Both the position numbers and the translations under genes were made by a program. Below the pieces are notes generated by a model. That model ran no database searches, was not told where the DNA came from, and saw nothing but the letters and a program-made list of their open reading frames with translations. This document shows positions 1-64,000 of a stretch of DNA of 64,000 nucleotides, in pieces. How positions within the stretch are numbered: position 1 is the stretch's first letter; the number at the start of each line of letters is the position of its first letter. This DNA comes from Mytilus trossulus (lineage: Eukaryota): assembly GCF_036588685.1 (NCBI RefSeq), contig NC_086376.1:67249630-67313629 (forward strand), in the 5' to 3' direction.

Positions 1-509
1 TAAGGTTATATATATAGTTATCAAAGGTACCAGACTTATAATTTAATACGTCAGATGTGCTGATGATATGTATACCATCTTTTCCACTAGTTTATTGTTT
101 TCTGTTTGATTAAATTGATAATTAAGATCCATTTTTTTTACATCTAGTGAGCTGTTTATTTGGCAATTGTAAATGGCAGTCAGGAATTAAGAACATGGCT
201 TGTTCAACCTGCTAGTCAAATGCATTTTGTTAAAATATACTTAATACCCATGCTATAAAGAGCGGTATTTAGAGAGGGAATATGCACGTGTCCATCCATC
301 CCTATGTGCTTCTGAAAAGTATAGCAACTGTGAAGGCTAAATAAACTGCCAGAAAAACAGCTATGGAATGCTATTTGAATGCCTATATGAAAATTAATCA
401 TTGCCTTGAATTTATAAACTGTGAATGCTAATGAACAGCTATCAAGTAAGAACTGTGAATGCTAATAAACTGCTTATGAACTGCTGTCCACTTTGACTTG
501 CCAAGTTGG

Positions 510-825
510 GCTATAGGTCACCATACGGCCTTCAATAACGAGCAAAGCCCATACCGCATAGACAGCTATAAAAGGCCCCAGAATGACAAATTTAAAACAA
601 TTCAAACGAGAAAATTAAGTTAACAGCCTAATCTATTTACAAAAAAATGAAGGGAAAACAAATATGTAACACATCAACTACAACCACTGAATTACAGGCT
701 GCTGACTTGGGACAGGCACATAAAACAATACAGAATGTGGCAGGGTAAATAAAACATGTTCCGGGGATCAAATCCCTCCCTAACCTTGGACAATGGTGTA
801 ACAGTACAACATAAGAAAGAACTAT
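510..825. repeat. High-copy SINE-like interspersed repeat (fragments also near 14480, 16196, 20265, 34148, 34885, 35105, 42343, 44170, 47800, 48767)
   Basis: Recurrent AGAAGATGTGGTATGATTGCCAATGAGACAACTCTCCA / CTATAGGTCACCRTACGGCCTTCAA block in both orientations. No pol III A/B boxes identified. Confidence 0.6.
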
Positions 826-1615
826 AATAAATGCTTTGCTGAGCACAGCCTGATACGACCACAGATGTTGAACCCTGAACAGTTGGTCCAAATTTGGACA
901 CAATATTCAAGTTTGATACTGTCTGAATTTGGATTTCGTTCACATTTTTGGTAAACATTATATAGGTTTCTGACACACATTAAAAAACAAGATCTTACAA
1001 ATATATTGCGCAATACTGTGCAATTAAAGATTTCTTCTTGAAACATTATTGAAAAAAAATTGAACCCCTTAAAAAATTGGAATCCTCAAGAATTTTTGAA
1101 TCCCCCATTATAGCAATTACCCCACACTCAATCCCTGCCTTTCCTTTGAAGTACGAACCTTGTAGTACAATTTCAGAGAGATCCATACACTAAAAACACA
1201 AGTTATTATCTGGAAACTAAATATATGTTTGTTTTAGCCCTTTTTGGCCCCTAATTCCTGCATGAATGGGGCAATAGCCCCAAACTCACTCCCAGCCTTC
1301 CTTTTGTGATATGGAACCTTGGGGGTATAATATCAGATATATTCATACTCTTGCATACAAGTTATTGTCCAGAAACTACAAAAATGCTTGTTTTTGGCAT
1401 CTTAAAACTGTTGGCACCATAATCAACCTTCTACTTATGGTATTAACATTGACTGGAACAATTTCAGAGCAATTGAAATACTTATATACAATTTATTATT
1501 CTGATAGTAAAAAAATGCTTGATTAGGGCCCCTATTTCCTAAACAACCTTCCGTTTGTGGTATTGAACCTTCTGATTAAAGAGATCCATTCATGTAAACT
1601 AAAGTTATTGTCCAG
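826..1615 (+). mobile_element. Degenerate HINE-like repeat
   Basis: Repeated degenerate monomers containing AAGTTATTGTCC and GGCCCCTA. Boundaries are approximate. Confidence 0.4.
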
Positions 1616-2223
1616 AGTGTTTTGTGTATGGGTCTCTAGATTCAATTCAATTCTTTATTTTTAGTCCAGTCAAACTAAGTTTTAACCTCAAACTAATTGC
1701 AACAGAAAATGTTTTAGTTCTAATCTTTAGCATTAAGCCCTAATATACACAGAAAAAAAGTCCCATAAAATCTAACTTGAGGAAAACTCAAACTCAGCAT
1801 TTTTAATTTCCTATGAAAATTAACATTGAAAGGGGAGATAACTCTGCAAAAATGAGTCTTTTTAGGTCAGTTTTTTGTAGATTTTCTTTAAATTTATGTA
1901 TGATACTTTTATATGGTTATAAGTTCGTATTTGACTATATTATATAATTATCTACTCATAAAATGTACAAAACTGAAGGTATTTTTATTTTTTTGGGTGC
2001 ATTTTCATTAAAGAAATTGTAAATTTGTGGCTTTGTGACTATTTTGAAAAATGATTTGAAAGTTTGGTATTGTTTATATCTGTATATTATATTTTTTTCA
2101 GCATCTTACTAGTTTAAAGAAACTTTAAACCACAAAAAGAAGAATATATGCTTAAATATTTTTATTAAATTTGAGATTCTTCACCTTGACATGTTGAAAA
2201 ATTCAATAAATGCTCAACTAATG

Positions 2224-2478
2224 CATACCTGCCAACTGTCACTATTTGCGGGGGGAATTACCCATGGGGCTCCCAAATTGAAATTTTGAAAAAGCAATGT
2301 TGTCCACAATTTTAGACAAAACAATTACTGTACAATGACTTCAGGCTTATAAAAGTATGAAGAAGTAAAAAACAACATAACAATATATTTGAAGGCCCCC
2401 TTGAAGTGTTTTAGGACTATGATAGCCATCTTGCATGCAAAAACCCCATGGGCATTTTGAAATCATTGTAGTAAGCAT
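2224..2478 (+). mobile_element. MITE of the CATACCTGCCAAC family
   Basis: Homologous over about 230 bp to the reverse complement of 48362-48592. The right end resembles 26255-26301. Confidence 0.75.
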
Positions 2479-3095
2479 GAAATGGTTACGGGCAATTTGA
2501 AGTTACGCTTTGACTCTGCTGACTGTTACATAGTGATGACAAACGACGTCGAGAAAATAGGGAATCTGCACAGGTACTTCAGTGTCTCCGACCCCCCCCC
2601 CCCCCCCCCCCCCCAAATATACTTTAAGGTAACACAATAAGGTATATAAGGGGACATAATTCTTAGAAAAATGCATGTGGCAATCCTACCTTATAGTCAG
2701 TTTTAAAGAGCCCTGATACGAAAAATATGAAGAAAAAACATTTAGAAACTTTACGGCACAATCTATATCAAAACAATGTTAGAAAAAAAGTATAAAACAT
2801 GCAGACATAAACCATAAACCAACGACAACCACTGAATAACGTGTTCCACACTGGGGACGAGCCACAGGCACTTGTCTCAGATTTCCCCCCCTATATACCT
2901 TATTAAAATTATGATTTTTTTTCTGATACAAGTTCCCGTGGGACGAGCACATACAGAATATCAACTTGAGAGAGTTCCACACTAGTCTAACATAGTAACT
3001 ACTTAACCTTATTCTAACGATTTTCGTCTTATCTATTGTGTCAGGTCGCCAATTGTGTATTCTAGATCATGTTATTCTAAAATTCGGTAACAGTA

Positions 3096-6000
3096 ATGTT
3101 GTTATTTATTTTAGAGTTGTTTGCTTTATCTTGTTACCAGGCCTATGCAAAAGATGACACGGTTTCAATAGGAACGGTCTTGGAAAAGTTGAGTGAACTC
3201 GAAAATATAATTACCTCTCAGAAGCAGGAGTTACGACAACTTAAAGAAAATGAAAGAAATCTCTTACAAAGGATACAGAATTTGGAGCATAAACATGCCT
3301 TGAAAGAAAAGGACTTAGAAAACCAAAGTGTGTCTGTTACAGGTAATAAATTATATAAGACTGATTCGAGCAGTATAGGAGATTAATATACTCGAAATTT
3401 TTACATTGCTTCTCGATCATTTATAAAATTCATGTTTTGCGTTTAAGATTTTAAAAAGAAACTAAACATCAAATATCAAATATTATGGCATATTGTTATT
3501 CTACGTCACTTTTTCCTTCTTATAATTATTTTTCTTCCACTTTTTCTGTTCGCGCTAGTTGTCGGCTTTATATTGACAATGCTGATGCTGGAAACTTTTC
3601 TATAATGAGGACCTCTATGTGAAGTTAATCCTCTGAGTTTGGAATGGTTCAAGATGACCACCCTTTCTAAGAACTGCTTGAGAGAGTTAAACATCCATTG
3701 GTGGCCTTCGGTTGTTGTCTGCTCTAAGGTCGGGTTGTTGTCTCCTTGACACATTCCCTATTTCAATTTCCAGTTATTTTTCGTCTTTCGATTTTTGCCA
3801 TGGCGTTGTCCGTTTATCGGATTTTTAATGCCCCCATGGTATCTTCTGACTATTTTTATAAGTAAAGGCAGATTCACAATAGGAAAATCCAAGTTCTCTT
3901 TGTAAATTCATCTGAAAGATATATCGTAAATGATATGAGACCGTCATCTTACACGGTCACAAAAGAATATCAGTTATCTATAGTTGATGGTTTAATTTAA
4001 TTGGTTCTGACCATGCAGACACTCCCACCTTACATTAATATGAATAAAGAAGACGTCGATGAGACAGCAACTCCCCAACATAAACATAAAATGAGCCATC
4101 TTAGAGGGCAAATTTCAAAATTGAAATGCTATAAATAATTAGACCAGATATTTATCAAAAGTACCAGGATTATAATTTAGTACGCAAGACGCGCGTTTAG
4201 TCTACAATTAAAAGACTCATCAGTGACGCTCAAATCAATTTTTTTATAAAGCCAAACAAGGACGAAGGTGAAGAGCATTGATGATTCAAAATTCCAAAAA
4301 GTTGGGCCAAATACGGCTAAGGTAATCTATGCCTGGGATAAGAAATCCTTAGTTTTTTGAAAAATTCAAAGTTTTGTTAACATGATCAAAATATTATTGA
4401 TATTCATGTCAACACCGAAATGTTGACTACTAGGCTAGACATCTCCTTCCAAAACAAAAGAAATAAATAAAATTACAAACAAACACAGAGCAAACACCCT
4501 GATAAAGACTCTAACATAAGACTGTCTCCTTCCAAAACAAAAGAAATAAATAAAATTACAAACAAACACATAGCAAACACCCTGATAATACGGGGCGCCG
4601 AATGGGACTCTTGTGGTTTTGTACTCAAAATTCAATTTTGTACGGACAAAAGTGACTTTTGTTCAACAAAAATTAGTTCAGTTTAACAAAATTTGTATCA
4701 TACTACAAATTTGAAATTTTGTCATACAAAATTATCTATCAGCGGACAAAAGTCACTTTTGTCATGACAAAATTCATTTTTGTTACACAAACTTGACTTT
4801 TGTTACCTAATTTGAAAATTGAGCGACAAAAGTCAATTTTGTATTTAAATTAGTTTAGTTTGGTTTCTGTGAACTAATTTGCATACAAAATCGACTTTTG
4901 TTACACAAAATTGACTTTTGTTACACAAAATTGACTTTTGTTACACAAAATTGACTTTTGTTACACAAAATTGACTTTTGTTACACAAAATTGACTGTTG
5001 TGAGACAAAATTGACTTTTGTCTCAACAAAATTGACAAAATTGAATTTTGTCTCAACAAAATTGACAAAATTGAATTTTGTCTCAACAAAATTAACAAAA
5101 TTGAATTTTGTCTCAACAAAATTGAATTTTGTCTCAACAAAATTGAATTTTGTCTCAACAAAATTAACAAAATTGAGTTTTGTCTCAACAAAATTGATTT
5201 TTGTCTCACGAAAGTCAATTTTGTCTCACGAAAGTCAATTTTGTCTCATAAAAGTCAATTTTGTTGTTACAAAATTGAATTTTGTCATCACAAAAATGAA
5301 TTTTGTCGTCACAAAATTGACTTTTGTCTCAACAAAATTGACAAAATTTACTTTTGTCTCAACAAAATTGACAAAATTGACTTTTGTCTCAACAAAATTA
5401 ACAAAATTGACTTTTGTCTCAACAAAATTTACAAAATTGATTTTTGTCTCAACAGATTAACAAAATTGACTTTTGTCTCAACAAAAATGACAAAATTGAA
5501 TTTTGTCTCAACAAAAATGACAAAATTGAATTTTGTCTCACAAAAGTCAATTTTGTCTCACAAAAGTCAATTTTGTCTCACAAAAGTCAATTTTGTCTCA
5601 CAAAAGTCAATTTAGTCTCACAAAAGTTAATTTTGTTTCACAAAAGTCAATTTTGTCTCACAAAATTGAATCTTACCGTACACAATTGACTTTTGTGATT
5701 TAATTTCCATATCAGGTAACAAAAGTCAATTTTGTATGCAAATATGTTTATATTTGCATACCTTTAAGACAAAATTGACTTTTGTCATGACAAATATGAA
5801 TTTTGTCTACAAAAATGAATTTTGTCATGACAAAAATGAATTTTGTCTACACAAATGAATTTTGTCATCACAAAATTGAAGTTCTCACAAAACAAGTCTG
5901 TAGCACATAGTTTTGTAAGACAAAAATGATTTTGTTATGACAGAATTGAATTTTGTACAAAACCACAAGAGTCCAATTCGGCGCCCCGTAGATAAAGACT

Positions 6001-6717
6001 CTAACATGAAACTGGATGCTTAGTTATAGATCTCACAATGTGAACAGTTGGAAAAAATATTTGGCACTGAATTAGACTTGAAATACAGTAATTTCGAAAG
6101 TTTCAAATTTGACAGAATTCGGGATAGAGATACAAAGATTTCAACTATGTTCCCTCTTGGGATGTAGATAATACAGCACATTGTTTGAGGCACGTCATGA
6201 TGTCATCTTTTCAACGTGCTATCAACATTTTCGATTTCTAAGTTTAACTATTATAATGTTCATTTTTGTCATTTCAGTCCAAAAAAGAGCACCATCTGAA
6301 CCCGTTGCTTTTTATGCGTATATGTCATCTGGTGAGCAAAATCCAGGGCAACACCAGACTATGGCCTTCGACCACGTGGTTACTAATATTGCAAGTGCCT
6401 ACAACAAATACACCGGGATATTCACTGTTCCGGTCACAGGACTTTATGTTTTAACGATTACCCTTTCTGGATCACCATCATCACAAATTCCACTTCAGTT
6501 TACTCGAAACAATGAAATCCTAGGAGCCATAGATTTGTTTGCAGCCTCTGGTTCAGTCGATACAAACCCAACTGTTTCCTCTACAATAATTGTCTCATTA
6601 AGCAAAGGAGATTCCTGTTTTATTAGAACTAGTGCATCCTACACAACAGCTGGAACTATCTATAGTACTGACCTCTCACGATCATCATTTGCTGGATGGT
6701 TGGTGTCAGCAACCTAA
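3096..6717 (+). CDS. Secreted C1q-domain-containing protein (signal peptide, coiled coil, globular C1q), about 228 aa if two exons
   Basis: Exon 3096-3342 encodes a hydrophobic signal peptide (MLLFILELFALSCYQAYA) and a heptad-rich coil, ending G|GTAATA (phase 1). Acceptor ATTTCAG ends at 6277. Exon 6278-6717 is phase-compatible and carries gC1q motifs (VAFYAY, FDHVVTNIASAYNKYTGIFTVPVTGLY, LSKGD, SSFAGWLV). AATAAA at 6743-6748. A small middle exon cannot be excluded. Confidence 0.9.
4152..4437 (-). mobile_element. Non-LTR retrozyme-like repeat with a type I hammerhead ribozyme motif (core 4229-4182, GAAA mutated to UAAA)
   Basis: Minus strand reads GCGUCA-CUGAUGA-GUCU(loop)AGAC-UAAA-CGCGCG-UC-UUGCGU. 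Flanks are homologous to 22018-22189 and to 16-60. Confidence 0.75.
4442..4588. repeat. 83-bp tandem duplication whose second copy is interrupted by the foldback element
   Basis: TCTCCTTCCAAAACAAAAGAAATAAATAAAATTACAAAC starts at 4442 and at 4525. The second copy resumes at 5991 (GATAAAGACTCTAACAT). Confidence 0.85.
4589..5990. mobile_element. Foldback-type non-autonomous DNA transposon with internal arrays of palindromic motifs, 5-bp TSD
   Basis: TIRs of about 36 bp (TACGGGGCGCCGAATGGGACTCTTGTGGTTTTGTAC / GTACAAAACCACAAGAGTCCAATTCGGCGCCCCGTA). GATAA is duplicated at 4584-4588 and 5991-5995. The interior is built from ACAAAA-N5-TTTTGT units with 20, 21 and 30 bp periods. Confidence 0.9.
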
Positions 6718-7249
6718 ATTGGTACTGGAATCTTTTGAATGAAATAAAGTTTTTTTTATTACAAAAACTTTTATAACTATAAAAACTCAAACTATTTATA
6801 TTGTTAAAATTAAAAATTAGTCATATAAAAATACTACTGTTGACGTTTGATAGCAGTAAATCGAGGAGTAAACCTGAACTACTGTATACACAATAAATGA
6901 CTAACTGTTATTACATTAAAGCATCGTAAAAAAAGTACATTTCATGTAAAAAAAACAACACATATTTTAACAAGAGCGATATAACAAAATGGTTTTCGGG
7001 TATAGAAGAACATACAAATATGGCTATTCAGACCGTTTGATTTCACCTTCATCCAATTGGTTGGACCCCCTTTTAATCCAATATAGGAGACATAGGTATT
7101 AATATCCTGGGGCGGCGGGGGCGTAAACTATATGTTTAAAGCTACATTTTTTGTATATCTTGTATGCAGATACCTTTTGTTACCAGAGCCATAAAATACC
7201 ATTTTGTATTATATATATGTCTCTGGTGTTACGAAGTTTCCGTCTATCA

Positions 7250-8057
7250 TATGTCAAATGTTCTTGACCTCATTTTCATTGTTCAGCGGCTGCTTGAAAA
7301 AAAAACGAGAAAGTCTCACTTATTATGAGTAATAGGATAATCATATTTAGTATGTGGGTTTCCTTGCAACGTTTACAGTCCGTCAGACAGAGTTCACCTG
7401 ACCTCAACCTCATTTCATTGAGCAAAGACCAAGGTTAAACTTACTTGATTAGGTTCGTTTCTCAAACACTATAAGAGCAGTAGGTCAACTGTAAGTAGAA
7501 TACTGACTGTAATGGGTACATGTCAGTTTGGCAGATTTCGTCAGACCTTGACCTCATTCAAGTTCATTGTTCATTAGTTTTAATGCTAAGTATTTTTTGT
7601 TTTTGTATGTTTTTTTCAGGAAGTTTAAATACAGGTCAACTATATTTGGTGTTTGTAATGATTATAAGGTGAACAGGCAGTTAACATCTGACCTTGATCT
7701 CATTTTCATAATTCATTAGTCAATATCAAGTTACTAGTATGTTTGGTTTGATTTGTTTTGAAGTACTGTAAGCATCAATTCATCTGCAATTGGTGTATTG
7801 AATGAATGTTATGGGTACATGTCAGTGCGGTAGGTATCATCTGACCTTGACATAATTTCAATGGTTCATAGGTCAATGTTATTTTTTGTGTTTTGTTCTG
7901 TTCTTTAAGTACTTTAAGCAACAGGTTAACTTTATTTGGTGAATGGAATGGTTTTAAGGTGGATGTGTCTGTCTGGCAAGAATCATATTTAATACTTTCA
8001 ACATTAACCTCAATTGCCAGTAAAGCAGGCGAGACATTCCAGCGTGTGCACTCATGT
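7250..8057 (-). mobile_element. HINE-like repeat with TGACCTTGACCTCATTTTCA monomers
   Basis: Several degenerate 115-135 bp monomers. The terminus GGCGAGACATTCCAGCGTGTGCACTC is shared with the copy at 49495-49848. Confidence 0.65.
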
Positions 8058-8279
8058 GTAAAAATAACTTGATGAACGAAAAACAAATACAATATACAAC
8101 AACAAATGACAACCTCTGAATTCCAGGCTTCTGACTTGGAACAGGCAATGTTCCTCACCACAATGCGATCTTTCAGAAATGTTATCGCTTTTTTCAAAGG
8201 TTCTGATTAAACTAAACCAAAATAACGTTTTAGAACTATTTTATACAGTAAAACCGAACGATATTTCTAAGAGAAAAGT

Positions 8280-8545
8280 AGTTTATGTTTGTTTTGTTCA
8301 CGCACCATTGTCAATGTAATGGAATTTGATGTGACTGTCATACATGTGAGAGGTTTAGCTAGCTATAAAACCAGGTTCAATCCACCATTTTCTACGTAAG
8401 AAAATGCCTGTACCAAGTCAGGAGTATGACGGTTGTGATCCATTCGTTTAATGTGTTTGGGCTTTTGATTTTGTCATTTGAATAGGGATTTTCCTTTTTG
8501 AATTTTCCTGGGATTTCAATACTTTTTTTAATTTACTTTTTTATG
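8280..8545. repeat. Second SINE-like interspersed repeat; reverse-complement copy at about 35870-36150
   Basis: Shared TGACTGTCATACA..GTGA, TGCCTGTACCAAGTCAGGA and TCCATTC blocks. Confidence 0.6.
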
Positions 8546-8744
8546 CTTTTAAAATTTCAAAAAACATCATGTTTGTTAACATTTTTATTTTTTTGAAATT
8601 TCGAAGAGCGGTCTGCTTTTAGTAGTTTTGAAAAACGGTGTACTTGCAAGTCTGGATTTTCCTCGGATACTGATCAGACTGCAACATTTTGACAGAATGT
8701 TTAATATTACCAATATTTGTCATTAAATTGGTTATTAAATTAAT

Positions 8745-10312
8745 TGGAATCACACATAATGGTGGTTGTAATAAACTATAATTCCTGAAAGAAATCATAT
8801 TTGATTTTGATTGTTGTAGTAAACAATAGTTCCCAAAGAGAATAACTGATGATGGTGGTTTTGATAAAAACAACTTTGATGGTGGTTGTTGATGAACCAT
8901 AATTCCTAAAGGAATTCACATTTGATGGTTATTGTTGTGATGAACTATAATTCCTAAAGGGAATCACCTTTGTTTGTTGTTGTGATAAACCATACTTTCC
9001 ACAGGGAATACATTTCGTTTGTGGTTTTGATCAACCATATTCCTAAAATGGAAATCACATTTGATGTTGGTTGTTGGCAAACCATAATCACTAAAGGAAA
9101 TCACCTTAGATGGTGGTTGTTAATAAACTATAATTCCTGAAGGTCCTTTGATAGTGGTTGTTTATAAACTTTAATTCCTAAGGAAAATCACCTTTAATGG
9201 TGGTTGTTTAAAGCTATAATTCCTAAAGGGAAATACTATTGATGATGGTTGTTGATAAACCATAATTCCTAAAGGAAATCACCTTTGATGGTGATCGTTG
9301 ATAAACTATAATTCCTGAAGGGAATCAACTTTGATGCTGGTTGTTCATAAACTATAATTCCTAAAGGAAATCACCTTTGATGGTGGTTGTTTATGAACTA
9401 TAATTCGTAAATGGAATGACTTTTGATGGTGATTGTTTATGAACTATAATCACTAAAGGGAATAACCTTTGATGGTGGTTGTTTATGAACTATAGTTTAT
9501 CAAGGGAATCGCCTTTGATGATGGTTGTTTATGAACTATAATCACTAAAGGGAATAACCTTTGATGGTGGTTGTTTATGAACTATAATCACTAAAGGGAA
9601 TCACCTTTGATGGTGGTTGTTTATGAACTATAGTTTATCAAGGGAATCGCCTTTGATGATGGTTGTTTATGAACTATAATCACTAAAGGGAATAACCTTT
9701 GATGGTGGTTGTTTATGAACTATAATCACTAAAGGGAATCACCTTTGATGGTGGTTGTTTATGAACTATAGTTTATCAAGGGAATCGCCTTTGATGATGG
9801 TTGTTTATGAACTATAATCACTAAAGGGAATACCCTTTGATGGTGGTTGTTTATGAACTATAATCACTAAAGGGAATCACCTTTGATGGTGGTTGTTTAT
9901 GAACTATAGTTTATCAAGGGAATCGCCTTTGATGATGGTTGTTTATGAACTATAATCACTAAAGGGAATAACCTTTGATGGTGGTTGTTTATGAACTATA
10001 GTTTATCAAGGGAATCGCCTTTGATGATGGTTGTTTATGAACTATAATCACTAAAGGGAATAACCTTTGATGGTGGTTGTTTATGAACTATAATCACTAA
10101 AGGGAATCACCGTTGATGGTGGTTGTTTATGAACTATAGTTCATCAAGGGAATCACCTTTGATGGTGGTTGTTTATGTACCATAATTTCTAATGGGAATC
10201 ACCTTTGATAGTGATTGTTTATGAACTATAATTCCTAATGGGAATCACCTTTGGTGATGGTTGTTTATAAACTATAATTCCTCAAAGGAATCACCTTTGA
10301 TGGTGGTTGTTT
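8745..10312. repeat. 46-bp minisatellite array of roughly 34 copies, with a 138-bp higher-order repeat in its centre
   Basis: Unit TTGATGGTGGTTGTTTATGAACTATAATCACTAAAGGGAATCACCT (starts 9561, 9607). Three variants alternate between about 9430 and 10130; the edges are degenerate. Confidence 0.95.
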
Positions 10313-10386
10313 AACAGTGAATGTGTCCATTGGACACATATGATGCCCCCTCCTGCATATCATATAGTTATAGAGGGACAAAACTG

Positions 10387-11170
10387 AACAAAGGGCTGCG
10401 CTTTAGTGCATGATACGCCCGTTGCTCTTTTAACTTGTCTTTTATGCTTTAAATGAATCTATATGATCAACTAGAAATAGGGTGAGCCCTGTCAAATACC
10501 CCCCCCCCCAAATAATAAATAAATATGCACAAAAAAATTGGCACTATTAAGGTCAATAGATATAAACAATTTATCAAAGTTGCATAAAATTTTGTGAAAG
10601 TGTTAGTTATTGTCCAAAAATTGGAAAATCCCCCCTTTTTTAAGCATAAAAATTCATAACACGGAAATGTAAAATCTGAAATTTGTAAAAGTTGAAAGGG
10701 AGCTTACATCAATAGATATAAACAATTCACCAAAGTTTCATGGACATTGGTGAAAGCCTTTTTGAGTTATTGTCCGAAGTGTTAAAAATCCCCCTTTTTT
10801 ATGAATAAAGCCCCATAAATCCAAAACTTAAAATCTGAAATTTATAAAAATTGAAAGGGAGCTTACATCAATAGATATAAACAATTCACCAAACTTTCAT
10901 GGACATTGGTGAAAGCCTTTTTGAGTTATTGTCTGAAGAGTTGAAAATCCCCCCTTTTTTATGAATAAAGCCCCATAAATCCAAAACTTAAAATCTGAAA
11001 TTTAAAAAAAATCGAAAGGGATCTTACGTCAATAGATATAAAAAGTTCACTTAAGTTTCATGGATATTGGTGAAAGCGTTTTTGAGTTATTGTCCGAAGT
11101 GTGGACAACAGAAGGACGGACAACGGTATACCATAATACGCCCCGTCAAAAAGACGATGGGCGTATAAAA
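10387..11170 (+). mobile_element. Helentron-associated (HINE/DINE/pearl-like) non-autonomous element with an internal ~160-bp tandem array, nested in another such element
   Basis: Starts AACAAAG, with subterminal ATACGCCCG (10413). About 3.5 copies of a ~160-bp monomer (CAATAGATATAAACAATTCACC near 10710 and 10869, variant near 11030). A (GGAC)n remnant and a 3' hairpin TACGCCCCGTC-AAAAA-GACGATGGGCGTA are followed by an A run. Confidence 0.75.
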
Positions 11171-11693
11171 ACGGTAAAGTGACGCTACCCAAATTTGTTC
11201 TTTATCTGAGTTTAGTGTCAATAAGTATTGTGTATATGTTTCATAACATTTGGTTGAGGAAAACTAACGTTAGAGTATGGATTCGAAAAACTCCACAGAT
11301 AAAAAGGAAAATAAATTGTAATTTCAGGATTACGAAAACCAGCTATATATATTAATTTTTGCAACTTTCAAGAAACATGGTGATAAATGAGCTTCAAGCA
11401 CAACAAAAACAAAAATGTTGCACGATAATTTTACCATCTTTGTTGAAAACAAATTAGACTTACCCATCAGAATGACCAGTATGTGGCCAGTGGGTTTAAT
11501 GCGTTGTCAGGCAATCAGGTTATTGATATCCAAACTGGACATATCCAAACTGGACAAACATTAAAGAAACAAGAAAATTCCAAACTGTTTGTGGATGTCT
11601 CTTACTTTAAACTTGAAGGTCTTTTACATTTGAATGAATCCCCTTCATCTGTGAGATGAAAAATCACAAATTCTCTTATGGTTGGGGCCTGTT

Positions 11694-12297
11694 ATCTATT
11701 TCTCGCATGAATAGATAATTCTCGTATCACACTGTCCGGAGTGTGATACGAAAAAGTGATACGAAAAATGCGTTAATTTGATTGGCCAACGAAACCTCCT
11801 GAAACGATATTGCGGCATTTTCATTGGCTATTCTTTAGGTCATTGTTGACAGTTAAAGGTCACAATGATGTACATTTCCTCCATTGCAACGGAGATAAGC
11901 GATTTCTTCAATAATATAGAAAATACGCACACTTTTCACCTTATTATATATTCTTATTCAAATATTATTACATTCTGAAGCGTACAAAATGTTTAAAAAA
12001 GTCTTATGAAGAAGATTGACGACGAACAGGACATATGACGTCACAATGCAGTTATGTTCAAGCGACTGGGTCGACGTTTCGCGGATTTTTTTTATTAAGC
12101 ACAAAAAGCATGTTTACCATAAGAGAAATAGGTTTCACAACTCAGGAGAATTAGATATCGTTTGATATCAACTCTCTTTATTTAATTTAAATAGTAATAA
12201 CAAACTCGCCACAGGCTCGTTTATTATTATATTGAAATTAAATAACTCGAGTTGATATCAAGCGATATCTAATTCTCACTCGTTATGAAACCTATAA
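11694..12297. mobile_element. Palindrome-ended non-coding element (tentatively Crypton-like)
   Basis: Imperfect hairpin of about 168 bp at 12128-12295 around CTCGCCACAGGCTCG, adjoining a domain bounded by CTATTTCTC / GAGAAATAG. CpG-rich; no TSD seen. Confidence 0.55.
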
Positions 12298-12932
12298 TTA
12301 TTACATAAAAGGAGAACTATTTTTTTCAATTGGGTGTTAAAGATTTTGTAACACAAAAATATTTTGCATACCATTTCAAGGTCAACAATTATTGTCTATT
12401 TCTGGAAACACAAACAAGGAATTATTTCAGATTTTAATTTTTAAGACACAATGTGTGTAAAATAAATTTTAAAATGCTAAAATAATGCATTTTTAATTTA
12501 CTGAAAATGCTGCTTAGCAGATATTGTTATTCAAATTTATTTGTAAGAGTTGGCTGGAATGCAAAAATGTGAAATGTCATTTTTTTTGTCTTTCTGAAAA
12601 TTGAAAGAAAAAAAATATGAGGACAGTGGATCTGTTAACCAATAAATTAAAAAAAACTCTAGCTAAATTCAGTTTTAACAGCATAAAATTCTGTTTTTGT
12701 CAAGGTTTAGTTGAGTCAGTTTTCATAAACATGTGCAACAAAAAATGTAAATGAAGATATATTCCATACAATAATCTTAGATTTTTTTCGATTCCCAGTT
12801 TCTTGAGATTTACACAATAGTAAGAATAAAAACATCTTGTATTTATGATATTATGAGACTTTATTTCATTATTACAATATCGTCATTATAAAAATACAGA
12901 GATGTGATTAGATTGTCTTTGACTGCCTTATG

Positions 12933-15900
12933 TCATGATTTTGATGATTCTTTCAGAGTGTTCAGAGTGTCTTCAGACTTGTTCACAGTATATTTACAAG
13001 ACATAAGCAGGGCTGCAAAGAAAAAAAAGACAATTTTACTACAGAAAATTATAACAATTTTTAAAATACAGCTATAAGATTTTAAATATCAATTTGTACC
13101 AGCAATAAAAATAGAGATTCCCAATTTACTGTATTCTTTGATATCAGATGAATACACTGTATTAACAAAATATGTGTGCTGATTGTTTTTAGCTATTTAC
13201 TTGATTAAATTTATAACACTAGAAGTCAATAACAATTTATTTTTTGTTCCTATTGCTGTCTTTTAAATATATACCATACATCAATCTTCTTTTGTTCATA
13301 TTCTGAATTTATATTCATGAAGGGGAAAAAATCTGCCCTAATAATTTTAGCTTTTCTAGCTTAAATACTACAAATTTCACTTAGAAATAGTTGTGTGATT
13401 ACTATAAATTCAATTTCTTTTTGACATATCACATAAAAAAAGACGAAGTTATGGCCCCTTAATTAAGGATTATTTATTATAAACATCAGTTTTGGTCAAA
13501 TTTTTCAATAATTCTTCACAGTTTTTAGCATAATAAACTTTGGCTGCTACCCCTGATCCAGCAGATTTTTGTGTCTATTGATTCAATATCATAATTGACA
13601 TTCTTTTGGATCGCAGGTTGCAGCCTAGTGTTTCCTGATGCTTTTAGTCCCATTTAAGAACCAAAATTATGACCATTTTGACATTTAATTATTAAGTTCA
13701 AATTAAAGGCCATAGTGGACCTAAAGTGAACCATGTTCTTTAGGATATTGAAAGTAATCTTTACAATTTCAGAGGATCTGGAGAGTAGTAAAAAATCAGT
13801 CAAAAAATTAAATAAAAAAATGTTTACTTTTTTTATTATCAATGAAATTTCTAAAATATCTATTTTAATCATTACCACTTTAAAGTTCTTTTGAGCTTGC
13901 CCTGTTCCATTTGCTTGTGTTCATTGACAAGAGTTTTAAAGAAAACATTGTCCATATTTTCATTCTAATGTTGTTACTGATCTTTTTTGTTCCAATGAGA
14001 ATTTCACTTTATCATCTTAATTTTCAGTGATGACTTCCTAATACCGTATTGGGGGTCATTTTAGAATTTATAATACAAAATGGCCAAAATAAATTCCACC
14101 AAATTAAAAGTGTAAATGCAAAGGTTTGAAGAAAATTTTTGAATCCTCCAAAATAATAACCACCAAAATATTTTTATACCTTATATAATGAAAATTGCAA
14201 AATTTTACACCTGCAAAAATAACCTGCTTTACAGTAAGTAATATACCTTCCAGTTCTTCTGAGGCATCAGACAATATAGATTCTTCAAATTTATGTGATG
14301 GTTCCCAGTATTCATCTGGTACCCATTTTGATGGTTTTGGCAAGTGGCTCATTGACTCACTTTCTTGTCTTGCTACAAAAAGGAAAAACAATCTACATTA
14401 TCTCATCATTTTCAACTTGTTAATTACCAAAATGACAACAAAGGACTTTTTGAACACACAGAATCAAAACAGGCCATACCTTGACCTATAATGATTTCAC
14501 TTCTATAAATTGTTACTTGGATAGCAAGTTGTCTCATTGACACTCCTACCACATCTTCCTATATATCTATTGGTCATAATAATAGTCTTTTATTCAAAAG
14601 CAATACAGCTTATAGAAATTTACCTATAGAAATATAACAGCATCTGTGAATAATTATATATATGTTTTACAATAAGAAACAGTTTGTTCCATCGAATCAT
14701 TAGTAGAGAATGGCAACAAATAATATAAATAATCATGAAACATGCTACAGTCACCAGCAATCACCAATCAATCAATGTTAATATTTTTTCTAATTATGTA
14801 AGTGAATGAATTAAACAAAGTCACTATTAATTGACACTTGGTTTACAGAAACATGGCCATGGCCTTGTATGACACAAAAAGGCTATATCTCAGTGATGAC
14901 AAAAATAACATGATATAAAGAATGCTGACTTCTTGCTTTTCAATACACTGACTGCAAAAAAACCTTGTAAAAATGTGTTGGAGTGACTCAAATAAACCTT
15001 GTTAAAATGTGTTGGAGTGACTGAAATAAACCTTGTAAAAATGTGTTGGAGTGACTCAAATAAACCTTGTAAAAATGTGTTGGTGTGACTCAAATAAACC
15101 TTAAAAAAACAATCAAATAAACACTACAAACCTTCAAGAGCCTCTTCTATCTTCTGACACAGCTGAAAGACTTCACTACCTCTTCCTATCAATTTTTCAC
15201 CTAAAAAAACATTGAAATGTAATTTTTAAAATTCTATAAAAAATAAAAACTTTCAATAAATAACAAATAAAAATGACTATCAGTGAATAAAAATATAGAC
15301 TTTTGCACATTTAAATAAAAATTGTATTTTGAAAGATTTTTAAGAATTTCAACTACATGAACTTGTTTCATAGATATACTGATGAGCCATAAGGCTCAAA
15401 GTTAATAAAGAATTTGAATTTTGATATTTTTAAATTAGACTCTTGGTTTATGTCTACATTCAACAGATGAAAATTAATTGTAGGTAATTTTGTATAAGAA
15501 GTTCATTGTACCGGTACTACTTTTAATTCAGCATAATAAAATGACATGCATATTTTTCTTGTCTCAAAATGGGTCCCAAAAAATTTTATAAAAAAAGATT
15601 TAAGGTGTGAAGAACTATAAAGAATAGAGAACAATTGTCAGAAATCAATAAGAAGGAAGAAAAAGTCCAAAAAATAAAAGGATCTTCAAATGAAGACCCC
15701 CCACCCCCTAATACATCGTCTGGATAGGCTAGGAGTCTTCATGTGCTCATTAGACTTGTGTAATCCCCATCACCAAGTCAGGCTTTCTGGAACATGTGTT
15801 GTTTGTTATTATTTGTCTTTTGTGGTTGATGCTATCTGGTGTACAGTTTAGTTTTATTTGTGATGGTCATTAATCCTTTGATATTTTATCCTGTTCACCA

Positions 15901-18900
15901 AAAATTAAATCAAACATCAGTGCATCAATGATAATTTAATTATGAAAATGCTATTTATGTTTTTCTATTGTTACTGTACATTTATATGATTCTACATTAC
16001 CATCAAGCCATTCCAGGTTTGGGAACATGCTGATCATGTCTGTTCTGTAATTCCTGTTCATACATACAGGATTAGACAAATCATGAGTTCTATCACACAG
16101 TCTCAGGGTTTTCAGTTTGTCTAGTCCAGTAAGACATCTTAAACTATCGATGCTGAAAAAATAAGGACAATAAGTTTACAAACATTACATACATCAGGGC
16201 CTTTTACAGCTGACTATATGGTATGGGCTTTGCTCATTGTTGAAGGCCATACAATGACCTATAGTTGTTTATGTCTGTGTCATTTTGGTCATTTGTGGAC
16301 AGTTCATTGGCAATCATACCACATCTTCTTTTTTATGTTGTATAGATATATTGAAAAAAAAAAACTTCATTCCTGTTCAAACAGATATTGAAAATCTAAA
16401 TTATCATGGTCGCTAAGAGTTTGATATAATTTCTTCATACCATTGCAATACAATTTCTGAATGTAAACATTCAGGATCTATAGCACAATTGACCATGTAA
16501 TATCCATTAGGCCAGGATTTAATTGCAATACTACAAGTATGATTAACAGCCTTTAAAGACATCACATTATTAATCTATTTCAATAAAATGTCCATACATA
16601 ATGGTGTGATGTCTAACAGATATTCTACGTTTCTGAACCCGTTTTTATAAAATTAAAATCTAAATTATTGTATTCTTGCAACAGTAAATCCAAGAGTTTA
16701 CCAACACATTGAACTTATTTGTATAGTGTGTAAACAAACCTCATGACTGTCTTTTAGTGTTTTTTAAATTTTCTTCTTACATACAACACTTCATGTATAA
16801 ACAAAAAAATTTAGGAAAACAAAATTTGTTGTAAATACAGAATTACTTCCCTTGTCACAATTAAGAAGTTTTTGCAATCAAGATTTAGTGGTTTGATATA
16901 TTATTGCATAAATGAGAAAAGTTTGTGGTAAATACAGAATTATCTCCCTTGTCACAATTAAGAAGATTTTGCAATCATAAAAAGTGGTTTGATATATTAT
17001 TGCATAAATGAGAAAAGTTTGTTGTAAATACAGAATTATCTCCCTTGTCACAATTAAGATAAGTTTGTACAATCAATATTTAGTGGTTTGATATTTTATT
17101 GCATAAATGAGAAAAGTTTGTTGTAAATACAGAATTATCTCCCTTGTCACAATTACAGTAAAAGAAGTTTGTACAATCAAGATTAAGTGGTTTGATATTT
17201 TATTGCATGAATGAGAAAAGTTTGTTGTAAATACAGAATAACCTCCCTTATCACAATTAAGAGAAGTTTGTACAATCAAGATTTAGTGGTTTGATATATA
17301 ATATTAATTGCATAAATGAGAAAAGTTTATTATAAATACAGAATTACCTCCCTTGTCACAATTAAGAGAAGTTTGTACAATCAAGATTTAGTGGTTTGAT
17401 ATTTTATTGAATAAATAAGAAAAGTTTGTTGTAAATACAGAATTACCTCCCTTGTCACAATTAAGAGAAGTTTGTTCAATCAAGATTTAGTGGTTTGATA
17501 TATTATTTCATAAATGAGAAAAGTTTGTTGTAAATACAGAATTATCTCCCTTGTCACAATTAAGATAAGTTTGTACAATCAATATTTAGTGGTTTGATAT
17601 TTTATTGCATTAATGAGAAAAGTTTGTTGTAAATACAGAATTATCTCCCGTGTCACAATTACAGTAAAAGAAGTTTGTACAATCAAGATTAAGTGGTTTG
17701 ATATTTTATTGTATGAATGAGAAAAGTTTGTTGTAAATACAGAATTATCTCCCTTATCACAATTAAGAGAAGTTTGTACAATCAAGATTTAGTGGTTTGA
17801 TATATAATATTAATTGCATAAATGAGAAAAGTTTAGTATAAATACAGAATTACCTCCCTTGTCACAATTAAGAGAAGTTTGTACAATCAAGATTTAGTGG
17901 TTTGATATTTTATTGAATAAATAAGAAAAGTTTGTTGTAAATACAGAATTACCTCCCTTGTCACAATTAAGAGAAGTTTGTTCAATCAAGATTTAGTGGT
18001 TTGATATATTAATGAATAAATGAGAAAAGTTTGACTTTCTTGGCAAGAAGCATAACATAATCTGTCATTGGTCAATAAAGAAATTTATAAAATTTTAGAT
18101 ATAATTCAATGCTATCAAGAGGAAAAAGGTTGAAGATTGCCTGACAATGTATAATTACGTAACTTGTAGTCCAAATAATTATGACGCCTTGGAATGCTAT
18201 TTAAAACATTTGTTTTGACGCTTTCCTGCGCTTTAATGAAAAAAAGTATTAATATGTTTTAAAAAAAAAGAAAATTACCTGCCAATTAAATTTCCAACAA
18301 GATTCAAATGTTGCAAACTGTCTAGTGCCTGTAGTCCTTCTGAAAAGAAAAAACATTCACATACAGGTATATATATATATAAACCCTGACCCCTATACTA
18401 CCACATTGTATTCTTTGTTTATGTTTACCTATCTAAAAAGTGCAGGTTTAGATTCTGCAACTTTATTTACATTTTAATGAAAGATTGCAGAGAGGTAACA
18501 ATCATATAATCTGAGATATTCATGTATACATTGGTGGCCTTCAGCTGTTGTCTGCTCTATGGTTAGGTTGTTGTTGCTTTGACACATTCCGTATTTCCAT
18601 TCTCAATTTTATGTTGTTTGGTTAGTAAAGAAATGATGATTTTTCCCATTTGTCTCCAAAGTAATATTATATTTTTCAAATTTAATAATTTTCTTTCTAT
18701 ACTTAAACACCATTTATAAATGATATGACTTAGCCTTTAAACATTGTGAATCTATCAATTGCTTTTTGTTTGAACACGCTTGAAACAGGAATTTGTGATT
18801 TTACAGTCTTAATTGACCAATACACAAATCTTCATTCCATCATCGTAAAACATGTTGTGCTGTATCAGAATCAGTTTAAATAACATTCAGATAAATCAGA

Positions 18901-20192
18901 AATTTAAAAAACAGTTCTCATAATGTAATACATTTATGAATCTGTCTATCAGATACTGTAAATTCAGAAATTATTGCCTGCATTAATTATTGCAATTTGT
19001 CATCCTGTTTAGTTCATATAAAATATTTCAAAATGCAAGTTTAAACTATTGCGTTTACAACTCAGTCGCATTTTTTGCATTAATAAAAACCTTGCAATAA
19101 TTTCTAAATTTATAGTAATAGTAATAGATGTCATGTGACTGTAATGTTATGGGTTTTTGGTGTTTTTTTTATTATTAAGAAAAACAGGTTTAACCTTAGT
19201 ACTATTTGACAGCTTCAGAGAAAATATTCAGGAAGCTTCGGTATGTGTTGAATGCTTATTTTTGTTATAACAAAGACATTGTCTGATGAAGGAGAACATT
19301 ATTGTATCTGAATGGATATCAAGTGCTCCATAAGAGTAGGTATATTCCCCCAATGAATTCAGCAGCATATAACAGAGTGGTCATGCCATTTATAAGTAAA
19401 ATCAAGTAGCAGACCATGAAAGAAAATTTAAAAACACATTGTATTAAGTAAACTTAGCTTTGTGAACCTGGTGTTATGTTTTTAGTTCTACTCACCAAGG
19501 GAGACAATCCTATTAGCAGACAAGTTTAACTGTGTAAGGTTGTTCAGTCCTGCCAATTTGGTCAGTTTTGATATGTCATTTCTGGCCAAATTAAGTCGTT
19601 CAAGTGATGCACATTCACTTATGCAACCTAAATCTGAAATGCCTACAAAAGAAGATAAACAGTAAGGCCAAAGTAGATGATGGTGATGTCATCAGGAGTT
19701 TTTCATGTGATGTGGTTCCTTTATAATTAAAGAATGTATTGTGAACTCTCAATGTTTATTTTGGTTAACTTGTGTTGTTCAATTGCTGTCTAAATACCAA
19801 ATATTAATCCAAAAAATAAATGTACTGTTTGATATTGTTAAATGTTTATTGCCAGTGGACTACATTGTATTAGTGTAACTATCCAGTACAAACATCTCAA
19901 ACGTTTAATTTCATTGACCTTTTATGTGAATATTTATAAAAACCAAGGATCATGTGTCAGTTGATAAAAAAAAGATGTAAAAGATTATATAAAAAAAAGA
20001 AAATCTTTAGTATAAAATATACTGGTTCATGCTTTAATGTACAATTGTATTCCTTCTTTGGATCATCACATGGTGTTCTTTTCTAAGTTGTTATCGCTGT
20101 CTTACCTAGTTCTCTTAAATTTAAAGAATGAATACTCTCCAAGTCAAATTCACCACTTCTTGTCTTCAGTAAAACTTTTGTTATTCTTCCAT
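12933..20192 (-). CDS. LRRC61: Leucine-rich repeat-containing protein 61 homolog (7 coding exons located; first exon tentative)
   Basis: Phase-consistent GT-AG exons: 20192-20106, 19642-19496, 18339-18279, 16152-16001, 15200-15132, 14372-14247, 13012-12933 (TGA). The translation DGRITKVLLKTRSGEFDLESIHSLNLRELGISDLGCISEC...LSNPVC...LDGEKLIGRGSEVFQLC...WVPDEYW matches vertebrate LRRC61 as I recall it. A candidate start micro-exon ATGGAAG|GT at 23178-23172 would give 242 aa. Confidence 0.9.
14044..14234. mobile_element. Degenerate TA-flanked MITE about 10 bp from an LRRC61 splice donor
   Basis: TA|CCGTATTGGGGGTCATTTT ... AAAATAACCTGCTTTACAG|TA, imperfect TIRs. Confidence 0.5.
14957..15102. repeat. 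34-bp tandem repeat, about 4 copies
   Basis: AAATAAACCTTGTAAAAATGTGTTGGAGTGACTC repeated at 14990, 15024 and 15058. Confidence 0.9.
16820..18032. repeat. About 99-bp tandem repeat (roughly 12 copies) with a 506-bp five-monomer duplication, in an LRRC61 intron
   Basis: Unit AATCAAGATTTAGTGGTTTGATAT...GAGAAAAGTTTGTTGTAAATACAGAATTAYCTCCCTTGTCACAATTAAG. Diagnostic variants at about 17071 recur at about 17577. Confidence 0.95.
18956..19115. mobile_element. Small mariner-like MITE (TA TSD); relatives at about 32975-33160 and 52804-52875
   Basis: TA|CTGTAAATTCAGAAATTATTGC ... GCAATAATTTCTAAATTTATAG|TA. Confidence 0.7.
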
Positions 20193-21455
20193 CTATTATA
20201 AAATAAAAAAAGAACAATGAATAATTTGATAAAGGTCTGAAAGTTTTCATAAATATGTCATAGATATAGGAAGATGTGGTATGAGTGCCAATGAGACAAC
20301 TATTCATCCAAGTAACAAGTATGTCATATTTACATTATTATTCTAAAACATGTTTGAAAATAGTGTTTCAATTAAAAGTGTGAAAGCCACACATTTATGA
20401 TATAACCTCAAATCAGACAAAAAAATAGCATACACCTGGATTTTAGCTATTTTTTACTTTGTTGTAGGGCCATAAATAACAACAAATCAATCAAAGTGTA
20501 AAAAATGTAATCCTATTCTCATGTTTTTCACATATTTATGAGTGTGTTAAGGGTTATTTTCATGTAACGTTTTCAGCCTTTTTATTTCATGTATTTTCAT
20601 GTTTTAATATTTTTTAAATTTCTTGTTTTCTCATGTTTGGCTTGATTTTTGTCCTTCGTGTTTTCCTGTCTTTATTTTCTCCTTGTTTCCTGTTGGTGCT
20701 CTTAATTTCTCTTGCATGTCTTGGATTTGATTAAAAAGTCAGTGTGTTATAATCCTTCAGAAACTTGCGTAATCTAATAGAAATTGATGTATATTGTTAA
20801 CATTCTACTTTTGCAATAAGTATGGTATTAATGAAGTCCATCAAATTACTATGAATAACAGACGAACATTTTTTCCAAATACAATGTAAGATGCAAGTAG
20901 CGGGCGATAAAAAGGTGACCACAAGGTCTTCATGTCCATTATAAATAATACATGCATGATCTCCTAGAACGGCTGGTACTTTATCTTAATCTTTACGATT
21001 TTATTTCCCCTGCTTCTTTTTTCCCCGATTTTTAGTTTTTGTGAAATGATTTTGCTATTTTTATTTCATATGTTTCAGTGTTCAGTATCCCCCCTTTTAA
21101 AGTACCACCCTCTTTTTTGTGCATTAGTGATGTATAAATAAAGTTAAGGATAGATCCTTTCAAGACATCATAAATACTTGGACTAGCAAAGGGCATGCAA
21201 TTTGAATTCAGGCGCGGATCCAGAGGAATCCGGGTCCGTTCGCGCCCATTCACGTTTGCACCCACTCATGTTTGCCTCCTTTCACTTTCGCACCCTACAT
21301 ATTCCCACCCAAAGTCTGTTCGCACACTACATGTTCGCGCCCAATTTTTATTGGTTTTGTGTTTAATAACTTTGTAATCAAGGTTTGGTAAGTATATTTC
21401 TATAAGTATACTTGTTGTCATTGTCTCATTACAAAGTGAGACAGCATTATTATTA

Positions 21456-22415
21456 CTGTGAAAGTACTTTTATTTGTGGGGTACCAATTTTCGTGGTTTT
21501 TGTGGATGACTTAATCCACGAATTTAAGTGTCCAACAAAATAAAACAACCATTGTCCAAATCAAGCCATGGAAAAATAACCATGGGTAGGTTTGACTACT
21601 GATATGATCTAGAGAATATATTGAATAACGCCAAATCTGAGAATACGTTCATAGCAGTCACAGAACTACAATCGCATGCAGGATTACCCATTTAATATTT
21701 AAGTCTAAATTGTACAACTTTTGATCTTTTAATTCGCATAAAAAATATTTTTGATCGATGAAAGTCAGATTTCCGGTATTGCTATGCGAGTATGATAAAG
21801 TGTTCATTTTACTTCATCATCATTCTCGTACATATTGGTAATAATAGTTTCATGCTGGGCTTGATTTTGATAAGAATTATTTGACAACTCAAGATACGTT
21901 AATAGCATTTCAATTTGTTTATGTTACTGTTTTCTTTATGTGACATGTTTATGGCCTAATTAACACCTTTGATGGTTTATAATCTGTTGATCACTCTTTA
22001 TCATGGGTTTATAATAATGACTATATGATTTGGCACAACTTTTTGGAATTTTTGGGTCCTAAATGCTCTTCAATTTTGTATTTGTTTGGCTTTTTAACTG
22101 TTTTGATCTGAGCGTCACTGATGAGTCTTATGTAGACAAAACGCGTGTCTGGCGTATTAAATTATAATCCTGGTACCTTTGATAACTATTAATAAGTGTT
22201 ATCACTACAATTTACACGGGTCAAAGTTTACTTTGCAATTTACTTCAATCCAGACCTGAGATCCAGACTATTTGTAACCTTCGTTTCTGAAGGCTTTAAT
22301 TTTTCCATTATGTTTTATTTTAAAAACTAAAATCCACGAATTTAAAAACCCACGAACATGTAAATATTGCTCAAACCACGAAAATTGATACCCACGAATT
22401 AAAGTACTTTCACAG
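21456..22415. mobile_element. Tc1/mariner-like MITE (TA TSD), copy 1
   Basis: TA|CTGTGAAAGTACTTT...AAAGTACTTTCACAG|TA with long imperfect TIRs. The interior matches 36303-37009 in the opposite orientation. Confidence 0.85.
22018..22189 (+). mobile_element. Retrozyme-like fragment with a type I hammerhead motif (core 22112-22155, GAAA mutated to AAAA)
   Basis: GCGTCA-CTGATGA-GTCT-TATGT-AGAC-AAAA-CGCGTG-TC-TGGCGT. It is absent from the sister MITE at 36303-37009 and flanked by TAATAA (22012-22017, 22190-22195). Confidence 0.8.
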
Positions 22416-23399
22416 TATTTAAGTTTTGGAAAGTGTATTGTTAAAAAAAATAACAATCCTTTCTAAATAAAGTGGGATTCTGTCAACGTTTTATTTTGTC
22501 GCATGTTGAATAACTCTTAATCATGTTTTGGTAAGTGTATCGCTATAACTTTGTTTTTAATCATTGACTTGTTTTAAAATAAAGTGAGATTCTGACTACG
22601 TTTTTTTTTAGTGTGTTGAATAAATTTTATCATGTTTTGGTTATATTTTATTGTTTCATTGTTTCAGATCAAAGGGACCAAGCTGTTAAAAACAATTATC
22701 TGTTGTATTTTTCATTTAAAATCTTCAATGTTTTTCTTATACCAAGCTAAATAAATACATTCAGTATTTAAACCTAAGAAATTTAAAACAACAATCTGAA
22801 TCTGGAATTCGAACTAATATTGGGTGTGAACGTGTAGAGTGCGAACAGATCTTGGGTGCAAACGTGCGAGGTGCAAAAGTGTATTGGGCGCGAACGGACC
22901 TGATACCGATCCAGAGGGGGGGTTGGAACCCCCCCCTTTTTTTTGACAATCACTGCATTTGAATGGGAACATGTAATTGGAACATCTCCTTTGTCCTGGG
23001 TTAGGAACCCCCCTGGAATTAATGCATAAGTTAAGGATTCACACTGATGTATAGTGACCATTTTTTTTTAAATTTTGGAATGTTTAATCATGATCTTTAT
23101 TTTGTTTTTTTTCTTTCATATAAAAACAACTTGTGTGGATTTATCTCTTTAGCCCGGACATAATATTGCACCTTCCATTCCAAGATAGATCTGCTAAATC
23201 AGACAGACACTAAGAAAGACAGGTTCATGGATGGATCAGTCTCTCATTTGATGATTGTTTACATGTTTCTATTGACACTATACACAGTCCACAAAAAAAC
23301 TATAAAAAAACTATAGACTCTAAATAAAAGATATATAATAATTTAATGACAACCTGAATTCAAAATTTTAACATTTGAATTAAATTTAATATTATACAG

Positions 23400-23600
23400 A
23401 AATATGAATGAAAACAATGTTATTTATTTTACATGGCGTGCATCAAATCGTGTTACATTGTTACTTCCGGTCACTTTTGTGGCGGCTCGTTCGAAAGACT
23501 ACCTGCTTTAATGTTGAATTTAAACATGACAACAGGATAAAAGTTAATCAATTTATTTCATTCTTATGAAGATAAAAGAGTAAGGTAAATAGCTAAGTCA
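23400..23600. promoter_or_regulatory. Probable bidirectional promoter shared by LRRC61 and HAUS6
   Basis: Local CpG-containing patch between divergent genes, with ETS-like ACTTCCGG (23463-23470) and YY1-like ACATGGCG (23431). A + strand donor AAG|GTAAAT after 23584 could splice to the HAUS6 acceptor ending at 26838. Confidence 0.5.
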
Positions 23601-24242
23601 TTTAAATCACGAAATGCAAATCCGTATGCAGCATAAGCAGGTGCTTTTGTCGACATTCAAAATTCTCAACTTTCTAATCTGCTTACTTTTGTGCTTGTTT
23701 TACCAATGAGGATGTTTGAAGGTCTATGAACCTTCTCCATGATTGTGTAATACGAATATAGTTATAATTTATCAAAAACAACTAACAAATAGACCAGCCT
23801 TTTGTTTATATAGTTATTCCCTGTTTTGTACATGAGGAAACATACACCTTGTATTTTATATAGGATAGCGATAGCCATTGACAGTAAAACCTTGTCTGAC
23901 CCACTAAACAAGCCCCTGTGGCATAGGTTAGAATTCTCTAGTCAACCAGTGCAGATTTATAAATAGCGATAAGGTGTATTCACAGAACTACACATCCTGT
24001 CCACCATATATATTAAAAAGCTTTCTTTGAATATATATATTTACATCGTACGACGTATATATATATATATACAAAGTACGACGTATAGATATATATATAT
24101 ACAAAGTAGGTACAACATTTTCTTCCCGTTGCCAATATTTTATTCCTATTGACAGAGTGTCTAGTGTCGGTGGTGTATTATACATGTAGTACTATGAGGC
24201 TAAAGCTACGATTTATATCATACATTTCTCATTAATAATCCA

Positions 24243-26785
24243 TTTTTGATGAGCCTTGGACTTATGTCAAAAAAGCGAGACATAGCGATCCTAAATTCCA
24301 GTGGTGGTGGGGGTGGCATCAACATTATGTCATTCTGTCATTGTACGTGGATAAAGTTTTAAAAAATTTAATAAATTTCTTTAACTATCCAGGATTTCCA
24401 CCAACTTTGGACAAAAGCTTGTTTATGACCATAAGATAGTATTCAGAAGTAAATTTTGTAAAAAAAAATATTTTTTTCCTGTATTTTTCTTATACATGTA
24501 CATGTATATGGACTTAGTTTTTCTGCCAGAAAACATTACATTCACTCTGTAGATAAAGTGGTTAAAGTTTTTAAAAAATTTAATAACTTTCTTAAACTAG
24601 AAAATTTTGTGTGATCATAAGACATGAGTAAGATAGTATCCAGAAGAAGATATTTTACTTATTTAATGGACTTAGTTTTGCTCCCAAGAAACATTACTAA
24701 ACATTTTTATTATTCATTGTATTTAAGTGTAACAGTGCTTAAATTATTTGGCTGATATTAAATCTAACTTTCTTGAATTATCCTGGATTTCTACCAAACT
24801 TGGACAGAAGCTTGTTTGTGATCATAAAATCATGTCCAGAAGTAAATGTTCTAAGAAAAAAATCCTTTTTTTTTCGTATTTTATTTATAAACAGACTTAG
24901 TTTTGCTTCCAGGAATCATAACATTCACTCTGTGGTTAAATTTTTAAAATTTTAATTACTTTCTTGAACTAACCTTGTTTTTCTACCAAACTTGGGCAGA
25001 AGCTTATTTGTGATTTTCCAGTTTTCTGACAATAACTAAAAAAAAATGTCACCAATTTCAGACCTGCCAAATTTCACGATTTAGGCGTGTACTACACGAT
25101 TTTGACCCTTTGCCACGATTGTACGATCGTGTTCCTGAAAAACCCTCTAAAACACAATTTGGTGAAAATCTACACGAAAAAAATATTGTTGTTCCCGATT
25201 TTGAACTGTGTCCAATGGAGGAAAATCGTGTTCAGCCAATCAAATTGTGTGTTTCTCTCGATCAAATTAATCAGCCAATCAAAAACGTTTTCTCTCAAGA
25301 TTGTTTTAACATGCTAGATATTGAACTTGTGTTGTATTATCGATCCTCTGTTTGTTGGTCAGAATTGTAAAAACGTTTTTCAACTGCAAGGAGGTTCTTA
25401 CACAGAATAAGAATAAAAGCATGGCTGATTGACAAACTTCAATGATGCAGTACTACCATGAATATAATAAATAATAGTTTATTCACTAATTTATTGACAT
25501 TACATGTACACTTGCTGTAACATAATTTATTTATGTATTCATTCATTTAAAGTATAATGTACTATTCATTATTTTTCACAAGCCCCCCCCCCCCCCCCCT
25601 AAACCCCAACCCACATTAACATGAGGAATCCCTTAAATGAGGGACTACCCTTAGTCAAGGGGTCACTCTTGTAAAAAATAAAATAGAAAAATGTAGATTT
25701 ATTAACTTAAAAATGGGAAATTCTGACATTATATTTGGAACAGCTTTTCTAAATGAAGAGTCCTATTATTTTGAATAACGGTAATAAAGAAGATATAAGG
25801 ACAAGAACATATCAAAATTCTTTGACATGTGTTGACCATATAATACCAGATAGATCATAAGATGTATATTTCTTTGGGAAAAGTGTCTTCAAATAATATG
25901 AATGTGTGCTCATTTGTACTTAAAAAGTGGTTTGTAATGTCCTAACATTGAGGGGGGGATCCCTATGTGTTGTTCCCAACCTGATAAAGGTCCTTCTTTG
26001 TGTATAATTTTTAATTGGAAAAGTCAACAACTATCATGACTATTTAGTATCCTTGCACATGAAAATAATTCCTGGTCTTACAGCTACATGTTCATATTTT
26101 CTGCTGATATAATAACTAGTATCATGTAAATAAACTTAAATAAAAGGGATGTAAGCTCATCTTATAAATCATGCAAATATGACTCTTTTTCTAGACTACA
26201 AAACAGCACGCGCAAAACAGTCGTCGCAAAGAATTTTAAACTTTGAAATTGTTGTCGCATGCTAAAACCCCCATGGGCATTTTCAAAAGTTGGCAGGTAT
26301 GCAATTTGCAAGAAACTTTCATGAATTGAATTGTTTATATCTAATTTATTTTTATAGATTTTAGATTTTTACTTTTTCAAGTTATTGGATTTTATTCATT
26401 TAAAAAGGAGGGATTTTCCAATTTTTAGACAATAACTCAAAAATGCTTTCAGCAGTTTTCATAAAACTGGTGAATTTTTTATATCTAATCTATTGACCAT
26501 GTTGACATGAGCTCCTTCAATTTTCATTTATTTTCGATTTTACGTTATCAGAGTTATGTGATTTTATTTGTGATAAAGTGTGGATTTTACAGTTTTCGGT
26601 CTATGCTTTGAGCAGCTATCATGAAACTTTGATGACTGGTTTATATCTATTTAGATAACCTCCCTTTAGTTTTTCACGAGTATCTTATATGACATTGAGA
26701 AGTTATTGAACTTTATTCTTTACAAAATTGATGGGAGTATCAAGTACTCGTCATGCTTATGGCATAGCTGTTTATTAATTGTTGC
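24243..26785 (-). mobile_element. Composite Helentron-like (HINE) repeats with internal tandem monomers, interrupted at 25059-26301
   Basis: T-run, terminal hairpin and GGT microsatellite near 24243-24320 (a related end is at 32160-32225). Monomers of about 190 bp run to about 25015. Monomers at 26302-26750 are homologous to the reverse complement of those at 10550-11100. Confidence 0.6.
25059..26301. mobile_element. Non-autonomous TIR element with 6-bp TSD (CAKACCTGCCAA termini)
   Basis: CAGACCTGCCAA...TTGGCAGGTATG, with CAATTT duplicated at 25053-25058 and 26302-26307. Shorter relatives lie at 2224-2478 and 48362-48592. Confidence 0.75.
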
Positions 26786-26860
26786 TAGCTCTTAAAACAT
26801 TTATTAAAATTTCATGTTTTTTGTGTTGGATTTTTCAGAGCTGTTAGTTGACCAATTGCA

Positions 26861-29800
26861 ATGATGGGTGATCCACTTGACATGAAGCAGATTTTCTTCA
26901 CCAATCTGCAAGTGCTGGGATTTGATGCAGCTGCAGAAGGACAAGACAACAAAATTCCCTTTAATAAGTATGCACATGTATTTAAAATTTTAAGTATAGA
27001 ATACAAAAATGTATATCTAGTTTTGGGAAACATTTGGTTGATTACATAGGGAGTCACTGAGGCATGACTGGAGTGGCCCCCCTCTTACAGAAATTTCTGG
27101 ATCCCCTACTGAGAATGGTGGGAGAAGAGTAACTTGTATGGAATTTTGTTCAAATTTTGGGGAAAATGGTATTATGTTTTTGCAAGACTTCCAATGTATT
27201 GCTTCTTAATTTTTAGAAAGAAATTAGACATAAGAATGGAGATAATACAGATACATTTACTTAAACAATGTGCAAGACATTGAAGCCAACATAACTAAAC
27301 TAGTTGTAGATATATCCATAATAGTATTTTAAACCATTAAAGAAAGTCTATCAATAAACCTTGAAAATGTAGTAAAATTTGCAATTAGACATTGAAAAAT
27401 TATATCGTAATGTATCATAAAAAAAAGTTTTTGGTCATGTTAAATACTGATTTCTACTTTTTATTTTACAGAAACATGTTTGATTTGCCAAATAAGAGGG
27501 GCAGTGAAGTTGTTTTACATTTCCTGTTTGAGAAATTAAACCCAGTCATGTGCAGAGAAGAGTTCAGGTAAATATATACTTCAAAACAAAAAATGAGATT
27601 TCATAAAATAATAAAGAAAATCATGATGAATGAGTGTTCAATGTCCAGTGACAAATATCATTCATTTAGCACAGAGTTGCGATTTTGATGGAACTTTGCT
27701 ATAAATTGAAAATTAAGACTGTTTCAATTGCCATGAAAATAACTTATAAAAATAGCCACCTACTAGTTTCTTTTCTTAAACATGTGTTTGAGGAATGTAA
27801 GAAAATGATAAATATGTGTTTTAAACTTTAATATTTGCAAATAATTAATGTATAGTTTTATCTTTAATAGAATGATGTTTTTGATTTAATTTTGTGTTTA
27901 CTTTAGACATTGTTGGCCCATAATTGACAAGCAACAAGAAGCTCAGTACAGAAGGACTTGTAATAACTGGTTGAATAATATATCAAAGGTATACATACAT
28001 ACAAATACTCTGGTATTGATATAGCAGGGTCATTATAAGTAGTGCAGTGTTTAAGAATACAAAAATAAGTGACTGCTCATAAATTTATTTGACATATCAT
28101 ATGCCTTGACTGAACTTCTTTAAAACAATCCATTCCAGTACTGTCCAATCAAACACAGATCAACACATATAGACCCAACCTCCATCAACTATTAACATGT
28201 GCTAAGGCAGTCAAAATAGATCTTTAGTTCTTACAATAAGTAAATTGATATGTGTATCTAAATGTTTCCTGTCTTTTTTTTATAATCGTAATTTTTCAAG
28301 TGCCACCACAATTTTATGAACTGGACTGTTAATTGTTTGCTAACATATGGGATAATTATGAGAGGCAGTCAGCTTGTCAATCCTTGAAAATCTTTTGAAG
28401 CCTTAGTTTGTGTTCCCTGAAAAGGTTTTTTTCGATGAAAACGTATTTACTCAAGATATGAGGTTGGAAGTATCATAAGTATTTCACATGTTTCAGAATG
28501 AACCTGACTCCCATTTACCCCGGATAACTGGATCCCTGTTCCTGTCACCTGGTGGAGATAAATTTATCCAGTTGTTACTTCATTTTTCCAGATATGTTCT
28601 GCAACAGGATATTGAAAGAATGGGTTTGTATCATTTCAATGCCTAATGTTTTAATTTTAATATGAGGAAGGTGCAACCCTAATTGCCAGCTTTATACTAA
28701 GACAATGTCCTATATATTGATTAGTTGTTGGTTGTTTAACGTCCAGTGGCAAATAGTTCATGCATGTTCAGAACGAATGTCCTAGGCTACATTAAAATAT
28801 TGTTTATGTCTAAAAGAAAATTAAAAGTTCAGAAGGAAAATGTTTAGGAAACAATCATTGAACTTGAAAAGGCAGGAGGGGTAATGGTATTTTTCCAAAA
28901 AAAAAATATTCTGATACCCAAATTAATGAATAAAAAATCTGTTCAAGCATAGGACAGAAAAAATATTTTGAATCCAGATCTTCCCCAAAAATGATTTTAT
29001 CTTTCAGATATGCAAAATAAATTGAACTTTTATATATCTAAAAAAAAATTAAAAATCCCAAACCGCACAGGTAAGTCTGTTCACAGTAGTTTTTTTTAGG
29101 TTACCTCAAATATTTATGTTGAAATATATTCAATTACATTTATATGTATAGACAGGAGTGTATTTTTCCTTAATTATTGTCTACCAGAAGTGATCTATCC
29201 TGAGACAATGTCTTCCATTCAAAGCTTTACAACCTTATAACATTACGGAATGAAGCATTCAATTCTTATAATTATGTTTTTTTAGCTACTTTCATAAAAT
29301 AACAGGTTTAATTGATTTTTTATGCATTGTTTCAATGTTGTCACATGACAATTTGATGTCATTGATGTTATGGTTTATACTGAAATAAAACTTTTGGAAT
29401 GCCTCATTCAATTTCTATGTGACTGTAACTTGTTATAAGTTGTTGTACTCTTTCAGATTACAATGTTTTAATCTTTGATTTTTTTTTTCTAGGGGGTAAA
29501 GATAAAGACCATCTGCGTTACCCAGAATTAACACAGCAAACAGCCTCCCTTGGTGAAGCTGTAGGGAATTCTGTCCAATGTTCCATTGTTAGGAACAGGA
29601 AACATTTATTGGAGGAATCTCAAATTATACTGGCGCTGAATAGGGAATGGAAAGAATATTCCAAGTAAGAATAAATTTTTAGACCTAAAATTCTGCAATT
29701 CATTTTCAATTTCATCAAAAGTTTTACAAGGAAAAATATCCAGTCATAAATATTTTAGTATAATTTCTTAATTTTTTATTGTGACATATTTTTTTTTATT

Positions 29801-32800
29801 AACTGTTGCTGAATAGTCATGATAGTATAATTGTTTAATTAAGAAATAATTCATGGGGGCTTGAATATATCGTTATTTTACCACGGGTTGGCCCTTTATG
29901 ACACATATTTTACCCTGAGCGATAGCGAGGGGTAAAATATCGGCATAAAGGGACAACCCGTGGTAAAATCTAGATATATTCAAGCCCCCATGAATCATTT
30001 CGATTCTAATAGGACAAATACGGCAATTGTTTTGGATCGAAGCGCTCCAGGTGGAGGCCATTATTTGCCGTTCTCATAAATTAACGCACTTTTAGATTGG
30101 CGTAAAAGAACGGAGCAAACAGAAAAAGTGACATGCTCAAACTATTCACAAAACTTATTTAGATAGATTTGGATGAATTCTAATGATAATTAACTTATAT
30201 GTCTTCTATGTATAAAAAAAATGGGCTTATACCACATTTTAGCATCGTTTGTTGACGTTTCCTTGTTGTGATGATTTTCGGTATCAGAAGCGTGTATTTT
30301 CCCGTAAAATGCTTAAATTATAACGTCATCATTCTATGACGTCGGGTACTTCATTCGTGAAAAAAACATATGAAGTGGGAGTACGATCGGAACAGCCAAT
30401 GCAATATATTCATATTTTACCACGGGTGTGTACTCAAAGCGTTTGAAGGACGTCATGTTAGAATACATTATTTTTCACCTGTTTGAGATTTATGTTAAAT
30501 ATAGAAATGAAAGTCTATTTTATTATGTATGGATGTACTCATTCATTACCATATTTGAACAGATTAGTAATAAACAGAAGTTTTATGGACAATACAAAAC
30601 TCATTTCAAGTGATACAGAAAGTGTATAAAGACACATTTAGATGCTAATTTGAATGTTTCATTCATAATTGAAAATCTGTTAAGATATTAAAAACATTGT
30701 TAAGGGTAATAATGCTCTATTTTTGTACATTATCCTGCAAACCACCCCTGCAATACATATCTAATTGAGTCGGTAATCAATTTGCACATTACCACATAAA
30801 TGATCATGAAAACATTTATTTTCATTGACACATATATTATCATGAGAATACTGATTTTCATTAACACATATATTATTATAAGAATACTGATTTTCATGAA
30901 CACATGTATATCTTTTTAAGATGTGTATACATCAGTTTATTTCTTTTAGTGAGCTGGTAAAAGATTATAGGAAGCTATCGAAATTGGCTAGAGAAAAAGA
31001 CCACAAGATTAGGGAAGAGATACAGAAAACTACTGAGAGAGGAGCAGAAAGAGGGAGGTATGTAGTAATTGCTTTTTACCATTTTGTAGTGCATACAATT
31101 ACCACTGTTATGCATGCAAGTGATTAATCAGTGTCCTATTGAGATTAAAATTAAGCTTTTTTGATACTAGGGAAATAGATATTTGGGGTAAAGATTGAAT
31201 TAATGCAATCAAAACCTGAGAGGGACCAGATTGCTAAGTATAGTTTCCAGACCTAATCACTAATTTAAAATGCTGACAAACATTATGTATTGAAGTCAAC
31301 ATGTTGAACATCTTATGCATCTACATGTACATGTTAGGCAATTTATCAAAAAATATATGCTTTTATTTATATTAGATATTGAAATTATGCTAAAAAAAAT
31401 CATATTATAAAACCAAATTGACTAAAAATAACTTTGTTTCAGTTGAATATAAGTAACATCGTTATACTCAAGATGAATCAAATTTAGAATAAATGTAAAC
31501 AGATGTAAAATGATTTTACACATATATTTATTACTTAATCTTGTGTTATTTGTATGCTCTTGAAAGTGTTTTTGACTAATTTCATGTTATTCTGTTGCAG
31601 TCCCATGGTTAGGAAAAGGCGTTCAACAAATGCATATGAATATGATTTTGATCCTCAGTCAATTAAGAGAGCTCAGAGAGTTCAAGAGGTAACTTTATGG
31701 ATTTGCTCTTTGGTGAAATATCGTTTATTGTAAATACATATTAGTTAGCATATATTTCAAATGTTTTTCAGATTCAGATATTTATGAAGAAAAGTGAATT
31801 GAATTCTAGGATATGTTAAAGTGAGCTGTTTATGATTGATAATTCACTCTTTTGATAAAAAAGCAATGTTTAAAGTAATTTCAGTACTAATTTTTTTAAA
31901 AGAATAAATTTATATGGTTAAAAGATATTTACATATGAACAAAATATATTTATTTTGAATAGGTCCGTGACTTATGGAAGCAGTTTGACGATTTCTGTAT
32001 CAGAGAGGCAGCAGAGAGGGAAGTTATAGAGTCTATAGTAGATAAAACAATGAACAAATGTAAAATTAATGCTTCTGATGTCAACATTAAAGTTCCTGAT
32101 CTATTACTGACAGAATGTGAAGACGAAATAAGAAAGGTATAAATAATGCAAATCGCCCATTTATTGTTGAGCCTGTGACAAAAGTCGCAGAAAGCTAAAC
32201 ATAGGGATAGTGATCCGGTGGCAGAGGAGAAAATGTAGAAAATGATGCTTTAAATGATGTATTATTGTGAGCCTTGTGTAGCATATATATTAATTTTGTT
32301 GTTTGATCTGATCACCATATTTAATATCCCTAATAAGTATGGAATGCTGATAAATAAAGACTTCAAGTACAACCAGGCAGTGCATTTATCACATAAAAAA
32401 GGAGAATAGGAATTACCAGACAACAGACTTCATTTCCAAGAAAACAGATGTACAAACAAAAACAAAACAACCTACAGTCCAGGTAGTCTGGTCTAGTACA
32501 GGCGTAAAATTGGATTTGATTAAGCCAAACTCCCTTTGCCTATCTAGAGCATTTTTGGAAAAAGACAATCACACTGTAGAAACCCATACAGTCCTACTAG
32601 CAACAACATTATCACTACCTTGAACATGTAAATAATAAATAACTTCTTCAGGAAAACAGCTTATATGCAGAAACAGCTGTTTTCTCTATACAGTTTGTCT
32701 GGATCAATATATAGGAGGTCATTTCAATAAAATAAAGAGTGTGTTAAAATAAACTTATTAATGTACGAAAGTAAGAAAAGTGTGATTAGTATTAAATAGC

Positions 32801-35800
32801 AAGTATAAATATGAATATAATAAAACATTTATATCCAAGAAATGATAGAGGTTGAAATTAAATTTCAATAAAACAATATGAATTTAATGGTACACAGTGA
32901 TTCTCATAATGCCATAATGAATAGTATTTACATGCGATTGAAAGTCTTTTATATATTTTCAATTAAGAAATAATAGCCAGGTTTTTATTATTGTGAAAAT
33001 GTGACAAAGTTGTAAACTCAATAATCTAAACTTGCATTTTGAAATATTTTATATGAATTAAACAGCATTTTTCTCAAAATCGTAAAGATTTAAATCTCAT
33101 TTGAGTCTAAAATGACAAAATTGCAATAATAAATGCACACAACAATTTCTGAATTTACAGTAGTCAATTTTAATTATGCAACAATTTCCTAAATATGTAG
33201 CATATTGGCACACTGTCCACTCCTGGTGCAGCTGTTTTTTTAATTTCTAACACTGTTAATTTTTGTCTGTTAAGTGACTCTTTAGATATTTATTTATTTA
33301 TGTTTTGCAATGATAGAAGTATTTTGTATATTCCAGAGACATGTAGACAGTAACTTCCATCATGGGAAGCTTAACCTTGTTAGTATAATACAGCTATGGA
33401 ATTTATGTCTTCATTTGTATATAGAAAAAATACATCAAGGTGAGTTAATGTGCATATTTGTCAAAATCTAATCAAGTAGTCTGTCAGATGAAAGCAATGT
33501 GTTTGAACTTGGTTTTAGTTTAAACATATTTATTTTTAGTGGATTGGGAAACAAGTTTTGCAACTTATATTAATCCCTTTCCACTTTGCGGGTGCTAAAC
33601 CATGTCTTATGATATACCTTCTTGAATTTTCTGAATAATAGTGAATAAATATTTATGATATAAGAAACACAATTACTGAAACAAAAAAAATAGCTATTTT
33701 GGCCAAACATGTAAATTGTGGCAAAATTTATTTGCTACTTGACTAAACAGCTACCCATCATCATCCTCAATTCGACTTTTCAGAATATAAAGGACTATAT
33801 GTAATCTCATTGTTTGTACACCAAAATGAAAATAACGTCCTGTTATTGGTTGAATTTCAATTGTTTTGAAGGTTTTAAACTAATCAAGGTTTTGGTGTAA
33901 TGTCAAGAGTGTACGCTTTTGAAAATATGACCCAGAATACATTAGATTCTGAAACGGCGAATTGACAGCCAAAAATTATCTCAGTTTTATATCTAAACAT
34001 GATATTTGCACTAAACTTTTTTTCTGATGGTAATTGAAGTATTATGCCACTTGTTTGTAGCAAAACATTCAGGTTCTAGCAAAATGTATCAATGTAATAT
34101 GATTAGTGGTTTTTTTCAATAGGAATATTAGTTTGCATGAGATAATATAAAAAAAGAAGTGGTATGCTTGCCAATGAGTCACCACAATGACACAGAAATT
34201 AACAACCACAGGTCATCATACATGTATGTGTTTTTCTACATCATTAGTTCTATGCATGACTAAAATTTCATCCCTTTTCAGCTGGTGTTCCAAAATTTGC
34301 AGAGGAAGTGAAAGCAGTAACAGATAAAGTACATACAAGTACAGCTTATCTTTTCAATACACAGTCATTAAAGGAGCAAATAGCGAGTATCTTGCCTGAG
34401 CTCAAGGAATCGATAGACTATCTCAGGAATAAAATCGATAAGGAAGTGACTATCTCCAGTACTCCACGGAGTTTACGAACTACTGTAAGTCCTCAAAGTT
34501 TTGTTCAAATTGTGGTAGGAAGAGACTGACAGTGCTCCTGCATTTCTTTTAATTAAGATGTTTGTAAATTTTAATAATTTTGATTTGTGCAATTTATACA
34601 AATTTAATAACTTTTTGCAAATAAAATTTTAGAATTTTGGCTTCTGCTTTATTAAATTATTTCAAGGAGAGGAATTCCCAATTTTGTTTACAAGCAATTT
34701 TATATCTTCTATTTATAGTTATTATTAAGAATTATTATTTGGATGGATCTTACATTTTAGATGACTTATGATTAACAAAAATTATGTTATAGATTTCCTA
34801 TTACAAAACTTAAGTAAATAACACTTGTAATAATCAGATTCAAAACAGGACATTATTTATATAGTCAGACTATAATTATTTACTTCCATGTCATTTGAAC
34901 TCTGGTGGATAGTTGTCTCATTGGCAATCAACCATACCACTTCTCCCTCATGTCCCTATTTATCACTGTCTGTAAAATAAGAAGTTTTTTGAAATTTCTC
35001 TAATTTGTAGAAATGAATATTGAATCTTATGATGCTATTTTTGTATAAGATATTACTTTATTTGGTGAAACAGCCATGAACTGATAATAAATTCAGACTA
35101 TACATAGATATAGGAAGATTTGGTATGGGTGCAATGAGACAACTCTCCATCCAAATAACAATTTTTAAAAAGTAAACCATTATGGGTCAATGTACGGCCT
35201 TCAACACAGAGCCTTGGCTCACACCAAACAACAAGCTCTAAAGGGCACTAAATTTTGGGTTATACATCTTATCTCAATTATCATTTCTGAATGAATGTCA
35301 TATTTGTCAACCATATTTGTTATTAGTCTGTAGGTATGGGTTTGATGGAACCTTCTCCACCTGTATCTTTCACACCAAGAAAAACAACCGAAATCACACC
35401 AGAGGGCACTGCAATTAAACTTTCTCCTGATGATGGTATGTACATAATGATTTTACATTTAATTTGTACAAAGTCATGACTATTTATGATGAGAGAAAGA
35501 ACATATTTCAGTGTTTATTAGAGGACTCCCATTAATCGAAGTTGAGAGCAGGTTTAGTCACCTTTTGAGTCCATTTGTCCAGCCTTCTGTTAAAAAAACT
35601 TTGTGTAGAAAACCTTCGTCAAACTTTTCTTGGCTTTTATGATAAACATCAGCATGTTTGGATGAGAATGATTTTATAATAATCAGTTATACTTCAGTAT
35701 ACAAGTTACTTTAATTAATTGCATGCAGCAAAACTGGTCTTGGCACATTATTGGTCTTGTTTTAACAGTGATAGGATCCAAACATGCTGATGTTTATCTT

Positions 35801-38800
35801 TAACATTCATTATAGCAAATTGTAGAACAAAGGTTAATGTTGTTAAAAGCTAAATGAGCTGCAAAAAACAAAATCACATAATACTGAACTCCGAGGAAAA
35901 TCCAATACAGAAAGTCCCCAACCAAATGGCAAAATCAAACGATAGATATGTCAAATGAATGGACAACAACTATCAGTGTCCTGACTTGGTACAGGCATGT
36001 AAAAAATGGTGGACCAAACCCGGTTTCCTAGCACTAAACCATTCACTTGTATGACAGTCACATCAAACTCCATGATATCCACAACAATGCGTGAACCATA
36101 CAGACATAATAGATAAAATTGTCAAAATAGGGGTACAGCAGTCATCACCTTGTGTTACAAAGAGACACTCCTGATCACCAAGGACTCTTGGCCTTTTTAT
36201 ATATAGATTAAATAAGAAATGGAATAAAAGAAGACTCATAATGTCAATGAAACAGACACCAAAACTATACATCAAGTTCATTTAATATCTTGATTTGAAA
36301 TACTGTGAAAGTACTTTAATTTGTGGGTATCAATTTTCGTAGTTTGAGCAACACATACATGTTCGTGGGATTTTAAATTCGTGGATTTTAGTTTTCAAAA
36401 AAACAAAAATGAAAAATTGAAGCCTTTAGAAATGAATGTTACAAATAGTCTGGATTAAGGGAAATTGCAAAGTAACCATGGACCCGTGTAAATCGTAGTG
36501 ACAGCACTAATTAACCCAAGATAAAGTTATCAACAGGTTAAAGAACATCAAAGGTGTTTTAATTAGCTTATACATATGTCACTTAAAGAAATCAGTATTA
36601 TAAACAAATGCTATAAACGTATCTTGAATTGTCAAAAAGTCCAGCATACAGTTATTATTTCCCATATGTACGAGAACTAAGAGGATATAGAATGAACAAT
36701 TTATCATACTACCACATCAATACCAGAAATCTGACTTTTATCGAAAAAAATATTTTTATGAAAATTAAAAGATCAAAAGTTGTACAGTTTAGGTGATAAA
36801 AGATTAAATGGGTATATACATTTATTCTGCATACAGTTGTAGTTCTCAGATTCAATATATTCTCTAGATCATATCAGTAGTTAAACCTTCATGGCGATCT
36901 GTACAGGTCTTTATTTGGACAAGGATTGTTTTATTTCGTTGGACACTTAAATTTGTGGATAAAGTCATCCACGAAAATTGGTACCCCACGAATAAAAGTA
37001 CTTTCACAGTATGTTGGTTAGTTTCACAACAGTTCAAAGTTATAAAGAAAAGATTTGTGGACTTTTGTCAGTGTTTTTTTTTTATGATCTTGCTGCAAGC
37101 AGTGCAAGCCAAAGGAGGCATTAAATGTTACCCAGTAACCCTTGACCATCTATCCCTCTGTTCTTTTGTTTCACCGCTCTTTTGATGGAAAAGCAAGCTA
37201 AGCTTGAGTGGGAGCATTAGTGTCCTTAGATACATTCTTCTTTAAGTTTTTGGTTAAAGATTGCAAAAACTTGATATTGACTACCTTTAATACACAACAT
37301 AGTGCATTGGTCATAATATTCCATACATCCTTTCCATACACATTTATAGAAATTTATCAATGTAATATATGCTCAGATATTCAAGTCACACTGATACATT
37401 AAAGCAATATGTACCCTTCAGTGCTTACAGGTTCACAGGGATATAGTAAAAAGTAAGAATTTCAATTGAAGGATACGTATGACAGGAGCTATTTATTGTT
37501 TGGGAAAATGTTGTTACAGAATCATACATCTTGTCCAGGGAAGGAGATTATTACCATATAGAAAAGCATTGACATATTTAGAAGTAAAATTATCAATATA
37601 AAAGGTCCAAAATTGCAAAAATCCAGACCATGAAGTGGAATTAAGATATAAAGATATATTAGTGAGAAAAGTTTGAAACCTCATCTGATATCACACTTGA
37701 GTAATATTGTGTCACTGTATATAAATATATATAGACATTCAAATTAATCAAAAACATACTTTTCAGTTTTTTGTAAAACATTAAAACATACAAATATTGC
37801 AAAGCCTAATTCCATGAATTCAGAGCATGAATCCAATTTGTATGTTCAGTATAAAAGGCATTCTTAGTGATATTTTAAAAAGCTAATTTGGAAATGATTA
37901 GATTGATTACAATTTTTGTTTGAATTCGACGCTTTGCATTCTTATGACCACTACTGATCATTTAAAGTTAATTACAGTGACCACACCAGAGGCAGTCTCT
38001 AGAATTGCAGATAATGTTACAGGGACTGTTAGAAAGGGTCCAAATAATCTATTCCAAGGTACCCCAGTGTATGCTGGATCTGTTAAACAGGATGCAAGAA
38101 CAACAGGAAGGTATTAACTACTTCTACCTGTACTACAAGATTGTTTTTCATTATTTAATTACATTTAATCGACATCTTAAAAGTTGAATTTTTATATCTG
38201 ACACATGAAACATCTGAATGATTTTGATTATTTAAACATGTGACTTGTACTGAGATTCATTAAAAAAAATATTGAGGTTTATCAATTGAAAAGAAGTATG
38301 TGAACTTAGCAAGGAAGAAGGAGAGCAGTTTTTCACCAAAAATCTGGCACATTTGAAGCTTTATGTAGGAAACAGTGTGATTTGTATTAGTACAGGTTCA
38401 AGTCTTTATTCATAATGCTAGTCATCTTGAGGTGTTTTTTTTTACAGGTTCATATTTTATTTCAAAATAAGAATGTCAAAAGAAGAAACATTCAAATTCA
38501 TGCATTTTTTATTATTTTTTATGTATCTGCTCAAGCAGCCATTTCATTTCAGAATTGATCTGTAAATTATATCAATTTTTGTATTATTAAAAAGCAGCCA
38601 GAACTTTTATTTTTATTAGAAAGTGATATAAACAAATCTAACAGAAACATGAAGAAAAAAACAATAAATTTGTGTATGTATCGTATTAAATTGAATGAAA
38701 TCTATTGTAGGGTCAATTCTAAATTACCAAAGAAAACAAAAACAGAAAGTTCAAATTCTAGAACAGTAGATGTTAGAGGTCACTTGCATTCTACACCAAC

Positions 38801-41800
38801 AAGAGCTGCTAGACCAACAGGAAATTATCATGGTATGGATATATAAAATTCTGCATTGGTCATGAAAATAACACAGTAATGTTTGAAAAGCAATGCTTCA
38901 TATCACAGTCTACATATATTTATTCGATTTCATGAAAGAAAAAGTGAAAAATATCCCAACCAAAATTGTAAGGAATACCCGCATAAAATCTCTGATAGTT
39001 GTTTTTTTTTTTTTTACCAAAGTAAGAAAAAATATCCCTGTTAGAGGAATGCTACTGATGAAAACTCTGATTGTTGTATTTCTTTTGTGCCAACATTCCA
39101 GTAAGAGATGGACAACACAATAAAAATGTCTATATAGAAATTAAACATACCAAAAAAAATCTAAGTTTAAATGTTTTTTTGTTGTTAAGTAAAGAAATAA
39201 AAGTGATCCCTGAAATAAACGTATTTTGAAAGGATGCATACCTTGCCATACATAGTGAAATTCTTTTTTTTATTATCCAGAATTTTTCTGTTGTTTAGTC
39301 TATAATAATGAGAACTGTAATACTCTTTTATTTTGATGAACTCATTAACTTTTTATAAATTGTAAATTCTCATTGTCGTTTAGATTGGGATGGAATCATA
39401 CAACAGCCAGAGACATTAATTTCACAGCTAAAATATTCACCACCCCACAGTGAGCAATCTTTTCATAGTGACAGACACATAAACAAGAGTAATATAACTC
39501 AAGCATCAGGAACCATAACTCCTAAGCTGTCTCCAAGATCTGACTCAGAGCCTGTTACTCCTAGGAACAAAAGTTACAACTCTCCATTTATTTCACCCAG
39601 ACAAGGACAAAGGTCAGCAGAGGTCACACCAAGACAAGGTCATAGGTCACCATCAGACATGATAGTAGATGAGGTTATGGGATTTGGAATGGTTATGTCT
39701 CCTGGGATGTCAGGTAAATTTAATGATTAATGTGTTTTAATTGTGCAAGATATGTATTTATAAATTTATAAATTTGGAGGTTCTTTTACAAATTGTTTAA
39801 AGGGTAATAGTTCCAAAACATAGGATGTTAGTTTTCAGTTCAGTAGGATTATACAAGGAATGATAGATATTCAGGGGCGTAGCTAGAAAGAAACGATGTG
39901 CAAGCAACAACCGCCGAGCGGAGCGAGGCGAAAAAATTTTGGGACCCTTTTATGCAGGAAAATGGTTTTTTTCGGTTTTCGGTTATAGGACAGTTGATAG
40001 AGGAGCTTCATGTAGTTAGAATTTATAAACAATTTATGAATGTGAAACTATTTATAAAGCTGCTGAATAGAGTAAATCATGGTTAATTGAAAACATAAAC
40101 TACACATTTTTCTAATACAGAATTTACTCGAAATTGTCAAAAATCTGCTCTTCGAGTCTAGGCCGAAACGAACTTCTCTATTTATTTGTCGGCAATATTC
40201 ACACTATCCCGATGCATATGCAGTAATGCTAGCGATGATAACCTGTCATTGTTCATTGGTGATCGTACATTTGATTTAAACAGACGTAGTACATTGATAG
40301 ATCTCCACGGTAGCACTCGCGAGATGTTATAAACCAGTGTACGTGTTCGCCATCGAGCGACCTTTCAATTGAATTCGTCAAAATTACATACCAGGTCAGT
40401 TTCGTATGTCTCTGACAATGTTGAGATTTGTTCGTTTGTTATATTTCCTACAACAGGAGGAAGAAGATAAGACACAAAGAAGCGATTTTCTGATAATACC
40501 AGACGCGACTCCACTCTCCAGTTCCATTATCATAGGCATTCGATTTTCATATGGTCTATAAACGCAAAATATAATGAGACTTTCCAATACTGTTTTGGCG
40601 TGTTTGCAGGATGAGTTGCTCTGTTAGTCCGTCGAACACATCGCCATGGCATAATTTCAACGATATCGAAGGGTTCTGATAAATCTCATGCCGATTGATA
40701 CATCTCATTCCAAACAGATAAACCGTACTCTGTAAAATGTGCTCCGAAACTACATGTGTTAGACTGCGTATAACAAATTCAAATCTTGTAAAAGATACAA
40801 GTTACACTGTCCGATTTCGTCATGCATGATCTTCAATAAAACTTCTATTCTGAAACCAAATGCCGTTATTTAATGACATTTCATAAATTAAAAAAGGGAC
40901 AACATGTGTGTTTCCTTAAAAATTTAATTTGTATTTTTTTAATTTTGCAATATTTTTTTTGGCATGCCGAAGCGATGTGCACGCAACTGCGTGTTGGCGT
41001 ATAGGGAGCTACGCGCCTGATATTGATTAATAATTTTCTATAAAGAGAAGTCTTTTTAAAGAAAACACTTTTTGATTGACTTGTATTCTAAAAATGATAG
41101 GGGGAAAAGTTAGGCAAGATAACTTTGAAAAATTTAATTACATTTTAATTCTTTTATTGTTTATGCGAATTGATCATTTTGAAGTAGTTGGTGAATATCA
41201 TCAAACAAAAGGTCTCTAAGTTTTGCACATTTGACAACAAAGTAACTAGGAATAGGCCCCTTATGATTTGTAAGATTATTCTGTTTTATATGATTAATAT
41301 TTAAAATAAGAATTTGTAAATCTGTATAACTCAGTTTATTTAAGAATGACGTTTTGCATGCTGATAGTCACTGTAAATATCTTACTTTTCAGGTGCAGAT
41401 GCATTTCGTACAAAAGCAGAAATCCCAAGAAGTCCTATTAGTGTTGAAGTCAAAATGATGTTTAGAGAGGCAATGTCCAATGAAAGTAGTCCCCAGTCTG
41501 ACAGGTCAAGGTCTTCTAGAGGTCAAAAGTCAGCTGAACATAGTTTCAACATGAGTGATCATGGCTTAAACATTCAAAAGGACAATCCAACTTTTGGTTT
41601 TAAAAATGTTTCAAAAACTTTGAATAGATCCAAAAATACAACTTCAAGTTCAAACCAAATGGCACTTCAGAATGACCAAGTGTTGTCAAGTGATGCCATT
41701 AACAATTATAACGAGGAAAAAAAAACTAATGGTTCAGAGTTGCAAAAAGACAAATATTTAGTAGAAAATCGTCCAAAATCTCCTGTAGGAGAAACTTTAG

Positions 41801-44800
41801 ACGATATTGAGACTGACCCAGAAGATAATTCTACAACATCTAAATTTAAATCAATAGAGAACAGTTTTAAAATACAAAGACCCCCGTCTCCTGTGGCTGA
41901 GTTATTAGAAAGTTTTGATTCTGGAAAAGAGGAATCAGACAAAATGTTGGAGGAGGAAGTTTTTCCAAAAGAAGAAGAGGATGATTTCTACTTAGAACAA
42001 CCCGAAGGTTTACTCTCCTCAGAGGAGGCAGAGGACAGTCAATATGAAACCTTATCCAAAAAATTTGAAGGTAATTAATCTATAGTGTGTGAAACAACTT
42101 TTTGATTCTTTCCATGCTATTATTTGAAAATATACTGAAGGTTTAGCAGTATGAGAATGCTGTAGTGTTGCTGAAGAAAAATATATTTACTCCTTTTTGG
42201 TTTGAATTTATGATTGTTTTCTGTCTTTTGAAAAAATCCTTTAAGTATATGAAATGTGACCTTATGATAGGGAAAGCAATTGTTGAATTTTGAGTTGCAA
42301 AGATTTTTTTACTTGAAAAGGTGTCATCATTGCATATCATATAAAAAAGAAGATGTGGTATGATTACCAATGAGACAACTATCCACAAAAGACCAAACAC
42401 AGACATTAACAACTATAAGTCACCCTACAGCCTTCAACAATGTCAGCATAGTCAGCTAAAAAAGGCCCTGATAAGACAATGTACATCCCCAGTAGTCTAT
42501 TAATTTTTCACCAGACTTAAAAGGTTAAAAAGTCATACAGTTAAGTTTTTTGCAAGAATAAAATAATAAAAATCCTGTCTGAAGTTGTATGTTTATGTTA
42601 CAATGTGTTTGCTGATACTCTATGTATGCTCTAGATAATATCATATGCCTGTATTCTTGTAGGTTTTAGTCAAACCTGCTTTGGAATCTTTCCATTGTCT
42701 TGATTTGGACAATAGTTATTGTATTCCATAAGACACTTAAATTCATTGAAAAAGCCATTCATAAAAACCATGAAAATTGTTACAACAAAAGTATTTTCAC
42801 AGTTCATATTTTAAATTTCAGAACAAAAAGCTTTCATTCAACAAGAGGTCATTCCAAGAAGCCCTCTGAAGGATGAAATAAGACGAATGTTTAAAGAAGC
42901 AATGTCTGATGTAGAGGATTCACCATTACATAAAAGTAATTATTATTATGTTATGCCAGTTTGGTATTATACCTTCAATATAACCAAGCACACGATAAAT
43001 TTTCTGCATTTTGTGAACTGAATAATTTGCCTTTTCTAAAACCTGTCCAATATTTTTTCCTAAAGTATGGTATCTTATTGGCATACACATTTCTGTTCTA
43101 TTGATAAAGAATTTATATGAAGTCACCAAAATTTTATCAGTAGAGGAATCTTTAGCGAGGTTTTAAGATTTATCAGAAACCCATGCATACATAATTTTGC
43201 AATATGCTTTTTGGGACCCCCTACAAATTTATATAGCAATAAAATAAAAAGTTTTAATGCTAAAAAGATAATGGTAACCTATTTAAAAAATTTGAAATTG
43301 ACCATTACCTTGATTAGAAATTTTTATTGAATGAAACTGCCTTACAATTTGATTTAATTGGATTTAATCAAATAGATGTATATGTTGGTTTTATTGAAAG
43401 AAGATCTGGTTAGAAGTTAGTTGAATGATAATTATACTGATAGGAACATTTTATTTATATTTTAATTTGAGACAGTAAAATCTTATTTTTTTTTAAATCG
43501 AAAGGTTTGACCTTCCATGTATGTAGAATATTAACTTATTGTTATATTTCTTTTAGGTAGTAATAAGCCTCACTCAGATAGCTTTTCAAGGTCAAATAAC
43601 AGTAAAGGGAGAGCAGCAGGTATTGATGATAGTTTTTATGACCTGCAAGCAGGTATATTTGTTTACATAGCAAACAAAATTGTATGTAATCATGAATAAT
43701 TCCTAACTGATTTCTATATATAGTTCATCAAATTGGGGTATAGGTCAATAAGACAGTAATCCAACGAAAATATCTAGAAGCAACATATAGTTTTCAACAA
43801 TAGACTTTGTTGAGTTATACTGTTGTTAACATCCAATTAATCAAATAGAGAAATCATTAAGATACAATTTGTGACAAAGTTCTTAAGACATGGAATTTTC
43901 AGGACAATATTTGCATATGGGATCCTTGCAAGGTTAACGTGTTTGTATGAATTATTATAATCATGGGGTACAAATTTTCATGGATTTCATTAGTTATGGT
44001 AAACCAGGAATTAGTTTTCAATAGGCTTGTGTGCAGATTTTGGTAAATGCATAATCTCAAATTTCCACTGATTTAGGAAAAATATTTGTTCTAGAACTTC
44101 AAAATGATGAGTGGAAATTATAAATGTTAAGTGGTACCATGTAGGGATTTTCAGCCTGTTTATAGATAAAAGAATATGAAGTATGAGTGCCAATGAGACA
44201 ACTCTACATCCAAGTCATAATGAGAAAAAAGTAATACAATTGTAGGTCAAAGTACGTCCTTTAACATGAAACTAGTGTAAAACAATTTAGACAGGAAAAC
44301 AAACAGTCTTAATTAAAATGAACAAACAAGAAACACTTGGGCCTGTTCCAGAAAATACTATGTCCCCCCCAGAGACGGCAATTTTTTTTAACCCCCACCA
44401 CCCACAGAAATAAAATTTAATTAGAACAGCACTCCCTTTGCATTTTGGTATTTCAAATACAACCACCCACATAATATTTAAAAAAATTGCCTTCCCTGGG
44501 GGGGACATAGTATTTTCTGGAACAGCCCTTATAAACATCATGTGCAATTACAGTTTATATTGTATATAATATTGATTGTATATTGATTTATTCTATTTTC
44601 AGGTAATAGCTTTGATTTGCAAGGAGCAGGTGATGGAATTGGTCTTGATGACATAGAAATGCCAGATATGCCATTAGAAGATTCTTTCTGTGAAAGTTAT
44701 GGTGCAGGAATGTCCAACAACACTTCAAATTATTCTAACAAAGCTATTAATCGTGAAAGTGTAGGTCTTGATTTGATGTCATTCACACCAAAATCAGAGG

Positions 44801-45237
44801 TGAATTTATTTCAAACTTATGATGCAAGAAAATTAGACGAGGCAAAACATGATTTAGATGAAATATTTAGCCAAAGTCTTCCATTAAGGGTGGAAAACAT
44901 CCGTCAAGCAGAGACAAAACAACAGCTGACAGAGAATAAAACACAATTGAAAGAGTTAGAAAAATCTATTGGAGAACTTGAAGGAAAATTACTGGAAATT
45001 AGTTCAAATGAGTTTCTAAATCCTGATTCAAAAGATGATTCCGATTTAATCGATAATTTAGACGATTCATTTGTACCTCTGAAAGGTGGTGTTTTATTTG
45101 AAGGTGGAACACCTTTAAAATCTAGGTCACTTCAGGACAAAGACGAAGTACCTATAAACAATAGTAATGATATACGGACTAGAATGCAACAACTCAAAGA
45201 GGTTGCCAAGAAAATTAGTTCAGATTTTAATGTATAG
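26861..45237 (+). CDS. HAUS6: HAUS augmin-like complex subunit 6, about 1158 aa, 18 coding exons
   Basis: Exons 26861-26967, 27472-27567, 27907-27988, 28497-28623, 29493-29664, 30950-31057, 31601-31688, 31963-32136, 33337-33439, 34282-34484, 35327-35435, 37978-38110, 38711-38832, 39384-39713, 41393-42070, 42822-42935, 43557-43652, 44603-45237. All are GT-AG, phase-consistent, and sum to 3477 nt. The N-terminus has HAUS6_N motifs ([41 protein letters not shown]), followed by a long S/T-P-rich disordered tail. Confidence 0.9.
29843..30465. mobile_element. Palindrome-ended non-coding element (tentatively Crypton-like) in HAUS6 intron 5
   Basis: Hairpin of about 159 bp at 29843-30001 around GAGCGATAGCGAG, followed by a domain bounded by ATTCTAA (30003) / TTAGAAT (30458). 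TATTTTACCACGGG recurs near 30413. Confidence 0.55.
33768..33964. mobile_element. Short MITE-like element
   Basis: Imperfect TIR CAATTCGACTTTTCAGAATATAA / TTAGATTCTGAAACGGCGAATTG. No TSD recognised. Confidence 0.6.
36303..37009. mobile_element. Tc1/mariner-like MITE (TA TSD), copy 2, in HAUS6 intron 11
   Basis: Same TIRs and TA flanks as 21456-22415; lacks the retrozyme insert. Confidence 0.85.
39872..41019 (-). mobile_element. Internally deleted hAT transposon with decayed transposase remnants and a 5-bp TSD, in HAUS6 intron 14
   Basis: TIR CAGGGGCGTAGCT / AGCTACGCGCCTG, with ATATT duplicated at 39867-39871 and 41020-41024. The interior is CpG-rich. Confidence 0.85.
40141..40730 (-). pseudogene. 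hAT transposase C-terminal remnant including the hATC dimerisation domain
   Basis: Manual translation gives [55 protein letters not shown] and [33 protein letters not shown]...FVSA*TRRADF, with stops and frameshifts. Confidence 0.8.
44340..44528. mobile_element. PIF/Harbinger-like MITE
   Basis: TIR of about 30 bp, GG(C/G)CTGTTCCAGAAAATACTATGTCCCCCC. Flanks TTG / TTA fit a TWA-type TSD with one change. Confidence 0.75.
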
Positions 45238-48200
45238 CCTGTCTCGCAGTATTAAATTATTTTTAAACTGGAATGTATTAATTGTTTAATTTAATGTATT
45301 GAATCCTTTTTAGCTGTGTTTAAAATGATAAGTTAGCGCATCTTATATGTATAAGTATTTATAATTATAATAGAATAATAAAAGGAAGAAAAATAGGAGT
45401 TTATTTAAATAATCGTCAGCAAAATTACGTCTTATTTAAATTTGTCTTCCTAATAGATTTTAATTCATTTCACTCGTGTTATAGTAGATCCTACAGTTTA
45501 AATGCTACAATTTATCTGATTTCTTGTTTTAGAAGACTTCAATGGTGTGTCTATTTTAGAACAATTGTGTATTGTCCTAACTCAGGCAAACTGACCCCCA
45601 AAGAACCTTGTCCAGAATACTGTTGTGTATTTTTCCATATTTATATGAAAGTGTAAACGTGTGAAATAACCAATCAATTTCTATTCTGAGTTTTCAAGGT
45701 ACAAAGTTTTATCAGAGTAAGACATCATGACTTAAATGGTACAACTTAACAGATTTTTTCCCTTTTACAACAGAACCAACAGAACCAACAGATTCCTTTC
45801 TTACTATCTAATTAGTAAATAGTAAAAGTAATTTGATTAATTTTTTTTGACATTTGTTGTTAGGTAATTTTTTATATCCTCAACAATTTTAGAAAGTGTT
45901 AAAAAAATTTGTTCACTTACAAGAATTACATTCTTTTAATGTTTTATATAATTCTAAATCAAATTTCAATACCCGTAATTGCAATACTTAATTTTACATT
46001 GTCTTTGGTTGTAATATTTGCAGTAATAAATACACATGATGTATATTTTAATTTTAAAAAAGCTTGTTATAAGTTATTTTTTTAAGTTATGTTAGGCCAT
46101 TTGTTAAGTGTTATGTATTATAAACAAAAAAGATATTTATTTGAAACATAAATGATTTGTTTGTACATTGCAAATAATGAAACATATACAGTATGTAATA
46201 ATTACCACAAGGATATGTTGTATGTATTCAAAACATAGTTAAACCAGATGGTGCTTTTTCTTATTTGAAACTTTTTGTATGTTGCTTAATATCAAAACTA
46301 TAAGAAAACATGGGTGTCTTTTCTTACCTCTTCACTGTAAACAACTTCATACTTTGTTAATCTGCAAGTTCTAGATAATTATAGGTTGACAAAGTTTCAC
46401 ATTTTTTTCTACAAAACTTGAAATTGTGCACCAGTTATTTTATATATTGATCTCAGAGCTATTTTGGAGGGATCTTTTACCAAAACCAGAGCTTCTTCAT
46501 TCTTCTTGTATTGTCTCGTTCAAAAGATTCATATTTTTTGACATTTTGTAGCAGCTTTGTATTTAGATTCATCTTGAGAAATTCAGATCCTTGCTCTATA
46601 GATGGATTTTGATTGATAAAGTTTCAGCAAAAATAACTTTCCATTTGTAGCCTTGATGTAGGTTTTTTAAAATCCTTCATAAATAAAAATTCAAGGTATT
46701 ATTCTGAATGCTAGCCTTTAGAAAAAGGGCTTTTCTGAACAAGTTTTATTTTTAGCCTTGCTTAATTCATCACTCAGAATGATCAAGTAAGGTTCTTTTA
46801 TCAGACTAGTGTTTTGCATGTGTCACATGTGTAATCTGGTTAGTCTGATAAGAAAATCAATCTATTATTCCTCCATTAATAGTAAACAAGGGAAATAACT
46901 CCAACTCAAATTATATCTCTTTGAATGGTTGTTTCCTGTTTCCATGAAAATTGAAATGTTTGTTTCAGTCAACCCTTATTCCAGAAGTAAGTTTTATAAA
47001 TATCTGCTGAAAATTGTTAGCAATTAGAACATAAAAAGCATATTACTAACAGCCACTTCCAAAAATATTTGTCAGTTAAATGTTTTCTGCTTTAATAAAT
47101 CTAGTGGATAACAATGTCATTGTTTGGATTTCTTACATTTTCTTTTTTTCCTTTTGAATCCATGTTAGTGTTCCTAAAAGCATTAGTGACTAGGAATACG
47201 TTCCTGTGTGTAACCTGGCTGTTATGGGTATGAAAAATAAGCATTCTAGATATTTTATTTTTGTATTCTCTCATTGAAGTTTTTAACAAGATTACATGAA
47301 GTATATATTTTTTGTGAGAAATTCATGAATTTATTTTAAATATTTCATTAAATATTATATTGTATGCAAATAAGTGCTGGAGTTTTAGGATCTAATAAAC
47401 TATTTGAAATGTTTGATTTATAATTATTCCAATGGCTGAAATATCGGCTTTCATATTGATCATCTAATCTTTACCTCCTTTTCATCATCAATGACTTAAC
47501 CATATTGTAGTGGTAAACTTTTCAATGATTCACATTTCAACATTTTATGTCAGTGATACTTGGATAAAATATTCACAGTCCAAAAGCTAATAAAAACATT
47601 AAAAGAGCTGACAAACCAAAAAGGACCAATAGTCGAACCAAACCTAAAACAAGAAATCAGAGAAAGCATTAGGGAGATATAGATTCCTAAATTAAAAATC
47701 ACTTCCATACATTACAAGAGATGAGTTGAATTTTAAAGTGAGATGCAATGTCATATCTTTACCTTCTTTCCCTGCATTGTACAAGACTTTAGTGAAGAGA
47801 TATAAGAAGATGTGGTATGAGTGCCAATGAGACAACTCTCCATCCAAGTCACAAGTTTTTAAAAGTAAACTATTTTATAAGAGACATTTGTGTTATACTA
47901 GTTCAATCTTGGGTCCATATACTAAACGCTGTCCACAGATATGGTATAAAATAAATACATACAGTTATAAAATTGTTCATTTATGATTTGGAAGAAGTTT
48001 GAGGTCAGGCAGCTTTGCCATAAGAATAGTGCTACTTATTAATGTAAAGAATCTGGTTTGTTGTCATTTCAATAGCCTCTTTCTGGTATTTGTATCTGCA
48101 GTAAATGTGAAATAGTGTCAGTGAAAATATCTAAATGTTACATGAAGGATAATGTGGTCTATATTTGATGGCGAAGGACTTAAATAAACAAACATGTCAG

Positions 48201-48361
48201 TTCATCTGTCAATTTATGAACACAAACATTTGGGAGAGAATTTGAATGCAAAACAAAATTGAGCCACACAAATTGTGTGGATAAGCATCTCTTACTTTGC
48301 ATACGTCTCCAATCATATGATTCCATAATTACATCTATTTACCTTAAAAACTTATATCAAC

Positions 48362-48592
48362 CTGCCCATGGGGGTTTGGCAAGATGGCTGCTATAGTCCT
48401 AAAAAACCTTCAAGGGGGCCTGCAAATACATGTTAATGGTTTTTTTTGGCTTCTTCATACTTTTATAAGCCTTAAGTCATTGTAAAATTAATTGTTTTGT
48501 TTAAATTGAGGACAAAATTGGTCTTTCAAAATTTCAATTTGGGAGCCTCCATGGGGGAAATCCCCCGCAAATAGTGACAGTTGGCAGGTATG
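48362..48592 (-). mobile_element. MITE of the CATACCTGCCAAC family
   Basis: Ends CCCCCGCAAATAGTGACAGTTGGCAGGTATG, the reverse complement of 2224 onward. Confidence 0.75.
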
Positions 48593-49494
48593 CTGTCTAT
48601 TCACTTTTAGATCACATGACCCAAAGCAAACTGCTCAATTTTAGCTCACCTGCTCCAAAGAGCCACTTGAGCTTTATAAAGTTGTCCATCTACTTTAAAC
48701 TTTTCTATAAAAATCGTCTCTGAATGTGCATCCAATTTATGGATTGAAGCCCAAAAATGCACATATCAAAAAGAAGATGTTGTATGATTGCAAATGAGAC
48801 AACTCTCCACAAGAGACCAAATGAAACAAAAATTAATCATCAGGTGGATACAAATACAAATACATCTAACAAAAACACAAAATGAACATACCTTGTAGTT
48901 TATGACCATATAGTTCAATGTGTCAATAAAAAAGGTTAAAATGTTAAATTTGTACATGAATTTTATGAAAAATTAATATAGTTACAAATCAAAATGATAA
49001 AAAAGAAATTGATAACTGTCTGGATACTTTGTTAAAATGGCCAGTACAAATTACATGAAAATCCACATACTTTGAAGTTATTTCCTCTGAATGTGTTTTT
49101 TTTTAAATATTTTTTTGCATTTCCTTGTCATTTTTCCAAAATATATAGAGGAGTTAAAATGACTATACCCAAATTGTCCCTTTAGCAAAAAAAGCAGAGA
49201 AAATCTTACAAGGTACTTTTTTTAGTGACTTAACAATTGTATTTGTTATGATCTGACATGTTGAACATATTGAAACTCTTATGGAGAAGATGTTCTAAGT
49301 TGGTCATTTTTTTTGGACAATAAAATTTGTTTAAAATTTCAACACAGATAATTATATCTAAATGTACACAAAACACAGTAAATATGAATATATGATTTAA
49401 TCACTAGAAAAGAAAAATTTACAGAAACTAAGTAAACTTTTGAAAATTAACAACTAAAATATGGTACAGGCATCCATTTCTTAAAAAAAAATAT

Positions 49495-49848
49495 TTGGTG
49501 ACCTTGAACTCATTTTAACAGTTTTTGCTCAGATGACTTTTTGTGTTTTGGTCTGTTTTTCTTAAACTATTAGCAATAGGTCAACAATATTTGTTGTATG
49601 GAACTGAGACTACTATAACACAGTAGTAGTCTCAGTATGGAAGGCATTGTTAGCTGTAAATGCCTGTCTGTCATGGTTCATCTGACCTTGACCTCATTAA
49701 TTTTCCATGGTTCATTGTTCAATGTTTAATTTTCTTGGTTAATGTTAAGTTTATGTGACAGTTGTAATAGAGCTTTATATTTAAGATAATCAACATAATA
49801 TCAATGATTAATAAAGAAGGCGACACATTTAAGCGTGTGCACTCTTAT
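49495..49848 (-). mobile_element. HINE-like repeat of the same family as 7250-8057, just upstream of NCLN
   Basis: TGACCTTGACCTCAT monomers and terminus GGCGACACATTTAAGCGTGTGCACTC. Confidence 0.65.
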
Positions 49849-50016
49849 ATTGTTCACGTGTTGCTTTATTTAAGAGGGCAACTTATTTTTGATTACTTCC
49901 CTTGGTTAAGCTCTTTAGTTTATTGCCTCGATTTCACGAATCACGTTTGGACAGCAAAAGGGACGCCGGTTTTCTGTTCACTTGTTTTGCAAATAATTCC
50001 AATACCTCTAGCAATC

Positions 50017-53000
50017 ATGGTGCTAGAAGAGATGGGAGAGTTGTTAGAAATGTTCAAGCACAGTTTCCCCCTCTCTTTCCTATTTTTTGTCCCGATTCTT
50101 GTATTGATTTCACCCGTAAACACAGCACATGAGTTCTCAGCGTTTCGGATGCAGCAGTACGATCTTCATGGCTCGCATCATGGTAAACATATACATTTAA
50201 ATTATGTGCACCCCCAAGCGTGCTTTGGGTTTGCCATCAAGCGCCAGACGTTCTTTTTATATTGTTCGATCAGGAAAATTCTCTAATGTCATTATAAAAT
50301 ATTTTGAGGTTAAGTAACGGATGTCATTTATTTTCTTTCAGCAAATACATTTGTACTTGGCTTAAATTATACAGTTAAGTCTTCTCTTTCTACGGGGGAT
50401 TTGTACTTCATGTTTAGCAGAAATGTCCCTGAAAGACTAGGGGAATAGCTCTGGTAGCATGGATGGAGGCGATTACATACAGACACATAAAAACACATCT
50501 GCTTCCATTTCTACATTTTAATCAGACAAAGCTTGACATCACAAACATAAATACAACGTCAACATACTGGCAAAAGGGGAAAAACTCTCTTTCACATAGA
50601 AACCTAATCCAACCATTCACACTGATACATAGCACCACGGTTCGAAATTGTAAACTAGACGTCCATTTTATGTATGCCCGGCTGTATCAGAAGGGGCATT
50701 AAGTATTAGGCAGCAACCAGGCATGATTTTATGTTTTGTTTTATCCTGATGACTGTGCCCTAGGCACAGAAACATGTCGATCAATAAATTACTGCAGCAG
50801 TCCCTAAAGTGTTGTCTCTACATTTTATGTATTTTATCATAAGGACCCTGCATACCAGAGGTATTCACTTTATGGACTCTACTGTACTGCAGATTCATCA
50901 GGCGTTGGCTCATTTTTTGGGGAATTTATTTTGCACAGGTTTACCAGAGGTTAATCACCAAAAATTAGCCATTGAACAATCAGATCTTACTGTTACGTTT
51001 AACATTCCATTGTGAGGAAAGAAATTTATGGTTAAATGCAAAAAAACCTAAATACGTCTTTTTAGAACAATGTTTTGTGACTTCACGAGTAGAAAAATAA
51101 CTATAATTATATAAATTGTCGCAAGTATGGAAAACTTTGATCTTTCCTTTTTAAACTACATCAAGTAAATTATAAAATTGTGAATTTGAATAGCAGGGAA
51201 GTGGACTAGAAATGGTAAATCGCAAAATTAAGCATCCCCTTAAAATAAGTTGGGTTACACAACTTTTAATAGGGAGCTTGAAAAAAATGTTGTACTGTTA
51301 TGAATTTTAATCTATAACTATTGTTATGTCCCTTTTATTAATTTTGCAGGATGTCAAGCAGCACAGGTAAACATGGAAGCCAGACCAATTGATGCTAAAA
51401 TGATCACAAGAAGATGCATTGTTACAAAAATGAAAGAGTTCACTATGGCCAAGTATCGTGACTTGATTCAGGAAAATGCTGGTGCATTACTTATCATACT
51501 GCCAAGAAATCTCACATCACTATCAGATGATGACAGACAGGTAACTAGCATTTAATTAACCCACTAACCTAAAGTCTAAAAACATATTAATTAGGATCTT
51601 CAAATGGCAAAGTAGGAGAAATGAGAAGTGTTTCTGTTTGTTTAACCTTTTCAGACCACGATTGACACTTCAGACAGCTGATGATGAGTCTTGGTTTACC
51701 TGGATTGAAATACCTCTTTTATATTTCCCGCTGAAAAACATGGCAAACACTATTGTTCTTTTTTTGTTGAATATCTGGATGAAAGTGTAAACATGGAGCT
51801 TTCCTCTTGTGGAAAACTGTCAAAATCAGATGAAATTTATGGATTTTACTTCAATTTGATATGAGGGAACAATTTTTTTGAAGAATTGAAGCCAGACTAG
51901 TATCGACTAGTATACTTGTTTGACAAAAATGCTGTTTGACAAAAATGCTGTTTTATTTACTAAACATTTGGAATGGACATCATTTGGTGACGAATTTTGG
52001 TCAACCTTGCTAAAAAAAAAATTTGCTGTTTAGGGATAGAAAATTACCGTTTAGGTCAAAAAGTTGGAATTTTAGAAATTTCTAATGTTTCAATGCCGAA
52101 AATATGCAAATTTTGATTTTTTTATGACAAAATTAACTTGAACAAAAAAACTGTCTATTGAATAAAACAAAAACATAAATCAAAGACACCTTTTTATTGA
52201 TATAAAAATGAAAATTTCTCACTTGTGTCACAATAGATAGGGAAGCAATCATCACAGAGTAGATTCTGTCGAGGCAGGTATCATTGAAAGGGTTAAGTCA
52301 ATGTTGGCTGTTTCAAAATTATGATACTATACCAGTTTTCGTCACATTTACATTCTGAAGAATAAAAACACTGCTCACCCTTCAACCTAAATTAATTTGT
52401 TCAAAAGGATTTATGTTGGTTAGATATACATCACAACAAAACACAGGTTGTGTAAATACATGTGGCCATTGCTTTATGAATTCAATCATGCTAAAACTAA
52501 ATGAATACACTAAAGTACACAAATAAATGCTTAAAATAGATTTAAACTTTATCCAGATAATCCAGAGATCTTTTATGTGTAAATTCATTACTCAATTTCT
52601 TGTTGATATTTGTAATTCTAGCACTTACAGACAGTAGAGAAAGATTTAGCAGAGGAAGGGAGCGTTAGTATTCCTGTTTACTTTGCTGAAGAAACAGATG
52701 AGTTACTACAGGTTTATGATGCTATACAGCTTGGTAATACTGGAGACCAAGCAGCATCAGCTCTGGAAGGTAAAAACCTCAGTGTTCTACTATGTATCAT
52801 GTTCTGTAAATTCAGAAATAATTGTTTGAATTTGTTATTGCGATTTTGTCATTTTGGACTATAATGTGATTTTAATTAACTTTTTACCTGAAATATTGCT
52901 CAGGTAACTTTGTTGTTTGAACACCATTTTAAATGTTTATGGAAGTATTACAATAATCAAAGTAGTATCAGAAATGGACCTAAAATTAAAAACAATCACA

Positions 53001-56000
53001 TTATTTCAAAAGTGATTGTAAAGTTCTCAGTGAAATTTGAATTTCTGTCTCTGAAATTTGCACTGAAAAATAAGTATTTAAAATTGTTTCTTTGTACAAG
53101 TTTTAAAATATTTTCTTTGTTTAAATATTTATGAAATTGTTTCTTTGTATAATAATGGCGTCCTTATCCATATTCAGTATTGGATGAATATTAAATGAAT
53201 AATTATTTCGATTTTTTTTAGCCTTGATGAGTGGGGCGAGTGCTAATGGTTTTCAGATGGTAGTAGGTGGACCTCAGTCAAAAAGTCTACCAGATTTCCA
53301 GATAACTAATATTCAGGTACAATATAAAGCTTTTATAGTCAATATGGAAAATAAAAGGTTTGGAAGATACCAAAATGAAAATCTGAACCCATAAATCTAA
53401 TTAGAGACCAACAAAATTGTTTGTAAAAATGAAAAACAACAAAGATTAAACTTCTCAAAATCAAATATATTTTTAATACATGGGTAAGTGGGTACCATAG
53501 CGATTTCACACTAAGATGCATTATGATTCTCAGTCTCAATTGTTGGTGTGGCAAGTTCTAAAACAAACTGCCTTCTAACCTTCCCACACACTTTTTCTGC
53601 AACAACCCTTATGATAGCGTTTGATAATTTTGTAACGTCAACTAGTCTGTGTATTTTTGAAACACGCACTGGACAGATTATTACTCACATTTTGTGCCTA
53701 TTTGTTCATTTCTTTAATGGAAAGATTTATAGGGTTAACTTTTAGTCATATCTGCACACAATAGAAAATATTTTTATCAAGGGAAAAAAAGAAGGGTCAG
53801 GAAAAGACATATGCACTATAGTTTAGACATGGCATATTTCTATTTCATAATGTTTATATCAATAATTTCAATTATAGGGCCATCTGTCAGGGTTTGGAAT
53901 AGAAGAACAGTTACCTACAATAGCTATTGTGGCTCACTATGACGCATTTGGTGTGGCTCCTGTAAGTTTATAAAAATATAAAAAGAATTTAATAAAAGGC
54001 ATCAATTCATTTTACTGAAAAATACTATAAAAAAAAACATATTTTGAGCAAGCAACAAAAATGGTGTTATATAGAATCACTATTGAAAGAACCATATTTA
54101 AGAGTACTCTCAAAATGTATGATAGTAACTGTCTTTGGGAAAATATTGTATATCAGTGATATGAGAAATAATTCTGGTTTGAAAATACATATTACTCTTA
54201 TGCACAATACAAGTGTTCAAATTTTCTAGCAACTTTCCCAAGGTATTCTTAATTTTATCAACATGCTATTTTGGACAATTATTAAGCAAGAGGGCTCATT
54301 AAAAAAATGTAGGATGAGTTATGTAACATTTAATAGTCATTTATACCATAAACAATTTTTTAAAGTGCAATTTTCACACATATAAATATATACTTTTACA
54401 TATTCTGTTTTATTAAATGTTAATCAAAACATTTTTATTTTAGGGTATGTCAGTTGGTGCAGACTCCAATGGTAGTGGTGTAATAGCTTTGTTGGAGTTG
54501 GCTAGACTGTTTTCTAAACTTTACACAAACTCCAGAACTCATGCAAAGTATCCTTGCTTCAAATTATTATATACTAATGTGGCGTAATCAACCAACAATC
54601 AATCAAATTATGATTGAGACAAAAGTTTGAAAAAAAATTACACAAATAAAAATAAATTAGTGTAAAGATGATTTTAATCATGGGTATGAATTAACTTTAT
54701 GATGTCTTTCCTTAGATAAAATATTGTTCTCTATTTTCGTTTCATTGAAAATTATCCTTTTTGTCCTATTTCAAAATCAGCCATGGCTAGAACATGTAAA
54801 ATATCCAAACTCCATGCATTTTAGCAAACCATTTTGCTAAAATAAAATATTTACAAATTACTTAGTCTTTAAAACTAGTGCAAAATTTATAAAGAATTTA
54901 AAATGAAATTGGATAGCTGTTAAGACTGCTGTACCTATAAGACCCTGCATCACATCTTCGTAATAACAGAATTGAATAGTTAAACACTTATTACTTTTTC
55001 TTTAACTTGTGCAAGATATAACCTCATTTTCCTGCTGTCTGGTGGAGGTAAATTTAACTACCAAGGAACAAAGAGGTGGATTGAAGACAATATTGAAAAT
55101 CAGGGTAAGTGTATTGATTCAGATTAAAGCAAATATTTCATCCTAATGAAGCAAGTATCTACACTATATTATATAAAAGATTAAAACAGGATAGCACTGG
55201 GTTACAATCGGGAAAAAAACCATCTAGAAATTATTTAATCTGATCCTGCATTCTAGATCAATAAAGAAACCCCTAGTAGCTAACATGTAGAGGTATGTAA
55301 TTGGGTGAAATTAAATGTCAAGTAAGAAAGGAAGCATTTACAAGATGCCACACAACCTAAAATAAAATTCAACAAAAATATATATTAAAAGGTTATACAC
55401 CCTGCCACCACCAACACAACAAAAAAATAATGATATTAAACCTTAACATACAAAAAAAAATTGCAGAAACAAAAACAGTTTTATCTTACTGTGAACTCTG
55501 AGTCAACAAAATCATGTATTAATAGTTAGACGTCATGTATTGGAAAATTTGATTTGAGATATATAAGATACATGAACATTTTATACATAATTGAAAAATT
55601 GGGATAGAGGATTGTATGCTTTCTGAATTGTCTTTAGGCAATTAATCTTTCTTGAAAATGAAGCCATTCAGAAATATCAATTAACATAAATTTTAAGAAT
55701 AAAACATTGGTTAAAAAATAGTTTCTTAAAATAACAAAAAATCATCTCACAACAACAGAAACATTGTGAATAGTTGTATTTTGATCTTTTACAGAATCAA
55801 GTCTGTTGACAGATGTAGCCTATGTTTTGTGTTTGGACAGCCTTGGTAGGTCAGACAATCTCTTCTTACATGTATCAAAACCACCTAAAGAGGGAACAGC
55901 AGGACATACTTTACTGCAGGTACTGTGTTGGAAGATAATTGTCAGAGATATCCAAACCATATTGAAATTAGCCTTGGAATACATTTCACTGCAAATGCAG

Positions 56001-57022
56001 GACACTGCACCTCAAATGCAATATATTTGTGAACATTCAGCAGAATATATAATAATTACATGCTTTTGTTAAGCTAAATGGTGTATACTCTTGTCATTCA
56101 TGAAGTATTTTAGAATTTAAAAGACTTTTCTAAGTTATTCTTTGAAGAGAATTTGCAATTATGCTGTTCAAAATTTACCACAGAAATAAAAAGATGTCAA
56201 ATAACCAATTTTACGAAATATATTTATTTATAGAACATAGAAGATGTGAGTAAGTCGTTCTTTGAAGAAGTTAAATTCAAGATGAACCACAAGAAGATTA
56301 ACCTTGCTGAGGACATGTTAGCTTGGGAGCATGAGAGATTTAGTATTAAAAGATTACCTGCCTTCACAATGTCAAGTCTGGAATCACATAAAAACCCAGA
56401 CAGAACATCTATATTAGATAAAAGGTAAACAAGATTCTTTACTCTAGACTTACTAATGTAAAATATCTACAAATATAATGCCTACCCATTTTAATATGAA
56501 CTTAGAGCATGAAGGAATTATTTCTAATTGAAATCATGTAAGCTGCAAGGAAGTTTATGAAATTTATAACACAGCATAGCATAATTTTAAGAATATACAT
56601 TATGGATTCAATTATTTTGTTGGTATCTGTCTTTTGCCAATTAATGGAGTTGTATTTTAGTTGATACTTGATATTGTGGTTTGTCAAAGTCTGTATTCAT
56701 ACTTCAATGAACGTGGTTTAGTCTGGAATATGGTTTATATAAATTTACCCGCATGATCAACAAAAAATTTGATAGAAAAACAGAAATATGATCTCAATTT
56801 AATCAGATTTTCTGAGTTTTCAAGTACAATTATATTGTTTCTTGTGGTGTCAATTGAAATTTGATAAACATAATTTCATTTACAAAAATGATTTTTTTTT
56901 ATAGAGATTCTGTAGAAGTTTCAAAATTAACCAGAAACATACAGATCCTAGCAGAAGCATTAGCTAAACATGTATATAACTTAACTAGTCAGGGAAACCT
57001 TCGTCTGTTCTCAGAAGGATTG
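50017..57022 (+). CDS. NCLN: Nicalin (BOS complex subunit, inactive M28 peptidase-like fold), exons 1-10; the gene continues beyond the window
   Basis: Exons 50017-50182, 51350-51540, 52622-52769, 53222-53316, 53878-53961, 54444-54547, 55016-55104, 55795-55919, 56234-56424, 56905-57022 (437 codons). Motifs [70 protein letters not shown]. No stop codon or C-terminal transmembrane segment lies inside the window. Confidence 0.95.
50741..50783 (+). ncRNA. Candidate minimal type I hammerhead ribozyme (Penelope/retrozyme-like) in NCLN intron 1
   Basis: TTATC-CTGATGA-C-TGTGCC-CTA-GGCACA-GAAA-CATG-TC-GATCA. Conserved core boxes intact, 6-bp stem II, palindromic minimal stem III, short stem I, followed immediately by AATAAA. 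Confidence 0.6.
51646..52292. mobile_element. piggyBac-like non-autonomous element in NCLN intron 2
   Basis: TTAA|CCTTTTCA ... TGAAAGGG|TTAA. The TIR match is short. Confidence 0.6.
54548..55015 (+). other. U12-type (minor spliceosome) GT-AG intron, NCLN intron 6
   Basis: 5' splice site GTATCCTTG at 54548. Branch-site-like TTCTTTAAC at 54998-55006, about 10 nt before the terminal AG, with no polypyrimidine tract in between. Confidence 0.85.
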
Positions 57023-57526
57023 GTGAGTCAAATTTAAGTTGAAGACCACAGAAGTACTTTTTTTATAATTTTAAGTTCAACATTAAATTTATTAAGATAT
57101 AGTTTCTAAACCATGGAAATTGTAGAATATTACTTATTTGGAAATATGTAACAAATAATTGTAATAAATATACTTCTATATATTTTTATCACCATATACC
57201 CATATACTTAGCAGTGTTGTCAAAGAGTGGGAAGGATGTGTTATTTGATGTGTATATTTTGGACTTTAACATTTCAATTTCCATACAAAGGCTTTGGAGT
57301 CATTAGCAATATTTGTAACATTTGTTTTTTGTATGCCCTTTGGGTTGAAGAATACTCTGATCACTAGTGCAAAGGTGAAGGTTGCAGCAGCTATTGTTAG
57401 ATAGAAATTTTAGCAATAGTTGAGCTTCAGGGTATCTTTTTAACCACATGTCCTAGTTTTAACTTACTGGAATAGATAAATGACCATTTGATGAAGAAGA
57501 CTTCGATTTTTGACATGACTAAATAT

Positions 57527-58265
57527 TAGTGTTGTTCCGATGATGGGAATAAGTCGGAAATCAGTTGGTTGGGACTGGCGATGTCGATAATCGATTGGGA
57601 TTTTGTTCAATCGATTGTCGTTAAAGTTTCCGGACTTTTAGCTTATTAACTTCCAGTCCGTTTCCGGTTCTCATTTTATATGCGCAGTCAAACAAAATAT
57701 ATCAGTCGATGACAATAAATATGTCAAACATCCTATAATTAAAGACATAACTAATTTCCTTCTTTCTTAACGTGACAGAAGCATTGACTTTACATATTTG
57801 CAGATTGATGGAATGTTATTTAAGCTTAATAACTTTGTATGAAATACCGGTACTTGTTCCTTGAGAGCGTACAAATATTTCAGATTTTAGACAAAATAAT
57901 GTCTTTGCTTCATTAGAACGTGTTTCAAATTGCCTGATATTATTGTTTGATCCATTTGTAGCATCAAAAACGTCATATTCCTTTCCAAATTGCTTGCCAA
58001 ACTTCGTTTATTTTTGTAAATTTTCCGAAATTCGTCCGCCATTTATGAAAATAAGAATCACGAATCGGATACAGTTCAACTACGTAATAATTCCGCATTC
58101 TTGCAATTATAACTTCAGACGCACGAATGACACAATGGACAGAAATTAATGATAACAAAAGTGAAAAATAGCATTCTACACGAATTAACAGACATTTGCC
58201 TTATCCCCTTTGTCTACTGCATATATTATAGTGCAAATGCATTGTTTTATTTTTTTCTGTTAATT
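57527..58265. mobile_element. Possible left arm of a hAT-like non-autonomous element hosting the TTAA transposon
   Basis: Abrupt CpG-rich start TAGTGTTGTTCCGAT with clustered ATCGAT motifs. No matching right end in the window. Confidence 0.35.
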
Positions 58266-58269
58266 TTAA

Positions 58270-61200
58270 AGGAGTAGGGGCTATAACAGCCTAAAATGGC
58301 CCCAGATTTTCAAAAAAATTAAAAGTTATATTTTGCCGATTTTTTGCGATAATTTACTAAAACATGATTCATAGAGTTGAGAAGTGTTGTTGTAATAAAA
58401 AAAAAACATGTTGATGACGTCATAATGGTGGGTGTTAATGACGTCAAATTATAGAAATGTACAAAAAATAACAAAAATACTATGTTCTTTCTCTATTTTG
58501 ACCAACGCACCATGCTTGCACCAAAGAAAAAAATTAATATGTTGTTAAGCATATACTTTTTAAACATCCCCTAAACATTCTTTTTGGTGCAAGCTTGGTG
58601 CGATACTTTATTTTAACTTTTTCATTTTCAAGCAGTGCCATACTAGCCTAGGATTGTGGCTTTATAGTGAGATTCTTCTACCAAAACCCGATTTGTGCAT
58701 TCCTATTTCTTGAATATTCTTAACTTTTAATTACCAAACAATAAAAACATGTCTAGAAACATTAAGAATGTATTCAAATTATTTATTGAGACTTAGTACG
58801 TAAAAAAAATCTTACTGAAAAACAACGAATTTGTACGGTGACTTCTAGATAGTAGACTGCGATAACGGATAAGCCCGGGTTAAAAAAAAAGCCAATTTTG
58901 CCAAAAATAACTTTGCTTATCTTATTGGGTTATAGTGCCTCAATCTTGATAATAATTTGTAGTAGATCGTTGTACTAAGATCTATAATGGTACAAAATAC
59001 AGTCATTCAAGTCTAGAGGTTTCGGAACTCCGGTTTAAACTTTCCGCACTTGTGGTTCGATCATGATTATCATGATTATGCGGATCTGCAAAGTGGTGAC
59101 ATAAATACTGTAGCAACAAATCTGAATAATCGGTATGATTACGTTTATTGTAAGCAGAAAGATGAAGAATATGGTGCTGTTTGACTTAATTGGAGGTAAA
59201 TATGAGAAATGTAAAAAAAAAAAAATGTTAGAAATAGTTAAAGAATTGAAGTTAGAATCGATCAATGAAGCGAACATGAGTTTAAAACAAAATGAACACA
59301 ACGCTATATTTCTTTTTACTTTCCAGTGAGAAATTTCATTCAAAAGTATTTATATCGATCTTTACAAAATCAAAGCGAAAGAAACGGGCAAATAAAGTAC
59401 TAAGAAAAACAGGCTGGGGAAAAAAAAAGAAAACTCGTCGGTCTCTGTGTGTTTGTAGTAACAGACCTAGGTTTTTGCAATAAATGTTAAATCATATAAT
59501 GTTTTAGCAAATATAATTCTAAAGAAGTCTATAAAAGAAATCAGACATGTAGTGTACACAGTATTAATAAAAACAAGTTTACGCTTGCAGACGTCAAGCT
59601 TATAACGCGAAAGATTTCCACCAGTTTTAAATAGTAATATTTACGGTATTACATTGTGTCAGTTTTCATAGCTGCGATCGTTAGATCGTGGCGTTTGGAG
59701 AATGCCGTTTGAGATAGAACCTCACACATACCGAAATATTTTCTTTTTTGTTTTTTTCTTTCAAAAGAAACGGAGTTGTATGATTTATGTTACATGACAA
59801 CATTAAATAATGTTTTTTAACGAACTCAATTATTTTCACTTTGTTGATTGAACTCTTTATAGACTATCTGTAATAAAATCCGATGGAGTCATACTCGGGT
59901 ATCAGAGCGAAAATTAACAGCTTCTTTAAATGAGATTGTTTGTATACTACAATAAAAAAAAAACTATATTCTGTTTCAGACTCTTTTTTATGAAGAAGAT
60001 AGAAGAAACATATTAATCTACCAATATTAATAGACAAGGTATGTGTGATAATACGCCTATATCTAAAGTAATCATTATACTGCAATACGAAGATTCATTA
60101 TACCACATCTATTCTTTGTGCATGCTTTAAACAGTGTACATCAGAGCATACTAGTTGCACATACAATGGTGCATCTCAAAGGATATGACAATTTACAGCG
60201 ATTCGCATACGTCTACTAGTATATAAATAATTATAACTGTTTATGGTTCTCTTTTCGTTTTATTTTTTTCAAATCGCATTCTCTATTAAAAAAAAAAACA
60301 GATTTGAGCTCTACGAGTAGTTGAAGCAGATAAATCACAGAATAAAATATAAAATAAAATAGAATAGATATGATTAAATACGAATACTAACATTCACTTT
60401 TTCTTTTGTTATTCAAATGTAACAATTTGTAATTCATTGTCTCTTTTAGTTGTAGTGTGTTGTTAGTTTGCTGTCTACTCCATGATTTCTTCATATTTGA
60501 ACGGGTTTAATTTTTAGCTGAATTTAAAACAGTACACGCACAGTTTCAAAATAGAAAAAAATATTAATGATTTACTTGTAATTGAAATTGAATTTCTTTG
60601 TTAATACCAATAATATTCTATTTCATCTTTCAGGATATGTCTCAAGTAGCACGATTTACGTGTGTTCTCTGTACTAAGAGGACAAAAAATCATGATAGAC
60701 GGTTTCTTGGTGGAGAAAGTAATAAAGGACTACGCAAATACTTGTACAAATATTTTTTCCTTAATGTTGATAGTTGTGATGTTATATGTGGAGCATGTAG
60801 ACGTAATTATTACAGACAATATGATGACAAGTCAATTACCAATGCTAAACCAGACAAACAGGTACTACCAGCAGCAAGCACATCACAACAGACACTTGTT
60901 TCGCCTAAAACTATAACGTTGTCGCTGTCTTCAATAGGTGGAAGCCACTCAACCTGCTTCGTTTGCAGGAAACGAGGTCCTAAACTAATTGTTGTTTCTT
61001 CCTCAACAAGGCTAACTACATTTGTACAAAATAATATTATAATACCTGCAGGAGCGAGATGTTGCCCTGGTCATATTTCTGATGAGAATTTCAGTGAACA
61101 AGCCATTGAATGTTTATCTGACTTAAGAAAAACAACAGATTTTAACCGAAGTGATATTTTGGACCTTCTTCAAAAAATAAGAATGCTACTCCTAAAAAAT

Positions 61201-64000
61201 GAAGACAAAAGATTGAATTTTGATAAAGACTCCACATTAAGTGATGCAGAGTATATCAGTTTAACAGGCATTGATAAAACATCATTCAGTGATTTAGCAT
61301 CACATCTCGTCTCAATTAGAGATACGAAGGTGCGTAGTTCAAGGACATGCTTAGGCATTTTTTTGACAAAAATGCGGTCAGGTATGTCCAACAAACTTAT
61401 GGCAACTATTTTTAACGTAGGAAAAGATTCGATCCGCCGAGCAGTTACAACAGTCAGAAAAAATCTTATGCAGACATTCGTACCAAAGCACTTAGGATTC
61501 AACCATATTTCTAGAGAGAACTTAATTGAAAACCATACTAGACCTCTTGCCCAGACATTATTTGGCAATGAATTCAATCCTGCAATTCTTGTAATTGACG
61601 GAACATACATATATATCCAGAAAAGCGGTCAATTTCAGTTTCAACGCCGTACATTTAGCATGCATAAGCATCGGCCTCTTGTCAAACCCATGGTTTTCGT
61701 AACCACTACAGGTTATTTTGTCAGCGTTATGGGTCCATACTTGGCAGATAGTAAAAATAATGACGCCAATATACTTAAGCATATAATTGCCTCAGACAAT
61801 GAGCAGATTAAAAGTTGGTTGCAGAAAGATGATGTTTTCATTGTTGACCGTGGATTTCGGGACTCAATTGATCTGCTTGAGGAATTAGGAATACAAACAG
61901 AAATGCCTTCGTTCTTAAAGAAAGGCCAGGCACAGTTTACCACAGAAGAAAGCAATACTTCAAGATTAATAACAAAGATTCGCTGGGTAGTTGAATCCGC
62001 AAATGGCAGAATTAAGACATGGGTGTTCTTCAACCATGTGATGCCTAACTCACAAATACCGTATATTGGAGATTACCTACGTATTGTATGCTCAATATGC
62101 AACAAGTATTTCAAACCACTTAGTTCTGGTGATCCAGAGGAAGACCAACTACTTGGATGTAAAATGATTTATCTTTCTAAGCAAAATAATCTCCTTAAAG
62201 AAAAAATTGAGTCGGAAAATCTTGACCGCATTAGATCTAATTCTACTACTTGGTGTAAGATTGATGCTGCGTCTATTGAATTTCCTTCTATTACTGAAGA
62301 AGATCTCAGAAACCTTACCTTAGGCGTTTACCAGATAAAATTGGCTAAATCATACGTAGCTGAACATGTTACTGAAAACAGTGACTTTGAGGTACTAGTA
62401 CATAAACAGGAAAACAATTTGATATGTGCAAAAATCCAAAGTAGACATGTTTCATCTAAAGCTCATTTGTTATGGATTCAATACGATGAAGTGACTGTTC
62501 TTGGCTGGTTCTGTAAATGTCGTGCTGGAGCAAGAGTAGTTGGTATGTGTACACACGTTTCGGCAGTTATCTGGTATTTAGGGTATGCTCGCTGTTTGGA
62601 CATACCCTATTGTTCTGGTGACGATTGGACAAAATATCTCATAGATGCACGTAATATGCCAGAACCCGAAATTATTGATGAAAGTGATGAAAGTGACTGC
62701 GTTGAAGAATGATTGTGTAGCTCATGTCAACTTTTATGTTATGTGCTAAAATATTTTTATATCATGATGTTAGCAATCTATTATATTAAATCTTTCTTTG
62801 TTGAGAGATATGACAACAAAAAGGTAACACATGTTCAACCCCTTTCACGATTTCAAGAGTATGATATCTTACATAGAAGAAATCTTCAATAAATATGTTG
62901 AATTGGACCTTATACTAGTGCATTTTATTCGTCTTTGAGTTTGACTGTTCATTTGGTATCTATTGTCCCGCTTTTTTTTAACATCTTGGTATTGTAATTA
63001 AAGTTTTTAATGTTATATTCATATTTAAAAAAATAATGTATATATATGTAGTATGTCTGTATTACTGAAAACCATCTGTTCATTTACATAACTTAGAATT
63101 TAATCACTTTTAAAGGGTTTCATTCCATAAAAAGTTCTATTGAATAAATAAATAGTACTTGTTAAATAGTGGTTTACACAGACGTTCTTTTCACCACAAC
63201 AAACATAAGTTACAGCAACCATCAGTAATTGTGGTGGGCATTTGAGGCATTTTCGCTCCTTCAAATTACAATTTTAACATATTGATGTTGTTGATAGGTA
63301 GCGGTTACTGTGGAAATACAAAATGCTGTGTTTTAACTCTGTTGAACAGTTTCTAATTAAACTATTTGCAGTTGTTCTTGTTCAAAATGACATATGCATA
63401 CACACAGCCGGACACACAGAAAAAAATACAGATATACTAGATGAAATAATATAAACATATTCTACAAATTCTTAACGTTTCAAGACCATTGGTTAATTTG
63501 TGGTTAAATATACATGAACTAATGTCATTTTCAAGAAGCATCGATCAAACTGTCTGCTATTTCAGAAACAACAATTAAAAAAAGACTTTTGATTTTTTAA
63601 GATGAAACAAAATTTCCACACACGGTAAAAAAAGGGTAAGATTATGTATCATCATATTTTTGAAACCATGGTAACATATGCTATGGTAAATACAAATAAT
63701 CGAGACCACAAAAGAGAAAGTATCTAACTATTTATTCTTATAACGTCTTTTTGTGTGTTTTGTATATAATAAGGTATCTTTGTTTTGAATTTTTAACTCA
63801 AATACGTGCAATAATAACAACACTAGTTTCAAAATTGATTAAAAATTCGTTTTTGGGATTAATAAAGGGGTTCACTTTGATGACGTCATACACAGTGATT
63901 TCAAGTAATATATACAAAATATATATATTTTTGGAAAGCAGACACCTATAGGATATTTTGAGAAAAAAATTGTCTACTTTTGAAGTGGGGCCGATTTTGA
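58270..64000 (+). mobile_element. Autonomous-looking TTAA-target DNA transposon with Kolobok-type termini in NCLN intron 10; the right end lies just outside the window
   Basis: TTAA at 58266-58269 is followed by AGGAGTAGG...AAAATGGCCCCAGATTTTCAAAA. The window ends TTTTGAAGTGGGGCCGATTTTGA, resembling the reverse complement of the inner left end. TTGATGACGTCATA occurs near both ends (58411, 63877). The element encloses the transposase ORF. Confidence 0.7.
60637..62712 (+). CDS. DDE transposase (DDE_Tnp_4 / IS5-PIF-Harbinger-like core) with N-terminal Cys/His clusters and a C-terminal SWIM-type zinc finger, 691 aa from the first ATG
   Basis: Uninterrupted ORF 60598-62712. The first ATG at 60637 follows a splice-acceptor-like TTTCATCTTTCAG. 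Catalytic-type motifs ILVIDGTYIYIQK, NNDA, VFIVDRGF, RWVVESANGRIK; SWIM-like WFCKCRAGARVVGMCTH; N-terminal CVLC..CGAC and HSTCFVC..CCPGH. Confidence 0.9.
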   Translation: MSQVARFTCVLCTKRTKNHDRRFLGGESNKGLRKYLYKYFFLNVDSCDVICGACRRNYYRQYDDKSITNAKPDKQVLPAASTSQQTLVSPKTITLSLSSIGGSHSTCFVCRKRGPKLIVVSSSTRLTTFVQNNIIIPAGARCCPGHISDENFSEQAIECLSDLRKTTDFNRSDILDLLQKIRMLLLKNEDKRLNFDKDSTLSDAEYISLTGIDKTSFSDLASHLVSIRDTKVRSSRTCLGIFLTKMRSGMSNKLMATIFNVGKDSIRRAVTTVRKNLMQTFVPKHLGFNHISRENLIENHTRPLAQTLFGNEFNPAILVIDGTYIYIQKSGQFQFQRRTFSMHKHRPLVKPMVFVTTTGYFVSVMGPYLADSKNNDANILKHIIASDNEQIKSWLQKDDVFIVDRGFRDSIDLLEELGIQTEMPSFLKKGQAQFTTEESNTSRLITKIRWVVESANGRIKTWVFFNHVMPNSQIPYIGDYLRIVCSICNKYFKPLSSGDPEEDQLLGCKMIYLSKQNNLLKEKIESENLDRIRSNSTTWCKIDAASIEFPSITEEDLRNLTLGVYQIKLAKSYVAEHVTENSDFEVLVHKQENNLICAKIQSRHVSSKAHLLWIQYDEVTVLGWFCKCRAGARVVGMCTHVSAVIWYLGYARCLDIPYCSGDDWTKYLIDARNMPEPEIIDESDESDCVEE

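What the first reader, a model, noticed from the sequence alone, without database searches (positions are those of the whole stretch)
50741..50790. Intact-core minimal hammerhead ribozyme in the sense strand of nicalin intron 1
Seen: CUGAUGA, one extra C, a perfect 6-bp stem II, GAAA, palindromic CAUG, UC, a short stem I, then AAUAAA. It is transcribed as part of NCLN pre-mRNA, and its sequence differs from the two retrozyme copies elsewhere in the window. Known: minimal type I hammerheads with palindromic stem III mark Penelope-like elements and retrozymes and usually cleave as dimers, and an extra base after A9 occurs in some natural hammerheads. Inference: a second ribozyme-bearing retroelement family, or a co-opted intronic cleavage/polyadenylation signal in a housekeeping gene. 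Predicted cut is after 50778.
Basis: partly seen in the sequence, partly recalled or inferred. Interest (0 to 1): 0.7.

Follow-up and report, generated by a model that had tools for sequence, protein, structure and literature searches.

The report
Penelope-type retroelement stump with minimal hammerhead
The hammerhead-ribozyme motif in the first intron of the nicalin gene is real, but it is the cut-short, aged end of a dispersed non-coding repeat likely derived from Penelope-type jumping genes; the intron is spliced normally and one animal carries an allele that deletes the motif, so it is likely a passenger and not a gene-control switch.

Summary
The motif is as described (core 50746-50778, AAUAAA 50783-50788) and lies in NCLN intron 1 (50183-51349), which 3 of 3 RNA runs splice normally. 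It is part of a ~210-nt, 5'-truncated end (50722-~50931) of a repeat family with 42 exact-core copies in this genome, likely a Mytilus mussel's. The family has a ~1.07-kb non-coding unit, partial tandems, inverted truncated copies and two fixed 3' ends, the layout of Penelope-like elements (PLEs). Five sister families keep the fold with paired changes; one keeps the start of a Neptune-type ORF. The extra base is a published feature of PLE minimal hammerheads. The NCLN copy is 8% diverged, alone has U-A where 37 of 42 have G-C, has no dimer partner nearby, shows no significant extra conservation, and is deleted in one allele of another animal. AAUAAA came with the element (112 of 122 hammerhead contexts). 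Co-option is not supported; cleavage is untested; no autonomous parent was found. The scan has noted similar intronic PLE stumps in shark, skate and octopus, but not this sequence.

The parts
50722..50931 (+). 5'-truncated 3' end (pseudo-LTR piece) of a non-coding PLE-type repeat; right edge uncertain between 50916 and 50931; no target-site duplication evident
50743..50781 (+). minimal type I hammerhead motif: stem I 50743-45/50779-81, core, stem II, palindromic CAUG; predicted cut after 50778
50753..50753 (+). extra base between A9 and 10.1 (C here; C 69, A 41, T 12, G 0 of 122 related contexts)
   Evidence: PMC4209133
50754..50768 (+). stem II; closing pair U-A (50754/50768), unique to this copy; G-C in 37 of 42 copies
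50783..50788 (+). AAUAAA carried by the element; the only one in the sense strand of intron 1
50809..50822 (+). GU-rich motif and the family's short 3' end point; this copy lacks 12 nt here
50823..50931 (+). ~105-nt tail between the family's short and long 3' ends
50017..50182 (+). NCLN (nicalin) first coding exon
50183..51349 (+). NCLN intron 1, GT..AG
51350..51540 (+). NCLN exon 2

Best explanation
This is a solitary, aged, 5'-truncated end of a dispersed non-coding repeat family that is likely a non-autonomous derivative of Neptune-type Penelope-like retrotransposons; its hammerhead motif and AAUAAA came with the insertion, and the copy is likely an inert passenger in an intron that is spliced normally. 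Inferred mechanism: an autonomous PLE reverse transcriptase/endonuclease copied the family's tandem RNA from the outer of two internal start sites, stopped after about 210 nt and inserted the product sense to NCLN. In tandem copies the hammerheads are predicted to pair through the CAUG palindrome and cut between units; the lone NCLN copy has no such partner and has lost the G-C closing pair, so it is predicted to cut little or not at all.
For: Shown: 47 matches among 40 scored of 157 candidates, starting at 50721-50744. Relatives continue upstream into shared element sequence of 32 to >1000 nt, whereas the window switches to unique flank. Unit ~1.07 kb in partial tandems with inverted truncated copies. 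Two sharp 3' ends ~105 nt apart: 36 long, 23 short, 2 other of 61. No ORF of 150 aa or more inside the unit. Six stem-II families keep the fold: 7 of 9 pairs change on both sides, 0 of 500 shuffles reach the score. A sister family's 125-codon ORF matches P0003 (E 4.6e-6) and P0004 (E 1.6e-4), which in turn match the N-terminus and RT motif of this genome's 911-aa RT plus GIY-YIG ORF; P0008, of the same cluster as P0003, hits both that sister family and 911-959-aa ORFs, whose pLTRs carry like hammerheads. NCLN copy: 16 of 195 substitutions, 2 of 39 in the motif against 14 of 156 outside; an intact core is expected 39% of the time at this divergence. U-A is unique. A locus-specific contig of DNA run X4 skips 50746-50791 (depth 8.5, beside an intact allele at 10.5). 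Normal splicing in 3 of 3 RNA runs. Literature: a single PLE minimal hammerhead showed no cleavage (PMC4209133); the Poseidon one needed its protein (PMC11167929, parts 1-2 of 4 read).
Against: No autonomous parent with this pLTR was found in the assembly, and no protein remnant was detected in this family's own unit, so the Neptune link is indirect, through a sister family and a two-step protein match; no tree was built. The insertion is present at this locus in 4 of 4 DNA runs (two organism labels and a mollusc metagenome) with no empty-site joint, and X1 shares the U-A pair, which fits age but also retention. The double change keeps stem II paired. The tail (~105 nt) is longer than the 30-40 nt in the papers read. 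Cleavage was not tested.
Confidence: 0.85

Rival explanations
1. The copy has been co-opted: self-cleavage or the AAUAAA ends some NCLN transcripts in intron 1 and tunes the gene, as proposed for conserved intronic hammerheads of amniotes.
For: Sense orientation, intact core boxes, a stem II kept paired by two changes; the only AAUAAA in the sense strand of intron 1; present in 4 of 4 DNA runs.
Against: No significant excess conservation; a deletion allele removes core, cut site and AAUAAA; a second locus-specific contig in X8 skips 50760-50795 (depth 3.7, RNA guessed, may be an artefact); spliced mRNA in 3 of 3 RNA runs; each half of the double change also occurs alone in other copies (1 and 2 of 29); the copy has lost 12 nt of the GU-rich stretch.
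Confidence: 0.05
2. The insertion was mildly harmful when young and the locus records selection to disarm it: the closing-pair change and the deletions remove a sense-strand cutter and poly(A) signal from a housekeeping gene.
For: The two motif changes hit the conserved G10.1-C11.1 pair (PMC4209133); two different deletions of the motif are seen at this locus; a preprint reports retrozymes depleted from introns in Xenopus (10.64898/2026.07.22.740005, abstract and passages).
Against: The X4 deletion runs between two CTG repeats around a hairpin, and hairpin deletions occur in other copies too (for example the inverted copy in L004); both changed sites are CG positions that also vary elsewhere; no allele frequencies are in hand.
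Confidence: 0.08
3. The motif is a chance arrangement in intronic DNA.
For: The loose core pattern occurs at chance frequency; no Rfam hit.
Against: 42 exact copies against 0 control, 106 against 3 for the wider pattern, covariation across families.
Confidence: 0.01

Closest known systems
Minimal hammerheads (min-HHR) in pLTRs of metazoan Penelope-like elements (Cervera and de la Pena 2014, PMC4209133; parts 1-2 of 4 read, supplements not seen)
   Same: Type I, no real stem III, palindromic 15.2-16.2, long stem II, short stem I, extra base between 9 and 10.1, G10.1-C11.1 in the family, mostly single dispersed truncated copies, some pairs on opposite strands.
   Different: This copy has U-A at 10.1-11.1; stem II is 6 bp and stem I 3 bp; the carrier unit is non-coding; an AAUAAA follows the cut site in most related copies, which the parts read do not mention.
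EN+ PLE insertion layout, Neptune type (Craig et al. 2021, PMC8557442, passages; Frangieh et al. 2024, PMC11167929, parts 1-2 of 4)
   Same: 5' truncation, partial tandems, inverted truncated copies, two 3' ends bounding a tail, AT-rich flanks.
   Different: No RT or GIY-YIG ORF in the unit; tail about 105 nt instead of 30-40 nt (about 94 nt between two loci of this genome's 929-aa family); parent not found.
Mytilus galloprovincialis non-LTR retrozyme (Cervera and de la Pena 2020, PMC7229834, passages and section 14)
   Same: Non-coding tandem unit with one type I hammerhead per unit, in a mussel genome.
   Different: Unit ~1.07 kb instead of 350-390 nt; tens instead of ~5000 copies; different stem II, extra base, CAUG instead of CGCG palindrome; circular RNA not tested.
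Conserved intronic hammerheads of amniotes (RECK, CTCL, DTNB; as reviewed in PMC6155905, passages)
   Same: Type I hammerhead in the sense strand of an intron.
   Different: Those are conserved across birds and mammals and canonical in shape; this one is minimal, is part of a multi-copy repeat, and has a deletion allele.

Membership tests
PLE minimal hammerhead | Intact core boxes CUGANGA, GAAA, UH | tested here: met
PLE minimal hammerhead | Extra base between 9 and 10.1 | tested here: met
PLE minimal hammerhead | Palindromic 15.2-16.2 without a stable stem III | tested here: met
   CAUG 50773-50776, invariant in 11 of 11 aligned
PLE minimal hammerhead | G10.1-C11.1 closing pair | tested here: not met
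   U-A in this copy; met by the family, 37 of 42, so read as decay of a member
PLE minimal hammerhead | Stem covariation among families | tested here: met
   7 of 9 pairs change on both sides, 11 hand-picked sequences
PLE minimal hammerhead | Self-cleavage as a dimer or with protein help | not testable with these tools
   needs a bench assay
Penelope-like element (insertion layout) | 5' truncation, partial tandems, inverted truncated copy | tested here: met
Penelope-like element (insertion layout) | Two 3' ends bounding a tail | tested here: met
   36 long, 23 short, 2 other of 61; tail longer than published
Autonomous PLE | RT plus GIY-YIG ORF | tested here: not met
   none in the unit or beside fetched copies
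Non-autonomous Neptune derivative | Sequence descent from a Neptune-type element | tested here: inconclusive
   shown for a sister family by a two-step protein match; this family links to it by 72-82% identical blocks; no parent found, no tree
Non-LTR retrozyme | Tandem unit of 170-400 nt | tested here: not met
   unit 1072-1078 nt
Non-LTR retrozyme | Unit-length circular RNA | not tested
   only contigs were available, and both read-laying runs went to the NCLN locus
Co-opted intronic ribozyme | Conservation above neutral, fixed intact across lineages | tested here: not met
   2 of 39 against 14 of 156 changes; deletion allele in X4

The most novel reading that the evidence does not exclude
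The six sister families form an undescribed group of long (0.8-1.1 kb) non-coding Neptune-derived elements in which the hammerhead cut site sits 3-10 nt before a selected AAUAAA and a GU-rich stretch, so that cutting toggles the unit RNA between a polyadenylated form and a tail-less, circularisable form; the NCLN allele series (U-A copy, deletion alleles) would be a natural test of what such a module does to a host pre-mRNA.
Probability: 0.2. Interest if true: 0.55.

Novelty: new member of a known kind. Interest (0 to 1): 0.22.

Why it matters
As a single locus it matters little: PLE ends with minimal hammerheads are common in animal introns. The family group is of some use to specialists: low-copy, recently active non-coding PLE derivatives with two sharp 3' ends and a hammerhead-AAUAAA module give clean substrates to ask what PLE hammerheads do, which is still open (PMC8557442, PMC11167929). 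Segregating intact and deleted alleles in a housekeeping intron allow a direct test of whether such a motif affects a host gene.

Tried and rejected
Rfam scan: no hit at the finding. Search for an autonomous parent, all negative: 20 regions around hammerhead copies or diverged relatives; 40 of 217 tail-motif sites; 30 loci plus 20 longer regions from the 73 unit-start sites; 30 loci plus 16 regions from 150 GIY-YIG hits; a 64-aa frame of the unit in the genome and among longer proteins; 11 regions of candidate ORFs. A resemblance of the unit's frames to a PLE linker and GIY-YIG, recalled from memory, was not supported by tblastn and is dropped. The upstream repeat at 50434-50635 was checked as a possible 5' part of the insertion and is unrelated. 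Folding predicts that the extra C pairs with G12 (P 0.99), but equally in a typical family copy, so it does not single out this copy. RNA contigs show no poly(A) loose end near the AAUAAA, but contigs cannot show ends. Two inversion-type joints in X1 at 85% likeness were not listed at 97% and are taken as other copies. The structure atlas and Lunse et al. 2017 could not be consulted. Searches for a printed account of the AAUAAA link found 0 papers and 3 papers, of which the two examined by passages did not describe it; subscription journals, Repbase and supplements were not seen.

Full report
Observation. It lies in the sense strand of intron 1 (50183-51349) of nicalin: the exons join in frame, exon 2 matches human nicalin and contigs of 3 of 3 RNA runs join 50182 to 51350. 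The loose core pattern is at chance level in the window and Rfam has no hit here, so the case rests on the genome. The host is likely a Mytilus mussel (named protein; mollusc runs).

What it belongs to. Bases 50722 to about 50931 match many genomic places at 72-94% identity (47 matches, 40 of 157 candidates scored). Other copies continue upstream into shared sequence for 32 to more than 1000 nt, while the window switches to unique flank. The full unit is 1072-1078 nt, occurs as partial tandems and as inverted, 5'-truncated pairs, and holds no ORF of 150 aa or more. The 3' ends fall at two points about 105 nt apart: 36 long, 23 short and 2 other of 61 distinct ends (the sample favours long ends because the first query included the tail). 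The window copy is a long-end copy truncated 24 nt before the core, without an evident target-site duplication.

The hammerhead at family level. The exact motif has 42 copies against 0 for the control; a wider pattern has 106 against 3. At least six stem-II families share core, extra base, CAUG, AAUAAA, a GU-rich stretch and, where seen, a tail motif (217 sites against 1). On 11 hand-picked sequences 7 of 9 pairs change on both sides and 0 of 500 shuffles reach the covariation score. Among 122 distinct contexts in fetched loci the extra base is C, A or T, never G; the closing pair is G-C in 101; AAUAAA follows 3-10 nt after the cut in 112, against about 3% expected (these copies are related, so the independent count is nearer six). 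Cervera and de la Pena (PMC4209133, parts 1-2 of 4) list the extra base, the G10.1-C11.1 pair and the palindrome as recurring features of PLE minimal hammerheads. The A-rich stretch may also be kept because it can extend stem I, and the GU-rich stretch lies just before the short 3' end, so a poly(A) role is an inference.

Origin. A sister family keeps a 125-codon frame. Its first 75-90 residues match unnamed proteins P0003 and P0004, which match the N-terminus and the RT motif of a 911-aa RT plus GIY-YIG ORF of this genome. P0008, of the same cluster as P0003, hits both the sister family (37-42%) and ORFs of 911-959 aa (26-34%). Those ORFs have the cysteine linker that marks Neptune or Nematis (PMC8557442) and similar hammerheads in their pLTRs. 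The finding's own family links to the sister by 72-82% identical blocks but gave no protein match, and no autonomous element with its pLTR was found. The Neptune assignment is therefore indirect.

The NCLN copy. It differs from the majority letter of 29 copies at 16 of 195 sites plus three indels, among the most diverged of those fetched. Two of 39 changes fall in the motif and 14 of 156 outside; an intact core is expected 39% of the time, and 24 of 29 other copies also have one. The two changes turn G-C into U-A; this is unique in the assembly, but each half occurs alone in other copies. That U-A lowers the rate is recalled, not shown here. No second intact hammerhead lies downstream in the window on this strand. 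A single PLE minimal hammerhead did not cleave in vitro (PMC4209133), and the Poseidon one needed its protein (PMC11167929). Contigs bridge flank and element in 4 of 4 DNA runs with no empty-site joint, so the insertion is old; X1 shares the U-A pair. X4 carries, beside an intact allele, one that skips 50746-50791 between two CTG repeats and so lacks core, cut site and AAUAAA. A low-depth X8 contig skips 50760-50795, possibly an artefact.

Mechanism. Shown: repeat membership, layout, covariation, splicing, deletion allele. Inferred: copying by a PLE enzyme in trans from the outer start site, early truncation, dimer-dependent cleavage in tandem copies, inactivity of the lone copy (confidence 0.85). 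Rivals are host disarming (0.08), co-option (0.05) and chance (0.01).

Novelty. A new member of a known kind. No look-alike was in the scan's index; similar intronic PLE stumps were noted in shark, skate and octopus. Two literature searches found no account of the hammerhead-AAUAAA pairing in PLEs, but Lunse et al. 2017, Repbase and the supplements of the papers read, which may list mollusc families, were not seen. Interest 0.22.

Noticed in passing
window 50434-50635: A ~200-nt piece of an unrelated repeat (40 matches among 40 scored of 169 candidates, 85-88% identity); elsewhere it often occurs as direct pairs about 1.39 kb apart, like the solo terminal repeat of a small LTR-type element.
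   Followed up: partly
window about 51100-51260: Another multi-copy repeat in intron 1, seen as high contig depth.
   Followed up: no
window 60592-62712 (+): Open frame of 706 codons with a DDE_Tnp_4 transposase domain (E 4e-17), downstream of the NCLN exons identified here.
   Followed up: partly
window 4182-4229 (-) and 22109-22147 (+): Two retrozyme-type hammerheads, both with a changed GAAA box, below Rfam's gathering scores.
   Followed up: partly
G000:C13:22538718-22544948: An ~885-nt sister family forms an array of four units facing four inverted units; similar arrays lie on C8 and C11.
   Followed up: partly
L074-L119, L301-L310: Autonomous GIY-YIG PLEs of this genome carry hammerhead-like motifs with variant cores such as UUGAUAA, UUGAAAA, CCGAUGA and CCGAAGA.
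   Followed up: no
P0001: A public Mytilus edulis gene model named PSAP matches 54% of a sister family's ORF at 91% identity, likely a repeat taken into the model.
   Followed up: no
L123, L126-L128, L135, L150, L154: A ~1.7-kb repeat with 86-nt inner inverted repeats carries a piece resembling the shared tail but no hammerhead just before it.
   Followed up: no
window 4600-5850: AT-rich palindromic repeats that give weak microRNA-model hits.
   Followed up: no
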